From IMG/VR virus record IMGVR_UViG_3300046463_000164: 64,000 bases of DNA; one strand, 5' to 3'. Below the pieces are notes generated by a model that saw only the letters and a list, made by a program, of their open reading frames with translations, was not told where the DNA came from and did not search any database. Position numbers and translations under genes: made by a program. The stretch is from a virus. Positions within the stretch are counted from its first letter, which is position 1. Each line of letters begins with the position of its first letter. Shown piece after piece: positions 1 to 64,000 of this stretch.

Positions 1-123
1 AAAATCGTGAAGACCCGAACGGTTCCCTAGACCCATCCAAACGTTCTTACCGTCGATAACGATTCTATCGCCTTCGTTTTTCGCGTAATCGATAATAACC
101 CGCTTAAGTTGAGCCGCTTTCAT
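1..123 (-). CDS. hypothetical early protein, runs off window start (MKAAQLKRVIIDYAKNEG...)
   Basis: ATG at 123 preceded by GGAG RBS and promoter module; open to position 1. Confidence 0.7.
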   Translation of the reverse strand, partial: MKAAQLKRVIIDYAKNEGDRIVIDGKNVWMGLGNRSGLHDF

Positions 124-202
124 TTTTGTTCTCCGCTTCGTTTCGATAAAGGAATTATACCGGAAACCTAGGAAAAACAAAATTGGAATTTTCTATCAAC
201 TC

Positions 203-361
203 TCAAGCCGCGATAGAGGTAATCTTATCGTGCGGCCTAACGCGAACCGTCGCGGTTTCCCGAAAGACTCGCGCGGCGTCCGACTCGTTTAGAGAACGGA
301 CTAGCCCCGCGTAACGCCCGTTCAAGAATACTCGATAACTTTTATAAATTTGATGTATCAT
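203..361 (-). CDS. 52-aa hypothetical early protein (MIHQIYKSYRVFLNGRYAG...)
   Basis: manual translation; GGAG RBS; resembles 623-766 product. Confidence 0.65.
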   Translation of the reverse strand: MIHQIYKSYRVFLNGRYAGLVRSLNESDAARVFRETATVRVRPHDKITSIAA

Positions 362-518
362 TTTAATAGTTCTCCCTCTCAGAACAAAACCATATTCTAT
401 TAGGAGAAACCCGGCTAATTACATTTTACTATCGCATTTCAGAACCCATAGAAAATGTCTATCAGACGAGTAAAATAAAAGCCCGCGTAAGCGGGCTTTC
501 GCTTCGGGTTAATCCCGA

Positions 519-620
519 TTACCGGAAACGGAAAATGAAGGTATGAATCGCCTGATCGAGTAGGGATAGAAGCGCCCCCACAAAAAGCGTACCCGCGACC
601 CCTAGAACGATAGCTTCCAT
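519..620 (-). CDS. 33-aa membrane peptide (MEAIVLGVAGTLFVGALLSLLDQAIHTFIFRFR)
   Basis: manual translation; hydrophobic; directly downstream of 623-766. Confidence 0.55.
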   Translation of the reverse strand: MEAIVLGVAGTLFVGALLSLLDQAIHTFIFRFR

Positions 621-622
621 CT

Positions 623-766
623 TTAATCCTTTCGCGCCGTAAGGTTATCGAACTTCGTTACCGTCTTACTATTACACCACAAAAACGCGCTAATCGCTTC
701 CCGCTCGCTAGTCGCGCCAATTTTACCCTTAAAAACCCCGTCTACAAAAATCGAAAACCGCTTCAT
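623..766 (-). CDS. 47-aa hypothetical early protein (MKRFSIFVDGVFKG...)
   Basis: internal ATG of ORF track 623..811 with GGAG RBS. Confidence 0.65.
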   Translation of the reverse strand: MKRFSIFVDGVFKGKIGATSEREAISAFLWCNSKTVTKFDNLTARKD

Positions 767-927
767 TTCCGTCCGTCTCCGGTAAGACTTACTATAAAAG
801 GTTAGGTGCAACGGAAATAATTATAGTACGTTACCGAACGAAGAAGATCATACCCCTCCATTTCAGTCGGGAAAGTAATTGTTACCGACTACCGGACGTT
901 AAAAAGCCCGCTTTCGCGGGCTTTTCT

Positions 928-1239
928 TTATCTACTACCGCTAATATAAGGGAAAACGATAAAATATTTACTAACGGGATATTCCGCGTATCGTTTAACC
1001 GCGCTAGTAAGCGCTCCGCGAGTCGTAATACAACCCGTACTTTCCGCGCCAAAATTCGCCGGTCCCCCGAAAAATCTTACAGCGACCTCCGAAATTTTGT
1101 CCGGGTCTTCCGTAAAGAAAATTAGGGTAATCCCTTTCTCGCCGTTCTTTAGCGCTTCGGTTTCCGCTTCGCGTATCGCCTTAACTAACGCGGTCTTACC
1201 GTTCGGGGTTAATTCGTTTCCGTACTTATTCGTAATCAT
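928..1239 (-). CDS. hypothetical early protein, 103 aa (MITNKYG...)
   Basis: ATG at 1239 after GGAG RBS and TATAAT; terminator downstream. Confidence 0.75.
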   Translation of the reverse strand: MITNKYGNELTPNGKTALVKAIREAETEALKNGEKGITLIFFTEDPDKISEVAVRFFGGPANFGAESTGCITTRGALTSAVKRYAEYPVSKYFIVFPYISGSR

Positions 1240-1382
1240 TTTCCAACTCCGCGTTAATTCGATAAAGGAATTATACGCGAAACCGCGATAAAACAAAATA
1301 GTATTTTTCTATCAGAATTGAAGTTTCAATAGATTTTAACTATCGACAAGATAAAATAAAAGCCCGCTTTCGCGGGCTTCGT

Positions 1383-1571
1383 CTAGCGGGGTTTAGCCTT
1401 TCGCCCGCGTCTTTTCGGTCGTCCTATCCCGTTTTCGTCGCTAAACCGCGATACGAGAATAAGCGCCGCTAAATCGGGTTTCTCCGTAACGTAATCCGCG
1501 AACGAAAGCCGATTTCTAGCGTCTAGCCGATATTTCCGATAGGCTAGAAAAATTTCCGTACTAGTTTGCAT
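1383..1571 (-). CDS. hypothetical basic protein, 62 aa (MQTSTEIF...)
   Basis: ORF track; coupled to upstream small ORF. Confidence 0.65.
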   Translation of the reverse strand: MQTSTEIFLAYRKYRLDARNRLSFADYVTEKPDLAALILVSRFSDENGIGRPKRRGRKAKPR

Positions 1572-1660
1572 TATTCCTTCCAATTTTTAATATATCGGAA
1601 AGCGTCGAGCGCCGCGAAGCCTTCCGCGCGAAGCCAACGATAGTATTCTAGGCGTTTCAT
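1571..1660 (-). CDS. 29-aa peptide (MKRLEYYRWLRAEGFAALDAFRYIKNWKE)
   Basis: manual translation; GGAG RBS; TAATG overlap with next gene. Confidence 0.55.
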   Translation of the reverse strand: MKRLEYYRWLRAEGFAALDAFRYIKNWKE

Positions 1661-2023
1661 TTTCAACTCCGTTTAACTAGACTCTAGTATAACGGGTTTC
1701 TTTCCAAAAAGGGGCATACCCTTATAAACCGTATGGATATGTTCGTCTAGTCCGATAGCGCCGCCGATAGGCGAAACCCGCGTTAAGCGGGCTAGATGAG
1801 CCGCTACGGGCTTCGCTACGCGTTCCCTAGGGCTAGTAGCTCTCCCCATAACAGCCCGTTATAGGCTCATCTAGACATTTACCTATCGGCTTATAATTCT
1901 TGATAGGTAAAAGCTATTGGCTCGTGGTCTGGCGGATTAGACGACCCGCGTTTGCGACCGTTAGAGCTATTATACTTGAAATTGTAAAAAAGTAAAGCCC
2001 CGAAAGGGGCTTTTTCTAACTCC

Positions 2024-2113
2024 TTAGTAGCTAACCGGATAATAGACGAGAAAACCGATCGTAGCGAAACAAGCGATAGCGAAAGCTAATAGAACTTTCG
2101 AGCCGATAGTCAT
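2024..2113 (-). CDS. 29-aa membrane peptide (MTIGSKVLLAFAIACFATIGFLVYYPVSY)
   Basis: manual translation; single hydrophobic segment; terminator follows. Confidence 0.55.
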   Translation of the reverse strand: MTIGSKVLLAFAIACFATIGFLVYYPVSY

Positions 2114-2305
2114 TTTTTCCCGCTTCGGGAAAACCGGGTTAAACGAGCGATAATTTTCCACTTTTTCTACTCCGCGTTAATTCGATAAAGGAATTATACC
2201 CGAAAACGCGAATCTACAAAATTGTAAATTTCTATTGAAATTGTAAACCGATAGAAATTGTCTATCAAGTAGACGATAAAAAACCCGCTTACGCGGGCTT
2301 TCGGG

Positions 2306-2608
2306 TTAGCCTTCTTCGCTATCGGGTTCCCCGTAAGCGGGGAATTCTACTCCGTAGCGACTCTTAAGAATCTCCCGTATCTCGTCTAGCGCCTTTAGCG
2401 TCGCGTTAAACGCGTTCGTAGCCGCTTCTCCGTTCGCTTTAAACTCCGACGATACCGCCGAATTAAAACGGATAATACCGTTAGAGCGGTTAAAATCGAT
2501 TTCCGCGTAAACGTTTAGCGCGTTAACTAGAGTCTTAGCGAGCGCCGAAAGGTTAAGCGCCGCGCGTTCGTTATCGTTCTTAATAATCGCCGTATCCGCT
2601 GCATTCAT
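2306..2608 (-). CDS. hypothetical early protein, 100 aa
   Basis: ORF track; RBS, promoter module and terminator. Confidence 0.8.
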   Translation of the reverse strand: MNAADTAIIKNDNERAALNLSALAKTLVNALNVYAEIDFNRSNGIIRFNSAVSSEFKANGEAATNAFNATLKALDEIREILKSRYGVEFPAYGEPDSEEG

Positions 2609-2750
2609 TTTTCTACTCCGGGTTAATTTCGATATAAGGATTCTAACGGATAACGCGGGAATTCCAAAATTGTAAATTTCTATCGGTTTACAATTTCAAT
2701 AGAAATTGCCTATCAAGAGGGTAAAATAAAAGCCCCTTTCGGGGCTTCGC

Positions 2751-2951
2751 TTATTCCGCTTCGTAAGCCTTAAACGCCGTATCTACTACCCGCGTTATTT
2801 CTTCCCGTCCGAACGCTTCGAAAAGAGCCCGCGTAATCCCGGTTTCCTCTAGTAGCGAGTTTAAAAGGTTTAGCCTATCGTCTATAGAAAGGTCTTTAAT
2901 ACTAATCTCTACCTTAACCGCGCGGATAATCGAGCTATAACGGACTTCCAT
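2751..2951 (-). CDS. hypothetical early protein, 66 aa
   Basis: ORF track; coupled to upstream ORF. Confidence 0.7.
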   Translation of the reverse strand: MEVRYSSIIRAVKVEISIKDLSIDDRLNLLNSLLEETGITRALFEAFGREEITRVVDTAFKAYEAE

Positions 2952-3055
2952 TATTTTTCCCCTTTAAGGAATTTTCGGATTTTAACGCTACGCGAACCGG
3001 ACCCCGCGAGCGAGAGTAAAGCGAAAAGAACGGCGAATAAAATTAGGGCTTTCAA
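2951..3055 (-). CDS. 34-aa membrane peptide (TTG start, MKALILFAVLFALLSLAG...)
   Basis: TTG after GGAG RBS; hydrophobic N-terminus. Confidence 0.55.
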   Translation of the reverse strand: MKALILFAVLFALLSLAGSGSRSVKIRKFLKGEK

Positions 3056-3211
3056 TTTCTCACTCCGGTTTAGATTCGATATAAGGATTATAGACGAAGC
3101 CCGCGAAATTCCAAAATTGTAAATTTCTATCAATAATTATTTCCAATAGAAATTGACTATCGCACAGACGTAAAAAAGCCCGCGTTAAGCGGGCTTCGTC
3201 TATCGGGCTTA

Positions 3212-3682
3212 TTAGCCCCGCGATTCGAGATAATCTAACGCGATAATACGCGCGGTTTCCTCTTTAGGCGCGGTTTTAAGTTTCGCTACCGTTACGGAAC
3301 CGGCCGCGAAAAGCGCCGTAACCTTAATAACGTATTCCCCGTCTTTCGGTTCGGACGAAACGAGATAATTAGCGCCTAATAGGAAAGAAAACGATTCTTT
3401 ACGGGGTTCCGGTTTCTTTACTTCGGGGATTTTAGCCGCCTTTAGGTACGCTTCGATATCTTCCCGCGAGTCGTCCGAAAATTCCGCGTTATAGCTTTTA
3501 AGCCATTTCGTAATATCTTCGCTATCGTTACTTCCCGCGTCGTCGATTAATTCGCCGTTCGCGTCTTTAAAATCGATATTAAAGCGGAAATAACCGTTAT
3601 AGATAACCGCGATAACGTTATCCGAAATTTTACCCGTAAGCGTAATTTTTTCCGGGTTAAAAACAAATTTCACCGCTTTCAT
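3212..3682 (-). CDS. hypothetical early protein, 156 aa
   Basis: ORF track; RBS, promoter module, terminator. Confidence 0.8.
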   Translation of the reverse strand: MKAVKFVFNPEKITLTGKISDNVIAVIYNGYFRFNIDFKDANGELIDDAGSNDSEDITKWLKSYNAEFSDDSREDIEAYLKAAKIPEVKKPEPRKESFSFLLGANYLVSSEPKDGEYVIKVTALFAAGSVTVAKLKTAPKEETARIIALDYLESRG

Positions 3683-3842
3683 TTTCGCTACTCCGTTTAG
3701 ATTCGATATAAGGATTCTAACCTAATCCCTATAGATTCCAAAATTGTAATTTTCTATCGTCTTACAATTTCAATAGCAATTGCCTATCATATAGACGAAG
3801 AAAAACCCGCTTTCGCGGGTTCGTTTCTAAGGTAACTTCCCG

Positions 3843-4178
3843 TTACCGGTAATCGTCCCGGTTCGCTTTACGCTTAATCTCGCCTAGGAATAGTTTAACG
3901 GCAACGCTTTCCGTATCGATTTTAAGCCCGAACGCTTCGAACGCTCTAACGACTTCGGGGAATTCCCGAAAATATAACGGCGCGATAAGGTCGATACTAT
4001 CGTCGTCGTTTTCGGGGAAAATCGAAACGATATAAGCGCGCCTACCGTCGCGGGGCCGTTTCGTTGCGTCGTGAATACAATAATAGAATCCGCGTTCCGG
4101 GATAGAATAGCTTACGAGAGTAGGCGTAAAATCGTAGACTTCGCCTTTCGGGTCGAATTCGAATTTTAGCGTCTGCAT
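3843..4178 (-). CDS. hypothetical early protein, 111 aa
   Basis: ORF track; RBS, promoter module, terminator. Confidence 0.8.
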   Translation of the reverse strand: MQTLKFEFDPKGEVYDFTPTLVSYSIPERGFYYCIHDATKRPRDGRRAYIVSIFPENDDDSIDLIAPLYFREFPEVVRAFEAFGLKIDTESVAVKLFLGEIKRKANRDDYR

Positions 4179-4347
4179 TTATTAACTCCGTTTAGTTTCG
4201 ATATAAGGATTATAGACGAAGCCCGCGAAATTCCAAAATTGTAAATTTCTATCAACCCCTGAAATCAATTAACAGAGCCTATCGGATAAAGCGAACGGAC
4301 GTAAAAAAGCCCGCGTAAGCGGGCTTCTCTTTTAAAATCGGGGCTTC

Positions 4348-4854
4348 TTAATATCCCCCGCGAATCTCGATTTTAGCGGGGTTCGCGGGATTACGATAAA
4401 TCTCGTAATAAAGCGCGTCGCTAGTTCCCGCTTCTAAGCCTAAATCGTCGTCCTCCGTAATCTCGTAAAGAACGCGGATTTCTAGGCCCGCTACTTTAAC
4501 GCCGTCGATTACGAACGTTTTACGGAAAATATCGGTAATATCGTATTTCGAAAGCGAGCCGCCGATTTCGGCTTTTACGAGTTTAGTAACCGTTTCCGCT
4601 TCTTTAGCCGCGTTACGGGAAAGCTCCGTATAATAACGGTCCGAATTAGCGAAACCGATATTTTCGCGCCGTTTCTCGTTAAGGCGCTCCGCTTTACGTT
4701 CTTCGGCGCGTTCCGCTTTTTCTTTCGGCGTAAGACGGCGCGAACGGTTCGCGCTACGTTCTTCGGCTTCGCGCGCTTCTACGGCTTCGCTAGGCGAAAG
4801 CGAACGGCAAAGCACGCCATTAGGCAAACGACGAAAAACGAAAGCAGCATTCAT
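4348..4854 (-). CDS. hypothetical early protein, 168 aa (MNAAFVF...)
   Basis: ATG at 4854 after GGAG RBS; charged helical middle. Confidence 0.8.
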   Translation of the reverse strand: MNAAFVFRRLPNGVLCRSLSPSEAVEAREAEERSANRSRRLTPKEKAERAEERKAERLNEKRRENIGFANSDRYYTELSRNAAKEAETVTKLVKAEIGGSLSKYDITDIFRKTFVIDGVKVAGLEIRVLYEITEDDDLGLEAGTSDALYYEIYRNPANPAKIEIRGGY

Positions 4855-5197
4855 TTCAATCTCCAGCGAATTAGTTACGGTAAGGAAAGTATAACCGAAT
4901 CCGCGAGAATCCAAAATTGTAAATTTCTATCGGTTATACAATTTCAATAGGAATTGGCTATTTCATCGCTAGGGCGTCTAAACGGGCTTCTAACGGGTTC
5001 GCGCGGTTTAGGCTACCTATTCCCTTAACGATAGTCCGGAACCCCTCTAGCGGGCTTTAAAACGCGTCTAAACCGCTTTACGCCGTCTAGCCTAGGTCTA
5101 GCCCGCGTCGAACCGATAGGAATTGTCTATTAGAAATTGTAGACGATAGATTTTGACTATCAAGTAGGCGAAAGAAAAGCCCCTTTCGGGGCTTCGC

Positions 5198-5689
5198 TTA
5201 AACCGGTTTAAAACGGTATTTTTCGACTAGGGCGTTAAACTCGCTTTCGCTTTCGATTCGGTTTAGGTCGGATAGGAAAGGGTAATAATCGAACGCGATA
5301 GAGTAACCGGGTTTTACTTCGTCCGTTCTTTCGAAAACCTTTAGCGAGTAACCCGCGTCGAGTTCTAGACTAAAGTAATCTTCGGTAAAATCCGCGATAA
5401 AGCGGATATCGAAACCGGGAATACTTTTAACGCCTAGGCGTTTATCGCCGTTTCCGTTAATCGGGGTAGTTTCTAGCTCGTTTTCCGTAATAATAACGTA
5501 ATAATCGCCTTCGAAATTTTCCGAAAACGCCTTTTCGAATTCCGCGAAAGTCTTAACCCCGTTAAAATCTAGATTATTACGCGGGTTAGCGATAGCGTTA
5601 TTAATCGCGTCTAGCTCGGTTTCGCCCGATCCTAGCGCGTCCCCCGCGATATCGTTTAAACCGGCCGAAAAGTAACGAATCGTTTTCAA
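5198..5689 (-). CDS. hypothetical acidic early protein, 163 aa (TTG start)
   Basis: AGGAG RBS; terminator downstream. Confidence 0.8.
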   Translation of the reverse strand: MKTIRYFSAGLNDIAGDALGSGETELDAINNAIANPRNNLDFNGVKTFAEFEKAFSENFEGDYYVIITENELETTPINGNGDKRLGVKSIPGFDIRFIADFTEDYFSLELDAGYSLKVFERTDEVKPGYSIAFDYYPFLSDLNRIESESEFNALVEKYRFKPV

Positions 5690-5699
5690 AATTCTCTCC

Positions 5700-5813
5700 T
5701 TAGAACGAGAAACGGGAAGCGAGCGTAAGCCCGATAGTTTCCGCGAAAATAAGAACCGCGAGGAACTTAACCGCGAGCGAGTCGCGCGTAAGGTAATACT
5801 TAATCGATTCCAA
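5700..5813 (-). CDS. 37-aa membrane peptide (TTG start, MESIKYYLTRDSLAVKFLAVLIF...)
   Basis: manual translation; same AGGAGAGAATT-TTG leader as next gene. Confidence 0.6.
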   Translation of the reverse strand: MESIKYYLTRDSLAVKFLAVLIFAETIGLTLASRFSF

Positions 5814-5971
5814 AATTCTCTCCTTAAGGACTAGACTCTAGTATAGACGAAAACCCGAGAATTCCAAAATTGTAATTTTCTATCAATTTTGAAGTTCCAA
5901 TAGGAAAATACAATCTTGAAAACGCGTCGGTTTCCCTTATACTAGCCTTACCTTAACGAACTAACCCGGAG

Positions 5972-6166
5972 TTGAAAATGCGCGTAAACCTGATCGATGA
6001 TTTCGGTAACGAAATTCGCCCGGTTCTAGACCTTAACGCGGCTACGGTTTTCCGCTTTATCCGCTTCGCGTTAGACGGCGCGATAGAAGGGATAGCGAGC
6101 GGGGTTATTAAGGGCGGGGACGCGGACGAATCGAGTCTAAAGTATTTCGGGCTAGTCGCCGTATAA
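5972..6166 (+). CDS. hypothetical protein, the only rightward gene of the early array
   Basis: TTGAAA-17-TATACT promoter at about 5916-5943, GGAG RBS, terminator 6187-6209. Confidence 0.7.
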   Translation: MKMRVNLIDDFGNEIRPVLDLNAATVFRFIRFALDGAIEGIASGVIKGGDADESSLKYFGLVAV

Positions 6167-6281
6167 AGAAAGCCCGTTTAAAGAGAAGCCCGCGAAAGCG
6201 GGCTTTTTTACGTCCGTCGAAAACGGAATAGGAAAAGAAAAAGCCCCTTTCGGGGCTTCGGGTCTATAACGCGCGGGGTTT

Positions 6282-6626
6282 TTACTTATCCGCCTTAACT
6301 TCGAACCGTTCGCCGGTTTCGCTATTCGCTTCGAGCTTTTCGGCTTCGTCCTTCGCTTCCCGATACGAAAGAAGCGAAATAACCTTTTCGCCCGTCGCGT
6401 AGTTAATAACCGAATAAGTCGATTCTTCCGGACGCTCCGCGAAAACCGCGTTAAGGTTCTTTACTTCGCGAGCGATAGCGAGTAGCTCGTTAAACTCGTA
6501 ATAGCCCGTCATTTTTACCGCGTAGCCTTCGTTATCCCGGACTAGCTCGGTATCGCCCGAAAGCGTACCGTCGAACGAAAGGTTAGGGCGGGCGTTAAGG
6601 ATATCTTGAACCGTGAAAGTTGCCAT
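6282..6626 (-). CDS. hypothetical early protein, 114 aa
   Basis: ORF track; RBS, promoter module, terminator. Confidence 0.8.
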   Translation of the reverse strand: MATFTVQDILNARPNLSFDGTLSGDTELVRDNEGYAVKMTGYYEFNELLAIAREVKNLNAVFAERPEESTYSVINYATGEKVISLLSYREAKDEAEKLEANSETGERFEVKADK

Positions 6627-6976
6627 TTTTCTCTACTCCGTTTGCGTTTCGTTAAAGTAAGGCTAGTTTACCCGATAAGCGCCAATTTCCCCTAGGAATA
6701 TCCGATTGTAATTTTCTATCAACTCTGAATATCAATAGAGAATTGCTATTTCAGCGCTAACCTAGCTAGATGAGCCGCTATGAGGTTTCGTCGCGTTCCG
6801 ATAGTCGCCTATAGCCTAGAGCCTAAAAGCCCGCTAGGGAACGTATAGGAAAGCCGGTTCTCTCCTATAGCGTAATCGCCCTATAGCCTAGAAAGCCCCG
6901 ATTCTCTCCCGTCTAGCTCCGTGCCGGTGGCCCGCGCGTATAGAGCCTATCTCCCTAGAGAAGTAAAGAACAATTA

Positions 6977-7235
6977 GCCTAGTAGTATTGGTACCTGGAT
7001 AAGCTCCCCCTTATACTACGTCTTGAAGGGAAAGTCTAGTCCAATATCACCCCCAACTCCAAGCGAGTCCGGAACGCCTTACCGGAGCTACGCTACCTAT
7101 AAGGGAAAACTATCGAAAAATGCGTGTGATAGTCCGTTGTAGCCTAGTAGTATTGGTACCTGGCTAAACCTAGGATAGACTAAAATTATCAAAATATGTG
7201 TGTGATAGTCGGTTGTAGCCTAGTAGTATTGGTAC
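6977..7235 (+). repeat. three direct copies of GCCTAGTAGTATTGGTAC
   Basis: starts at 6977, 7142, 7218; the last two share a longer upstream context (GTGTGATAGTC.GTTGTA). Confidence 0.9.
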
Positions 7236-8453
7236 TAGTGTATATAATACTATAGTAGCGGAGCCTAGTACCAATGGTTCTACCCTATAGAAATTGACTA
7301 TGAACGGTGTAAATGTGATAGATCACTCAACTATCCCTAGGGGAGAATTGATATGGAAACACTATTGACTATCAACTTCAAGCCACGATAGGAATTGTCT
7401 ATGGATAGTCCTAGCCTATTACCACAACTTTCCGAGAGCCTACGGCAATGTACTATCGATCCCGCCTGCCAATAGTCTTTCCCTATCCATAGCCCTAGCC
7501 TATCCAGGGTACCAACTCCGATAGGAAATATCAATCGATCCAGCTATAGGGGAAATCTATTGACTCATATTAGCTCTAGGGAAAACCTATCAATTTTCCG
7601 AACCTGTGAATTCCGAAAAAGTAAAGACATTTCGAAAATATTTCAATATAACCGAAAGCCGTAGAAAACGCCGATCAAAATCTAGGCGTCTACGTGAGCC
7701 GCTACGGGCTTTCTAGGGTGGGTCTAAGCTAGGATGGCGTGAGCTTCGTAGAATCCTCATAGGCTGAGTTTGGTATTTCTAGCCCCGTATAGCCTCTAGG
7801 TTCACATTCTCTCGTCTATAGGCTATAGGGATAGCGCCGCTAGGCGAGAAAGCCCGTAGCGAGCCTATACGAAAGCCTAGACACATTATTAAGCGGGACT
7901 ATCGACTATGCATATCGATAGGTAAATTTATCTTTACTTTTATAGAATTGAGGGCATCGATGTGTAACCCTATAGAGCGGAAGGTTATTCGAAAGTCTAG
8001 TTACATTTCTCTATAGGGATAGGCAAGTCGATAGGAAAATACAATTAGACTTTCTTTGCTAGTCGTGATCGAGAGATAGGTTTGGGCTATGGGCTGGACG
8101 ATGGTGATAGGAAAATACAACTAGACGGAATGTGAAAAGTCGTATAGGGGAAATTGCGGGTTCCCGGCGGTGGTGGGGCGTAGCTCACACAGTCTTATAC
8201 AAAGTTGATTTCAAAAATTGTCCACACCACGGTATCCAGAAAAATATTGAGCCTGGGGGGGGTATTGTCAGAAAAATGTGAGGGTGGGGTATTGGAAATA
8301 AAAAATGTGGGGTGGTGGGCTAGATATGTTTCCAACTCTTTCTTGTCACTATGGCCCTAATGTTGGGTACGGTGACATTAAACCTTTTCGCCAAATCATT
8401 CTTATGGGTGCCTGCGGCAAACTCTTGCCTTATCTCTAAAACAATCTCCGCAG

Positions 8454-8660
8454 TCAGTTTCGACATCCCATGTCCTTCCCCTTTGCTTTGTCGTATATCT
8501 TCTGCTCATACTTGTGCTTTAGGATAGCGAGCTCAGTCTTGGCAGCCTTCTGATTCTCATACTTGTTATTCCTAGCAATCGTCACCGCATCGTTATACCG
8601 GTTCTCGGCCTCTAGGATTATTTGTTGACAAGCTTTTACCCGTTCGCTATTTGTACTCAT
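8454..8660 (-). CDS. hypothetical protein
   Basis: ORF track; last gene of the leftward run. Confidence 0.6.
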   Translation of the reverse strand: MSTNSERVKACQQIILEAENRYNDAVTIARNNKYENQKAAKTELAILKHKYEQKIYDKAKGKDMGCRN

Positions 8661-8661
8661 A

Positions 8662-8805
8662 TCAATCCTGATAGACTGGTTTTGCTTCTTGTAACTCTAG
8701 GGCAAGCTTGTATCCCATATAGGCATTATCCGCTGCGTCGAACCCGTATTGATATCCCTTATCCTTCAGCAGCTGCCAAAACTCATCAAACGATAATTCT
8801 TTCAT
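8662..8805 (-). CDS. 47-aa hypothetical protein (MKELSFDEFWQ...)
   Basis: manual translation; fills gap with GAGGG RBS. Confidence 0.55.
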   Translation of the reverse strand: MKELSFDEFWQLLKDKGYQYGFDAADNAYMGYKLALELQEAKPVYQD

Positions 8806-8811
8806 ATCCCT

Positions 8812-9327
8812 CTATCCTGTAAACAATGATTCAAATAACTCGTCCCTCAATCTAGTCCTCACCCGTCCCATTACTTGACCTAACAGGTTCAGACCCTTCC
8901 AATTCTTCGGGTCCGCTGCTTCAGGACACACGGTAATTCCGACTCCCCAAATGCTGTCGTAGGGAGAAGCCTCAACGAATATCTTATTGTCTGTCTTCAG
9001 CAACTGGTATCTGAGTTCATCGTTCTGCTTGAACTTCAGATAGACCGCATGCTCCATTATCTGTTCCCGGCCTTGCTCCCAGAAGAACTGATTGAAGTTT
9101 GCGATTGACTTCCGTCCATAAGCCTTAGCATCCCTAGGATCAATGAAGTTGGCGATGATATCCATCTCAGCCCTATTCCTATTGAAGTAATAGGCTTTCA
9201 GCGCGATGAACAATCCCTCGCTGTGGTGGAACTCGGTTCCGTCAAACATAATCCTACAAGGATGAAAATTGCTATAGATACTCTCCTTGCTAAAGAACAG
9301 AATCTTGTCATCTATCTCTAGTTGCAA
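8812..9327 (-). CDS. NADAR (YbiA-like) family ADP-ribosyl/N-glycosidase
   Basis: SNF, KF.QN..L...LL.T, VEASPYD.IWG.G and G.NLLG..M..VR motifs. Confidence 0.9.
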   Translation of the reverse strand: MQLEIDDKILFFSKESIYSNFHPCRIMFDGTEFHHSEGLFIALKAYYFNRNRAEMDIIANFIDPRDAKAYGRKSIANFNQFFWEQGREQIMEHAVYLKFKQNDELRYQLLKTDNKIFVEASPYDSIWGVGITVCPEAADPKNWKGLNLLGQVMGRVRTRLRDELFESLFTG

Positions 9328-9654
9328 CTATAGTTCCTCCCACTTCATTCTATCAACAGCCTTTTCCCAATCACTATAGATTGCGTCACCGTATAACTCA
9401 AAGAACCAGCAATAGCTAGTCGCAACCTGCACATAACTCCACAGAAACCAACCTTTCTTCTCTAGGTGATATTTGCCATCTTGTTTCCTGATGCGAAACT
9501 TCCTTGATGGACTATACATCGGCCATTCTGGTTCAGGCGGTTTTGGTGGCCAAGGATATGGCTTTCTAGGGCCGACAAAGGTGGGTCTCGCCTTCCTTGG
9601 CTTTCCTTCGATAATCTCGACCCTTCCATCCGGATATAGAATCTTTACGGGCAT
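9328..9654 (-). CDS. hypothetical Pro/Trp-rich protein
   Basis: ORF track, internal ATG. Confidence 0.6.
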   Translation of the reverse strand: MPVKILYPDGRVEIIEGKPRKARPTFVGPRKPYPWPPKPPEPEWPMYSPSRKFRIRKQDGKYHLEKKGWFLWSYVQVATSYCWFFELYGDAIYSDWEKAVDRMKWEEL

Positions 9655-9914
9655 AATGGGGCTGGCACTCCAAAGTCGTGATCGCTCCAAGGCTTATGGC
9701 ATACATCACATAAGTCATTCGGCGTATTGATCATAAATTCTAGATGGGCACGTTCGGTCTTACGCTCTGCCTCAATTTCGGCTAGCAGCGCTTCACGCTC
9801 ATTCTCTATAATCTCTAGGAGCAAATCAATTAGTTCCAGACTTGCCGCTCTAGCCTTCTGTATCTCAAGATCGTATTCAATCCGAGCCTTAAGCTTCAGC
9901 TTGTGCTTTCTCAT
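9645..9914 (-). CDS. hypothetical coiled-coil protein with C-terminal CxxC...H...C
   Basis: ORF track. Confidence 0.6.
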   Translation of the reverse strand: MRKHKLKLKARIEYDLEIQKARAASLELIDLLLEIIENEREALLAEIEAERKTERAHLEFMINTPNDLCDVCHKPWSDHDFGVPAPLCP

Positions 9915-10172
9915 TCATATACCCAATTCTCAAAATACTCGTCAACCATACGCGTAGAGCAACCGACAAAATTCATCAGTCGCTTTAGCAAACAACATCA
10001 TTCCGTGAATCTGCTTATACAGCTTTTTCTTGTGTTTCCGCATTCTTCCTTTCCTTATCACAAGCTTCAGTATGCAGTATCCAACAACTGCACTTCCAAG
10101 TATCCCCTCTTGAAGCTCTATCGGCTTCATTTTCCTGGCGATACCATTTGGCGTCATCCTCCATCCAGTTAA

Positions 10173-10370
10173 TCATTTCACATACCGCCGCCTGAGCAGT
10201 TCAATCCTACCGTAATGGAGCCTCACACAAGCTGCCCTGAGAGGTTTCAATAATTCTTCCTTCTCGGGTCCATTGGGCAGCTCTAGGATAGGATTGACCT
10301 CTTTTACAATCATACGCAGAATCTCATTGGATTCTTCCCACAATTCATCCCAGGTCATACTAAACCCCAT
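10173..10370 (-). CDS. hypothetical protein
   Basis: ORF track; tightly packed operon. Confidence 0.6.
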   Translation of the reverse strand: MGFSMTWDELWEESNEILRMIVKEVNPILELPNGPEKEELLKPLRAACVRLHYGRIELLRRRYVK

Positions 10371-10557
10371 TTAGACCAGGATTTGGATATTCAAATCCTT
10401 CAGTCTTGTTCATAGCATAGGCAATTTTGTGTGCGTCTAAAGAGTTGGAACTACGACAGACTTCACGACCTTGCCCTTCAAGGGATGTGTCAATGACTAG
10501 ATATTTCATCCCGAATAAAGAACTAATGACCATATACTTCACAGGAACTGCACTCAC
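10360..10557 (-). CDS. hypothetical protein
   Basis: ORF track; overlaps neighbours. Confidence 0.6.
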   Translation of the reverse strand: MSAVPVKYMVISSLFGMKYLVIDTSLEGQGREVCRSSNSLDAHKIAYAMNKTEGFEYPNPGLNGV

Positions 10558-10967
10558 ATTAACCTCGTCTTGATAAAGGTTTCAATAGCAGGAGAAAGCA
10601 GATACTCAGCAAAATGGTCAACAACATAGTTATCAACACGAAGTCCGCTGAGTCGATTTTGGACTCTTGTAATCCCTTCCCCCAAGGACATGAAATAGAC
10701 TTTACATCCATTTTTGAATACCATGTAATCCTTGTAGGTCTCTGACGCTTCCTCTTTCATTCCCAAACCATCAAGGATATGTTCCTTGAAGACTCTAGCA
10801 TTCTCAATCGCCTGAGTGAAGTTAGCCGAGAAGTGAACCAACTTACCATAAGGATGAAAGTCTGTATATTGGGCCAGTTGAACCAATCCAGCTATGGTCC
10901 TACCATCACCGCGACCGAATCGCTTGCCCTCAAGGACATCGTGTAACTTATCAATATCAATATGCAT
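10554..10967 (-). CDS. small protein resembling an isolated, degenerate terminase ATPase domain
   Basis: GRGDGRT, FKNGCKVYF and GLRVDNYVVDH parallel the gp17 motifs ARQMGKT, FDNGSIIF and GRSVDLCYIDE; start could be as far as 10991. Confidence 0.6.
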   Translation of the reverse strand: MHIDIDKLHDVLEGKRFGRGDGRTIAGLVQLAQYTDFHPYGKLVHFSANFTQAIENARVFKEHILDGLGMKEEASETYKDYMVFKNGCKVYFMSLGEGITRVQNRLSGLRVDNYVVDHFAEYLLSPAIETFIKTRLM

Positions 10968-11126
10968 TTGGTATCTCATGTGCTGTGACAACTCTGGCCA
11001 GTTCTTTTATGCTTTCATAATCAACAAATAACTTCTGGCCATTGTACGCAGCAATGCTGAACCCAACCCCTTGGTAATGTTCAGTCTTTTCAATGCCCAC
11101 ATCTTTTAAAATATCTTGATTGACTT

Positions 11127-11396
11127 CTACCATTCAAATAACCAATTTCTGTTTGCTAATTCATAGAGCACGTCTCCATGACACCTTTGAGGACTACACC
11201 AACAGCCTAGACGCTTACCTTCCAACTCAGGCAACGATGCCATTAGATCAGGTTGTTTTACCACCCATTCTCTGAACTTCCTGATCACATCGTCGCGGGT
11301 TCCATCTTTACCGATCTCAAATGGATTACCCCACTTACTTGGCCTGCCGATATAGACGTCATACTCATCGCGTTGACAATGAACAACTGACATCAA
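11127..11396 (-). CDS. DUF4326-domain protein
   Basis: VYIGRPSKWGNPF and LGCWC.P..CHGDVL motifs. Confidence 0.85.
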   Translation of the reverse strand: MMSVVHCQRDEYDVYIGRPSKWGNPFEIGKDGTRDDVIRKFREWVVKQPDLMASLPELEGKRLGCWCSPQRCHGDVLYELANRNWLFEW

Positions 11397-11513
11397 TCAT
11401 CTTCATATGTTGCATCAAAATACCCATCCTTCCAACAATGATATTCGTAGCTGTTGAAGGTATAGGGATTTTGAAGATGATACTTTCCGTCACGATAAGC
11501 CTTCTTGCCTTCT

Positions 11514-11843
11514 TCATACGGACTCATATTGCTTCCTCTTTTTAATAGCCAGTTCCAAAATCTTACAAGATACCCGCATACTATGTGAAGGAATATCGTT
11601 GTCTAGAACCACGCCATATTCGCTCAGCTTGTAGGTCTTACCATTGTAAGTGAACTCAATATTATCCTTCGACAGCTTTCCTTGCGCCACTCGCAGACGG
11701 AACGCATCCATGATTTGTTCCGATCCAACCCGGTAATAATGCGTTGAAACGCGAGCGCCGTTGACACATTGATTTACATAGTGTTCAATCTTGTTGTCTG
11801 GCACCACATCACCAAAATCCGGATCATACTTGATTACTAACAT
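11514..11843 (-). CDS. hypothetical protein
   Basis: ORF track with GAGGG RBS. Confidence 0.7.
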   Translation of the reverse strand: MLVIKYDPDFGDVVPDNKIEHYVNQCVNGARVSTHYYRVGSEQIMDAFRLRVAQGKLSKDNIEFTYNGKTYKLSEYGVVLDNDIPSHSMRVSCKILELAIKKRKQYESV

Positions 11844-12216
11844 TACAAAAATTCCCTCTTAACTCTATACCAACCTTCCGGTCGATTTGGGTCTTGACGC
11901 CATGTGACTATTACGCGATGACCCTCAAACGTTTCAGCATCGTTCCTCACTGGGACAAGACTACTGAAAAACAATACATCATTGAAGGCCAGCATTAGCT
12001 GTATGGCGTCAAACTCATTCACTTACGGCTCCACTTGAATCCAAATACAAGTTCTTGCATCTTGCGTTGGAACCAGTTAGGTTCTGATCCCTCATGAATA
12101 TTGATGTTCAATCCATTAATATTCACAGTCCAAGTATAACTGGTGGAATATATGTGAAATGCTCCGGTTAGCTTGCCTTTTGGATCAGACAAATACGGAG
12201 AAGTAGAATAGATGTC

Positions 12217-12429
12217 CTACTCCGACCCCTTATAATTGGAGATGGTAATAGAACCATCAGAGTTATTCTTGCAGACTTGGGTATCTGTACTAATCACTTC
12301 GGCGTTGTTGACTCCACCTTGCATCTGTCGATAGATGTCGCCGTCAGACGTACATCCTACTCGATAGTCACTGCACCCGGTCAGAATAGATAGCGCGATT
12401 AAACAGCTCAGCAATACTTTGCCCGACAT
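12217..12429 (-). CDS. putative lipoprotein
   Basis: signal peptide with LTGC lipobox. Confidence 0.65.
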   Translation of the reverse strand: MSGKVLLSCLIALSILTGCSDYRVGCTSDGDIYRQMQGGVNNAEVISTDTQVCKNNSDGSITISNYKGSE

Positions 12430-12715
12430 TTGTTCTATACTCCTTTCGTTGATCTCTCACATCTTGACAGATGCTCTCAAATTGATCCTTGCTACGGAAC
12501 ACTCTTTTGGCTTCCCGGATTTCCAGATGGTCTTCAATCCAGTTAGATACATGCAAGACATAATGAACGCCTAGTCCCAATGTCTCATCAGCCGGAATAA
12601 CCTTTAGAACAGTCACCTCAAATGGCTTCTCGTTGACCGTTACAGTATTGGCGATCCAAACGCGTTCACCCACATTGAAGATATTATCGTCGTTGTTATA
12701 AACCCACATCACCAA
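12368..12715 (-). CDS. hypothetical protein
   Basis: ORF track. Confidence 0.65.
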   Translation of the reverse strand: MVMWVYNNDDNIFNVGERVWIANTVTVNEKPFEVTVLKVIPADETLGLGVHYVLHVSNWIEDHLEIREAKRVFRSKDQFESICQDVRDQRKEYRTNVGQSIAELFNRAIYSDRVQ

Positions 12716-13092
12716 ATACCTGATAGAACGTTAATGATTTCTTTTTGGTTAGCTAGTACAGCATTTGCTACTTCTTCGCCAATCAATCTTTGAAGTTTAA
12801 CCTTCACCACATAGTCATATGCTTCTCCGCGCGTGGGGAACTTTTCAGAACCCACCGCATAATACTCATGGTGGGAGATTTTGAGATCTACCTTCTCTAG
12901 GCTTGATTGAGGAAACCCATACCCAACAGTCTCCCTTTCATCAAAATATACGCCGCATTTTTCGTCAACCTTAGCCACAGTAAATTCCTTACCAATTGCT
13001 TTGTCCATAACATGGGTCCAACCGTTTTCCCAACCATCTTCTTTTGGAACCTTTTTTACAACCTTTACTTTATCGCCTTTGTTGAATGTCAT
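12709..13092 (-). CDS. hypothetical protein with KOW/SH3-like N-terminus
   Basis: FNKGDKVKVV..W...MD; similar to 18259-18690. Confidence 0.7.
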   Translation of the reverse strand: MTFNKGDKVKVVKKVPKEDGWENGWTHVMDKAIGKEFTVAKVDEKCGVYFDERETVGYGFPQSSLEKVDLKISHHEYYAVGSEKFPTRGEAYDYVVKVKLQRLIGEEVANAVLANQKEIINVLSGIW

Positions 13093-13136
13093 CTCAAAAT
13101 CCTTAGAAAATAAGGCGGCTCAAGGCCGCCGTTTCA

Positions 13137-13679
13137 TTACTTGGTAGGTTGAACAACCGTCGCTTCTACCGGGGCAGCAAGCGTGTCGCCAACTGTGGTC
13201 GCAATCACAACCGGAGCAGCTTCAGCTTGATTAGATTCATGCGCAGCAATTTGAGCCGCACGCGCCGTATCGAAAACTGATTTGGCCAGCTTACCATCGA
13301 ACAAACCAGCATAGAACGACTTAAGATGTGCCATGAAATCCTTCAACGCAGCCGGTTCCAGCGCATTGAAAATCGAATGGAGTTGATCTTCGCTCAGTTG
13401 CTGGGGCAACAGAGACTCCAGAATTGCCTTTTCGCGTTCCTTCAGAGCAGCAACATCAGCTGCGATCGCGTTCTTTGCGTAGATTTCCAGAGTTTCAACC
13501 ACGCCCTTCAGATGCTTCTTGACCACAGATACAACCGATGTATCATCGGGAGTCGTGCCAGCCGCCGAACCGACCGGATTGGTGTCCGAGAACACGTTGG
13601 TCAGAACGCTGTGAAGAAACTTGTCGCCTTCCTTGAAGGCTTGGTCGCGCAAATCTTTAATCTTATTAAACAGTTCCAT
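13137..13679 (-). CDS. GatB/YqeY-domain protein
   Basis: A.K..DK, E..ILE.LLP.QLSE and DGK motifs. Confidence 0.75.
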   Translation of the reverse strand: MELFNKIKDLRDQAFKEGDKFLHSVLTNVFSDTNPVGSAAGTTPDDTSVVSVVKKHLKGVVETLEIYAKNAIAADVAALKEREKAILESLLPQQLSEDQLHSIFNALEPAALKDFMAHLKSFYAGLFDGKLAKSVFDTARAAQIAAHESNQAEAAPVVIATTVGDTLAAPVEATVVQPTK

Positions 13680-13712
13680 AATTTTCCTTAGTTTTCGGGT
13701 TTACATACTAAT

Positions 13713-13741
13713 ATTATACCGTATGGGGTATGTGTAGTAAA
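13713..13741 (-). promoter_or_regulatory. sigma70-like promoter TTTACT-17-TATAAT
   Basis: same motif (16-17 bp spacer) at 18730-18758, 25092-25120, 58305-58332 and about 60296-60324; TAGACT variant at 15675-15703. Confidence 0.8.
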
Positions 13742-13745
13742 GTAG

Positions 13746-14282
13746 TTAAGCTGAAATGTCTTTCTGAATCATAGATTTAATATGATCCATCATCACTTGA
13801 GGTGCAGTATCGTCCGCTACAATAGTGGTGTAAGGAATTCCATACTCATTGAGCATTTGTTGAATTTCTCCATCCAGAGCCTTAGCTTGAGCTTCAGTTT
13901 GGTCTCTGCCAATCGGAACATATTTCTTTGTCCGCGTCAGATAGAAATTCACATTATTATACTGATCGTGGACATCCAATACCATCTTATCGAAGTTATT
14001 GATGTAGAAATTAGGACCGGCGTAGATGATGCTATTTAGCAATGCACCATCGGTAATCGCAAAATCTACAGTTCTGACCAGACGACGCAGGCGCTTGTTC
14101 TGATTGGCAAGAACCGTCAACTGGTCTGCCCTATCTCTGAAGCGTTCTTCGTAAGTGAGGTCTTTAGCATATTCTTGCACGAGCTCACAATTAAAATAAT
14201 TCCGCTTCATCAATGAAAACAGCCCAGCCGCGTTTGTGGATTTACCGGCACCCGGACCAGCGAATAGGTTGATGACGATCAA
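13746..14282 (-). CDS. NadR-like P-loop kinase/ATPase (AAA_28-type)
   Basis: GPGAGKST Walker A, EYAK, ITD..LL, GR.Q...A. Confidence 0.75.
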   Translation of the reverse strand: MIVINLFAGPGAGKSTNAAGLFSLMKRNYFNCELVQEYAKDLTYEERFRDRADQLTVLANQNKRLRRLVRTVDFAITDGALLNSIIYAGPNFYINNFDKMVLDVHDQYNNVNFYLTRTKKYVPIGRDQTEAQAKALDGEIQQMLNEYGIPYTTIVADDTAPQVMMDHIKSMIQKDISA

Positions 14283-14689
14283 GCTTTAGTCTCCGTGATG
14301 TCCCATTTCTTAACAACCCAGTTTGGGTTGCCACCAACTTGCTTGCGCCGCGCTTCTGCCTTGCCTTTACTCAGATAAACTTGAGGCGCAGATGACGGAC
14401 TGCGAGCAGGAGACCAATATTCGCCAGTCATTTCGTTCTTGATGACCCAATAAGCTAGTTCCTTAACTTCCTTCAGGGTTACTTCAACCTTCGGAACATA
14501 GACTTGAGTTTGAGTCATCGTCTTGGTGTCAAAATATGACACCAGATACTCAGAAGGTTCTTCAGCGAGGATCACGCAATGTTGATCGGCTGTATCAGTA
14601 TGAGTCTGGCCGTTACGATAGTTGTATGAAACTTCACGCTTAAACGTTCCGCGACCAATAATGGCGCCAATATTTTCAATCACTTCCAC
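14279..14689 (-). CDS. hypothetical protein
   Basis: ORF track. Confidence 0.7.
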   Translation of the reverse strand: MEVIENIGAIIGRGTFKREVSYNYRNGQTHTDTADQHCVILAEEPSEYLVSYFDTKTMTQTQVYVPKVEVTLKEVKELAYWVIKNEMTGEYWSPARSPSSAPQVYLSKGKAEARRKQVGGNPNWVVKKWDITETKA

Positions 14690-14882
14690 GATTATTGAAA
14701 TCCTGTTCTAGGTTAAACTGCTCATTCATAGCCTCAACCAACTTTGAATTGATGACCTCCAGAATTAACGACACCAATTCTTCTGCCGCGTTGTATACAT
14801 ACGGCTTTAGATCAGTTTGACCTTCTTTGATGGTGAATCCATTCTTCAGAAAGACTTCACGAATTTGATCTTTTGTAATCAT
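14676..14882 (-). CDS. hypothetical protein
   Basis: ORF track; coupled. Confidence 0.65.
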   Translation of the reverse strand: MITKDQIREVFLKNGFTIKEGQTDLKPYVYNAAEELVSLILEVINSKLVEAMNEQFNLEQDFNNRGSD

Positions 14883-15175
14883 TAGCAGGTAATAATGGTC
14901 CGAGTGGGGTCATAACCAGGGAATACCCAGTCAGGATATGTTTGCGGAGTCTTAAATGGGTCAATATACGGCGGGTATTGATATGGAGTTGATGGCATTT
15001 GCGGCGCTACATCAATTTTATCCGTTGTTGATGGAGTTAGTACGGGCGTAACCTTCTTGAATACTAGATTCAGATGCTCCTTGATAGACTTCCATTGAGC
15101 TGAAGTCGGTGGAGCATCATTTCCGGTCAACTCAACGAAGCCGTTAAGCCAATATGCAAATTCTTGTGCGTTCAT
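14882..15175 (-). CDS. hypothetical protein (F.YWLNGFVE N-terminus, Pro-rich tail)
   Basis: ORF track. Confidence 0.7.
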   Translation of the reverse strand: MNAQEFAYWLNGFVELTGNDAPPTSAQWKSIKEHLNLVFKKVTPVLTPSTTDKIDVAPQMPSTPYQYPPYIDPFKTPQTYPDWVFPGYDPTRTIITC

Positions 15176-15176
15176 A

Positions 15177-15377
15177 TTAATTCTGTAAAATTCTATTCAC
15201 GTGATAGCGATTATCCACTAGATGACCAACCAGGTCCAACAAGTCAACTTCTGAGCCAGACTTGAACTTTTCTTCGATCAACGCAAGCAGTTCGATCTTG
15301 CGAAGATGATATTGAGCTGCCGCTAGAGTTTTGAACTCCAGTCCTTCAACCTTATATGAGGTTTCAATTTTAGTCAC
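15177..15377 (-). CDS. hypothetical protein
   Basis: GTG start after GGAA; ORF track frame. Confidence 0.55.
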   Translation of the reverse strand: MTKIETSYKVEGLEFKTLAAAQYHLRKIELLALIEEKFKSGSEVDLLDLVGHLVDNRYHVNRILQN

Positions 15378-15642
15378 GGTTCTTTTCCTTGAAGACCTTG
15401 ATGTTATCAAGATCGCTAATGAGATTAGAGGCATCTTGCCAGACGATACTACATACCACAAATGTGTTATATACAGGGATTAAACTCAACAAAAATCCCT
15501 TCACGATGTGACCATAGGTCAATCTGTTCTTCAGCGGAGTTTTATCCCATTTGGACACCAACGCCATATTAACGGGCAACAGAATTGCACAGAATATAGC
15601 GCTCACAAAATAGATGAGTTCATAATAAATCAGATCACCCAT
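15370..15642 (-). CDS. hypothetical membrane protein (2 TM)
   Basis: two hydrophobic segments; GAGG RBS. Confidence 0.65.
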   Translation of the reverse strand: MGDLIYYELIYFVSAIFCAILLPVNMALVSKWDKTPLKNRLTYGHIVKGFLLSLIPVYNTFVVCSIVWQDASNLISDLDNIKVFKEKNRD

Positions 15643-15705
15643 ATTTTCCTCTTAAAATGTAAAAGCATCCATAGATTATACTATGGATGCCGACAAAAGT
15701 CTATC

Positions 15706-16146
15706 TCAAAGTGCTGATTTCAGCTCAGCATACATATAATTATACTTCTGAAGACGCTTAAAATCCTTGTCTGTTAGACCTTTCAGACGGCGAATATCAG
15801 AGTTGTGCTCCAAATCACACAGCTTAACCCGGATGGAATCTGGCGAAGATTTGACGCGATCCATATATTCATCATTAGTTTCACCTGGAACCTTTGTGAG
15901 ATTCTTGATACCTTGGATAACTCGGTCAGAGATACCCATTTCCTTGAGTTCCACAAACGTGGTAGACGTATCTTCAATCAGATCGTGTCCGATAGCAATA
16001 CAATTCAACTCTTCATCCTCGCTGTGAAGTTTGTTCATTACCGCAAGGACGTGTAGAATATACGGCTTGCCTGACTTGTCGTATTGGCCTGCGTGGCGAG
16101 TGACCGCCAAAACAAGCATCGCATTCAGCATTTCACCCGGTTTCAT
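15706..16146 (-). CDS. SpoT/Mesh1-like HD-domain hydrolase
   Basis: H.GQ....G.PYI.H, HDLIEDT, LTK and VKLCD..HN motifs. Confidence 0.85.
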   Translation of the reverse strand: MKPGEMLNAMLVLAVTRHAGQYDKSGKPYILHVLAVMNKLHSEDEELNCIAIGHDLIEDTSTTFVELKEMGISDRVIQGIKNLTKVPGETNDEYMDRVKSSPDSIRVKLCDLEHNSDIRRLKGLTDKDFKRLQKYNYMYAELKSAL

Positions 16147-16155
16147 AGACGCCTC

Positions 16156-16509
16156 TTACAGTTGAGCTTCAATAAGGTTGGCCAAGGTCTTGAACGTCAG
16201 ACCTTCATCATCGTTCAGACTCATGAGGCTGGTTTCATATCCTTTGTGCACAACACAAGGATTGGTATTATATCTTCCCAACCCGGCCCATTCTGCTACT
16301 TCCATTGGAATAATGGTTGACTCTCCCATATACTCGTTCATCTTCGGTTGGGCTGCTGCGATCTCAGGGTGGTGCTTTGCGTGAACGTTACACAAAGCCC
16401 CCAGAACGCACATACGATTCTTGCCTTGACGCAAAGCATATTTGTTCTTGATGATCTTACCGCTGCGCAGATCAGCAACCCATTCCTTCTTAATTTCTTG
16501 ATTCATCAT
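16156..16509 (-). CDS. hypothetical phage protein
   Basis: WVA.LRSG, CVLG.LC and LND....F..IA..IE pattern. Confidence 0.7.
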   Translation of the reverse strand: MMNQEIKKEWVADLRSGKIIKNKYALRQGKNRMCVLGALCNVHAKHHPEIAAAQPKMNEYMGESTIIPMEVAEWAGLGRYNTNPCVVHKGYETSLMSLNDDEGLTFKTLANLIEAQL

Positions 16510-16512
16510 GAT

Positions 16513-17700
16513 TTATTCCTGTTTCAGTAGATAGCTGTTAGAGATAGCCTTGAAGCTAAATTGCGTCTGGTTAGACTTGAACACAATACCTTCCCGCTTC
16601 ACACCCTTGTTCATACCTGGACCTTCAGCAAACGCAAGGATTGCATCAATCAGAGCACGGATAGCAGTTTGGTCGCCAGTTTTAATGAGTTCAATATCCT
16701 TGGTGAAGTCGCTGAGTTTCGCGGTTTCATTCAGAACTTGAACATAGTTCAGACCGAGTTCAGTTGCGATAGCACGAGCATCCTTCGGCAGCATATATTC
16801 TTGCTTGTCGATATTGAACACATCGTAGATGTAAAACTCGGGCTTTTCAACCTTCTCATAGTTCGCTTGGATCGATGGGGAGATCAGTTCACCTTGAATC
16901 GCGATGTTCTGATTCAGATTCTCCAGGCGTTCCAGGATGCCTTCTTGCGCGACAAACTTAGCAAAATGGCTATCTCCCTTCGGGTCTAGATTCACATTCC
17001 GCGAGCAGACGCCTTGAGCAATATCAGGAATCGAGACAAAACCAAACTTCTTCTTGACCATCTGGGCCAACTTGCCAAACCAGCCCAGCTTCCGGTTTTC
17101 CCGCTTCCGAATTTCCTCAACATACGAGGTGAATTGCTCAGAATCCTTATTCAGATGGAATACCGTCATCGAAGAACCGTCAATCTTGATCGATACTTCA
17201 TAGTCGTCGTCAATATGACGAACCAGTTGACCAGCACTGTTCTGCACGCGCTCTTGATCAGTCTTGAAGATGAACGAAGGGAATGCCCAGCTGGAGCTTG
17301 CGCCGCTACTATTAGCATTTGCCTCGTTGAGACTTTCCCACTTCTCAATCTTCAAGACTTCGGTAACATCGTCACCTTCAGCCGGATTCTTGATCTCAGG
17401 AAAGTCCTTGACTTTCAGCACCAGACCCTGGGAGATTTGCTTACGCAGCTTAATCGTCTTAAGACGCATACCACGCTTGCTACCCCAGTTGATGAATCGA
17501 GGTTCGAAGGTCTTGTAACGAGGATCATCTGCGTTCAGGAAGGAGTCGATCTCATAATACACTGCAAGATCACCAACTGCGAAATCGCCCTTAGTAACAA
17601 CGACGCTCCACCCAAGAACGTCTACCACTTCGATCAGGTCCGCACCAGGAATCGGACGAATGTTTGTGATCTTTTGAATACTAGCAAGCTTTCTACTCAT
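16513..17700 (-). CDS. RNA ligase (DRB0094/Rnl2-like) with N-terminal OB-fold
   Basis: RKLASIQ..PIPGAD.IE N-terminus; KIDGSS, QGEL, REGIVFK and FKAISN.YL ligase motifs. Confidence 0.9.
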   Translation of the reverse strand: MSRKLASIQKITNIRPIPGADLIEVVDVLGWSVVVTKGDFAVGDLAVYYEIDSFLNADDPRYKTFEPRFINWGSKRGMRLKTIKLRKQISQGLVLKVKDFPEIKNPAEGDDVTEVLKIEKWESLNEANANSSGASSSWAFPSFIFKTDQERVQNSAGQLVRHIDDDYEVSIKIDGSSMTVFHLNKDSEQFTSYVEEIRKRENRKLGWFGKLAQMVKKKFGFVSIPDIAQGVCSRNVNLDPKGDSHFAKFVAQEGILERLENLNQNIAIQGELISPSIQANYEKVEKPEFYIYDVFNIDKQEYMLPKDARAIATELGLNYVQVLNETAKLSDFTKDIELIKTGDQTAIRALIDAILAFAEGPGMNKGVKREGIVFKSNQTQFSFKAISNSYLLKQE

Positions 17701-17724
17701 TCTTCTTTTATTCCTTTGTTGTTT

Positions 17725-17931
17725 TTAGCAAAACGCTACTTCACCGACATCCGGCAGTTGCCTTTGAATCAAGGCAGCGGTGATCTCAGCTGCTTCTCTC
17801 GACAAGCGAAAGCCCGTTACGTCACCTTTTAGATTGACGAATTCAATGAAAAAATCCGTACCATCATTGGCGACAGTAACCTTGCGTCCATCTTTGAACG
17901 TGATAACCGAACCGTTAAACGTTGGATTCAT
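17725..17931 (-). CDS. hypothetical protein
   Basis: internal ATG in ORF track frame. Confidence 0.55.
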   Translation of the reverse strand: MNPTFNGSVITFKDGRKVTVANDGTDFFIEFVNLKGDVTGFRLSREAAEITAALIQRQLPDVGEVAFC

Positions 17932-18277
17932 TTTCTGTCTCTGCCTTTTGTTGGGCGGCTTTGAAAGATTCTTCTGCTGCTTTAGCAAAAAGAACTCGTA
18001 GACCTTCAGTAGGGGTAAAGTCAATCGCATTTTGCTTGGGGACGAACTTTACACCAATATCCTCTCCCTTGAACATACCACATTCCTGATATTTGCGCAT
18101 CAGGCCGCGAACTAGCTGCTTGACTTGAATCAACAGAACGCCGTTCATAGCAACGCCATAGATACGACGCTTGATCATGAATACTTCGTTCATCAGCTGG
18201 AGCGCAGCTTGCAATTCCAGTTCTTCTTGGGTCGGCTCGACTTCCTGTACTTCTAGTTTTACTTGAGTTTCTGACAT
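17915..18277 (-). CDS. hypothetical protein
   Basis: ORF track. Confidence 0.7.
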   Translation of the reverse strand: MSETQVKLEVQEVEPTQEELELQAALQLMNEVFMIKRRIYGVAMNGVLLIQVKQLVRGLMRKYQECGMFKGEDIGVKFVPKQNAIDFTPTEGLRVLFAKAAEESFKAAQQKAETENESNV

Positions 18278-18690
18278 AGTTCCTTCAGACCTTTAAAATC
18301 TGCAATAATACGGTCAATTGATGTTTCGTTAATCTTACCGTTGACGAAACGGGTGATGATATCGTTGGCTACAGTTCCAGCCAAATCGTCCTTGGCGGTG
18401 AATACCTGACCATTGTAGATATATGCTGGAATTTCTTTAACCTGCGGCACAATGCTCTGCGTATCGCCATACGCCCTAAGCGAGCCTTTCGGGAAATACC
18501 AATAGTCCAACCAATCCTCGCCATCCCCTTTCACCAAAACTTTGGTATCCCCATGACGAGTAGTATCTTCCATGACGGTATATACTTTACCATCATTGAC
18601 ATACTGATCCATTTCGTCAACCCAAATTGAGGTGCCATATGTTGTATGAACCTTAGCTACCACTTCAACCTCGTTACCAGCTTTAAACAT
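18259..18690 (-). CDS. hypothetical protein, paralog-like to 12709-13092
   Basis: ATG after GGAG; FKAGNEVEVV..W.DEMD. Confidence 0.7.
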   Translation of the reverse strand: MFKAGNEVEVVAKVHTTYGTSIWVDEMDQYVNDGKVYTVMEDTTRHGDTKVLVKGDGEDWLDYWYFPKGSLRAYGDTQSIVPQVKEIPAYIYNGQVFTAKDDLAGTVANDIITRFVNGKINETSIDRIIADFKGLKELCQKLK

Positions 18691-18773
18691 TATCTCTCCA
18701 TCGGGGTTAATAAAAAACGACACATAGCTATTATACTATGTGTCGTTATAAAAGTAAATATGTAATTTCTGAC

Positions 18774-20051
18774 TTAAATCGTCACAGACTGAATGACGTA
18801 TGTACCTTGTTGCTTCTTAGTCTTGTAAGATGCGAGGGTTTCATCAAAGTTATACATCGGTTCATCGTCAACATTCTGTAGGTCAATCTTGATTCCGTCA
18901 ATCTCACCAAACTTGTTGTGAACCAAATAAACATTCTGCGATGCGCGACCCGAAAGATTCAATGCACGTTCAGAGTATGCATTACTGCCCGGCAGACCAG
19001 ATGATCTTGCATATAGATCAGAGACTTGAGCGCAGTGGATGTGTCCCATCAAAACATACGATATCAATGTACCCCTGATTGCGTATCGAGCTTTGATTTT
19101 CTCGATTTCGGATTCAGGATTTCGAGCCATGCCCTTGTGCAGATTTCCATGTACAAGGAGAATATTGTTACCATTGACATTAACTACAGCCTCCACCGGA
19201 TTTTCCACCGGAACAAATTTGATGCCAGCATGACCCTTGAACAGATAGGTCAACATGTTGTGGATTACAATATCATAAGAGTCGCCAGCAAGGAAGTCCG
19301 AGAAGTGAACGTGTTCACCAACGCGAGATTCGTTACCAGTAATACTTGCTACTGTTACGTTGAAATCCTTATTCAGATCAATAATAATCTGTTGGATGAT
19401 ATCTACTGCCAAGAATACGGCTCTTGAGCGATTAGTTGCTGCGTTAGTGATTTCATCCAAGCGACGGTCGCTGTTCAAAAGATCGCCTGTCAGGAACAGA
19501 GCAACTTCCTTGACTCCATTAGCTTTGAACAGAGGTTTCGCCTTGCGGATTAGCTTGTGTAGACGCTTAGATGCGATTTCAAAGTTGAACTCATTATCAC
19601 GTAGGTCATCAATAAGTTCATTGAAGTGAACATCGCTTAGTTGGACAATACCTACCGGAGCTTGACTGGCGGTGTATTCATGCAGCTTGGTTCTGGAGAA
19701 CTCATTCTTGTCCAGCACTTCCTTCATACCTTGATGAAGGGCTAGAATCATATTGTCTACGCGTGCGTGTTCCCGGAATGACTTACGTTCAACGCGTTGA
19801 ACATCTTGTAGCTTGAATACCTTCTTAGCCAGCTTGATGTTCTCGTCAACGATCTCAGCATCGTCAATGCCATCAAAATCCTCGACAGACTCGAATACTT
19901 CCGGGATTCCCTTTAGCTTTACAAGCAGGCGGCTAACCGTTGAACGAGAAATACCCAGTTCAGCCGCAATAGCCGTCTTTGTTTGGCCTTCTTCTGCCAG
20001 CTGCAATAGTTGTTCAATTTCTTCTGATGTGAGTTTTGTATTAATGCTCAA
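18774..20051 (-). CDS. HTH plus calcineurin-like metallophosphoesterase
   Basis: IAAELGISRSTVSR HTH; SDVH, GDL, GNE, HG and GHIH motifs. Confidence 0.85.
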   Translation of the reverse strand: MSINTKLTSEEIEQLLQLAEEGQTKTAIAAELGISRSTVSRLLVKLKGIPEVFESVEDFDGIDDAEIVDENIKLAKKVFKLQDVQRVERKSFREHARVDNMILALHQGMKEVLDKNEFSRTKLHEYTASQAPVGIVQLSDVHFNELIDDLRDNEFNFEIASKRLHKLIRKAKPLFKANGVKEVALFLTGDLLNSDRRLDEITNAATNRSRAVFLAVDIIQQIIIDLNKDFNVTVASITGNESRVGEHVHFSDFLAGDSYDIVIHNMLTYLFKGHAGIKFVPVENPVEAVVNVNGNNILLVHGNLHKGMARNPESEIEKIKARYAIRGTLISYVLMGHIHCAQVSDLYARSSGLPGSNAYSERALNLSGRASQNVYLVHNKFGEIDGIKIDLQNVDDEPMYNFDETLASYKTKKQQGTYVIQSVTI

Positions 20052-20052
20052 G

Positions 20053-21078
20053 TTAGGTTCCTCTTATTTTATTGAACACCAACTTGGCTTTGAGACCTTG
20101 ATAAGTGTTCCGCTTAATCACGCTTTCGATATCATCTAAGGATAATCCGCCATCCTTGACGGCATCATTGATATCCTTCCATTCAAACTCTTTTGGAAAT
20201 AAGACAACTTTGACTCCCGACCCAATTGCCTTATCGATATGACGACAAACATCTTTATTCCGATATTGAGCGTCATAGATATACACGTCACCCTCTACCT
20301 TAGTCAGGTCAGCGTCTGCCGAAGCTAGACAGTTATCAACAAACATACTGTCAATCGGACCTTCGCAAACTCTAACCTCTCGACTGCGATCAACTCTATC
20401 CATACCAAACACCTTAGACACCGCGTCGTGTTTCTTGACTGTGATGTATCTAATTTTGTCTGTTGGATCTAGAGAACGGCCTTGATAACACAAAAGCTCG
20501 CCAAACTCATTGTAAAATGGGATGACGAGCCTTTTGTCTTCTGGCATCTTCTTCGCATATTCCTCATCTTTGAAAGACGCGGTCATTGCTCTGAAGTTTT
20601 CTGTGTACATCAGATAGTCTAGGTATTTATCGGGGATCAAACGACCCTTAACATACCGAACAGCTAGATTATCCTCAGGCAAATCTGAAAGTTTGGCGGC
20701 TCCAACAAGCTCAACAGTATCCAGGCGCGGATCAATCACCGGACTGGTTTCTGTTGCTGTCTCTTGAAACATCTGTCTAGGCTCTCTCCCGAACTTATCC
20801 CGGAACTTCTCAAGACGATATTCGCGGAAAAGCCCTGGGTCCCAGTCTTTCAGAAATGAATGGAATGACATCGAAAAGCCGCAGTTTTTACATTCAACAT
20901 TGTACCCCGTGGAACCATACTTAACATTCTCATAGAAATAGAAACGCGTGCGAGTGCCCTTTCTACCATCACCGCACTGAGGACACTTACACAACGCAAC
21001 GTTGGGTCTAATCCATTTAAACCTTTCAAGGCGTCCTGATAGAAAATTAACATATTGCTTATCAATCAGAACCGACAT
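20053..21078 (-). CDS. 61: DNA primase (T4 gp61-like)
   Basis: CPQCGD..CKNC zinc ribbon; LVIPF, YQGR, EGPIDSMF and KDIND motifs. Confidence 0.92.
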   Translation of the reverse strand: MSVLIDKQYVNFLSGRLERFKWIRPNVALCKCPQCGDGRKGTRTRFYFYENVKYGSTGYNVECKNCGFSMSFHSFLKDWDPGLFREYRLEKFRDKFGREPRQMFQETATETSPVIDPRLDTVELVGAAKLSDLPEDNLAVRYVKGRLIPDKYLDYLMYTENFRAMTASFKDEEYAKKMPEDKRLVIPFYNEFGELLCYQGRSLDPTDKIRYITVKKHDAVSKVFGMDRVDRSREVRVCEGPIDSMFVDNCLASADADLTKVEGDVYIYDAQYRNKDVCRHIDKAIGSGVKVVLFPKEFEWKDINDAVKDGGLSLDDIESVIKRNTYQGLKAKLVFNKIRGT

Positions 21079-21081
21079 CTA

Positions 21082-22800
21082 TTACGCCTCCACAGTCATA
21101 TCGTCCTTCAGACGGTATGTGATCCTACGATCAAAATATTCATCAAATTCAGCAGCACGTTGACTGATGACGATCAGGTTAGTATCCTGACCAATAGTTC
21201 CCCACATGTCCATAAATTCCTCAACGCCTGAAGCCGATAGGTTTTCCAGGATTTCGTCTAGGATGAGAACATTGCAATCTACAGACGCTTTCGACTTCGC
21301 AATTTCTCGCCATGCAAGAAGGACAGCAAGATCGATACGCCGAAGTTGACCCGTTGAAAGGTTCCCCAGAGTCTGACCCTTGCGGTCGGGCGCAAACATG
21401 GCAACGTTAAACTCAGAGTCGATGTTGATCTGAACATATAAGTTTAACTGGTCTAGGATGTTATTTATAGCCTGATTCAGATATGGAACATACTGAGCTA
21501 CGATATTCGCTTTGATTCCATCGTCCTTCAGAATCTGAAGCAACTGCATATGTTCATCTTCTTGACTTTGAAGAAGATTTAACGCGCCAGTCTTTTCCTC
21601 AACTTCAGTATCAATCTTGAAACATTCCGCCTTCTCAGCCTGAATCAGATCATCTTCGTTCGAATCCACCATTTTGGCTTCGATATTTCTGATGTTAGTT
21701 CGGATAGACGATAGCTTAGTATCCAACTGGAACTTTACCTGACTAATCTTCTGATATTCAGCTTCGATTGCATTGTTGTTGTTAACCGCCTCTTGATACT
21801 TGGCGATTTCTTCTTCCAACTTCATCATTGGACCAACTAGCTCATCGCGTTTGATATCAGAATCTAACCGGATGCTATGCTTGTGCTCTTCAGTAACTGC
21901 TTGCTTGCAAGTCGGACAATCATGCAAAGACGTGATATTTTCGGCTGCTTTTGAAATATCGTCTAGCTTCATCTGAAAACGCTGATACATGGTCTTAACC
22001 TTACTCAAACTAGGTAAGGCGGTATCATCAATCTTGCTACTCAGAGTCGTCATCTTATCTGTGGCCATATTGATAAGAGTTACCGTCTTTTGCGCTTCTG
22101 ACTTCAGACCATCTAGTTCAGACCCGGTTTCCGCAAGTCTAGCTTTTTTCTTGTCTTCCAGAATCTGAACCGTTCGCTGACGACCTGCTAGCTTCGATTC
22201 CAGCAAACCGATATCATACATCGCTTGTTCGATCTGTTTACGAATCGCCTTAACCTTATCCTTGGTCAGCGTATTCATATGCGAGATAACAACCATATCC
22301 AGCATCTGTTCAACGAAGTCTCTACGTTCCTGAGTCTTCATCTGAACAAACGGAACAAATCGATCAACTCCTAGAGCAACGATGTTACAGAATGCCCGCT
22401 TGTCCATGCCGACGACTGATTGCAGATACGCTTGCATATCTCCGCCAGCAGCTTCGTTCTCAATCAGCTTGCCTTCACGATACAACTCAAATACAGCTGG
22501 CTTGTAACCGCGCTTCAGATTCCACTTAACGCCGCGAGTCTCGAAATCCAAAGTGACTAGACAGTCCTTGTTTGATTTCGAATTCACCAGACCGCCGATC
22601 TTACAATCTTTACCGTATGGTTCACCGAACAGAGCGAAATACAACGCCCAGATTGCTAGAGTTGACTTACCGCTGCCATTGTCGGTAGAAGCGATCAAGG
22701 TTGAAGGCGAAGCCAGATAATTGATAGATAACGGCATGTTACCGATACTTCGGAAATTCTTAGCCGTCAGTTCACCAAATACTATCTTATTGTCCGCCAC
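21082..22800 (-). CDS. 46: Rad50-like recombination ATPase (gp46)
   Basis: NGSGKST, CPTC zinc hook, LSTGQ signature, LILDE. Confidence 0.93.
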   Translation of the reverse strand: MADNKIVFGELTAKNFRSIGNMPLSINYLASPSTLIASTDNGSGKSTLAIWALYFALFGEPYGKDCKIGGLVNSKSNKDCLVTLDFETRGVKWNLKRGYKPAVFELYREGKLIENEAAGGDMQAYLQSVVGMDKRAFCNIVALGVDRFVPFVQMKTQERRDFVEQMLDMVVISHMNTLTKDKVKAIRKQIEQAMYDIGLLESKLAGRQRTVQILEDKKKARLAETGSELDGLKSEAQKTVTLINMATDKMTTLSSKIDDTALPSLSKVKTMYQRFQMKLDDISKAAENITSLHDCPTCKQAVTEEHKHSIRLDSDIKRDELVGPMMKLEEEIAKYQEAVNNNNAIEAEYQKISQVKFQLDTKLSSIRTNIRNIEAKMVDSNEDDLIQAEKAECFKIDTEVEEKTGALNLLQSQEDEHMQLLQILKDDGIKANIVAQYVPYLNQAINNILDQLNLYVQINIDSEFNVAMFAPDRKGQTLGNLSTGQLRRIDLAVLLAWREIAKSKASVDCNVLILDEILENLSASGVEEFMDMWGTIGQDTNLIVISQRAAEFDEYFDRRITYRLKDDMTVEA

Positions 22801-23872
22801 TCAAAACCTCCATATAAACACTCTTGGCCAATTCCTTCAGCCGATCTTTGTTAATTTCTTCGCCCTGTTTGTCGATATAGGCGTTCATAGCCGATAGAGT
22901 ATCTAGCGCAAGAACCTCTTCAGAAATCTCAACCTTCTCTACTTCAACCATTGTGGTATCAATAATCTTGTAGTCGATCATCTCAGCTTTGGTTAGCAGA
23001 TCAACAAACTTCTTGTAATGCTTCACCTCAGGCTTTTCCTTCACCAGAATCTTAGCAATCGTGCCCTTGTAGGCTTCCAGAGACTTAGCATCATATTTCT
23101 CAGCCGGATCATATTCAATGACAGAGAACAGAGTCATATGATCTTCGTTCTTATGAAGTTCCAATTCGTCTGTGTCTAGATCAAGAGTCCAGAAGCCCCG
23201 ATTGTTTCCATCCTGAACATCACCCCAGGTAATGTGATACGGTGTACCAACCATCGTTACATTGGTATGTTGAGACACCGTATGGAAGTGACCGCTGATG
23301 ACTCGCTTGAACTTCTTGAATTCCTTCGGATCAATGCCGTGTTCACAGAGAACACCAGGAATCATCGGCATACCGGCCATTTCAAAGTGACCAAAAACGT
23401 AGTCGGCTTTGAGCCCGGCCAGTTCTTCAAACAACCTAGTCTTGTTGTTCTTGTTGATCCAAGGCATCAATACAATTGTTTTACCGCCTTGCCGGAAGAA
23501 ATGATTACAATCAATAGCTGCATCAAACATGATATGATCATCATTCAATAGCATCAATAGATTAAGAGAACAAATTTCATTACTATCACGATAGAACATC
23601 TCATGATTACCGCCGTATGTATACCAACGTTCTATGCCATACTTTTTCAAAAGCGGCGAAAACTCGTTGATGAAGAAATGAAGTACGTTCAGCTTGATAT
23701 GCTGACGGGTATCAAACATATCTCCAGTTTGGATGATAGTCGTGATCCCCATAGCTTGAATCTTCTTCAGGGCTTCTTCCAACCAGTAAATCTGGAAGGC
23801 CAGAAAATCGTTGTTTCCTGCTTTTACGCCGAAATGCATATCACCAATGATAGCGACTTTATTCGAATTCAA
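22787..23872 (-). CDS. 47: Mre11-like recombination nuclease (gp47)
   Basis: GDMHFG, GDMFD, GNHE and SGHFH motifs; adjacent to gp46. Confidence 0.93.
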   Translation of the reverse strand: MNSNKVAIIGDMHFGVKAGNNDFLAFQIYWLEEALKKIQAMGITTIIQTGDMFDTRQHIKLNVLHFFINEFSPLLKKYGIERWYTYGGNHEMFYRDSNEICSLNLLMLLNDDHIMFDAAIDCNHFFRQGGKTIVLMPWINKNNKTRLFEELAGLKADYVFGHFEMAGMPMIPGVLCEHGIDPKEFKKFKRVISGHFHTVSQHTNVTMVGTPYHITWGDVQDGNNRGFWTLDLDTDELELHKNEDHMTLFSVIEYDPAEKYDAKSLEAYKGTIAKILVKEKPEVKHYKKFVDLLTKAEMIDYKIIDTTMVEVEKVEISEEVLALDTLSAMNAYIDKQGEEINKDRLKELAKSVYMEVLSGGQ

Positions 23873-24569
23873 TATTCAGCTCCTCACCCAATTCAAGATC
23901 AACATCTTCAGGAGTATCTTCAGCCGCAGACAGATCAAACATGAAGCTATCGAATTCTACTTTCTTCTCACGCTTTTTCTGTTTATCAAGTCCATACTTC
24001 TCTTCATATTCGGCAATCTTGCTCATGAAGTCTTGACCCAGAGCACCGATATCCGCTGTTTCACCATCACCGCTCAAGTCTGCCATATCTTCATCGCGGA
24101 ATGCGTCAGCGCCACCCAGAAGTTGGAAACTCTTATACTTGAGATACTGTTCGCGTTTCTCAGCGTCGATACGGTGGGTGAAGCTACGCCAGATAATCAT
24201 ATTGATATAACCGAACGCGCTGACCTTACCTTTCTTCTCGGACTTCTTCTTAGGGTTGAAGTTGTGAATATATTTGACGCAGTGAAGAATCGCGTCCGAC
24301 TTCATTTCATCCAAATACGAATAGGCATGGAAGTTGTGACGTTTGCCCATCGCTTCTGACATATCGTAAATCGCTTCACCAACGGCCTCGGGCAGCTTGG
24401 GGCGTTCTTGACCTGCCGCAACTAGAGCATCAAAGCGTTCTTTCCATTCGGAGAGGATAGCAGTCAGATGATCATCATCAATATAATGTCGGCTAGGCTT
24501 TGCTGCTACGGGAGCATCTTTGGAGAAGGAAATTGACTCTACTTCGTTGTCTTCAATAAGTTCAGGCAT
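23859..24569 (-). CDS. 55: late-transcription sigma factor (gp55)
   Basis: HYID, NF..YSY.DEM.SDAI, NF.P.K and AF.Y...I...F..RI..EK; T4-like synteny. Confidence 0.88.
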   Translation of the reverse strand: MPELIEDNEVESISFSKDAPVAAKPSRHYIDDDHLTAILSEWKERFDALVAAGQERPKLPEAVGEAIYDMSEAMGKRHNFHAYSYLDEMKSDAILHCVKYIHNFNPKKKSEKKGKVSAFGYINMIIWRSFTHRIDAEKREQYLKYKSFQLLGGADAFRDEDMADLSGDGETADIGALGQDFMSKIAEYEEKYGLDKQKKREKKVEFDSFMFDLSAAEDTPEDVDLELGEELNIEFE

Positions 24570-25062
24570 TCAGCAACCTTTCATGTGAAATCTTTTGTAC
24601 ATCATATTTATCATTGGACATTGACATATCCACGTTTCTTGAACCGAAACCAGCGTATTCGTCTGCTAGTTCGTTTCCGTAAGTACCTGCGTGTCCCTTA
24701 ACCCAGCTAATTTTGGCATTGCCGTGCTTATCCCAGGCTTCAAAGAGCGGGATGAACATATCTGGATTTTTGATACCTTGGTATTTGTTTCGCTTCCAGC
24801 CGTGTCGCCATTCATTGATGGACTTAACGACATATTGCGAATCGGAATAGATTTGGATTTCCCAGTCTTTCTTGTCCGCGAATGTCAGCATCGTAAATAA
24901 AACTCCGCCAATCTCGCCTCGATTATTTGAGGATGGGGCAGGGAGGTGCCCATATCGAACAAATTTCTTTTGACCCATCATGAAGACCGCGCTCCAACCA
25001 CCGACACAGTCGGGTTTGCCATTTGCGATCGATGAGCCGTCAGTCCATACTTCAAGCTTCAT
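24562..25062 (-). CDS. rnhA: ribonuclease HI
   Basis: TDGS, NNRGE, SDSQYV and WVKGHAG..GNE.AD motifs. Confidence 0.92.
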   Translation of the reverse strand: MKLEVWTDGSSIANGKPDCVGGWSAVFMMGQKKFVRYGHLPAPSSNNRGEIGGVLFTMLTFADKKDWEIQIYSDSQYVVKSINEWRHGWKRNKYQGIKNPDMFIPLFEAWDKHGNAKISWVKGHAGTYGNELADEYAGFGSRNVDMSMSNDKYDVQKISHERLLNA

Positions 25063-25303
25063 TCATTTCCTAATCAGTTAACACTATAGGAATTATACTA
25101 TGGAGTATGTGAAAAGTAAAGTCCTTTCTATGAGTTTTTATTAGCAGTGATAGGTGAGTCCGTAACGGCTCGGGCTATCCTTTACTATACCTATAGGATA
25201 AAGCCCGCCTGCGGCCTGCTAATCGTTGCCTATCGACATCTTAACCGGTTACACTACCAGGAAACCTTATATAAAACTTTCATAAAAATAAGTGAAATAC
25301 CAC

Positions 25304-25332
25304 TTTACTTTTACATAGGATGGGGGTATAAT
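25304..25332 (+). promoter_or_regulatory. rightward sigma70-like promoter TTTACT-17-TATAAT with no downstream ORF
   Basis: exact match to the recurring phage promoter motif. Confidence 0.8.
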
Positions 25333-25338
25333 ATCGGC

Positions 25339-25664
25339 TGTTGTAAAGTTTGCGTGGACGGTAAGACAAGACGGTGGCGCGCTAACTTGTAATTGGAACA
25401 CCACGCATCGAAGATATTCCAAACCCTGCAATCTAAGCGGATACGCTTGCATGACCCTAGGGCTTCGACTGTTAGATAATCACGACAGCGTAAGAGGGTG
25501 TAGCTTTCATCGGACGATTATGTAACCGATGGGCCTATGGCTCCGTATATGGGAGGCATTGGAAGATGAGCTACGGGCTTAATTGCCCGGGCTATCTTTC
25601 GCCTAATCACCGTGCTGGGGTCGAAAGGATAAAATAAAACCCCTTAGAGTAAACTAAGGGGTTT
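25339..25664 (+). ncRNA. candidate structured ncRNA of about 320 nt
   Basis: between promoter and terminator; many nested stems; no ORF in the track on this strand. Confidence 0.65.
25637..25664. terminator. hairpin terminator AAACCCCTTAG-agtaaa-CTAAGGGGTTT, probably bidirectional
   Basis: 11-bp perfect stem between convergent units. Confidence 0.75.
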
Positions 25665-25679
25665 GTTTCTACATAGGGA

Positions 25680-26045
25680 TTATACTGAACCTAGATCATA
25701 CAGCGTAGCATAGGATACTTTCTGATAAGTACCCGGTGCCTGCTTAAGATACAGGCCATTGATTAGGGCAGTATCTCCCCAAACTCTCACTAGCAAACCA
25801 ACTTCTAGAGTTGAATCGGCCGCAATCATATCACTATAAAGGCGCTGGTCAACCACCTTCTGAACATAATGAAAACGCGTCAGATCAGCCACGATGCCAG
25901 ACAGCGTTTTGATTGTATTGCCGTTATCCAGAGCAACAGTGTCCGTTGCGGCACCATTGATGAAGGCGTTGAGTTTTGCGTTCAATGCAGATAACTGATC
26001 GATCAATGTTGAATATTGTTGATCAAGAGCCGGTTGTTGGATCAT
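25680..26045 (-). CDS. hypothetical late protein
   Basis: ORF track; downstream of holin-like gene. Confidence 0.7.
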   Translation of the reverse strand: MIQQPALDQQYSTLIDQLSALNAKLNAFINGAATDTVALDNGNTIKTLSGIVADLTRFHYVQKVVDQRLYSDMIAADSTLEVGLLVRVWGDTALINGLYLKQAPGTYQKVSYATLYDLGSV

Positions 26046-26389
26046 TTATTGTCCTCTCCTTCTCCCAAATCGAATGGGGTGATCTTTTCAAGAATACCCT
26101 TAACCAATCGGGAAATATAAGCATTAAAAATGTCCAATAGTGGAAAGACGCAGAAGCCGGACATTAGTAGCAACCCATCGTGATATTGATGCAGGCTATC
26201 AGGTATCATTGAGCCTACTACCTGACCTACAAAGAATGACAGTAGAACACAAACGATAAACGATAGAATGGAGAAAGGTTTTTCTCCCTTATATAACTGA
26301 TACAGCGCTTGAGCAGCGCCACCAAACGAAGCAAGCACCCCAGCAGCAGCCAAGTCTGATATACGGTCTATAAAACTAGAAACTGTCAT
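26042..26389 (-). CDS. putative holin (3 TM)
   Basis: three hydrophobic segments, FGG and SGF motifs, charged tail. Confidence 0.65.
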   Translation of the reverse strand: MTVSSFIDRISDLAAAGVLASFGGAAQALYQLYKGEKPFSILSFIVCVLLSFFVGQVVGSMIPDSLHQYHDGLLLMSGFCVFPLLDIFNAYISRLVKGILEKITPFDLGEGEDNK

Positions 26390-26403
26390 GGTCAGTCCTA
26401 TTA

Positions 26404-26754
26404 TTAGTTTGTTTTATTATGTGCGATATGGTCCAAAACGAACGTCGCTAGTAATAGTTGGAACATTGATATACCAAAAGCAAGATATACCATTAATTGT
26501 TGACCGGTATTAAAAAATTTGCCAGTCTCTGTAAAAAAGCAACCTACACCGTATGCTAAGTTTAGCCCGCATAGCAGCACGATTGTAATAGCGGTTACTT
26601 CCCTTTTGGAAAGTCCTGTATCTCTAAGTGATCGGAACACCCGGATTCCTTGATACGTAAGGACTAACCAAAATGCAACACTTATTATATTCAAAAGTAT
26701 CATTTCTAGTTTCCTGTTTGTGGATATGAGAGTATATACCCTCCAGAAACTCAA
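26404..26754 (-). CDS. membrane protein (3 TM), possible lysis accessory
   Basis: hydrophobicity; start probably at internal Met. Confidence 0.6.
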   Translation of the reverse strand: MSFWRVYTLISTNRKLEMILLNIISVAFWLVLTYQGIRVFRSLRDTGLSKREVTAITIVLLCGLNLAYGVGCFFTETGKFFNTGQQLMVYLAFGISMFQLLLATFVLDHIAHNKTN

Positions 26755-26770
26755 AAATGGAGAGTCTATA

Positions 26771-26797
26771 TATTTAGCAAGCTATAAATACTAAATA
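26771..26797. promoter_or_regulatory. divergent late promoters (CTAAATA on both strands, TATAAATA on +)
   Basis: T4 late consensus TATAAATA; CTAAATA also at 36247, 42396, 46283, 48816, 51724, 52675 and 52883 before late genes. Confidence 0.75.
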
Positions 26798-26826
26798 TAC
26801 CGTACCGTCTACAATAAGGGAATCAA

Positions 26827-28599
26827 ATGTCTCAAACCTACACGTCCACCGATTTCGACGATATTCTCAATTCTCTTGTGTTGTTTATGCGCAATCAAGT
26901 GGAATTTCAGGACATGAACTTCGAAGGTAGCGCAATCAGAGAGCTATTAAGAGTATTAGCATTTAACGCACAACAACAAGCATTTCAAAATAATTTTACA
27001 TATAATGAATTACAACTAGATACCGCACAGCTACGTCAAAACGTGGCTAGTATTGCTTCGCGTCTAGGATATACGCCTTCTTCACCTACTGCGGCTAAGT
27101 TGAAGGTAAACATTACTGTTACGCCTAGCGACCCCACAAGCGCTCCGGCAACCCTTGTATTGGATGGCAACAACCAGTTCTATTCTACCAAGGATGGTAA
27201 CACATACATCTTCAGTCCTGATACGGCTTACTCGGCAACTCTAGCTGGCGGCTCGTATCTGTTCACCGGTGTAAACTTGCTACAAGGCGTTTGGACGATC
27301 AACGGCTTTTTGGTGCAGACTCAGTATGGTAACGAAAGCTATGTGATCCCCAACGGCAATATTGATACCAGCACACTTGAAGTCGCCGTTAGAACGTCCG
27401 AAACGTCGGGTGATCAGACATCGTATAAGGTATTCCAAACTGCATACGATCTAGGTCCAACCTCGTTGCTGTATTTCATTCGTGAGAACAGAGACAGCTT
27501 GTATGAAATCAAGTTTGGCGATAACAAGTTTGCTAAGCGTCTGGATTACGGCAACGTCATCACCACTCGCTACTTGGTGACTCAAGGATCGGCAGGTAAC
27601 AATATCTCTGGTTTGTCTACCGTTGCGTCTATCGGCGGATTTTATGATATCGCCATCGAGCAAGTTGATGCTCGCTCTTATGGTGGCGCTGATATTGAAG
27701 ATATCGAATCGATTCGCACTCTAGCCCCAATCGCATTTGCGGCTTCAGGTAATGCAGTTACGCCGGGTGACTATGTTGGTCTAGCCAAGAAGCTATTCCC
27801 GGAAACGTCTGATGCTATCAGCTGGGGTGGTGAGGACAACGTTCCGCCAAAATATGGATATGTTTTCTTGTCCGTTATTCCTAAGAACAGCGACGTGCTA
27901 TCAAGCGATCAGAAAGATGCGCTTGTCGCCATATTAAAGCAATACAATGTTGGTTCGGTGACTCCGTTGATCGTTGATCCGGTATATACCTACATCAATG
28001 TTAACTCCACGGTGAAATATAAATCAACTCAGTTGAATATTTCTACGGATGCTTTGAAGGCGAAGGTCAGCGACTACTGCCGCACATACAGCAAATCTAA
28101 GATGGAGAAATTTGGCGGGTCTCTGGATATGTCCAATCTATCCGACTTCGTGAACACTGTTGATGCGGCTATTACCGGCAACTTCACGCAGGTGTCATAT
28201 GAGAAACGGTTTGTTCCAAGCCTGAACGTCGAAAGCTCTTACACGATTGACTTCTCGCACAAGATCACTCCAGGAACAATTGCTATCACAGGGTTTAAGG
28301 TTGCTGATGCTTATAGCGACGGTTACACTTACAGCATCTATGATGATGGTTTGGGAACACTGAAGCTGAAGAAAACTAGTGTCGCCAATACTCAAATCTT
28401 GGTAGATAACTTGGGTACTGTTGACTATACTCGCGGTTTGATCAGTATCGTTGGATTCAAACCTAACCTTCTCACTGACTTGTATATCACGGTAGCTTGC
28501 TATTGCAACCCTGCTGATGACCAGTCTATGGTTGGGGTTAAGAACTCTATTTTGAAGTTCAACACGATTAACGTTATTCCGTCGGCGGTGCTGAAATGA
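26827..28599 (+). CDS. 6: baseplate wedge protein (gp6)
   Basis: DF..I...L, D.NFEGS, LDTAQLR.NV.S.A..LGY.P, FGD, AVT..DY and WGGE motifs. Confidence 0.9.
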   Translation: MSQTYTSTDFDDILNSLVLFMRNQVEFQDMNFEGSAIRELLRVLAFNAQQQAFQNNFTYNELQLDTAQLRQNVASIASRLGYTPSSPTAAKLKVNITVTPSDPTSAPATLVLDGNNQFYSTKDGNTYIFSPDTAYSATLAGGSYLFTGVNLLQGVWTINGFLVQTQYGNESYVIPNGNIDTSTLEVAVRTSETSGDQTSYKVFQTAYDLGPTSLLYFIRENRDSLYEIKFGDNKFAKRLDYGNVITTRYLVTQGSAGNNISGLSTVASIGGFYDIAIEQVDARSYGGADIEDIESIRTLAPIAFAASGNAVTPGDYVGLAKKLFPETSDAISWGGEDNVPPKYGYVFLSVIPKNSDVLSSDQKDALVAILKQYNVGSVTPLIVDPVYTYINVNSTVKYKSTQLNISTDALKAKVSDYCRTYSKSKMEKFGGSLDMSNLSDFVNTVDAAITGNFTQVSYEKRFVPSLNVESSYTIDFSHKITPGTIAITGFKVADAYSDGYTYSIYDDGLGTLKLKKTSVANTQILVDNLGTVDYTRGLISIVGFKPNLLTDLYITVACYCNPADDQSMVGVKNSILKFNTINVIPSAVLK

Positions 28600-29402
28600 T
28601 GATCTTTGATAAGCGTATCAAGGATTTGCTGCCTGCTCATTACTCGCAGTATTATCCTAGACTGATCAAGTTTCTTGAGAAATATTACGATTGGTTGTAT
28701 CGCACATCAGGTCTATCTGAACTTGAAGTACAGGATTTGAAGAACGATACATCTTGGTTAGTTCAAGACCTTGATAAGTTCATAGCCACAGGTAAGTTGA
28801 GGTATATGGATCAGGTGACTGATCCTAATGTATTGGATACCGCTATTATTGATATCAATGGAACAGAAGCTGCCGGTGTTCAAGCAGCTATGTTGCCTGA
28901 TAACTATAATCTTGAAGACAATTTCAACGGCTTCGTTACTGCCGATGATATGGTGTTCAACGATGTCAATAATAACGACATGGAATTGACTACGGTTGAG
29001 GATAATATTCTCGATGGTTGGTTCAATTCCATGGGCTTTGATAGAATCCAACGCAATCGACTTTACGCAACGACAAACGCGGTAGATCAGGTGCTGATGC
29101 TGTCCCTATTGAAGCATATCTATGCTATCAAGGGAACAGAAACCTCTATCAAGTTGTTCTTTGATCTATATTTCAATGAGCAAGTAACAATCTTCTATCC
29201 TAAACCGTTGATCGGAGTGATAGACGATAATATGATCATTGATGGTATTCAGGTCATTCGTGATGATGAATTGTATCAGGAATATTCTTATGTGATTAAC
29301 GTGGCCAATGATCCTGCATCTTATCAGGATATATTCGACACAATCTACAAGAAATTGATCCATCCATCCGGCTTCCGGGTGGAGCTACGACAAACGACTT
29401 AA
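28596..29402 (+). CDS. baseplate wedge protein (gp7-like)
   Basis: LP....YP..I.FLE.YY, Y..KGT..S and YQEYSY..K..IHPSGF; follows gp6. Confidence 0.7.
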   Translation: MMIFDKRIKDLLPAHYSQYYPRLIKFLEKYYDWLYRTSGLSELEVQDLKNDTSWLVQDLDKFIATGKLRYMDQVTDPNVLDTAIIDINGTEAAGVQAAMLPDNYNLEDNFNGFVTADDMVFNDVNNNDMELTTVEDNILDGWFNSMGFDRIQRNRLYATTNAVDQVLMLSLLKHIYAIKGTETSIKLFFDLYFNEQVTIFYPKPLIGVIDDNMIIDGIQVIRDDELYQEYSYVINVANDPASYQDIFDTIYKKLIHPSGFRVELRQTT

Positions 29403-29475
29403 ATATAAGAGGCGTCCCATAATTGGCGACGCCTCTAATTTTATTAACTCATGGAAAATGAAATGAGAGCAAAAT

Positions 29476-31887
29476 ATGGCTGAAATCAATAATCGCTTCA
29501 GAGTTAAAAAGGGCTTAGAGGTTCAAGGGGATTCTACCTTTTCAGGTAATGTAGACGTATCAGGCGTCATTACCGTTCCTACTCTAGCCGCAACTGAAAA
29601 TTCTACAAAGGTTGCAACCACTGAGTTCGTTAGAACTGCTATTGCTAACCTAATTGCATCATCGCCTGCCGCGCTCGACACTTTGAACGAGCTTGCTGCC
29701 GCATTGGGCAATGATCCTAACTTCGCAACAACGATGACCAATGCTTTGGCGCTTAAGGCTCCATTGGCATCACCCGCGCTTACTGGAAGTCCTACTGCCC
29801 CTACTCCGCCAACTGCGGATGCTAGCACGCTACTAGCCACGACACAATACGTTAAGAATCAGGCTTATGCAACTCTAGCTTCACCTGCATTGTCTGGTAT
29901 TCCGACTTCCCCCACTGCGGCTCCAGATACTAACACAACTCAGATTGCAACGGCGGCTTTCGTTCTGGCCCAAGCTGGTACAGCTAATCCGTTGATGAAT
30001 GGAGCAGTGTCTGTTGGTACAAGCTATCGCTATTCTAGGCAAGATCACGTACACCCTATTGATACGTCTAGAGCACCGTTGGATTCTCCTGGATTGACCG
30101 GAACTCCGACATCTACCACACCGGCATTTGGTGATAATACAACTCGTATTCCTACCACTGCATTTGTTCAAGCGGCTCTAGCAGCCACCGGTATTGGTTA
30201 CGACGCAGCAGCAATTCCTGGTGGATCAACCGTATCTATTGATACTGCTACGATTCCTACCGGCATCTATGTAGTGACCTCAGCTAACACCGGCACGAAG
30301 CCTTCAGGCGATACGTCTGGTTTCTTGATCGTTAGTAGAGCAACTTCCACGGTACATCAGTTGTATGTGGATGATACTACGGCCCGTATGTGGTCGCGTG
30401 CTTATGCTAGTTCTGCATGGACGGCGTGGAGAGAAGTCGCGTACACCGATTCTCCAGCGCTTACGGGCGTTCCTACGGCTCCGACCGCAGCGGCTAATAC
30501 TAACTCTACCCAGATCGCCACGACCGCCTACGCGGATGCTATCGCGGCTCTAAAGGCCAACATCAATAACCCGGCTTTTACCGGAAACGCTACGGTAGCA
30601 GGTAGTTTGTCTACGGACGATTATGCCTTTATCGCTTTCCCGGATAATGGCAACTATATCTCGACAGCCGCATCAGTAACTGGCGCTATCAAGATCAAAC
30701 TACCGGTGTTGTACAACACAAGCCAGGTGAGCTTTGATCTAACAGTGAATGAGGCAGTTACCGACTCTTCAATGAAGATGCGCATCAGCGGATTGAATAG
30801 AGGGTCTGATAACACATGGCAGTTTGTGACCGCATATACCGCTGGTGGAGTTGCTAGCAGAATCTCTAACGTTAGATTTGGTAATGATGGTACTAGCTGC
30901 TGTATTTGGGTTGGTGAATTGGCTGATACCTGGGCGACCCCACAGATTCAAGTCAGTAACATCAGTGTGGGTAACGCTGGGGTTGCTAGTTCTTGGTTGA
31001 GTGGTTGGGCCGTATCTTATGTCACCACTTTCGATACAGTCAAGACTGGGCCTATCACTCCGAGTAAGGCTGCTGGTATCAATAGTCCTGCATTCACTGG
31101 AGTTCCGACTGCTCCGACCGCAGCACCTAATACTAACACTACTCAGATTGCAACTACGGCTTACGCAGATGCTATTGCAGTTCTAAAAGCTAATCTAGCA
31201 AGTCCGACGTTCACCGGGGTTCCTGCTGCCCCAACGGCAGCACCGAACACTAACACGACTCAGATTGCTACTACGGCTTACGCGGACGCGATTGCAGTGC
31301 TGAAGGCTAATATTGCAAGCCCGACATTTACCGGAACTCCTGCTGCTCCGACGCCAAGCCAGTTTGATAATTCTACAAAACTGGCAACTACGGCGTTCGT
31401 GAAACAGGCTCAAGGTAATGCGGCGGGTGCTCTTGCTTTCAATAGTAACCAGACTCTAACCGTTGCTCAACTAGGTTATGAGATTCAATACTATGGTCCG
31501 ACCGGTGGGGTGTTTACGCTTCCGTCATTGGCTACCATTCCAGCAGGTTATGGGTACACTATCTATAACCAAGGAGCGGGAACGCTTATAGTAACAACTG
31601 CTGGTGGTGATACCCTATACAATGGTAGTGCTATTGCTAGCATCACGTTGCAAAAGGGCGATAACCTAGTATTGAATGGTAGAGGATCGACCAGCATTGA
31701 TATTAGTGGCGGTACGGCATCTTTGCAGTTCGTACAGACTCCGACATTGGTTTCTCCTAACATGACGGGAACTCCAATCGCACCTACTCCTGCAGTTGGT
31801 GATGTGTCTACTAAGGTCGCTACCACAGCATTTGCTCAATCAGCAGCGGATAACTCTGCTATTGTTTATGCTATTGTGTTCGGTTAA
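29476..31887 (+). CDS. tail fibre protein with internal repeats
   Basis: LDTL.ELA.ALGNDPNFATT; repeated SP.(F/L)TG.PTAPT...N.TQIATTA units. Confidence 0.85.
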   Translation: MAEINNRFRVKKGLEVQGDSTFSGNVDVSGVITVPTLAATENSTKVATTEFVRTAIANLIASSPAALDTLNELAAALGNDPNFATTMTNALALKAPLASPALTGSPTAPTPPTADASTLLATTQYVKNQAYATLASPALSGIPTSPTAAPDTNTTQIATAAFVLAQAGTANPLMNGAVSVGTSYRYSRQDHVHPIDTSRAPLDSPGLTGTPTSTTPAFGDNTTRIPTTAFVQAALAATGIGYDAAAIPGGSTVSIDTATIPTGIYVVTSANTGTKPSGDTSGFLIVSRATSTVHQLYVDDTTARMWSRAYASSAWTAWREVAYTDSPALTGVPTAPTAAANTNSTQIATTAYADAIAALKANINNPAFTGNATVAGSLSTDDYAFIAFPDNGNYISTAASVTGAIKIKLPVLYNTSQVSFDLTVNEAVTDSSMKMRISGLNRGSDNTWQFVTAYTAGGVASRISNVRFGNDGTSCCIWVGELADTWATPQIQVSNISVGNAGVASSWLSGWAVSYVTTFDTVKTGPITPSKAAGINSPAFTGVPTAPTAAPNTNTTQIATTAYADAIAVLKANLASPTFTGVPAAPTAAPNTNTTQIATTAYADAIAVLKANIASPTFTGTPAAPTPSQFDNSTKLATTAFVKQAQGNAAGALAFNSNQTLTVAQLGYEIQYYGPTGGVFTLPSLATIPAGYGYTIYNQGAGTLIVTTAGGDTLYNGSAIASITLQKGDNLVLNGRGSTSIDISGGTASLQFVQTPTLVSPNMTGTPIAPTPAVGDVSTKVATTAFAQSAADNSAIVYAIVFG

Positions 31888-31941
31888 ATAACTGTAATCT
31901 CAAGGGAGAGCTTGTCTCTCCCTTTAAACTTTTGGTGATAT

Positions 31942-32277
31942 ATGACAACAAACGTTCTTAAATCATATCCAGTTGCTGCGCTGCCGGCTGGCTCGGCAGG
32001 TACAGCCTATACGGTTCCAGCGAGCACGACAGCTACAGTTATTGGATTCAGCATTGCTAATAATAGCCCCACGGCTGTAATTTCGGTTAATGTACAGTTG
32101 AAACGCGGCGCTACTTCTTACAACTGGGTGCCGCCAGGCGCTAATATTCCGGTGGGCGGTTCTCTTCAGGTAGTTGGACAAGAAGGTAAAATGGTTCTAG
32201 CTGCGGGTGACTTGCTAACGGTCACTCCTGTTGGTGGAACTGTAGATACTATCGTTTCTGTATTGGAGCAATCTTAA
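31942..32277 (+). CDS. small virion/tail-fibre associated protein
   Basis: beta-rich; after TTAAATA late promoter. Confidence 0.65.
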   Translation: MTTNVLKSYPVAALPAGSAGTAYTVPASTTATVIGFSIANNSPTAVISVNVQLKRGATSYNWVPPGANIPVGGSLQVVGQEGKMVLAAGDLLTVTPVGGTVDTIVSVLEQS

Positions 32278-32278
32278 T

Positions 32279-33379
32279 ATGAGCTTTCTCGGTAATGGCG
32301 TAGGACGCCAAATGATTATGCCGGGCCAAATCTCTCCCGGTGCAGTAGGATATCCTCAGTTGGATACCACGGTATCAACGCCTCTGGTGGGACGTAATCG
32401 CATCATCAATGGCGATATGAGAGTTGCTCAAAGAAGCTCAGCGGCATTTGCTTCAGGCGCCAACGGATATGCCGGACCCGATCGGTGGTTTGTGGGCAAT
32501 ACTGGAACCGGAGGAACTATTCAGCAACAAGTAGGGGCATTCACCATTAATGGTGTATCAACTAGTGATTGTGCCCAAATTGCTACCGTAGCCTCAACAA
32601 ATATGACTGGCGGCAATTATATCTCTGGTATTACTCAAGTTATTGAGGGATATAATTGTTTTGATCTATTGGGACAGAATGTTACAGTATCCTTTTGGTT
32701 TTATGCTACTGCGACAGGACAATATTCTGTTACACTAAGAGATTATACTGCTACGAAATCTTGCGTAATTCCTTTTACATATAATGTAGCAAATACCGGT
32801 CAGTATGTTTCAGTGACATTTCCTGCCCTACCAACTAGCATGGTTGTACCGAATTCAAGTGCTGGAGGACTTTGGTTGAACATTGGATCGTTGAATAACG
32901 GTACATACCAGACCTCTAATACAGGAACATGGCTATCGGGTAACTATTTTTCAGCAACAGGCAATGCGAATTGGCCTGGTACTATCAATGCTATTATTGC
33001 CGCGACTAATGTTCAATTGGAAGCTGGGAGCGTCGCAACGCCGTTCGAAAGACGCAGCATTGCTCAGGAATTGGCTTTGTGTCAGAGATATTACTGGGCA
33101 GCTACGATCCAAGTTGTCGGGACCATGATTTGTAATGGATCAGGCAACGCAAGCACCGGGTATCTACCATTCCCAGTACAAATGAGAGTGGCACCATCCG
33201 TGGGGTATGCAAGTGGTTCCTTCACGGTTCAACCGGGAGGCGCTTCTGTTACAGGTTACACATTAAGTTCTAATACCAACGGGTTTATTCTATCGCTTAC
33301 AACTGCTGGCGGTCTAACCATAGGCAGTGCATATCAGATGGTTGGTGGAAATGGACTTAGTGCGTCTGCTGAGCTATAA
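32279..33379 (+). CDS. tail fibre tip / receptor-binding protein, paralog 1
   Basis: RNRIINGDMRVAQR, DRW, VQLE.G..ATPFE.R...ELALCQRYY; ends SAEL. Confidence 0.75.
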   Translation: MSFLGNGVGRQMIMPGQISPGAVGYPQLDTTVSTPLVGRNRIINGDMRVAQRSSAAFASGANGYAGPDRWFVGNTGTGGTIQQQVGAFTINGVSTSDCAQIATVASTNMTGGNYISGITQVIEGYNCFDLLGQNVTVSFWFYATATGQYSVTLRDYTATKSCVIPFTYNVANTGQYVSVTFPALPTSMVVPNSSAGGLWLNIGSLNNGTYQTSNTGTWLSGNYFSATGNANWPGTINAIIAATNVQLEAGSVATPFERRSIAQELALCQRYYWAATIQVVGTMICNGSGNASTGYLPFPVQMRVAPSVGYASGSFTVQPGGASVTGYTLSSNTNGFILSLTTAGGLTIGSAYQMVGGNGLSASAEL

Positions 33380-33395
33380 AGAATAAGGATCAATT

Positions 33396-34640
33396 ATGTC
33401 AATTCTAGGAAATGCGCCTAACCTATCAACTATGCGAACGCTGGTTGAAGGTCAGGCATATAATAATCAAACTGAAATTCCTGTGCCGGGCGGATTTAAC
33501 TCTGGTATGCTTGACGTTGTAGTTGGTGGTGCCGATCTAGGTATGGCAGACTACGATGATAGTAACGGAATGAGTGTGAAGCTTAAAGTGCCTATGTCTT
33601 CGGGCACTCAGTTCAAGATCGTTGCTTGGACACCAAACCAAACTGTTGTGCATGCTGGCGGACAACTTGCTGGATTCCGTAACCGTATCATCAATGGTGA
33701 TTGTCGTATTGTTCAAAGGGTATCTGCAGCAGTTACAACCGCAGTTGGTGGAATTTATGGCGGTCCTGACCGTTGGCTCACTGCCAACACCGCAGGCGGA
33801 CAATATACGCAAGCCGCAGGAACGATTGCCTTTGGTGGAATCAACAGACCAGCAATCGTTCAAACAGTAAATACTGCAGCAACTACCGCAAACTTGACTA
33901 ATACATATTGGTATGGTATCTGTCAACGAATTGAGGGATATAACGCTTTTGATATGCTAGGTCAAACCGTCACGTTGTCGTTTATCTTCCTATCAAACGT
34001 TTCGGGAACTTTTAGTGCTTGTGTGAGGGATGGGGCTTTTGCACTTACTTGCGTCCAAACATTTACTGCGGTCGCTAACGTAGCTCAGAAGGTATCGCTT
34101 GTATTCAATATTCCATCAAACGCCAGCATTCCAGCCAACAATACTATGGGATTTGATATTTCCATCGGTACGCTAAGTTTCGGTGGTACGTGGTCAACTT
34201 CCACCCTCAACACTTGGATGTCAGGTGTTGCTAATGGATATTCAGGATCTACTAACTGGGCAGCAACAGTTGGCAACTTTATTGCAATTACAGACGTACA
34301 ATTTGAATTGGGCGCTATCGCTACCGACTTTGAGCGTAGGTCTTTGGATACAGAATATAACTTATGTAAAAGATACTTCCAAAGAGTAAAGATTGATATT
34401 GAATCTTATCAGGCAGCCAGTCAAAATGCCATCTGGACTATCAACTATCCGGTTACTATGAGAGCTGCGCCGACTCAAACGTTATGGCAAGGCATGTCGC
34501 CATCATATGGTGGGGCTATTGCAACTCCCCCAACATTCAATATGACAGCATATTCTATCGGATGTACTGCTCCTATGACCGCTACTGGCGGCACCTGGTT
34601 TGCTGTGGGATACGATGTGGCTCTCAGCGCTGAACTATAA
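33396..34640 (+). CDS. tail fibre tip / receptor-binding protein, paralog 2
   Basis: same motif set; ends LSAEL. Confidence 0.75.
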   Translation: MSILGNAPNLSTMRTLVEGQAYNNQTEIPVPGGFNSGMLDVVVGGADLGMADYDDSNGMSVKLKVPMSSGTQFKIVAWTPNQTVVHAGGQLAGFRNRIINGDCRIVQRVSAAVTTAVGGIYGGPDRWLTANTAGGQYTQAAGTIAFGGINRPAIVQTVNTAATTANLTNTYWYGICQRIEGYNAFDMLGQTVTLSFIFLSNVSGTFSACVRDGAFALTCVQTFTAVANVAQKVSLVFNIPSNASIPANNTMGFDISIGTLSFGGTWSTSTLNTWMSGVANGYSGSTNWAATVGNFIAITDVQFELGAIATDFERRSLDTEYNLCKRYFQRVKIDIESYQAASQNAIWTINYPVTMRAAPTQTLWQGMSPSYGGAIATPPTFNMTAYSIGCTAPMTATGGTWFAVGYDVALSAEL

Positions 34641-34649
34641 GGAAATTAA

Positions 34650-35594
34650 ATGTCAACAGCACAAAACCTGGCAAATCTTAGCCAAGTATATACGGCAGGA
34701 CCGTTGAGTCACCGTAATAGATTCATCAACGGCTGTATGAGAGTATCTCAGAGAGGCTCTGTTGCGCTACCTTCTAACGGGATAACATATTCAGCGGCAG
34801 ATAGATGGTATGTTTATACTCAATCGGCAGCAACCAACTCTTTTAATGACTGGGCTTGTCCCGTATCTCAAAACGCATTAAGAGTTCCGGGTGTCGCCGG
34901 GAACGCTAGTTTGGTTATAGGTCAAAAGATTGAGTCTGCTAATATCGCAGACTTAGCTGGGAAGCAAATTACCATCAGCGGCTGGGTGTCAACTCCCGTC
35001 ACAACAGTGCCTACGGTGGTATTATATTACCCAACCAATACCAAAGATGATTTCAGTGCAGTTACAGTTATATCAAGCTCCCCGATATTATCATCAATTA
35101 CTCCGTCAAGTTGGAATTATTTTAGTTTCACAACAACTTTACCAACACAAGTCACCAATGGTCTAAAAGTAGAGTTTGCTTTTGGTGCAATAACTTCAGG
35201 CACTGTGGCTATAGGCGGCATGCAGCTTGAAGCTGGTCCTGTGGCAACTAACTTTGAAATTAGACCCTTTGGATATGAACTAGCATTGTGTCAGCGCTAT
35301 TATCAATCAATATCAACAAGCGGAGCGGCATTCAATGGAGTTACAACTTCGTCTAATACCGCATATTCTTTTGGTGCCACTCTATTCGTTCCCATGAGAA
35401 TAGGTCCAACCTGTAGTCTAACCGGCACTTGGTCTCTAACCGCTCCGGCTGGGCCCTCAGGAACAGTATCTGTTGTCGCCCAGACCAATTGTAACTATTA
35501 TTTGCAGGCTTCAGGCGGAACATATACTGCAGGGCAAACTTGCTATTTCGGATCAACGGTTGGATCTTCGATCAATCTATCTGCAGAGCTATAA
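34650..35594 (+). CDS. tail fibre tip / receptor-binding protein, paralog 3
   Basis: same motif set; ends LSAEL. Confidence 0.75.
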   Translation: MSTAQNLANLSQVYTAGPLSHRNRFINGCMRVSQRGSVALPSNGITYSAADRWYVYTQSAATNSFNDWACPVSQNALRVPGVAGNASLVIGQKIESANIADLAGKQITISGWVSTPVTTVPTVVLYYPTNTKDDFSAVTVISSSPILSSITPSSWNYFSFTTTLPTQVTNGLKVEFAFGAITSGTVAIGGMQLEAGPVATNFEIRPFGYELALCQRYYQSISTSGAAFNGVTTSSNTAYSFGATLFVPMRIGPTCSLTGTWSLTAPAGPSGTVSVVAQTNCNYYLQASGGTYTAGQTCYFGSTVGSSINLSAEL

Positions 35595-35627
35595 ATATAT
35601 TTTGAATATCAATTCAGGAACAAACAA

Positions 35628-36206
35628 ATGACACAACTATATCGTGAATCCAAAAGCCACATTGATGGATCACTAATCGGCATCTTCCGCACTTCTGATA
35701 ATGCGCATATCCCTTTGGATGAGGGCAATACTGACTATGCGGCTTATCTTCAATGGGTAGCTTCGGGGAATACTCCTGACGCAGACCCATTATTTTCATT
35801 GGATGCTATCAAGGATCGTAAATGGGAAGACATTAAGAATCAAAGGGATGCTCGCAAGTCTGGCGGTGTTCTAGTTGGCACGCACTGGATCCATACTGAT
35901 GATTCTAGCCGCATCCAATGGATCGGAATAAAAGATACTGCGCGCGACTTGATCGCCGCTGGCGGTAAGATGACCGATGCTATTCCCATGCAAGGTCAGA
36001 ATCTGATGTGGAAGACAATGTCTGGCGATTTCGTGCTTGTCACGATTCAACTAGCCTTTGATGCGGTGCAAGCAACTAAGGATTTGGATGCCATTCTATT
36101 TGCATCTGCTGAATCTAAGCGAGCAGCTTTGTATGCTTCGACAACTCCAGAAACATTTGACACCACAACAGGTTGGAATAAAACCTACGATGAATCTGTA
36201 GCGTAA
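35628..36206 (+). CDS. tail fibre assembly protein (DUF4376-like)
   Basis: IP.D..N.DY..YL.W...GN; W..IK..RD; D..S; WKT. Confidence 0.7.
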   Translation: MTQLYRESKSHIDGSLIGIFRTSDNAHIPLDEGNTDYAAYLQWVASGNTPDADPLFSLDAIKDRKWEDIKNQRDARKSGGVLVGTHWIHTDDSSRIQWIGIKDTARDLIAAGGKMTDAIPMQGQNLMWKTMSGDFVLVTIQLAFDAVQATKDLDAILFASAESKRAALYASTTPETFDTTTGWNKTYDESVA

Positions 36207-36296
36207 TGAAAGGAGACACGATATCGTGTCTCCTTTTTGCTATCCACTAAATAAACTATATGATTGATAACGACACCTTCCTTCAAGGAATAGGAT

Positions 36297-39200
36297 ATGC
36301 AAAAGACAAACACTAATGTTTCCCCAATCTTCGATGACTTCGATGAAACAAAGAATTACCATCGTATTCTTTTCAATGCTGGGAAGGCAGTACAAGCTCG
36401 TGAACTAACGCAGGCTCAAACCATCCTTCAGAATCAGGTTGAGAGAATTGGTAAGCACTTGTTTACTGAAGGATCGATGGTTGTTCCTGGCGGCATTAAG
36501 GCAATTGAATCTCAAGATTACGCTAAGATCACTTTGAACACCGGCTCGTCATATACCGATTTTGCTGGCGTTTCTGATCTGTTTGCTAAGTCTACAACAA
36601 GCGGAGTAGTATTCCAGGTTTCAAAAACGTTCGATGTTGACGGTACTGATCCTGTGACGCTGTTTATCGATCTGCTAACACCGGGTTCTAATCAAGAAAA
36701 GACTTTCACCATCGGTGAGACGATTCAGATTTACACTCACGCAAGCAACGGCGCTGAACAAGCACTAGCCTTGGCAACACCTACTGAGTTGGGTGAAGGC
36801 GCTTGGATCAAGGTTCAAGCGGGTATCTATTTCGTCCGTGGTATGTTCATCCGCACCGACGATCAAGACTACGTTGTGTCTAAGTACACAACCAGCCAGA
36901 CTAAGAAGGTAGGTTTCCACGTTACTGAACAAATCGTAACAGCGTCTGACGATCCATCTTTGTACTCTAACGCTAACGGCTTTCCTAATCAGAATGCTGA
37001 AGGTGCGTCGCGTCTAAAGATTACCCTAGTATTGACTGGCCTGGATATCGATGCGGTCGATCCGGACTTCATTGAAATCGCCCGTTTTGACGGCGGTTCT
37101 TTGTCGTCTCAAATCGACTACACCAGCTACTCGATCATCGAACAAGCTATTGCTCAACGCACCTACGAAACCAGCGGCGATTACATCGTGTCTGATTTCG
37201 GTATGGATATCAAGGAACATTTGAAGACCGGTACCAACGGTGGCGTGTATGATGCAGCTAGTGGTGGCGATGCAACGAAGCTAGTGGCGGCTATGAAGCC
37301 AGGAGTTGGATACGTTAAGGGTTATCGTGTAGAGAACATCGGCATTCAAAATGTTCCCTTCGACAAGGCTCGTGATACTGCATTCTTGAACAACGCGGCT
37401 TACACAGCTGACTACGGTCAATATATTCTATTGACAAACGTTAAGTCTTTGCCGGATATCGACATTAAGAAGCAAATTCTGCTTCTGGATTCTACGTCTG
37501 CTCAGATTGGTACTGCTCGTGTTCGTGCGATGCGTTTGGATGGTTCATACTACCGTCTATACATTTTCGATCTGAACTTCAACTCGGGTAAGGGCGTGTC
37601 CGACGCGACGAAAGTGAAATACACTGATTCGTCTAGTTTGTTCACTGCTGATATTGTACTACCTGCTACGATGTACAACACTGGATCAAGCACGTTGCTA
37701 TTCAAGCTACCTGTTCCGGCTATCAAGTCGTTGTTCCAGACTGGTGTTGGTGGAGATACGTCTTACACGGTTTTGCGTACATTCAACTTGACGACAGACT
37801 CTAATGGTAACGTTTCGGCTTCTGCCAACGCCAACGAGTTCTTCGGTCCGGTCGATAACATCAGCTACATGATCGGTTTGACCGGTGTGGCTAACGTTGG
37901 TACTCTGTTTAATCCTTTGACGTGCGTCACCCTCAGCGGAACTATTGCTGGGACTACGATGACGGTGGCTCTAGGCGCAGGAAATGCTAACAAGGCGATC
38001 AAGGTTATTGCTCCGATTCTGAAGAATCAGACTACGCAAAAGACCAAGACTTTGTTGACTGTGACGGATGAAGTTATCAGCTTCCCTGGCACTAACCAAC
38101 AAGCTATGTCTAAGGCGGATATCTACAAGATCATTTCGGTCACGGATAGCACGACCGGCGCTGATTTGACTTCTCAATTCAGCTATGATAACGGTCAACG
38201 CGATAACTGGTATCAGAACGGTAAGTTGATCCGAGTAGATGGACAGTTGGTGATTCAAAGTGTCAAGGTAACGTATCAGTACTTTGCTCATTCTGCTGGC
38301 GATTACTTCTCGATTGACTCATATGTGGGTCTAACTCGTGATGGTATTCCTACGTACAACAACAGCAATCTGGGCGACTTCATCGATTTCCGTCCTTTGA
38401 AAGACGCCAGCGGCAACTTTACATCTTCTACGGTGTACGGTGAAATCATCAAGCCGGGTGACACTATCAGAGCGGACATCACGTATTACTTGCCGCGTGC
38501 TGACCTTATTGTCGTAAACTCTAAGGGTGAGTTCAAGAACGTGCGTGGAATTCCTAGCTTGAAGGCTACGGTTCCTGATACTCCGGCAGATGCTATGAAG
38601 TTGTATGAGTTGTATTTGAACGCATATACTTCTACAACGGCTGACGTATCCATCAAGTCTGTGGACAACCGCAGATATACGATGCGTGATATCGGTAAGC
38701 TTGAGAATCGTATTGCTAACGTTGAGTACTACACCACTCTATCTGCGCTAGAATCAAAAGCTAACAAGGTAGAGGTACTAGACCCGACTACAGGTAACAA
38801 CCGCTTTAAGAACGGTTTCGCAGTAGATGGCTTCACAGACTTTAGTTTGGCGGACGTTAATGCTACCGACTGGTCTGCGTCTTTGGATTTGAATGTAGGA
38901 CAGCTGAACCCGGCTTTCGCTGAGAACGGCGTTGATATGGCAATGAGTTCGTTGTCTGCGGCAACTAAGCGCACGACCGTCTTTATGCCTGCATATACCG
39001 AAGTTGCTGCGGTTTCTCAACCGTATGCCACGACGACTATTAACATCAACCCTTATGCAGTATATGGTTGGATCGGTTCTATCAATCTAACTCCTGATCG
39101 TGATTACTGGACTGACGTATATTACAACCAGCCTATCATCATCAACAACACGATTGATTACACCGGCGGTCAGCCTCAAGGAACCTTCTGGGGTTCTTGG

Positions 39201-41105
39201 ATCAAGACTACCCGCGATATGTTGGGTGGACACAAGGCTTGGGCTTCGTCTCAGTATGTGCAGTATCAATATCAGTATCAAACAACGGTATATACTCAAG
39301 ACTTCAGTTCTCAAACTGATAACTTGGTGTCTACGTCGATCATTCCGTTTATGCGTTCGATTCCTATTACCATCAAGGGTACTGGTTTCCGTCCGTTCAC
39401 GCGTTTGTATCCGTTCTTTGATAACGTCAACATTACGGTTGACTGCAGACCTACCGCTGGTAACTTTGGTGATGCTCTGTATACTGATGCTAACGGTACG
39501 TTGAATGCGATCTTCCAGGTGCCTTGCCGCGCTGATCGTAGATTTGCGGTGGGAACTTCGGTATTGGTTTTGACTGATGATCCTTCTAACACCAACGATC
39601 CTAACGTGATGACTACTTATGGCTCGACAACCTTCAGCTCAGGCGGTATTGCTGAAACACGTCAGGTCACGGTTACGAACACTAAGGTATTGACGGCCTC
39701 TACGGTTGCCGTTCAGACTGGCGGAGTTCAGTATATTGACCCAATTGCACAAACGTTCATTATGCCTTCTAAGGGCGGTTCGTATGCAACCAAAATCAAT
39801 ATCTACTTTGCTACTAAGTCAACGACTGTTCCGGTTACGTTGCAGTTGAGAACGGCTAACTCAGGTCTGCCTACCTCGACAGTTCTTGCTCAGGTTACGT
39901 TGTTGCCTAGCCAAGTTAATACGTCTGCCAACGGTACGGTTCCGACATCGTTTGTGTTTAATGATCCTGTGTATTTGTTGGAAGGTTCTGAATATGCTAT
40001 CGTGCTGACAGCTGACACTCAATCCTATAACGTGTATATTGCACGCCAAGGACAGAATGTTATCGGTTCCGCTATGGCGTTGTCTAAACAAGCCTACACT
40101 GGCGTGTTCTTGACATCTTCGAATAGCTCTACATGGAATCCTGATCAGACAGCTGACTTGAAGTTTGATATCTACCGCGCATCGTTCTCTACAAGCACCC
40201 CTGGTATTGTAGTGTTCGACAACGTAGCTCAAATGAATGTTCCGCTGGCTTTCAACGCAGTCACGACCACGAGCGGTTCTAATAACCTAGTTGTTACTTC
40301 CAAGTCTCACGGTTTGCTAGCAGGCGATAAGGTTACGTTGTATGGGTTTGTAACAGGCAACAACATCAACGCTTCTCAGATCAACGGTGTTCAGTTCACA
40401 GTGTTGGCTTCTGATGTGGATACGTTCACAATTCAGGCTCCTACTGCGGCTAATGCTACTGGTTCGGTTGGTGGAAGCGCTATGACGGCTTCGGTTAATT
40501 CTCCGTTTAACGTGTTCAGCGGTAACGTTGATTCGTTTGTTCCAGATGGTTCTACGTTGTCTTGGGAGTATCAGTACACTTCTCAAACAACGCGAGTTAA
40601 GTCTGGCTGGATCAAGTTTAATCCGGGCGATAACAACACGTTGCCTTCTGAAGCAGTAGTCAGAGGCGCAGGAGACTTCCAATACAGAGCTACGATGACT
40701 ACTACGGTAGATAATCTTGCTCCTAGTATTGAAGCCTCTGGTATCAACGGTATCCTGATTAGCTTGCGGGTTGATGCTACGAAGAAGATTTTCAACTATG
40801 TAACAACGAACATCTTGTTCAACAACCCAACTACGCACTCTAGGTTCTACATTGGCGCTAAGTTGCCGGGTTCTTCGGTAATGAATGTATACATCAAGCA
40901 GATCACTTCTGCGGATCAAGATGTTGCGGCGACAGCGTGGACTCAGTTGACTCCGACTACGCCTGTAACCAACAGCGAGAACTTTGTTGAGTATGAGTAT
41001 GATTATGATGCCAACCTAGTTGGATATAAGGTTAAGGTGGAATTGCTAGGCAGTAACGTCAACCCGCCTCTGTTGTCTGATATCAGAACTATCTCTTTTG
41101 CGTAA
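36297..41105 (+). CDS. large virion structural protein (VrlC/DUF4815-like)
   Basis: DDFD..KNY.R.LF....VQARELTQ.Q.ILQNQ, RYTMRDIGKLE.RI.N.EYYT and DPIAQTF motifs. Confidence 0.85.
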   Translation: MQKTNTNVSPIFDDFDETKNYHRILFNAGKAVQARELTQAQTILQNQVERIGKHLFTEGSMVVPGGIKAIESQDYAKITLNTGSSYTDFAGVSDLFAKSTTSGVVFQVSKTFDVDGTDPVTLFIDLLTPGSNQEKTFTIGETIQIYTHASNGAEQALALATPTELGEGAWIKVQAGIYFVRGMFIRTDDQDYVVSKYTTSQTKKVGFHVTEQIVTASDDPSLYSNANGFPNQNAEGASRLKITLVLTGLDIDAVDPDFIEIARFDGGSLSSQIDYTSYSIIEQAIAQRTYETSGDYIVSDFGMDIKEHLKTGTNGGVYDAASGGDATKLVAAMKPGVGYVKGYRVENIGIQNVPFDKARDTAFLNNAAYTADYGQYILLTNVKSLPDIDIKKQILLLDSTSAQIGTARVRAMRLDGSYYRLYIFDLNFNSGKGVSDATKVKYTDSSSLFTADIVLPATMYNTGSSTLLFKLPVPAIKSLFQTGVGGDTSYTVLRTFNLTTDSNGNVSASANANEFFGPVDNISYMIGLTGVANVGTLFNPLTCVTLSGTIAGTTMTVALGAGNANKAIKVIAPILKNQTTQKTKTLLTVTDEVISFPGTNQQAMSKADIYKIISVTDSTTGADLTSQFSYDNGQRDNWYQNGKLIRVDGQLVIQSVKVTYQYFAHSAGDYFSIDSYVGLTRDGIPTYNNSNLGDFIDFRPLKDASGNFTSSTVYGEIIKPGDTIRADITYYLPRADLIVVNSKGEFKNVRGIPSLKATVPDTPADAMKLYELYLNAYTSTTADVSIKSVDNRRYTMRDIGKLENRIANVEYYTTLSALESKANKVEVLDPTTGNNRFKNGFAVDGFTDFSLADVNATDWSASLDLNVGQLNPAFAENGVDMAMSSLSAATKRTTVFMPAYTEVAAVSQPYATTTININPYAVYGWIGSINLTPDRDYWTDVYYNQPIIINNTIDYTGGQPQGTFWGSWIKTTRDMLGGHKAWASSQYVQYQYQYQTTVYTQDFSSQTDNLVSTSIIPFMRSIPITIKGTGFRPFTRLYPFFDNVNITVDCRPTAGNFGDALYTDANGTLNAIFQVPCRADRRFAVGTSVLVLTDDPSNTNDPNVMTTYGSTTFSSGGIAETRQVTVTNTKVLTASTVAVQTGGVQYIDPIAQTFIMPSKGGSYATKINIYFATKSTTVPVTLQLRTANSGLPTSTVLAQVTLLPSQVNTSANGTVPTSFVFNDPVYLLEGSEYAIVLTADTQSYNVYIARQGQNVIGSAMALSKQAYTGVFLTSSNSSTWNPDQTADLKFDIYRASFSTSTPGIVVFDNVAQMNVPLAFNAVTTTSGSNNLVVTSKSHGLLAGDKVTLYGFVTGNNINASQINGVQFTVLASDVDTFTIQAPTAANATGSVGGSAMTASVNSPFNVFSGNVDSFVPDGSTLSWEYQYTSQTTRVKSGWIKFNPGDNNTLPSEAVVRGAGDFQYRATMTTTVDNLAPSIEASGINGILISLRVDATKKIFNYVTTNILFNNPTTHSRFYIGAKLPGSSVMNVYIKQITSADQDVAATAWTQLTPTTPVTNSENFVEYEYDYDANLVGYKVKVELLGSNVNPPLLSDIRTISFA

Positions 41106-41168
41106 AACTTAAATAAGAAAGAAGGGACTGAGAGCAATCTCAGTCCCTATTTCCATAGGAGAATTGAA

Positions 41169-41375
41169 ATGATTAGAGTGCAGGATGAGCCTGATCTGGT
41201 TAGAGCCCCTGACGGCACTATTCAGAATATCAATCAAACAGAATATCAAGCCTACATCGCCAGGCGAAAGAGCGTGATGGAAACAAAGAACAGATTAGAT
41301 AACCTGGAAAAGGATATGTCGGGAATCAAAGATTCTCTTGCTACAATTCTCCAGCTTTTGACAGAAAGGAAGTAA
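41169..41375 (+). CDS. small coiled-coil protein
   Basis: ORF track; precedes gp13. Confidence 0.7.
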   Translation: MIRVQDEPDLVRAPDGTIQNINQTEYQAYIARRKSVMETKNRLDNLEKDMSGIKDSLATILQLLTERK

Positions 41376-41376
41376 T

Positions 41377-42147
41377 ATGAAACGCGTTCAGAGTAGGGCA
41401 GAACTAAAGCATAAGATTCTATTGGGTCTAGGCCACCCATATATCCGTGTTGATCTTTCGGATGAACATATTGATATGGCGATAGATACATCGCTACGTC
41501 ATTTCTTCAAGTATAGTCCTTATGGCTCATTTGAGAACCATTATCTTTATACAATCACAGATCAAGATGTCACCAACGGCTATATTCCGATGCCTCGTAA
41601 TATCGACGCTGTGGTGGAAGTTATTCAAGCTGGTAATACGCTGAGCGATCTATCGTTTGCTACCGCTGAATATCAAATGACGCGCGAAACGTTTATGGCC
41701 GGCATGCGATTCAACAACGTATCTCTAGTGGATTTCGTTACGTTGAGACAGCGCCTAGAGAATACCATGAACATCATTCAAGCTCCATTTGGGTTTGAAT
41801 TCGTTAGATATCAACGTAGATTGATTCCTACATTCACTCTGGTGTCTGGCGGAACTATCGCGTTGAGAGTGTATGAGAACGTTGATCCTGAAGCGGCTGA
41901 CGTGGGTGTTGATCCATCTTTGGTATTGCCTGCTGCCGATCTTTGGGACGATGAGCTTTTGCTATCCTTGTCTACGGCTCAGTGTAAGATGATCTGGGGT
42001 AATATCCTGAAGAAGTTCGGTCAGGTTGTTCTACCAGGCGGGGTTACGCTTGACGGGCAGAAGATGTATGAGGAAGGCAAGTCAGAGTTTGACGGAGCTA
42101 CGAGAGAAATGCTTAACTCAAGTCCTATGGACTTCTTCATGGGGTAA
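41377..42147 (+). CDS. 13: neck protein (gp13)
   Basis: LG.P.I.V and WG..L.KF..V.LPGGVTL.G motifs. Confidence 0.88.
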   Translation: MKRVQSRAELKHKILLGLGHPYIRVDLSDEHIDMAIDTSLRHFFKYSPYGSFENHYLYTITDQDVTNGYIPMPRNIDAVVEVIQAGNTLSDLSFATAEYQMTRETFMAGMRFNNVSLVDFVTLRQRLENTMNIIQAPFGFEFVRYQRRLIPTFTLVSGGTIALRVYENVDPEAADVGVDPSLVLPAADLWDDELLLSLSTAQCKMIWGNILKKFGQVVLPGGVTLDGQKMYEEGKSEFDGATREMLNSSPMDFFMG

Positions 42148-42150
42148 TGT

Positions 42151-42399
42151 ATGAGCTATCGTTCAATCTATTCAGGTCAACAAATTGACCTGATTCTAGC
42201 TTCGATTAAGAATAAGTTGGATAACTCTGGAACCTATACTGTGTTGGGGCTACCCGCTTCGGCCACAGAAGGTACATTTGCCTTTGCTAGCAACGGGCGT
42301 AAATCTGGAGAAACCGCAGGAAATGGTACTGGCGTGCCAGTCTACTTCAGCAATGGGGCTTGGCGGGTATTCTCAACTGATGCCGCAGTGATGGCCTAA
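42151..42399 (+). CDS. small virion protein (fibre-like)
   Basis: LP.....G......GRK.GE..G.GTG.PVY. Confidence 0.6.
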   Translation: MSYRSIYSGQQIDLILASIKNKLDNSGTYTVLGLPASATEGTFAFASNGRKSGETAGNGTGVPVYFSNGAWRVFSTDAAVMA

Positions 42400-42427
42400 A
42401 TAAGTAATATATATTTGGAGGTTCAGC

Positions 42428-43084
42428 ATGGCTATGAATTTGATGGGGCAATATAAAAGGCCCAATGAGCAAGATTTGGTTGCTGATTTGATTGAAGAAG
42501 CAATCGAACAACGCGGGGTTCAAGTCCGTTATATTCTACGCGACATGCTGAACCCAGACGAATTATTTGGTGAGGCGCCCATGTCCAAGTTTGATAAGGG
42601 ATTTGAGCTGCCTATGTTTATCGAATCGGTGGAGCACTTCAACGGAAACGGTGATGTGTTTGATGAGTTCGGTATTAACAAAATTGACTCTTCCATCTTC
42701 CAGGTCGGAGCTAGAAAGTTCAGAGTGGAAGTAACTTCAGATACTCCTGAAGTTGAAAGACCCAGAGAAGGTGACTTGATCTATCTCCCTTTCTCTGATT
42801 CCTTATGGGAAATCAATAAGGTTAAGATGGACATTAAGTATTACCAACTAGGTCGCAATTACACTTACCGTTTGGTATGTAAGCTGTTCGAATACAGCCA
42901 CGAAGAAGTAAACAACCCAGAAAGCGATTTCACAGAATATTCTACCATCACTGAACTCGATGATGTTGGATTGAAACGCCTATTGGAAGTTGGTCCTGGG
43001 CAAGAGATTGATGAGAATGGTCACATTCAACAGGCTCTTGAACCTTATCGTACAACACCCGCTGACGACGCATTTGGATTCTAA
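42428..43084 (+). CDS. 14: neck protein (gp14)
   Basis: EQ.L...LI.E.I, RPREGDLIY.P and YQLG..Y.Y.L.C.LFEYS.E motifs. Confidence 0.9.
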   Translation: MAMNLMGQYKRPNEQDLVADLIEEAIEQRGVQVRYILRDMLNPDELFGEAPMSKFDKGFELPMFIESVEHFNGNGDVFDEFGINKIDSSIFQVGARKFRVEVTSDTPEVERPREGDLIYLPFSDSLWEINKVKMDIKYYQLGRNYTYRLVCKLFEYSHEEVNNPESDFTEYSTITELDDVGLKRLLEVGPGQEIDENGHIQQALEPYRTTPADDAFGF

Positions 43085-43086
43085 TT

Positions 43087-43872
43087 ATGAGCGATACAAG
43101 TATTTTTGGTCTTGACCAGTATTTCTACCACGCATCCACTCGTCGCTACGTTGCTTTGTTCGGCACCTTATTCTCTGATTTGTATATCAAGAGAACGTCT
43201 ACTGATGGTAGCAAGGAAGATACCATCAAGGTGCCTATTCAATATGCAACCGGTAATATGTATCTTAAGGCGGCGCAAGATGTTGCTCTGAGAGAGAACA
43301 AGCAGCTCAGTCGTATTCTGCCTTCAATGGCATACTCTCTACAGAATATATACAAAGATGTTAGCCGCAAAACTAACCCGATGAATAGGTTGAAGGGACC
43401 AGCGGTCAGCGCCACTAATCAGAAGCAGTTTCAATACAACCGTGTTCCGTATAACTACATGTTCGAGTTGGTCATCAGAACTAAGAATACTGATGATATG
43501 CTACAATTGGTAGAACAGATTGTGCCCGCATTCGATGGCAACCTTTCTGTGACTATTCAAGATACCACTGGAGTTGATGTGGAGCAGGACATCATAATAG
43601 TGTTGGACGAAATTGCCATGTCTGATGATTATGATGAAGAAATGCAATCTAGATTGATTGAGTATAAGATCACGTTTGAACTAAAGGGCTATCTGTATAA
43701 GAGAACTCAGACAGGATTGGTGATCAAGGAAGTTGACATTCAGTTTGCCGACATTGATGACGCATCATTCATCTACGATGAGCAACCGTATGCTGACAAG
43801 TATCCTATTCAAGCTGAGCAAGATAATCTCAATAAGATGAGCACAGTGTTGGAAGGTCTCGGAGTTCAATAA
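43087..43872 (+). CDS. 15: tail sheath stabiliser/terminator (gp15)
   Basis: YFYH...R.YV..FG.LF, VPI.Y, VPYN..F.L and Q..EQI.P.F motifs. Confidence 0.9.
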   Translation: MSDTSIFGLDQYFYHASTRRYVALFGTLFSDLYIKRTSTDGSKEDTIKVPIQYATGNMYLKAAQDVALRENKQLSRILPSMAYSLQNIYKDVSRKTNPMNRLKGPAVSATNQKQFQYNRVPYNYMFELVIRTKNTDDMLQLVEQIVPAFDGNLSVTIQDTTGVDVEQDIIIVLDEIAMSDDYDEEMQSRLIEYKITFELKGYLYKRTQTGLVIKEVDIQFADIDDASFIYDEQPYADKYPIQAEQDNLNKMSTVLEGLGVQ

Positions 43873-43886
43873 AAAGGAAAATAAAA

Positions 43887-44459
43887 ATGACTACAATGTC
43901 CGAAAGGTTAAAAGATACCTTGGGTATGCTGGAATCTCGCGGCGTTGAGATCAAGCGTGCTAATAGTACTGAGTTTGATATTGATGAAGATGGAGTGATC
44001 GGCGGACACCCAGGCAGCGGCGGCGGTGCCCTGATCCCCTTCAAACCAAAAGAAGTGGTTACTTCGGTCCCAGAAACAGAGAATTCTGATATTCGGGACG
44101 ACTATATCACTTCAAGAAATATTACCCATACCCTGATTGATATGGCTGGTAGTGCTCTTGAGGGCGCTCTCAGCGTAGCTATTGAAACTCAACACCCAAA
44201 GGCTTACACGGTGTTTAACGAACTAGCTACCACAATGAGAGGTTTGTCTAAGGATTTGCTTGAGATGCAGAAAATCTACAAGGAAATCTCTGCTGAGAAA
44301 GCGGCTAAAGCGGCTGCTGAGAAGGCGGCTAATGTCACTCAGAACAACGTGACCAACATCACCACTAACGCTTCTCTATCTGAAGTGTTGAAGATGTTGA
44401 AAGAAGGCGGTGGTGATCCGACCCCGATTCAAGCGGTTGATGAGGTGATAGATGTTTGA
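43887..44459 (+). CDS. 16: terminase small subunit (gp16)
   Basis: DDY..SR, HPKAY.V and NNVT motifs; precedes gp17. Confidence 0.8.
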   Translation: MTTMSERLKDTLGMLESRGVEIKRANSTEFDIDEDGVIGGHPGSGGGALIPFKPKEVVTSVPETENSDIRDDYITSRNITHTLIDMAGSALEGALSVAIETQHPKAYTVFNELATTMRGLSKDLLEMQKIYKEISAEKAAKAAAEKAANVTQNNVTNITTNASLSEVLKMLKEGGGDPTPIQAVDEVIDV

Positions 44460-46275
44460 GAAGAAAGCGATTCAGTATGCTCCGTTTAAGGATGGTGCGG
44501 GTCATCCTTTTCCGGTTGAAGACATTATGTTGCCGTATAAAGACACCTACAACGGTAATATCCTGATCAAAAAGGCATTTGTCAAATCTGAGCTTTCAAT
44601 GAATCACATCATTGAAGCGGCAAGGTGTGAGAAAGACCCGATTTACTTCATCGAGAACTATTGTCGTATTGTTTCTCTGGATGACGGTATCATTCCTTTC
44701 AAGCTGTTTGATTATCAGAAGAAGATGATCAAAATGTATGCTGAGAATCGATTCAGCTTGACGCTTACTGCCCGTCAGATGGGTAAGACAGCAGCGATGG
44801 CTGCGTTCATTCTTTGGTTTGCCATCTTCCACCCAACTAAGACCATTGCCGTTCTGGCTAATAAGGGTGAACAGGCTCAGGAAATTATGGACCGTATTCG
44901 TATGGCCTTTGAGTACTTGCCTTTCTTCTTACAGCACGGCGTTAAGGTATACAACAAGCGTCGTATCGAGTTCGACAATGGCTCGATCATTTTCTCAGCA
45001 GCAACTTCTGCTTCTGGTATTCGTGGACGTTCTGTTGACCTTTGTTATATTGACGAAGCAGCGTTCATCGAAAACGACTTGACATTCTACGAATCAACTT
45101 ACCCGGTTATTACGTCTGGTAAGGAGTCGCGCGTTATTATGACGACAACGCCTCGTGGTGCTCGTGGTATGTTTTATATGCTTTGGCGGGATTCTCTCGC
45201 AAATAGAAACTACTACACCAGACTTGAAGTTATCTGGGATGCTCACCCGAAACGCGATGAACGTTGGAAAGAAGAAACCATCGCCAACATTGGATATTCT
45301 CGATTCGCCCAGGAGTTCTCTTGTAAGTTCCAAGGGTCTTCAGGCACTCTTATCCCAACCGAAGTGTTGGAAAGAATGCAGTGGATCAACCCTATTCAAG
45401 AAGATGAGTATTTCAAAGTCTACTTGGAATACCAACACAAGCACGTTGAGATTCCTGATCCTGAGGATGAAACTGGCCAAAGGAAAATTAAGGTTGCAAT
45501 GCCTGTTGATCCAACTAAGGACAAGCCAAGAAAGTATCTTGCTATCTCGGACCCGGCTGGGGGATTAGGACAAGACTATTCAGTATGTACCGTATTGGAC
45601 GTTACTGAATATCCTTACAAAATCGCGGCTAAATATAGGAATAACAATATCAGCCCATTGCTGTTCCCGCATACAATTCTAAATATATGTATGACGTATG
45701 GCAATTGTCCTGTCCTCGTTGAAGCGAATAATGACGTAGGCGGTCAGGTTACATATATCTTGTATTATGAACTTGAATACGAGAATATGATTCTAACGTC
45801 TAACTCAGAACGCGCCATCGGCGGATTGAGAGAAGGCGGTAAAGGCAACGCTGCGCTACCTGGCGTGAAGACAACCAAAAAGGTTAAATCCATTGGATGT
45901 TCAAACCTCAAGACATTGCTTGAAAATGAGTATCTGGTTATTGAGGATCAGGAAACTATTGAAGAACTAGGCACATTCATCGCCAAGGGCGCAAGCTACG
46001 AAGCCGATGAAGAATGTCACGACGACACCGTAATGCCATTGGTGTTGTTTTCTTGGTTCATCAAGACCGAGCTTTTCAACGAATATTGTGGTAGTGATAT
46101 CGGCGCTGATCTCTATAGGAGAAACGTCAATATTGCTATGGAAAGTATTCTACCATTCGGCTACATTGAAATTGCAAATAATGAAGTCGTTGAGTATGCT
46201 GCAAATATTGGCGGTCACGCCATGAACGTAACTGAAAATAATATGATGTCGTTTGAACAATGGATGGCCCTGTAG
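44452..46275 (+). CDS. 17: terminase large subunit (gp17)
   Basis: DPIYFIENY, RQMGKT, YIDEAAF, TTP.G, QEF, DYS and HDD.VM motifs. Confidence 0.95.
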   Translation: MFEKKAIQYAPFKDGAGHPFPVEDIMLPYKDTYNGNILIKKAFVKSELSMNHIIEAARCEKDPIYFIENYCRIVSLDDGIIPFKLFDYQKKMIKMYAENRFSLTLTARQMGKTAAMAAFILWFAIFHPTKTIAVLANKGEQAQEIMDRIRMAFEYLPFFLQHGVKVYNKRRIEFDNGSIIFSAATSASGIRGRSVDLCYIDEAAFIENDLTFYESTYPVITSGKESRVIMTTTPRGARGMFYMLWRDSLANRNYYTRLEVIWDAHPKRDERWKEETIANIGYSRFAQEFSCKFQGSSGTLIPTEVLERMQWINPIQEDEYFKVYLEYQHKHVEIPDPEDETGQRKIKVAMPVDPTKDKPRKYLAISDPAGGLGQDYSVCTVLDVTEYPYKIAAKYRNNNISPLLFPHTILNICMTYGNCPVLVEANNDVGGQVTYILYYELEYENMILTSNSERAIGGLREGGKGNAALPGVKTTKKVKSIGCSNLKTLLENEYLVIEDQETIEELGTFIAKGASYEADEECHDDTVMPLVLFSWFIKTELFNEYCGSDIGADLYRRNVNIAMESILPFGYIEIANNEVVEYAANIGGHAMNVTENNMMSFEQWMAL

Positions 46276-46326
46276 GATACATCTAAATATTACTAGGTTG
46301 AACTTTAACAAGATAAAGGAAGATTT

Positions 46327-48189
46327 ATGCTATTTTTATCGCCTGCTGTCCTTACTTCTGAGGACGATCAAACCCTATACACCACGCAGGTAGCCAATAA
46401 AGTTGGCGCTATTGCTGGTGCCTTCCAATGGGGTCCAGTAGATGCCCCTACACAAATCACAAACGGCGAAAAGGAATTTGTTGCCAAATTCGGCATTCCT
46501 GACAACGTAACGTATCCGTATGTAATGCCTTTGCTAGACTTCTTCTCATACAGCAAGGCTGCATGGGTTGTTCGTCAAGTGGGTGCTGCTGCGCGTAACG
46601 CATTCCCTACAGGTCAAACGGCTGAACTCGTGAAGAACGATGACGCATTTGACGCGGGCAATTTCACAGGTTCTGACTTTATCGCCAAGTATCCTGGAGT
46701 TGCTGGTAACGGTCTTGCTGTCGTAATTATCGACCAAGCCCACTTCGATGGTCATGAACTAGCTAACCAATTCACGTATGTTCCCATCGCTTCTGCCGGT
46801 GAATATGCTATCGCTGTGGTTGATACCACGGGATATTGGACTGGTACGGCTCAAAAGAAACAAAAAGAAAGCCTATATGTAACTGGCTCTGCTACGGCAA
46901 GCGCGACGATCACTGTATTTGGTGTTCCTGTTACAGTTGCTGCTAATGATACGGCTTCCGCAGTTGCTGCTAAGATTGCTGGTACTGCTGGCATCGTTGC
47001 ACTATTCGATTCTGTAGTTGCTAACGGCAGCATCGTTACCTACGTTGAGAAAACTGCTGGCTACTCTACGGTGACTCCTGCTCCTGCGGCTCAAAATGGC
47101 GTGGCTTTCGCTACTACGATTGTTGATCCAGGTTCTCTAGGTGGCGTTCTAGAGAAGTATGAATTGATGACGTCTAATCCTGCTGCTCGCTTTGCCGACG
47201 GCACAACTCAGTACTATGTGGACGCTATCAACAAGGGTTCTAAGTACATCCGAGTTGGCGACAAGTCAATTGCTCTTTCTAACCGCACAGTGGTTCTAGC
47301 TGGTGGTGTGGATGACCAAGTGGTTAACGTCACAGAAGGTTTCCAGCTATTCGCCAACCGTGAAGCATATGATATTCAGTTCCTAATCGCTCCTGCTGTT
47401 AGCGAAGCTGAACAAAAGGCGATCATCGACGTTGCTGAAACTCGTATGGATTGTATGCCTTTCGTGGCTCCGATGTTGGCTGACGTTGTGAATAACCGTG
47501 GTAATGAAGTAGCTTCTGTTCTAGATTGGCGTCAAAACCGTCTAAACAAGGACTCTAATTACTCATTCGCAGTCGACAACTGGGGTTACATGTACGACAA
47601 GTACAACGATGTGTACCGTTGGATTCCGGCTACTGGTGGTACGGCTGGTATCTTCGCGCGCACGTTCGTTAACAACGATCCTTGGATTAGCCCGGCTGGT
47701 CTAACGCGCGGTAAGTATTTGAACTACACTAAGATGGCTTGGTCTGCATCTGAAGATGACCGTAACGCTTTGTACCCATTCGGTATCAACAGCATTGTTA
47801 CGTTCCCGTCTGATGGTATTGTCCTTTACGGCGATAAGACGTTGACTCAACGTCCTTCTGCTTTCAGCCGCGTGAACGTCCGTTGGGCATTCATCGTTGC
47901 TAAGCAGAGTGTTGCTGCTATGGCACGTTACTACTTGTTCGAACTAAACGATGCTAGCACTCGTGCTCAATTCGTGAATGCGGCTACTCCGTTCTTGCGT
48001 AACATGAAGAACCGTCGCGCGTTTGAAGATTTCCGTGTGATTTGTAACGCCGACAATAACGATGCCGATACGCGCTTGCAAAACAAGTTTGTTGTTCAGT
48101 TGCTATTGAAGCCTACTTACTCTATCAACTGGGTGATCTTGAACTTGTCTGCTATCCGTCCGGACGTGGCATTTACAGAAAACTCTTAA
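46327..48189 (+). CDS. 18: tail sheath protein (gp18)
   Basis: SP.V...E.D, F.WGP, YDKYND.YRW.P, W.SPAG..RG and SAF.R.NVR motifs. Confidence 0.95.
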   Translation: MLFLSPAVLTSEDDQTLYTTQVANKVGAIAGAFQWGPVDAPTQITNGEKEFVAKFGIPDNVTYPYVMPLLDFFSYSKAAWVVRQVGAAARNAFPTGQTAELVKNDDAFDAGNFTGSDFIAKYPGVAGNGLAVVIIDQAHFDGHELANQFTYVPIASAGEYAIAVVDTTGYWTGTAQKKQKESLYVTGSATASATITVFGVPVTVAANDTASAVAAKIAGTAGIVALFDSVVANGSIVTYVEKTAGYSTVTPAPAAQNGVAFATTIVDPGSLGGVLEKYELMTSNPAARFADGTTQYYVDAINKGSKYIRVGDKSIALSNRTVVLAGGVDDQVVNVTEGFQLFANREAYDIQFLIAPAVSEAEQKAIIDVAETRMDCMPFVAPMLADVVNNRGNEVASVLDWRQNRLNKDSNYSFAVDNWGYMYDKYNDVYRWIPATGGTAGIFARTFVNNDPWISPAGLTRGKYLNYTKMAWSASEDDRNALYPFGINSIVTFPSDGIVLYGDKTLTQRPSAFSRVNVRWAFIVAKQSVAAMARYYLFELNDASTRAQFVNAATPFLRNMKNRRAFEDFRVICNADNNDADTRLQNKFVVQLLLKPTYSINWVILNLSAIRPDVAFTENS

Positions 48190-48234
48190 TATTGAAGGGG
48201 AGTAAATCTCCCCTTCCTTTGAAAAGGAAATAAA

Positions 48235-48762
48235 ATGCAGATTTCTCAAATTCGCCAAGCCGTTCGTTCTGGTCTAGTCCGTACTAACCGCTGGCGTGTC
48301 ACGGTGAACCTACCTGGTTATGCCGGTAGTCAAGCGGATGCTTCACAAGCCTCTCTACTTGCTCGTACAACTAGCACGCCTTCATCTGCTATTGGTGTAA
48401 TCGAGCTAACGTGGGGCGGACGTACATTGCCGGTTCCTGGTGATCGTACCTATGAAGAATTCACTGTTACGTTCATCGGCGTCAATGATATGAACGTGTA
48501 CAATGCATTCCAGAAGTGGTCTGAAAACATCAACGGTTCTGACTCTAATACGGGTCTAACCAGTCTTGATAACATCATGAACGACATCACGTTGGAACTA
48601 CTAGACGTGAACGACAATGTTACAAAGACTTTCGTTCTACATGACTCTTGGCCCGCTACGGTTGGTCAGATGTCTATGGATTCGGGCGAAATGGATGGCT
48701 ACGCTCAATATGATGTAACTTTCCGTTATGTCAACTACAGCCAGCCTAACGTAACGCTGTAA
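48235..48762 (+). CDS. 19: tail tube protein (gp19)
   Basis: R.N.W.V, GR...PGDRTY and WP..VG motifs. Confidence 0.9.
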   Translation: MQISQIRQAVRSGLVRTNRWRVTVNLPGYAGSQADASQASLLARTTSTPSSAIGVIELTWGGRTLPVPGDRTYEEFTVTFIGVNDMNVYNAFQKWSENINGSDSNTGLTSLDNIMNDITLELLDVNDNVTKTFVLHDSWPATVGQMSMDSGEMDGYAQYDVTFRYVNYSQPNVTL

Positions 48763-48848
48763 TCTTCAAATAAGAAAGGGACTCTAACGAGTCCCTTTTG
48801 ATTTGTGGGTTAGCCCTAAATACTAATACTACATTAACGAGGGCAATT

Positions 48849-50522
48849 ATGGCACTCCAATCATCTATTCGCAATGGCTTCTCCCGCTTGTTTCTAGGCA
48901 CGGAAGTTGCTAATCCAGAGCGCGAAGAAGAACAGAAAATCATCCAAAAACAGACCCTGGTGGCTGTTGAAAACGATGATGCATCCGATCTTATTGACGT
49001 TAACCATTACTACACTACCGGCTTTGCTAATCAGCTGGATATGCGTAATCAGGCTGAAGTCATCAATGAATATCGCTCTATGGTCATCCACTCTGAGGTG
49101 GATAGAGCAGTGGATGATATCATCAATGAAGCTGTTACCGCAGACGCTGACGAAAGCCCTGTTGTTATCAGTATCAAGGATATTCAGGAAGGATTGGCCC
49201 AAGAAACGAAAGATAAGATTATCAAGGAATTCAACTACTTGATTCGCTTGTTGAAATTCGATCTTCGTTCTTATGAAATCTTCAAGCAGTTCTATGTCGA
49301 TGGTAGACTCTACTACCACAAGATCATTGACCCTCAGCGCCCCAAGAAGGGCATTCTGAAGCTGGTTAATCTAGACTCTCGTTCAATCAAGAAGGTTAAA
49401 GAGATTGCAACTGAGACCGACCCTCAAACAAAGATCGATCGCATTGTAGATACTCGCTCATACTTCTTGTATGACCCGACCTACGCGACTTCAGCATCAA
49501 ACGATACCGGTGTTCGCTCTAACCTAGTCTCTCGCGTAGAGCAGGCTCTGGAACTGAGCCTAGACACGGTAGCATTCGTGCATAGCGGGATTATATCGGG
49601 TGATGCTGGTAACGTTATCCTAGGCCACCTAGAGAAGGCTAGAAAGCCTCTAAATAACCTCCGTATGCTAGAGGATGCCTGCGTAATCTATCGTATTACG
49701 CGTGCGCCTGAACGCCGCATTTTCTATGTGGACGTTGGTACGCTTCCTAAGAAGGGTGCTGAGGAATACATGATGAGCCTGATCAATAAATACCGGACTA
49801 AACTGGTATATGACGGCACAACGGGTAAGGTTAAAGGCAATTCTCACCAAGTCTCCATGATGGAAGATTATTGGTTGCCTCGTCGTGAAGGTGGACGCGG
49901 TACTGAGATTGATACTCTACCTGCCGGCGAGAACCTAGGCCAAATTGAAGATTTGCGTTACTTCCAGAAGAAACTGCTTGAGTCGCTGAACGTGCCTAAG
50001 TCGCGTCTGGAAAGCGAAGCTACCATTTCTATTGGTAACCGCGCTACGGAAATCAACCGTGATGAAATTAAGTTCAACAAGTTCGTTCAACGTCTACGCC
50101 GCCGTTTCAACGGTTTGTTCCTAGACCTTTTACGCACTCAGTTGATTTTGAAGGGCATTACGACTGCGGATGACTGGGAAGAAATTGTTCTACCATCACT
50201 CTCATTCGACTATGCTTCTGATGAATTCGTCAAAGAAGAACAAGAAGCACAAATTATGGAAGGCCGTCTAAATGCCCTCCAGCAAGCTGATGAATACGTT
50301 GGTAAGTATTTCTCTAAGCGTCAAGTCCAGAAGAAGATTCTGCGAATGACTGATGAAGAGATCAAGGAAACCGCTGAAGAGATTGATGAAGAGATCAAGG
50401 CTGGTGAGTATCTATCGGCTCAAGATCAAGCTGATATGGATGCTGGTATCCATGACGACCAACTAGATGCGCAGATTAAGGTTGCTAAGGCAACTAAACC
50501 TCCTGCCCCAAGTAAAAAGTAA
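48849..50522 (+). CDS. 20: portal protein (gp20)
   Basis: IYRITRAPERRIFYVDVG and EDYWLPRREGGRGTEI; ATG at 48849. Confidence 0.95.
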   Translation: MALQSSIRNGFSRLFLGTEVANPEREEEQKIIQKQTLVAVENDDASDLIDVNHYYTTGFANQLDMRNQAEVINEYRSMVIHSEVDRAVDDIINEAVTADADESPVVISIKDIQEGLAQETKDKIIKEFNYLIRLLKFDLRSYEIFKQFYVDGRLYYHKIIDPQRPKKGILKLVNLDSRSIKKVKEIATETDPQTKIDRIVDTRSYFLYDPTYATSASNDTGVRSNLVSRVEQALELSLDTVAFVHSGIISGDAGNVILGHLEKARKPLNNLRMLEDACVIYRITRAPERRIFYVDVGTLPKKGAEEYMMSLINKYRTKLVYDGTTGKVKGNSHQVSMMEDYWLPRREGGRGTEIDTLPAGENLGQIEDLRYFQKKLLESLNVPKSRLESEATISIGNRATEINRDEIKFNKFVQRLRRRFNGLFLDLLRTQLILKGITTADDWEEIVLPSLSFDYASDEFVKEEQEAQIMEGRLNALQQADEYVGKYFSKRQVQKKILRMTDEEIKETAEEIDEEIKAGEYLSAQDQADMDAGIHDDQLDAQIKVAKATKPPAPSKK

Positions 50523-50531
50523 AGGACTAAT

Positions 50532-50876
50532 ATGGAAAAGCAAGACATCATCAATTCGTTTCTGTCTAAAGACGCGGACAAAGTAACCGAAGCCAAAGCT
50601 GCTCTAAAGTCGCTTTTGACTGCTCGTATGACTCAGTTCCGTTCGGACTCTTCAAAATTCATCGCTAAATCGCTGTTTGAATCTGGCATGACTTTTGTTC
50701 CGCCTGGTATTAAGGTTGGTGACTATGGCGTGAATGCTGCCGGCGCTAAGGTTGTGGTCACACAAGTCCTAGGCGATGGTATGCTAGAACTGAAGCATAT
50801 TGAAGGCGGCACTCTATACAAGGCCGCTGGAGATTTTACCCCTGAAGGCGGAACGCCGCCTGGTAAAGGAGCGTAA
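50532..50876 (+). CDS. putative prohead core protein
   Basis: position between gp20 and gp21; LFE cleavage-like motif. Confidence 0.55.
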   Translation: MEKQDIINSFLSKDADKVTEAKAALKSLLTARMTQFRSDSSKFIAKSLFESGMTFVPPGIKVGDYGVNAAGAKVVVTQVLGDGMLELKHIEGGTLYKAAGDFTPEGGTPPGKGA

Positions 50877-50879
50877 GCT

Positions 50880-51497
50880 ATGATGTTCCTACGCGAGTGG
50901 GCGCCAAATATGGAAACCCTTACCGAGCAAACTGCTGAAGGTAAGGTTCTGTATTTGGAAGGTCCAATGATCATGACCGAAAAACGTAACCGCAACGGTC
51001 GTATCTATGAAAAAGCAATGATGGAAAGCTCAGTCGATACTTACATCGAGAGCTATCTAAAGGCCAATCGTGCTATTGGTGAGCTAAACCATCCTGACTA
51101 TCCGTTCCCTAATATCAAAGAAGCGGCTGTCTATATTGAGTCTCTATCTTGGCAAGGGACTGATGTTATTGGAAAAGCGCGCGTACTAAATAATATTCAC
51201 GGACAACAAATCAAGTCTCTAGTGGAAGCAGGTTTCCGCATGGGGATGTCTACTCGCGGTCTTGGTAATGTCGTAGAACGTTCCGGCCAAAAGTATGTCA
51301 CAGAATATATGCTCAACGCCATCGACGCGGTTGATATGCCTTCGGGACAAAACTGCTATATGAACGCATTGAAGGAATCTACTGAGTGGGTTCAACAAGG
51401 CGGAATCTGGGTTGAGAAAGAGAACCAAGAAAAGGCTCAGGCTCTGTTCTTGGAGAAATTCGAACAATTGATTCACGAAATCAAGAAGGCTAAATAA
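50880..51497 (+). CDS. 21: prohead protease (gp21)
   Basis: NRNGRIY, GELNHP, STRGLG and D.V..PS motifs. Confidence 0.93.
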   Translation: MMFLREWAPNMETLTEQTAEGKVLYLEGPMIMTEKRNRNGRIYEKAMMESSVDTYIESYLKANRAIGELNHPDYPFPNIKEAAVYIESLSWQGTDVIGKARVLNNIHGQQIKSLVEAGFRMGMSTRGLGNVVERSGQKYVTEYMLNAIDAVDMPSGQNCYMNALKESTEWVQQGGIWVEKENQEKAQALFLEKFEQLIHEIKKAK

Positions 51498-51715
51498 TGG
51501 GTATCTTCAAAGACCTATATGAATCTGCTGGCGGTTCAGTGCCACAGAAGCGTACATTTGTTGTTCATGTTACCCCAAAAGGTAAATCTGAACCTGAAAC
51601 ATATGAACATGAAGCTTATAGCCCACGAAGCACTGTAAGGCATCACCAGGCTGAAGGTAATACGCTACATAAGATTGTTGATAAACATACTGGCGAAGAT
51701 GTTACCAACGAATAA
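51497..51715 (+). CDS. small protein, probable internal head protein
   Basis: MGIFKDLYE leader; located in head cluster. Confidence 0.6.
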   Translation: MGIFKDLYESAGGSVPQKRTFVVHVTPKGKSEPETYEHEAYSPRSTVRHHQAEGNTLHKIVDKHTGEDVTNE

Positions 51716-51764
51716 GTTGGCGACTAAATACTCTCTATAAACGAATTACCCGAAAGGAACCAAA

Positions 51765-52667
51765 ATGGAACTACTAAAAGCCCTTTTTGAAAACGCTGAA
51801 CTACCTGCAGATTTCAAAGAAAAGACCACGACTCTTTTCGAAGCTGCTGTTGACGAAAGCGTCAAGGCTGAACTCGTCAAGATCCAAGAATCATATGATG
51901 CAAAGCTAGTTGAAGCTAAGGCTGCATTTGCTGCTGATGCCGTCAAGACTGTTGATGCTCTAGTTGAAGAAACCGTCCTAGAATGGGCCAAGGAAAACGC
52001 AGTTGCTCTAGACTCTGAAATCAAGGGTCAGATCGCTGAGTCGTTCCTACAAGGTCTAAAGGGCGTGTTTGAAAAGGCTGATATCGAACTAAGCGGCGAT
52101 ACGGCTGGTAAGGAATTGGTTAAGCTACAAGAGGCTAATGCTGCTCTATCGGCTGAAGCTGCTGCAACTAAGCAAGCTCTAGTTGAGGCTCAAGGCGCTC
52201 TATCTCAGATCAAGCGTAAAGAAGTTATTGCACAAGTTACTGAAGGTCTAGCTGACACGCAAATTCATCGCGTCACTAAGCTATTGGAAGCATTCGACTT
52301 CAAGACTGAAGACGACTTCCGTAACAAGGCTGCTCTAGTTGTTGAAGCTGTTGGTGGTAAGGCCATCAAGGGCACTCACGATGCAGACGGCGTTATCGTT
52401 GCTGTAACTGGCGATACGACTCCTGTTGCTACTAGCAAGATTGACTCTGCATCTACGGGTGTAGAAAATCCTGAAGGCGTGCTAGTTACCAAGCCAGCTG
52501 GTGCTGAAAGCGGTGCAAATGGAGCAAACGCCTCTGCTGAAGGTGCAGACGGTAAGGGCGCAGTTGTGAAGGATCCAGTAACAGAAGCGTATAACCACGC
52601 ACGTGACACATATGCGCCTCACTTCGAAGCAGATATGGTTGCCGAAACCCTAAAGCTGTTCAAGTAA
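51765..52667 (+). CDS. 22: prohead scaffold (gp22)
   Basis: F.EK....FEAAV and EW..EN.VA motifs; position before gp23. Confidence 0.88.
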   Translation: MELLKALFENAELPADFKEKTTTLFEAAVDESVKAELVKIQESYDAKLVEAKAAFAADAVKTVDALVEETVLEWAKENAVALDSEIKGQIAESFLQGLKGVFEKADIELSGDTAGKELVKLQEANAALSAEAAATKQALVEAQGALSQIKRKEVIAQVTEGLADTQIHRVTKLLEAFDFKTEDDFRNKAALVVEAVGGKAIKGTHDADGVIVAVTGDTTPVATSKIDSASTGVENPEGVLVTKPAGAESGANGANASAEGADGKGAVVKDPVTEAYNHARDTYAPHFEADMVAETLKLFK

Positions 52668-52923
52668 TCCGTATCTAAATATCTTTTGAGGCGATAGGGA
52701 AGTACAAGACTATCGCACGGGGAGCAAACACTCCCCGTTTATGTTTCGATTCAATCTCCTGCTTAGAGAACTAAGTAATAGTAGATATGAATCAAAAGGG
52801 AGCGCAAACCTCCCTTTATAAAATTCTCTTTGAGCTTGGACTCGATTAGAAACCTATGAGGATGGCGTTTGCAAAACATCCTCTAAATATAGTTGTATGT
52901 TAAAACTTTAATAGGAAATACAA

Positions 52924-54219
52924 ATGGCACTCGTCACTGAAGAAATGCTAAACAAGTGGAAGCCTGTTCTAGAGTCCACCGACTCACAATCAGCTGCTGA
53001 ATTGAACCAACAAAAGATCGCTGCTCGCCTCTTGGAAAACCAAGAAGCATGGTGTAAGTCTAATCAGCAATTCCTATTGGAAACTGCTGCTTCTACGAAC
53101 GCTACTGGCACTTCTGTTGCTACGTGGTCTCCCGTTCTTATCAAGATGGCAAAGCGTTTGCCTCCGATGCTTATCAGCATGGAATTCTTCGGCGTACAAC
53201 CGCTAAAGACTCCTGATGGTCTAGTATTCGCAATGCGTTCGCGTTATACGAACCAAACCGGCGCTGAAGCTCTATTCAACGAAGCTAACTCTGCATTCTC
53301 TGGTGCAGGCGCGCAAGCTGGTTCTATGACCGGTCTACCGAAGGACTACATCACAACGGGTACGCCTGCTGTTGATCCTACAACTGGTACCGGTATGTCT
53401 ACGGCTACTGCTGAATCTCTAGGGTCTACGACTCCTTGGGCGCAGATGGCTTTCAGCATCGAAAAGACGACCGTGTCTGCAAAGGCTCGTGGTCTATTCG
53501 CTGACTACACGCACGAACTACGTCAAGACATGCAAGCTGTTCACGGTCTTGAAGTTGACTCGATCCTAAGCGAAATGCTAGTGACCGAAATCCAAGCTGA
53601 AATGAACCGCGAATTCATCCGCACGATGTTGATCGCTGCCAAGTACGGCGCAGCTGGTGCAACTAAGGCTGGTCTATTCGACGTTACCGTTGATACTGAC
53701 GGCCGTTGGATGATGGAACGTTGGAAGGGTCTATTGTTCCAAATCGAATTGGACGCTAACGCTATCGCGATTGATACGAAGCGTGGTAAGGGTAATCGTT
53801 TGCTAGTTTCTCCTAACGTTGCTTCTGCTTTGGCAATGGCTGGTGTTCTAGAATACAACCCTAACCTAGCAACCTCTATCAAGGTTGATTCTACGTCTAG
53901 CACGTTCGCTGGTGTTTTGGCTAACGGTATGCGCGTACACATCGACCCGTATGCTGATCGCGAGTTCTACTGCGTTGCATACAAGGGCGCTAACGAAATG
54001 GACGCTGGTATTTTCTACAGCCCGTACACTCCGTTGGAAATGTACCGTACTGTTGGTGAAGACAACTTCAATCCGCGTATGGGTTTCAAGACCAGGTACG
54101 CTATCAGCGCCAATCCTTTTTATAAACAGGATGCGTCTGGTACGCCCGCTACTGGCGCTGGTCTTGGTCAAGGTGAGAATGGATTTTACCGGAAAGCGGT
54201 CGTGACTAAACTATTTTGA
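52924..54219 (+). CDS. 23: major capsid protein (gp23)
   Basis: KW.PVLE, LLENQ, GVQP...P.GL.FAMRS.Y, DAGIFY.PY.PL and GFKTRY motifs. Confidence 0.96.
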   Translation: MALVTEEMLNKWKPVLESTDSQSAAELNQQKIAARLLENQEAWCKSNQQFLLETAASTNATGTSVATWSPVLIKMAKRLPPMLISMEFFGVQPLKTPDGLVFAMRSRYTNQTGAEALFNEANSAFSGAGAQAGSMTGLPKDYITTGTPAVDPTTGTGMSTATAESLGSTTPWAQMAFSIEKTTVSAKARGLFADYTHELRQDMQAVHGLEVDSILSEMLVTEIQAEMNREFIRTMLIAAKYGAAGATKAGLFDVTVDTDGRWMMERWKGLLFQIELDANAIAIDTKRGKGNRLLVSPNVASALAMAGVLEYNPNLATSIKVDSTSSTFAGVLANGMRVHIDPYADREFYCVAYKGANEMDAGIFYSPYTPLEMYRTVGEDNFNPRMGFKTRYAISANPFYKQDASGTPATGAGLGQGENGFYRKAVVTKLF

Positions 54220-54268
54220 GAAATGAGGGTTTCGGCCCTCATGCTCCGAGTAGTTAAGCAATAAATGG

Positions 54269-54299
54269 AAAAGCCCTCAGGAATCCTGAGGGCTTTTTT
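54269..54299. terminator. bidirectional terminator AAAAGCCCTCAGG-aat-CCTGAGGGCTTTT
   Basis: perfect stem with A/T tails between convergent genes. Confidence 0.8.
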
Positions 54300-54300
54300 G

Positions 54301-55164
54301 TTATACTCCGTGGGTCTTTTTGAGATGAACGTTTAATCTGGCTGTGGTTGTCTCCATTCTACATATAGTACAAGAGGCTCGAATTCTAGGATATTTTCCT
54401 TTGTTGCCGGTTATATCCTTTCTGAGACTCTTGTCTCCCGTACACTTACCTTCTCCGTGGTATGCAGCTAGATTGTTGACCGCAGTATTTTCTCCGCAAT
54501 GAGGACAATCAACTCTATCTCTCTTCAATCCTTGAGCCTTGATATTGGCCGCAGATTTCTTACGACCTAACTTAAAGGATTCGTCGCTCACAGCCGCGCG
54601 TGCCTTCCTGGCCACCTCTTGTAAATCAGGACGGTTTAAGGCTGTCTGCCTCATGGCTTCGCTGTACGCTTTCCTAAACTCGGGATCGGTCTCAAGCTTC
54701 TTTTTGAGACCCTCTATCATCAAATCTCCATGCGCCTTCTTTTCTTCTGGCGATTTGGAATCCCAATGATCCTGAACAGCTTGTTTGAGTCTGGCCAGTT
54801 CTTCGGGCGTTCTCTCGCTTGTATTACCATCACCGCCTTTAGTGATGTTACAAAGGATACCTCCTTTATCATAAGCCTTTCGGCCCAGGAAGGCAATCAT
54901 GAATATCTCTAGTTCAACCGCTTGTTCCTTAGAGATACCGATATCAACTATCTCAACTTCAGGCTCTAATCCATTCTTCAGAATCATTTGAATGGTGCGG
55001 TTCTTGTGGGGATTGTAACCAACCTCTCCGCCAGAGGCTTCCTTCTGATGTACCAAAGGTCGTCCGTCTGGATTATCGTAGATACTCAATCCCACATAGA
55101 AAATCTTGTTTCTGCCAGAGGAATCAACCTTTAACGGGTTCCTCAATAGATATACCAAAGCCAT
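54301..55164 (-). mobile_element. free-standing GIY-YIG (Seg/LEM-3-like) homing endonuclease gene
   Basis: LVYLL..FYVG, R...H, A..LE...I...G and LCN.T.GG.G motifs; C-terminal CPHC/CTIC..H zinc fingers; inserted antisense after gp23 with its own promoter near 55184. Confidence 0.8.
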
Positions 55165-55238
55165 AGCATCCTCCTTTTAGCCTATTATACCCTAAAGCAC
55201 TAAAAAGAAAAGCCCTTCATTTCTGAAGGGCTTTTGCT

Positions 55239-55433
55239 TTATGTCAACACTACATAACTATTGCCATGACGCCGCCATACCTCTCGAATCTGCTTGATAG
55301 TTCCTTTCTTGAGCAAACGAAACAAATCTACATCTTCCCTAGTCTGGAGGCAATACTTGCGATTCACCGGCAACTTACCCATGATCAGAATGTGATCAAT
55401 AATCGCTTTCTTTCTCTCTGTTCCGGGTGTCAT
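55239..55433 (-). CDS. hypothetical protein
   Basis: ORF track frame; start uncertain. Confidence 0.5.
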   Translation of the reverse strand: MTPGTERKKAIIDHILIMGKLPVNRKYCLQTREDVDLFRLLKKGTIKQIREVWRRHGNSYVVLT

Positions 55434-55473
55434 GCCCTGCCAGGCAAAAGCAGGGTATTCTACACAGACAAAC

Positions 55474-56913
55474 TTACGAGCGGGCGCGTGCGCGGACTTC
55501 TTCAAACTTCGGGACATAGTCAACAAATCCGTCGCTGAAATAACGCCTCCAACCCTTCTGCGATTGGAACACCGTGTAGTCCGATGTCACAATCAAATCG
55601 TCGCCATCGTACTGCGTATGAGCCAGACCAGTCAACGACTTCTTGCTTGCGTCTGTCTTAGGTTCCTTCAGAAGATTGACCCAAACTCCACCGCCCAAAC
55701 GAGCCGTTGCCTTCATCGAGAAGCTGAACTCATCGCGGCCAGGACCATGAGTCAAACCGCCGCCCATACCAAACGTCAGATTATCCAGCGAGTACCCAGA
55801 CTTGACCAGATTGTCCAGAATCTTCACCAGAGAATCTTGGTTGATGCCGTCACCCTGGATAACGCGAACTGAAGGATGCAGCGTTTTGAATCCCATGGCG
55901 TTATCAGTAGAACCAAACTTCTCATCAAGCCATTCGATCACTTGAATAGGCTTGGTCATAGGATCGCCCGAATCAGGCCGTGCAACGAGAACGCCGCCAG
56001 ATGCAACAATACGTTCCTTCAGACGTTCTCCCAGATATTCCTTGACAAAACGTTCATCATCATACGTATCAATCACAACCGATTGCAACGGAATGCCGAT
56101 GCCGCGTTGAGTACGCTTAACCGCTTCTTCCAGACGAGTAACCGACATCTCAGCTGCACCAAAGTCATCCTTGGTCTTAGCATCCGAGTGCGAGCACATT
56201 ACGCTATGCTCCGTCGCGTCAACCGAACTGAGATAGTTCTTGCTGGTGCGATACAGCTTCTTGATATAGCGACCGGCGCTGAGACAGTCAGAACCGCTGA
56301 ACAACGTGCCGTGAGCGATTGCTGCCAAAATCGCGCCATCTTCGCCATCTGCACCGCGATCACCAAAGTTATGCAGCTTGTATTCCAGCAGTTCCTTAGT
56401 AGAACCGGTGAGTGCAGTAACTTCCTCAAGCTCTTTGTAGCAGTAGCGGCTGATCGATGCAACTGTGGTCATCTTCCACATGATACGCTGAACAACCGTT
56501 TCAACATAGGAAACCAACCAGAAGAAGCGCGGGTCAGTATTCACAATACCCAGAATCGGAGTGTTGGGTTTGACAACCGTACCTTCCTCAACTCCGTAGA
56601 CATCCAGAGGCAGACGACCGTCAAACTCACGGACGATGGTTTCCCAATCTTTACGGTTGAACTCATAACCGTAGGCATTGACTTCCAGTTCGGCTTCGTC
56701 AATCATTTCTTGAGTAATACGAACAGCAGCCAGTTCAGCCGCCACAAACGTTGCGCCGGTGGCAACAATTTCCTTCGTATATGCAGAACCCTTGCGAGGC
56801 ACCACCGTCGAGTAGATGAATTGAGTATCATCCGGATACTCAGCGAAGTGATGCAGCTTGTAGCTATCGCACAGAAGAATGAAGTTTGCCGCAAGAATCG
56901 AATTCAAAGACAT
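55474..56913 (-). CDS. nadV: nicotinamide phosphoribosyltransferase
   Basis: DSYK..H, LHNFG.RG, A.EHS, RPDSGDP, IQGDGI and FGMGGGL motifs. Confidence 0.93.
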   Translation of the reverse strand: MSLNSILAANFILLCDSYKLHHFAEYPDDTQFIYSTVVPRKGSAYTKEIVATGATFVAAELAAVRITQEMIDEAELEVNAYGYEFNRKDWETIVREFDGRLPLDVYGVEEGTVVKPNTPILGIVNTDPRFFWLVSYVETVVQRIMWKMTTVASISRYCYKELEEVTALTGSTKELLEYKLHNFGDRGADGEDGAILAAIAHGTLFSGSDCLSAGRYIKKLYRTSKNYLSSVDATEHSVMCSHSDAKTKDDFGAAEMSVTRLEEAVKRTQRGIGIPLQSVVIDTYDDERFVKEYLGERLKERIVASGGVLVARPDSGDPMTKPIQVIEWLDEKFGSTDNAMGFKTLHPSVRVIQGDGINQDSLVKILDNLVKSGYSLDNLTFGMGGGLTHGPGRDEFSFSMKATARLGGGVWVNLLKEPKTDASKKSLTGLAHTQYDGDDLIVTSDYTVFQSQKGWRRYFSDGFVDYVPKFEEVRARARS

Positions 56914-56924
56914 TATTATTTTCC

Positions 56925-58010
56925 TTACATACCCAAAAGAAGATTATCCAACTGTTGCAGTTCCTTCTCAACCTTCACGAAGTGCTTCACCATGAAGATG
57001 TGATCATCATACGTTTCAGCGGCGATATCATCCAACCGTTGTTGGTGAACCCATTCATATCCAGCCGCGTCATCAGCCGGATAGATTTCAGGGAAGTCAT
57101 CAAACATATCAGTGATATCGAAATACACTCCCAACGTACTACGGGGAATACCCATTGCCCGATGCGGGTCATCGAACAGCTTAGTTGCCTTGATACATTT
57201 CTCCAAGGCATCAGGCGGAATATTCGGGCGGCATTCCTCATAAAATTCACGAATCGCAGCTTGTTGGAAAGTCTCATCGCGGTTCTTAAACCCGCCAGGA
57301 GTAGCCTTGCAGCCTTTACCCGGAACGCGAGCGCGGATGATGAACAAGAAGTAATCGCGCCAACGAACAATCGCATCCGCACAGCTGAAGTTCAACGTTT
57401 CCTTATACGGATATCCAGAGAAGCGCAAAGCCTCATCTTGATAATACTTCCACTCTTGCTGTAGGTCCATATTGAAAGGCAACGAATTCAGATATTGAAT
57501 AGTCGCGTAGGGAACTTCTTTGTGCATCTTATTCAGCAGCAAATCTGTCTGATACCCATCAAACCAAGCCTTACGCAGCGTCGTTGCGTCCATGCTACTC
57601 TTGGCTGGTGTAATGCCTTGTTTCCATTCCGGAAACATCTTCAGGTAGAACGTCGATTCATCCTTGTCGCTACCATACAGCGTAATCGTATCTTCCCAAC
57701 GGGCTTGCGAATTCACATTCATGCGAACCATTTCTGCCCAAGCATCGTTGTCAAGAGGATCATCAGGCAGCGGCTTAAACACAAATCTAACTGATGGCGG
57801 AATCTCATAATCCGCCCAGATGTTCTCAGAAATCAGTTCTTCCCGCTGCTTTACCGTGAGGGGATTCTTGATCGACACGCGACGATTGCTAGAGCCTAGC
57901 AGGATGATCACCACATCGTTTTCCAGCGCTGCACGACGCACATGGTCGTGATGTTCATTATGATAGCCTTCAAAACGACCAATCAATACACCAATACGCT
58001 TACTCATCAA
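56925..58010 (-). CDS. bifunctional NMN adenylyltransferase / Nudix hydrolase (NadM/NatV-like)
   Basis: IGRF...H..H, KNP, KD.ST.YL..FP.W; Nudix PGG....ET...A.RE..EE. Confidence 0.9.
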   Translation of the reverse strand: MMSKRIGVLIGRFEGYHNEHHDHVRRAALENDVVIILLGSSNRRVSIKNPLTVKQREELISENIWADYEIPPSVRFVFKPLPDDPLDNDAWAEMVRMNVNSQARWEDTITLYGSDKDESTFYLKMFPEWKQGITPAKSSMDATTLRKAWFDGYQTDLLLNKMHKEVPYATIQYLNSLPFNMDLQQEWKYYQDEALRFSGYPYKETLNFSCADAIVRWRDYFLFIIRARVPGKGCKATPGGFKNRDETFQQAAIREFYEECRPNIPPDALEKCIKATKLFDDPHRAMGIPRSTLGVYFDITDMFDDFPEIYPADDAAGYEWVHQQRLDDIAAETYDDHIFMVKHFVKVEKELQQLDNLLLGM

Positions 58011-58288
58011 TCAGTCACTCCGCTACGAAAATAAAACGCGCCATCTTCAAAACCATAATCTTCTCGATCTTTCCATTCTTTGGCCGGAATGAAAGGGCGG
58101 ATCGCATTTTTGATCGCATCTCCATGTTTCCTTCGGCTAGCAATAGGATCGCCGCCTACGTGCCAAATAATATCGCGGAGGAAAATCGCTTCTTCAACTG
58201 TCAAATTGAGTTGAATGAATTCCTCATCAACAACCTTTTGTACCGGAATCAATACTTTACTGGCTTCAGCCATTTTTACATTCTCCAT
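58007..58288 (-). CDS. hypothetical protein
   Basis: ORF track; first gene after promoter 58305-58332. Confidence 0.65.
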   Translation of the reverse strand: MENVKMAEASKVLIPVQKVVDEEFIQLNLTVEEAIFLRDIIWHVGGDPIASRRKHGDAIKNAIRPFIPAKEWKDREDYGFEDGAFYFRSGVTD

Positions 58289-58398
58289 CGTTAAGGATAC
58301 ATCTATTATACCCTAATATGCGAAAAAGTAAAGAAAAATGCCCTGAGATTTCTCCCAGGGCATAAGTACATAAATGAAAAGTTTGTTATGAAGAAGAT

Positions 58399-58472
58399 TG
58401 GCGGGCCGTCGAGGAATCGAACCCCAGTAACTGGATTTGGAGACCAGCGTAATACCACTATACGAACAACCC
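58399..58472 (-). tRNA. tRNA-Trp(CCA)
   Basis: cloverleaf; loop CTCCAAA; encoded CCA. Confidence 0.9.
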
Positions 58473-58478
58473 ATAATT

Positions 58479-58553
58479 TGGAGTCACATGCGGGAGTCGA
58501 ACCCGCCTTACCTGATAGAAAGTCAAGTGTCCTAACCAATAGACGAATGTGAC
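58479..58553 (-). tRNA. tRNA-Glu(TTC)
   Basis: cloverleaf; loop CTTTCTA; CCA. Confidence 0.9.
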
Positions 58554-58595
58554 ATAGACTGTTTCTTGTTTGGGTACAGTTAAACCCATAGTAAT

Positions 58596-58736
58596 CGGAG
58601 GGATGAGCGCGGAATCGAACCGGCCCAACTGGAGATCAACCCAGTACTCTACGGCGTCCATGTCAAATATATTGTTTCTCCGATGCGGCCAGCGCTAGCA
58701 GAAAAGGTTCCGCAATATAAGTGTGTAGATCATCCC
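58596..58736 (-). ncRNA. 141-nt tRNA-like RNA
   Basis: GGGATGA/TCATCCC acceptor and GGTTCGATTCC T-arm with expanded interior. Confidence 0.65.
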
Positions 58737-58745
58737 ATTGAAACT

Positions 58746-58823
58746 TGGTGGACCGTGTCGGATTCAAACCGACCTGTATCCTACTTGCAAAGCAGGTGAC
58801 CACGTCTAGCAGTCCCACAGCCC
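58746..58823 (-). tRNA. tRNA-Ala(TGC)
   Basis: loop TTTGCAA; G3:U70; CCA. Confidence 0.9.
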
Positions 58824-58841
58824 ATATTACTACTTAATCGT

Positions 58842-58917
58842 TGGCAGGGGTGGTAGGATTCGAACCTACGATAACCGGGTCAAAGCCGATTGCCTTGGGC
58901 CTCTAGGCGACACCCCA
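58842..58917 (-). tRNA. tRNA-Gln(TTG)
   Basis: loop CTTTGAC; CCA. Confidence 0.9.
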
Positions 58918-59002
58918 ACTGAAGGAAGTTGGCTGTTATCGGGAATCCACTTCCCAACACAATCCAGTTCTTAGTGGATACAGATAACTTCCTTTTAAAC
59001 TT

Positions 59003-59078
59003 TGGTGCCCGGTGTCTGATTCGAACAGACAACCCACTGCTTACAAGGCAGTCGCTCTACCGTTGGAGCTAACCGGGC
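59003..59078 (-). tRNA. tRNA-Thr(TGT)
   Basis: loop CTTGTAA; CCA. Confidence 0.92.
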
Positions 59079-59150
59079 ATTAGAGAGTCCAAATTATTTA
59101 ACGTTGCTGTCCTCTACAAGCCCACAACGCTTCCCATCCCGATGAGAATT

Positions 59151-59237
59151 TGGTGCCAAGGGCCGGATTCGAACCGGCACGCCCTTTCGAACGGCGGATT
59201 TTGAATCCGCTGCATCTACCTATTACACCACCCTGGC
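59151..59237 (-). tRNA. tRNA-Leu(CAA)
   Basis: loop TTCAAAA; long variable arm; CCA. Confidence 0.92.
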
Positions 59238-59242
59238 AATAC

Positions 59243-59327
59243 TGGTGGGCGAAGTGGGACTTGAACCCACACGTCTTTCGACACTGGCTTCTAAGACCAG
59301 CGCGGCTGCCAATTACGCCATTCGCCC
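59243..59327 (-). tRNA. tRNA-Leu(TAG)
   Basis: loop CTTAGAA; long variable arm; CCA; matches heavy CTA use in late genes. Confidence 0.92.
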
Positions 59328-59432
59328 AAATTAGTGGAGAACCAGTTAACTTCGGGGAAACTGGTGCCGCGATTATCTCCTCAAACGGTCTTCATTTACC
59401 GCCACTGGTGGCAAGGCAAATTCTTTTAAACT

Positions 59433-59519
59433 TGGTGGGTGCAGTAGGATTCGAACCTACAACGTTTCTTAAGTAACTGATTTACAGTCAGCGCCCTTCA
59501 GCCATTTGGATACACACCC
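59433..59519 (-). tRNA. tRNA-Tyr(GTA)
   Basis: loop CTGTAAA; long variable arm; CCA. Confidence 0.92.
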
Positions 59520-59528
59520 ATAAAACTT

Positions 59529-59605
59529 TGGTCACCCTGGAAGGATTCGAACCCTCACCACCTGGTCCCAAACCAGGCATGCTAACCGTTAAACACTACA
59601 GGGAG
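59529..59605 (-). tRNA. tRNA-Pro(TGG)
   Basis: loop TTTGGGA; CCA. Confidence 0.9.
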
Positions 59606-59707
59606 ATAGTATTACTACTTAGCACATTTCCAAAGCAGGTCGCAACTCCTACGTCGCTGGGTACTAAACGACCCAGTATCCTTGCTCGCTAGAAGATTTG
59701 GAAAACT

Positions 59708-59785
59708 TGGCTCTCATCATGGGAATCGAACCCAATCTTAAAACCCGTATACCAGGCTCGTGCTTACCATTTACACCATCAGAGA
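59708..59785 (-). tRNA. atypical tRNA, identity undetermined (loop GGTATAC)
   Basis: good D and T arms and CCA, but mismatched acceptor stem and no U33. Confidence 0.55.
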
Positions 59786-59795
59786 ATTGAAACTT

Positions 59796-59871
59796 TGGTC
59801 CGCAGGGCTAGAATCGAACTAGCGACACCAGGCTCTTCAGGCGAGTGCTCTACCAACTGAGCTACCTGCGG
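59796..59871 (-). tRNA. tRNA-Phe(GAA)
   Basis: loop CTGAAGA; two mismatches in anticodon stem; CCA. Confidence 0.8.
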
Positions 59872-59876
59872 ATATT

Positions 59877-59948
59877 TGGTTGCGGGCATAGGAATCGAAC
59901 CCATTCCCTGCTGGCTTATGAGACCAGAGTCCCCCTTGGGAACCCGCA
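59877..59948 (-). tRNA. tRNA-Met/Ile2(CAT) with shortened D-arm
   Basis: loop CTCATAA; CCA. Confidence 0.75.
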
Positions 59949-60193
59949 ATTAAACTTTCAATATTTTTGATAACTAGCCGCAGGCCGCCACAACATCGGC
60001 CATCATTTTCTAGAAATTTTCGCGCGTCTAGGGTTGGGAGTTTAAATCCCATTAGGGTATTTGCGACTTGGGGCATACTTGGCGCCTCACCAGAGGACTC
60101 GAATCGAACGGTTCGCCTTTCTCATTCCATTAGATTATGCATAAATCTGCCGGAAGGATTTCAACCTTGCTCGTAGCTAATTACCAAAAATAT

Positions 60194-60272
60194 TGGCTCC
60201 GCATCTGGGTAACGATCCCAGCTAGTCATTGATTAACAGTCAAGTCCGTGCACCATGCTCGAATTCTGCGGA
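60194..60272 (-). tRNA. tRNA-Asn(GTT)
   Basis: loop CTGTTAA; variant T-loop ATCGTTA; CCA. Confidence 0.8.
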
Positions 60273-60416
60273 ACTGTCTTACTACATAAACATCTATTAT
60301 AACGGTTTACATACAAAAAGTAAAGCGTTATAATATGAATTAGTGCCGTACTTCACTATGTAACCCCTAGAACACACTTAGTGGGAAGCGGTATACAATC
60401 GGCTAGATTACTTAGG

Positions 60417-60490
60417 GGTGACTACTGGGACTTGAACCCAGACTTACCAGATTCACTGTCTGGTTCTCTACCAAATTGAGATATAGCCAC
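60417..60490 (-). tRNA. tRNA-His(GTG)-like, no encoded CCA
   Basis: cloverleaf; loop CAGTGAA; C73. Confidence 0.75.
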
Positions 60491-60524
60491 ACCTAAGCAA
60501 TCGTAAAACTACTTAGGTCAAACT

Positions 60525-60776
60525 TTAGGTATCAGTCTTTGCTTTAAATGCAACACCAGCGGCCAAACCGCCTAGTCCTGCCATCATAGCACCGAATCCT
60601 GTACCAAATGTTACATAATCAAGAGTTCCTGTTTTATAGATAGAGACAATGCCTCCAGCAACAAAAGTAGGAATACCGGTGGTGGAAAGGGCCGCACCAG
60701 CTACTCTAAAAGGACAATAAGAAGTGCCGTTATTTTCAGTCAGGCAATCTTTGATCAGTTTTACTAACGATCCCAT
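60525..60776 (-). CDS. small membrane protein (2 TM)
   Basis: Gly/Ala-rich hydrophobic segments. Confidence 0.65.
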   Translation of the reverse strand: MGSLVKLIKDCLTENNGTSYCPFRVAGAALSTTGIPTFVAGGIVSIYKTGTLDYVTFGTGFGAMMAGLGGLAAGVAFKAKTDT

Positions 60777-60945
60777 TATTCATCCTCAAAAACCAAGCAT
60801 CATCGCATTGCGGATATTGCTTTAGAAAATCCGCATTAGCGCGTTGATATGTTGTCTCAATTACTGATGGATGCGCTCCCTCTTTGATTAGAGTCCCTAG
60901 AACCGAAGTGCTAGCAGCTACCATATCTTTGTAACGATACATCAC
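60736..60945 (-). CDS. hypothetical protein
   Basis: ORF track; AGGA RBS. Confidence 0.55.
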   Translation of the reverse strand: MMYRYKDMVAASTSVLGTLIKEGAHPSVIETTYQRANADFLKQYPQCDDAWFLRMNNGIVSKTDQRLPD

Positions 60946-60955
60946 ATTTCCTATT

Positions 60956-61029
60956 TGGAGCAGGTGACAGGATTCGAACCCGTCTCAACGGAGTGGAAGT
61001 CCGCGGCACAACCTCTATACCACACCTGC
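60956..61029 (-). tRNA. tRNA-Gly(TCC)
   Basis: loop CTTCCAC; U73; CCA. Confidence 0.9.
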
Positions 61030-61103
61030 ATAAATTTGCATCTACAAACCCTAGGCGGTCGTTATTAACCAATCTAGGTTGAATATTTGTAGATGACTAT
61101 ATT

Positions 61104-61178
61104 TGGCGGCTAGTAGGGGAATCGAACCCCTATGTTCGGATAGACAGTTCAACATAATAACCGTTATATGAACTAGCC
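61104..61178 (-). tRNA. tRNA-Asp(GTC)
   Basis: loop CTGTCTA; CCA. Confidence 0.85.
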
Positions 61179-61194
61179 ATTCTTTCTTACAAAA

Positions 61195-62010
61195 TTACTT
61201 AGTCGCTGCGCAAACAGCCTTTTTATCGGCGGTGAACTTTGCGATATCATCAGGCCACACCGACTTTGCGGCTACAGCCTTATTGCCAGGAACCGGGAAA
61301 GTAATTCCAGTATCCTTTTCAATCTTTGATTCCGGTACCAGATACGGCGTCATATCGTTTTTGATAGACAAAGCCTGATGAGGGAACTCAAAATCCATTT
61401 CTTCCTTAGTCGCTGTATCAATCACGATTTTATAGAAAGCGTGCGGCACAACAACCTTATTAGGACCAATTGTCTTGTCTTGCGGACCATAGATCGGACC
61501 AGTATAGACTTGCATCGTATGCTGACGATTAAACGCCCAACCACGCACATTTGTCTCTAGCTCTTCCCAGATACCCGCATTAAACGGATGGATCTGCGGT
61601 GCCATATTAGACAATAGAAAACTTTCCTTGTCCACATTCAAATCCCAAGCCATATCAGCATTATTAGCCAAATGGCCCTTATCATATCCGCTGTTAGTGT
61701 AGTCTTTCAACTCAGCGCGCTTTCCAACAGGAAGCAAAGGATCAGGAATGAAACTATCTTGACGCGGAACACAACCTTCTGAATGCTTCGGAGTCAACGT
61801 ATATGCAACCCAAACCGGAATCTTGGCAACATCGTCATGCTTCAAAACATATGCTTTATGGCACAACTGAGTACCGACTACCTTATCTGTAGGTAGACCC
61901 AACGGGGCTTCTACCGAAGCGATGGCGCAGGGCGTAGAGGCTGCATAAGATGCCGGAGCGCTCACTAGAGTCGATACGGCGATTACTAATGCTGCTAGAA
62001 ATTTCTTCAT
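61195..62010 (-). CDS. DNA/RNA non-specific endonuclease (NucA/EndoG family) with signal peptide
   Basis: MKKFLAALVIAV..SYA signal; P.WVAY, GYDKGHL, SNM.PQ...N.G.W..LE and VP..FYK motifs. Confidence 0.92.
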   Translation of the reverse strand: MKKFLAALVIAVSTLVSAPASYAASTPCAIASVEAPLGLPTDKVVGTQLCHKAYVLKHDDVAKIPVWVAYTLTPKHSEGCVPRQDSFIPDPLLPVGKRAELKDYTNSGYDKGHLANNADMAWDLNVDKESFLLSNMAPQIHPFNAGIWEELETNVRGWAFNRQHTMQVYTGPIYGPQDKTIGPNKVVVPHAFYKIVIDTATKEEMDFEFPHQALSIKNDMTPYLVPESKIEKDTGITFPVPGNKAVAAKSVWPDDIAKFTADKKAVCAATK

Positions 62011-62034
62011 CTTTATCCAAAGTTTGTTAAAATC

Positions 62035-62177
62035 TGGCGGGTTACTATCGTCCCGCAGGCACCTTCAAGAGCACCAGGTTAGGCTTCTCTTAAGCATATC
62101 GTATCCCCAAGCGTCCGAGGGGAATCAACTGTAACTTCAGTTTACATTATCACGGATTTCACAGCCCGTTTCCTGCC
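62035..62177 (-). ncRNA. candidate multi-stem RNA ending in CCA
   Basis: several hairpins inside a GCAGG/CCTGC closing stem. Confidence 0.5.
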
Positions 62178-62187
62178 GATTGTACTC

Positions 62188-62571
62188 TTACGACCAATCC
62201 CACATATGGCTCTTGGGATTCTCAAAAACCATCGGCTCATAATTATCAGGGTCTTTCATATACTTGATCAACTCCTGCTTATTGTGAGACCGCAATTCTA
62301 TTTCACGATTTTGGCGAAACCAACGGCTGGGAGTCCAAGCATTCTTGGAGCGACTTTCGCCATGGATTCGTTTGTATTCGTGGTTTCTTTCTTGTTCAGA
62401 CATAGGACGAAAGAATTCTTCGGTTCTGCCCCAAATCCAACAATCACCTCCATCCTTTTGATAGTATTCATAATCGGAAGTGGTATAGAAACCGTTGGTC
62501 TTACGTCCCTTGTTATCCCAGCTATTACGTTGTGTATCTTCGAAATTTTTACGTCGAAAGGTTCTGCTCAT
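62188..62571 (-). CDS. hypothetical phage protein (MSRTFRRK N-terminus)
   Basis: ORF track; GGAG RBS. Confidence 0.75.
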   Translation of the reverse strand: MSRTFRRKNFEDTQRNSWDNKGRKTNGFYTTSDYEYYQKDGGDCWIWGRTEEFFRPMSEQERNHEYKRIHGESRSKNAWTPSRWFRQNREIELRSHNKQELIKYMKDPDNYEPMVFENPKSHMWDWS

Positions 62572-62647
62572 TTAGTTTCTCCATATATGTTAACTTACAT
62601 ATATGAGAAGCCTTGTAATGATGAACAATAAACATAAATCTCCTAAT

Positions 62648-62737
62648 TGGCGGAAGCAGTAGGATTCGAACCCACGGACCCAGTGAAGAGTCGCCAGTTT
62701 TCTAAACTGGTGCAATCGACCGCTCTGCCATGCTTCC
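62648..62737 (-). tRNA. tRNA-Ser(AGA)
   Basis: CCAGT-TTAGAAA-ACTGG; long variable arm; G73; CCA. Confidence 0.88.
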
Positions 62738-62744
62738 AGTAAAA

Positions 62745-62999
62745 CTACTTAGCCACTTGTCGTTGAACATGCTGATTTGCATGCGCTTTCGCTTCGTGCT
62801 CGCTATCAAAATGATAGTCGTTTTCCTTGCCGGTGTACTTACCGTCCACGTAATGCGTTACTCGGTACTTGTCGCCAGTAGGTTTGACCTTGGCTTCATG
62901 TTGAGCTCCACCGCGTCTTTGTGCCGTAGCAGTATGTACAAAACCGTGTTGATCAGGCTCAGTTTGTAAGCCTTCGTGTAAATCTGCAAACTTACCCAT
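62745..62999 (-). CDS. small protein, probable capsid-packaged internal protein
   Basis: MGKFADLHE leader; GGAG RBS. Confidence 0.65.
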   Translation of the reverse strand: MGKFADLHEGLQTEPDQHGFVHTATAQRRGGAQHEAKVKPTGDKYRVTHYVDGKYTGKENDYHFDSEHEAKAHANQHVQRQVAK

Positions 63000-63013
63000 C
63001 TGAACTCCAAATT

Positions 63014-63089
63014 TGGTACCAGGGGCAGGATTCGAACCTGCGACAAACGGATTATCGGTCCGCTACTCTACCAACTGAGTTACCCTGGT
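63014..63089 (-). tRNA. tRNA-Ile(GAT)
   Basis: loop CCGATAA; CCA. Confidence 0.88.
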
Positions 63090-63109
63090 ATTGTAAAATT
63101 ACTTAGTAC

Positions 63110-63184
63110 TGGTCCCGCGTCAAGGAATCGAACCTCATTCTGACGGTGAACATACCGCCCATCCTACCAATAAACGAACGCGGG
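63110..63184 (-). tRNA. atypical tRNA with 8-nt anticodon loop (TATGTTCA)
   Basis: perfect acceptor stem, canonical T-arm, CCA. Confidence 0.65.
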
Positions 63185-63191
63185 ATAAAAC

Positions 63192-63303
63192 TGGTGGTAG
63201 TGGAGGAATCGAACCTCAAAATCCCGAATGCAGTATCTCAATCACTGACGCCTGTTTAGTGATCGTCGGGTTCCCAATACTGTAGGCACCTTGCCTAACT
63301 ACC
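63192..63303 (-). ncRNA. 112-nt tRNA-like RNA with expanded anticodon arm
   Basis: GGTAGT/ACTACC acceptor, T-arm GAGGTTCGATTCCTC, CCA. Confidence 0.7.
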
Positions 63304-63311
63304 GTGAAACT

Positions 63312-63440
63312 TGGCCGGAACTGATGGAATTGAACCATCAATTTGTCTTTCACTACTCAGATCGTATCGCACTCTGGCGCCGTTTTAATTTCATTACTTC
63401 CCAATACACATGGGATTCCTTACCACTTGGATAAGTTCCG
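63312..63440 (-). ncRNA. 129-nt tRNA-like RNA with very long variable region
   Basis: CGGAACT/AGTTCCG acceptor, D arm, T arm, CCA. Confidence 0.7.
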
Positions 63441-63446
63441 TAAACT

Positions 63447-63522
63447 TGGTCGAGATAGGTGGAATCGAACCACCGACACGCGGAATATGAATCCGATGCT
63501 CTACCTACTGAGCTATATCTCG
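63447..63522 (-). tRNA. tRNA-Met/Ile2(CAT)
   Basis: loop TTCATAT; CCA. Confidence 0.88.
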
Positions 63523-63524
63523 TT

Positions 63525-63608
63525 TGGAGGGTAGAGAGGGATTTGAACCCACGAACCTTGCGGACCGGGTTTGCAATCCGGCGCTTTTGACCTCTCAGCC
63601 ATCTACCC
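63525..63608 (-). tRNA. tRNA-Cys(GCA) with long variable arm
   Basis: loop TTGCAAA; U73; CCA. Confidence 0.82.
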
Positions 63609-63618
63609 CTCAGTAAAA

Positions 63619-63807
63619 CTACTTAGTTGCTGCTTGCTCGCGTGACTTATCGTTCGGGCCGCGCTTCTTTGCGGTATACAAACGCTTCGCTGGATCCTTG
63701 CCATGAGCAGGCTTAGTTTGCTTCGGACCCTTTTCGCCGCGCTTATGCATTGCCGTGATTTGCTTTGCTTCAGCGCGCTTCTTAACATTCTTACTTTGAC
63801 GAGACAT
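63619..63807 (-). CDS. small, highly basic protein
   Basis: ORF track; Lys/Arg-rich. Confidence 0.65.
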   Translation of the reverse strand: MSRQSKNVKKRAEAKQITAMHKRGEKGPKQTKPAHGKDPAKRLYTAKKRGPNDKSREQAATK

Positions 63808-64000
63808 AATAACCTGTATTGTAGTTTAAACGAAAGCTTGTATTACTCAAGCAACAAACACTTATACCGCTTATGATGATTGGCTCTGCCTTTGGCCACA
63901 TCACACATACGAGGAAAATTTAGACCTTGTTCCTTGCAGAACCTAGTCAAGTTTTCAACGATTACTTCATCGCCGTCTGGAGTTATTATCTTCCACAACT

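Follow-up and report, generated by a model that had tools for sequence, protein, structure and literature searches.

Large RNAs that combine several interlocked pseudoknots with invariant junctions are rare, and those whose function has become known have usually proved to be ribozymes, riboswitches or the cores of ribonucleoproteins. GOLLD and ROOL are large ornate RNAs of about 580-800 nt and of unknown function, often found in phages or prophages near tRNA genes; both are Rfam families and are reportedly the subject of a cryo-EM preprint (10.1101/2024.12.08.627333). HEARO, or the omega-RNA of IscB and TnpB, was once an orphan structured RNA and was later shown to be a guide scaffold. A defined fold is also needed by RNA II of ColE1, a primer RNA that acts through an RNA-DNA hybrid cut by RNase H.

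In phage T4 the origins oriF and oriG consist of a promoter plus an unwinding element, and their R-loops are probably processed by RNase H and are unwound by UvsW (PMC3016281). These R-loops need no specific RNA sequence but require an A+T-rich unwinding element just downstream of the promoter, and active T4 origins lie near points where transcription switches strand (PMC3016281). The specification of R-loop origins in T4-type phages is a listed open question (PMC3016281). A survey of structured RNAs in IMG/VR covered motifs of 29-151 nt only (PMC10690425).

In this work we focused on an intergenic RNA gene in a 64-kb stretch of phage DNA, referred to below as the window. The evidence supports well that this RNA belongs to a real, previously undescribed family of structured RNAs, which matches no described family.

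A non-coding transcription unit beside RNase HI

The window belongs to the large genome of a T4-type phage, with genes for the gp6 baseplate protein and tail fibres on the plus strand from 26.8 kb and 18 tRNA genes at 58.4-63.6 kb. By protein similarity, the nearest cultured phages are Pseudomonas phage Cygsa01, Ralstonia phage RSP15 and Delftia phage PhiW-14 (38-49% identity). The RNA gene lies in a gap of 617 nt (25063-25679) flanked by the RNase HI gene and a gene of 121 aa, both on the minus strand; downstream of RNase HI follow, on the same strand, the gp55 late sigma factor gene and then gp47 and gp46. The features of the locus are as follows.

24562..25062, minus strand: RNase HI gene, divergent neighbour of the RNA gene (Pfam RNase_H, 2.7e-26; PHROGs)
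25120-25092, minus strand: RNase HI promoter, of the same type as that of the RNA
25304..25332, plus strand: sigma-70-type promoter of the RNA (TTTACT 25304-09, 17-base spacer, TATAAT 25327-32; 10/12 matches)
25339..25670, plus strand: predicted primary transcript of the RNA, copy A (covariance model scores 271-287 bits)
25637..25664, both directions possible: terminator hairpin (11-bp stem) flanked by an A-run and, opposite, a T-rich run
25680-26045, minus strand: convergent 121-aa gene

The first-pass annotation had placed a consensus promoter and a terminator around some 320 nt free of open reading frames (ORFs), and this anatomy was recovered on re-analysis. The promoter lies exactly where it had been put, with transcription predicted to start at about 25339-25340, and its -35 and -10 boxes are kept among the relatives compared while the adjacent intergenic DNA diverges. 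The conserved folded core extends from 25341 to 25623, giving an RNA of about 285 nt plus the terminator, which begins 14 nt past the core. The hairpin at 25637-25664 can act as a terminator in either direction, for the plus-strand RNA and for the 121-aa gene that converges on it from the minus strand; the terminator listing gave it on the minus strand only, and the plus-strand version, with its tail TGTTTCTA, was found with a separate criterion of our own. Its stem covaries in the relatives. A terminator occurs within 30 nt downstream in 12 of 17 copies, and promoter and terminator are both kept at most of the 17. No conserved ORF was found on either strand of the RNA region across the 17 homologues.

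Compared with shuffled sequences, the region folds with a z-score of -2.8 on the plus strand and -4.0 on the minus strand, so that folding energy alone cannot decide which strand is the RNA. The plus strand is identified by the orientation of promoter and terminator, together with the many G.U pairs (e.g. U25355.G25379), which would be A.C mismatches on the opposite strand. The gene specifies a non-coding RNA, which would act neither as an mRNA nor as an antisense RNA of a simple kind, nor as a primer devoid of structure.

The two promoters of the gap stand back to back, are of the same type (CTTTACTTTT..TATAAT) and lie 184 bp apart (RNase HI, 25092-25120, minus; RNA, 25304-25332, plus). The spacer between them (25121-25303) is poorly conserved in the closest relative and holds GGGCTATCCTTT (25173-84), which is similar to GGGCTATCTTTC of the RNA (25589-600). 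Two genes away from the RNA, a 115-aa ORF (26042-26389, minus) weakly resembled holins (PHROG 6384, 1.5e-4; Pfam Phage_holin_3_3, under its cut-off). In the tRNA cluster, ARAGORN reported a tRNA-like gene with an irregular loop and an undetermined anticodon ('gt') at 63110-63184 (minus) and at L038:916-990; it has the same position in the cluster of both phages and is absent from the Rfam tRNA-model list.

Family and fold of the RNA

A search of IMG/VR with exact 19-20-mers returned a single close relative, G001 (IMGVR_UViG_3300046678_000067; 74% complete). Its sequence is about 93% identical to the window over the core (25339-25615) and about 60% over the rest of the gap, with 89% identity between the RNase HI proteins, and the differences within the core are largely compensatory. 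RNase HI homologues from a large protein collection led to 12 further contigs. A first covariance model (R1) detected the RNA at 144-288 bits in the window and at 12 loci of relatives (L001 of G001 and 11 of the 12 contigs), always on the strand opposite RNase HI, in agreement with the divergent transcription that had been annotated. At the RNase HI of L026 (52% identity) the RNA is missing from this position.

A search of whole IMG/VR records revealed a second, diverged copy in G001. A degenerate pattern scan yielded G002, a complete IMG/VR genome of 170.7 kb with three copies, and an RNase HI profile scan yielded G004, a complete genome of 165 kb with one distant copy (32.8 bits, E 2.5e-9). 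The family comprises 18 members in metagenomic phage contigs, namely 13 beside RNase HI, the paralogues in G001 and G002 and the distant member in G004, with one to three mutually diverged copies per genome. A full scan of five cultured relatives (Cygsa01, RSP15, PhiW-14, VP-1 and 207E48.1) with model R2 gave no match, and neither did a blastn search of INPHARED with the intergenic region. Two matches of the degenerate pattern in JGI metagenome contigs were rejected as chance occurrences within high-GC coding DNA. The host phages of the family, uncultured and of the T4 type, form a clade akin to PhiW-14, RSP15 and Cygsa01.

The copies occupy the following positions.

Copy A: beside RNase HI, in the window, at the RNase HI loci of 12 relatives (L001 being copy A of G001) and in G002
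Copy B: in G001 and G002, with the UvsW helicase gene on one side and a gene with a KilAC domain on the other
Single copy of G004: 85 nt upstream of uvsY, with uvsW and an inserted GIY-YIG endonuclease gene on the other side
Copy C: between a DUF2786/DUF7168 gene and small ORFs, transcribed against both, in G002

The neighbours of the RNA genes are thus RNase HI, UvsW, UvsY and small ORFs. Copy B is transcribed away from uvsW and towards the KilAC-domain gene, which in G001 is followed by uvsY. From the placement of the copies across genomes, the uvsW/uvsY site is probably the ancestral position of the RNA.

The corresponding uvsW/uvsY gap of PhiW-14 gave no model match with the filters off, and its folding z-score is only -1.5. 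This gap (GQ357915.1 ~25552-26070; L107:1982-2500) separates the divergent genes uvsW and uvsY by 390-520 ORF-free nucleotides. It has a TATAAT box and short family-like motifs (CGCAAUCU...UGCAUG, GGCUCC, GGCUAU..UCAC), the latter not collinear with those of the family. A GIY-YIG/NUMOD3 homing-endonuclease-like ORF lies between uvsW and the RNA in G004 (L105:756-1421, minus), and a faint NUMOD3 ORF lies close to another RNA locus (L022:181-696, minus); these ORFs are signs of local insertion activity at intergenic sites. G001 also has a possible suppressor tRNA, predicted by ARAGORN next to tRNA-Arg(UCU) (L037:18032-18104); its UUA anticodon would decode UAA stop codons.

The elements of the fold, in the coordinates of the window, are listed below.

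25350-56 with 25378-84, plus strand: P1 hairpin (98.3% paired; all 7 pairs change on both sides)
25374-77 with 25401-04, plus strand: PKa pseudoknot, GUGG of the P1 loop with CCAC of the P2 loop (100% paired)
25393-98 with 25417-22, plus strand: P2 hairpin, UUGGAA with UUCCAA (best duplex, at the same place, in 14/14 sequences)
25408-13 with 25463-68, plus strand: PKb long-range pseudoknot, UCGAAG of the P2 loop with CUUCGA (100% paired in 17 sequences)
25424-27 with 25459-62, plus strand: P3, CCCU with AGGG (98.5% paired; 3/4 pairs change on both sides)
25428-29/25449-50 and 25435-39/25444-48, plus strand: P4 hairpin (covariation)
25454-58 with 25495-99, plus strand: P5, ACCCU with AGGGU (100% paired; 4 pairs change on both sides)
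25469-74 with 25483-88, plus strand: P6 hairpin, within P5 (95% paired; 5 pairs change on both sides)
25489-94, plus strand: conserved joiner GCGYAAG
25507-13 with 25526-32, plus strand: P8 hairpin, UCAUCGG with CCGAUGG (99.2% paired; all 7 pairs change on both sides)
25540..25551, plus strand: nearly invariant single-stranded motif GGCUCCGUAUAU (alignments)
25561-67 with 25594-600, plus strand: P11, GGAAGAU with AUCUUUC
25569-72 with 25590-93, plus strand: P11b, AGCU with GGCU
25574-78 with 25585-89, plus strand: P10, CGGGC with GCCCG
25607..25611, plus strand: conserved 3' tail motif UCACC, kept in G004 and followed by a variable linker (alignments)

Nine helices (44 pairs) were tested in A8, a model-made alignment of 17 sequences. 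Standard pairs filled 98.7% of the cells, compared with 35-40% in controls whose 3' partner was slid by 1-3 columns; owing to the phylogenetic kinship of the 13 copies beside RNase HI, such cell counts overstate the number of independent events. Thirty-four of the 44 pairs changed on both sides, the covariation score was 0.729 compared with 0.08-0.13 for the slid controls, and none of 500 shuffles reached any of the observed covariation measures. Helices P1, P4, P5, P6 and P8 were in the model structure, towards which model-made alignments lean. PKa, PKb and P3 lie outside this structure and the alignment was never fitted to them, so that their pairing in the 17 sequences (100%, 100% and 98.5%, with compensatory swaps) provides independent support. 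P2 and the long hairpin P10-P11 were recovered by energy calculations on single sequences in all 14 sequences tested.

The pseudoknots are formed by PKa, PKb and P3, each of which crosses other helices. PKa crosses P1 and P2, and swaps UA for CG and GC for AU, in either direction, in seven to eight sequences. PKb crosses P2, P3 and P5 and occurs as UCGAAU/AUUCGA, UCGAAC/GUUCGA, UCGGAU/AUCCGA and UCGAGC/GCUCGA; in the distant member G004 it is wholly replaced by CUACC/GGUAG with its position kept. P3, with the variants CCUC/GAGG, UCCU/AGGA and ACCC/GGGU, crosses P5 and encloses the P4 hairpin. All bases from 25454 to 25474 are paired, with four different partners in succession. A pairing of the 3' tail with the ACCCUG region was also considered, and was displaced by the better-supported P3.

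Among the other helices, P2 shows many compensatory variants (e.g. UGAGAAU/AUUCUCA, GGAGU/ACUCC, AGUAGUU/AGCUACU). P1 has a U.G pair (25355/25379) in 12 of the 17 sequences, replaced by C-G, U-A or A-U in five members, and encloses a nearly invariant loop of 21 nt (GGACGGUA...AGACGG). P8 carries an inner extension of 2-4 bp and a conserved 3' AA. P11, P11b and P10 form a long irregular hairpin (25561..25600) present in the minimum-free-energy fold of 14/14 single sequences; the cognate P11 duplex has -13.4 kcal/mol versus -9.3 kcal/mol for non-cognate strands, and its variants include GACAAA/UUUGUC and UUUUAGGUUGA/UCGACCUAAAA. The strands joining the helices are nearly invariant.

Accordingly, the family is defined by P1-P6, P8, P10-P11, PKa and PKb with a promoter and terminator of its own, all of which the window copy possesses, and by the motifs GGACGGUA..AGACGG, CGCAAYCU, GCGYAAG, GGCUCC, GGGCYA and UCACC.

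About half of the stems proposed by the first-pass annotation are part of this fold. AAGCG/CGCTT (P4), ACCCT/AGGGT (P5) and CATCGG/CCGATG (P8) are confirmed by covariation, as is GGGC/GCCC (P10), which was recovered in 14/14 sequences, and TTGGAA 25393/TTCCAA 25417, proposed as a crossing pairing, is P2, which does take part in a pseudoknot. Four others, TGCGTGG 25351/CCACGCA 25401, ACAAG/CTTGT, GTAGCT/AGCTAC and the loop-loop contact ACGGTG/CACCGT, are paired in only 62-74% of cases in the 17 sequences, which is not above shuffles (132/500), and the 3' stem TATCTTTCG/CGAAAGGATA is lost even in the closest relative. GCCT/AGGC, which would form a small stem P9 around GGCUCCGUAUAU (GCCU 25533-36 with AGGC 25554-57), is unproven, the cognate strands pairing no better than non-cognate ones (-8.1 vs -7.5 kcal/mol). 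In many members the 5' strand of P11 has look-alike partners upstream, at P9, and downstream, at P11 (25533-25557 / 25594-25604), two copies of GCCU in the window and two of ACCUA in L032 being examples. We considered a 'switch', in which P9 and P11 would form conserved alternative pairings, and rejected it, as the crude cognate/non-cognate energy test gave P9 no support.

Possible role of the RNA

The reading that we favour, and to which we would give an even chance of being correct, is that the family is a new class of stand-alone RNA which depends on its fold and acts in trans, as a binding scaffold or decoy or as a ribozyme. The non-coding gene is an independent one, which host RNA polymerase would transcribe from the sigma-70-type promoter, against the direction of the neighbouring genes. 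The RNA folds to a compact core of at least ten helices (P1-P6, P8, P10-P11, PKa, PKb), with PKa, PKb and P3 crossing others, and would work in trans through its three-dimensional fold, as a scaffold binding a protein or ligand, a decoy or a ribozyme. From the anatomy of the locus alone, we infer action in trans: pairing and junction nucleotides are preserved while the sequence of the helices is free, two of the three positions (A and C) are without a co-directional downstream gene, and the RNA has its own promoter and terminator. One point against this reading is that copy B is always co-directional with and upstream of uvsY, which would fit a role in cis or linked to an origin.

Such a link to replication is the better of the remaining readings, and a doubtful one. 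Each copy would mark an R-loop-type origin, where the transcript hybridises to its template, is processed by RNase HI into a leading-strand primer and is later removed by UvsW, the fold controlling when and where the hybrid forms, as in ColE1 RNA II. The first-pass annotation had proposed a similar primer RNA as one of two possibilities. T4 oriF is, as we understand it, ori(uvsY), and we take the uvsW/uvsY site of copy B to be its equivalent. This site is occupied in G001, G002 and G004 and holds the sole copy of G004, and copy A adjoins RNase HI, about 1.2 kb from the strand switch of transcription at ~26.8 kb; the presence of several copies in a genome would also match the several origins of T4. 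However, each of these adjacencies represents one inherited event and not repeated independent placement, and the RNase HI-gp55-gp47-gp46 module of PhiW-14 and RSP15 is without such an RNA. The strong self-structure and the terminator 14 nt after the core disfavour a persistent hybrid, and GC skew follows the direction of transcription and cannot identify an origin. Moreover, a tightly folded RNA of about 50% GC is found where T4 has an A+T-rich unwinding element (PMC3016281).

With little confidence, we consider the RNA as a folded, pseudoknotted initiator of phage origins, made at the equivalent of ori(uvsY) and, after duplication, at further sites that include the one beside RNase HI. If this were true, structure would gate a hybrid that RNase HI trims to a primer and UvsW dismantles; no virulent phage would have shown a structured initiator RNA before, and origin choice in T4-type phages could be approached from sequence.

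A cis-regulatory role is less probable still. The ancestral copy B would be a large riboswitch-like or attenuator leader controlling read-through into uvsY and the downstream recombination genes, and copies A and C would be derived orphans or would control antisense read-through into the convergent genes. The complexity of the fold is riboswitch-like, in G004 the RNA and the uvsY gene after it share a strand and are separated by 85 nt that hold no more than a weak terminator, and copy B points to the KilAC-domain gene in G001 and G002, with uvsY next in G001. In G001, however, a fresh promoter follows the terminator before the next gene, and the test for a conserved alternative pairing, the signature of an expression platform, was negative. 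The other two positions fit a leader poorly: copy A of the window faces minus-strand genes behind a strong terminator, and copy C of G002 faces genes on the opposite strand, although no terminator was found there within 90 nt.

The family is a well-defined target, since it combines strong comparative support, a defined transcription unit, paralogues and positions next to two phage enzymes acting on RNA-DNA hybrids; it is open to studies of structure, of catalysis or binding and of T4-type origin mapping.

Comparison with known RNA classes and origins

At gathering threshold, Rfam 15 identified only tRNAs in the whole window and in the whole G001 genome. In an E-value scan of 751 nt around the RNA the best hit had E 0.6 and covered the terminator only, so that no match was obtained at gathering score or at E<0.1, and nothing recurrent appeared in seven relatives. 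Group I introns, RNase P RNA and tmRNA gave no Rfam match even at E<=10, in the 751 nt or in the seven relatives, and ARAGORN found no tmRNA in the window or in G001. The two central claims of the first-pass annotation, that hallmarks of tmRNA and RNase P RNA are absent and that the locus encodes an unrecognised, pseudoknotted structured RNA class, are supported by these searches, the latter also by the syntenic homologues beside RNase HI and by the strong covariation.

Characteristic of a tmRNA are an acceptor stem ending in 3' CCA and a T arm, as parts of a tRNA-like domain, together with a frame that encodes the tag and has a resume codon; no such frame is conserved in this RNA. A tmRNA-like identity had been considered from the motif GGAUUCGAC and was dropped, as GGAUUCGAC is one strand of helix PKb and not a D-loop analogue; a double T-loop was likewise dropped after PKb had been found. 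RNase P RNA has paired 5' and 3' ends (P1-P3) and a P4 pseudoknot made from CR-I and CR-V. Here the 5' end folds into a hairpin of its own, and its two termini, unlike those of RNase P RNA, do not pair with one another; the idea of an RNase P RNA came from a few short motif likenesses seen by eye, with no model match.

A group I intron is flanked by exons, ends in G, carries an invariant U.G pair where its 5' splice site lies and binds G through a G-C pair of P7. The central pseudoknot of the RNA has the strand order P3 5'-hairpin-P5 5'-P3 3'-hairpin-P5 3', which we take to equal the P3-[P4-P6]-P7-P3'-P8-P7' of group I, and the RNA further resembles group I by a conserved 6-nt joiner before the 3' strand of the P7-like helix and by the U.G in P1. 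However, nothing in group I corresponds to PKa and PKb, the U.G of P1 varies among members, and the P7-like helix has a single invariant pair, a C-G whose C belongs to the 5' strand, presumably the reverse of the G-binding pair of group I. The topology matches and the defining features fail, and the group I idea was rejected. That the RNA is nevertheless a highly diverged form of a catalytic or structural RNA already known, be it a ribozyme like group I, an RNase P RNA or a tmRNA, as its strand order, the conserved U.G of P1, the likeness of GGAUUCGAC to the tmRNA 5' region and the 18-23 tRNA genes of the phage might suggest, is very improbable given the negative Rfam and ARAGORN searches, the assignment of GGAUUCGAC to PKb, the missing tag frame, the presumably reversed P7-like pair, the replacement of the P1 U.G in five members and the absence of exons, since promoter and terminator abut the fold.

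No reverse transcriptase domain (RVT_1, PF00078) was matched in G001 or in the complete genome G002, which argues against a retron-like role. Likewise, the lack of a match to the TnpB-type domain PF07282 in the complete G002 and the 74%-complete G001 argues against a guide scaffold of TnpB. The RNA resembles HEARO/omega-RNA as an orphan pseudoknotted scaffold of a few hundred nucleotides with several copies per genome, but it has no HEARO match and no variable guide-like end, its 5' leader being conserved among the A copies.

Points of likeness to T4 oriF/oriG and ColE1 RNA II are a promoter to drive the RNA, its place at uvsW/uvsY and beside an RNase H gene, and its occurrence at several loci. 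It differs from the T4 origins by a conserved pseudoknotted fold, a GC content of about 50% and a terminator directly after the fold.

Like GOLLD and ROOL, the RNA is phage-borne, independently transcribed, large and rich in pseudoknots, and resides in genomes with tRNA clusters. In contrast to them it measures about 285 nt, has another helix layout with no Rfam match to either family, and comes with one to three diverged paralogues per genome in uncultured T4-type phages. Phage metagenomes thus still contain large structured RNA classes of a kind missed by surveys of short motifs (29-151 nt; PMC10690425).
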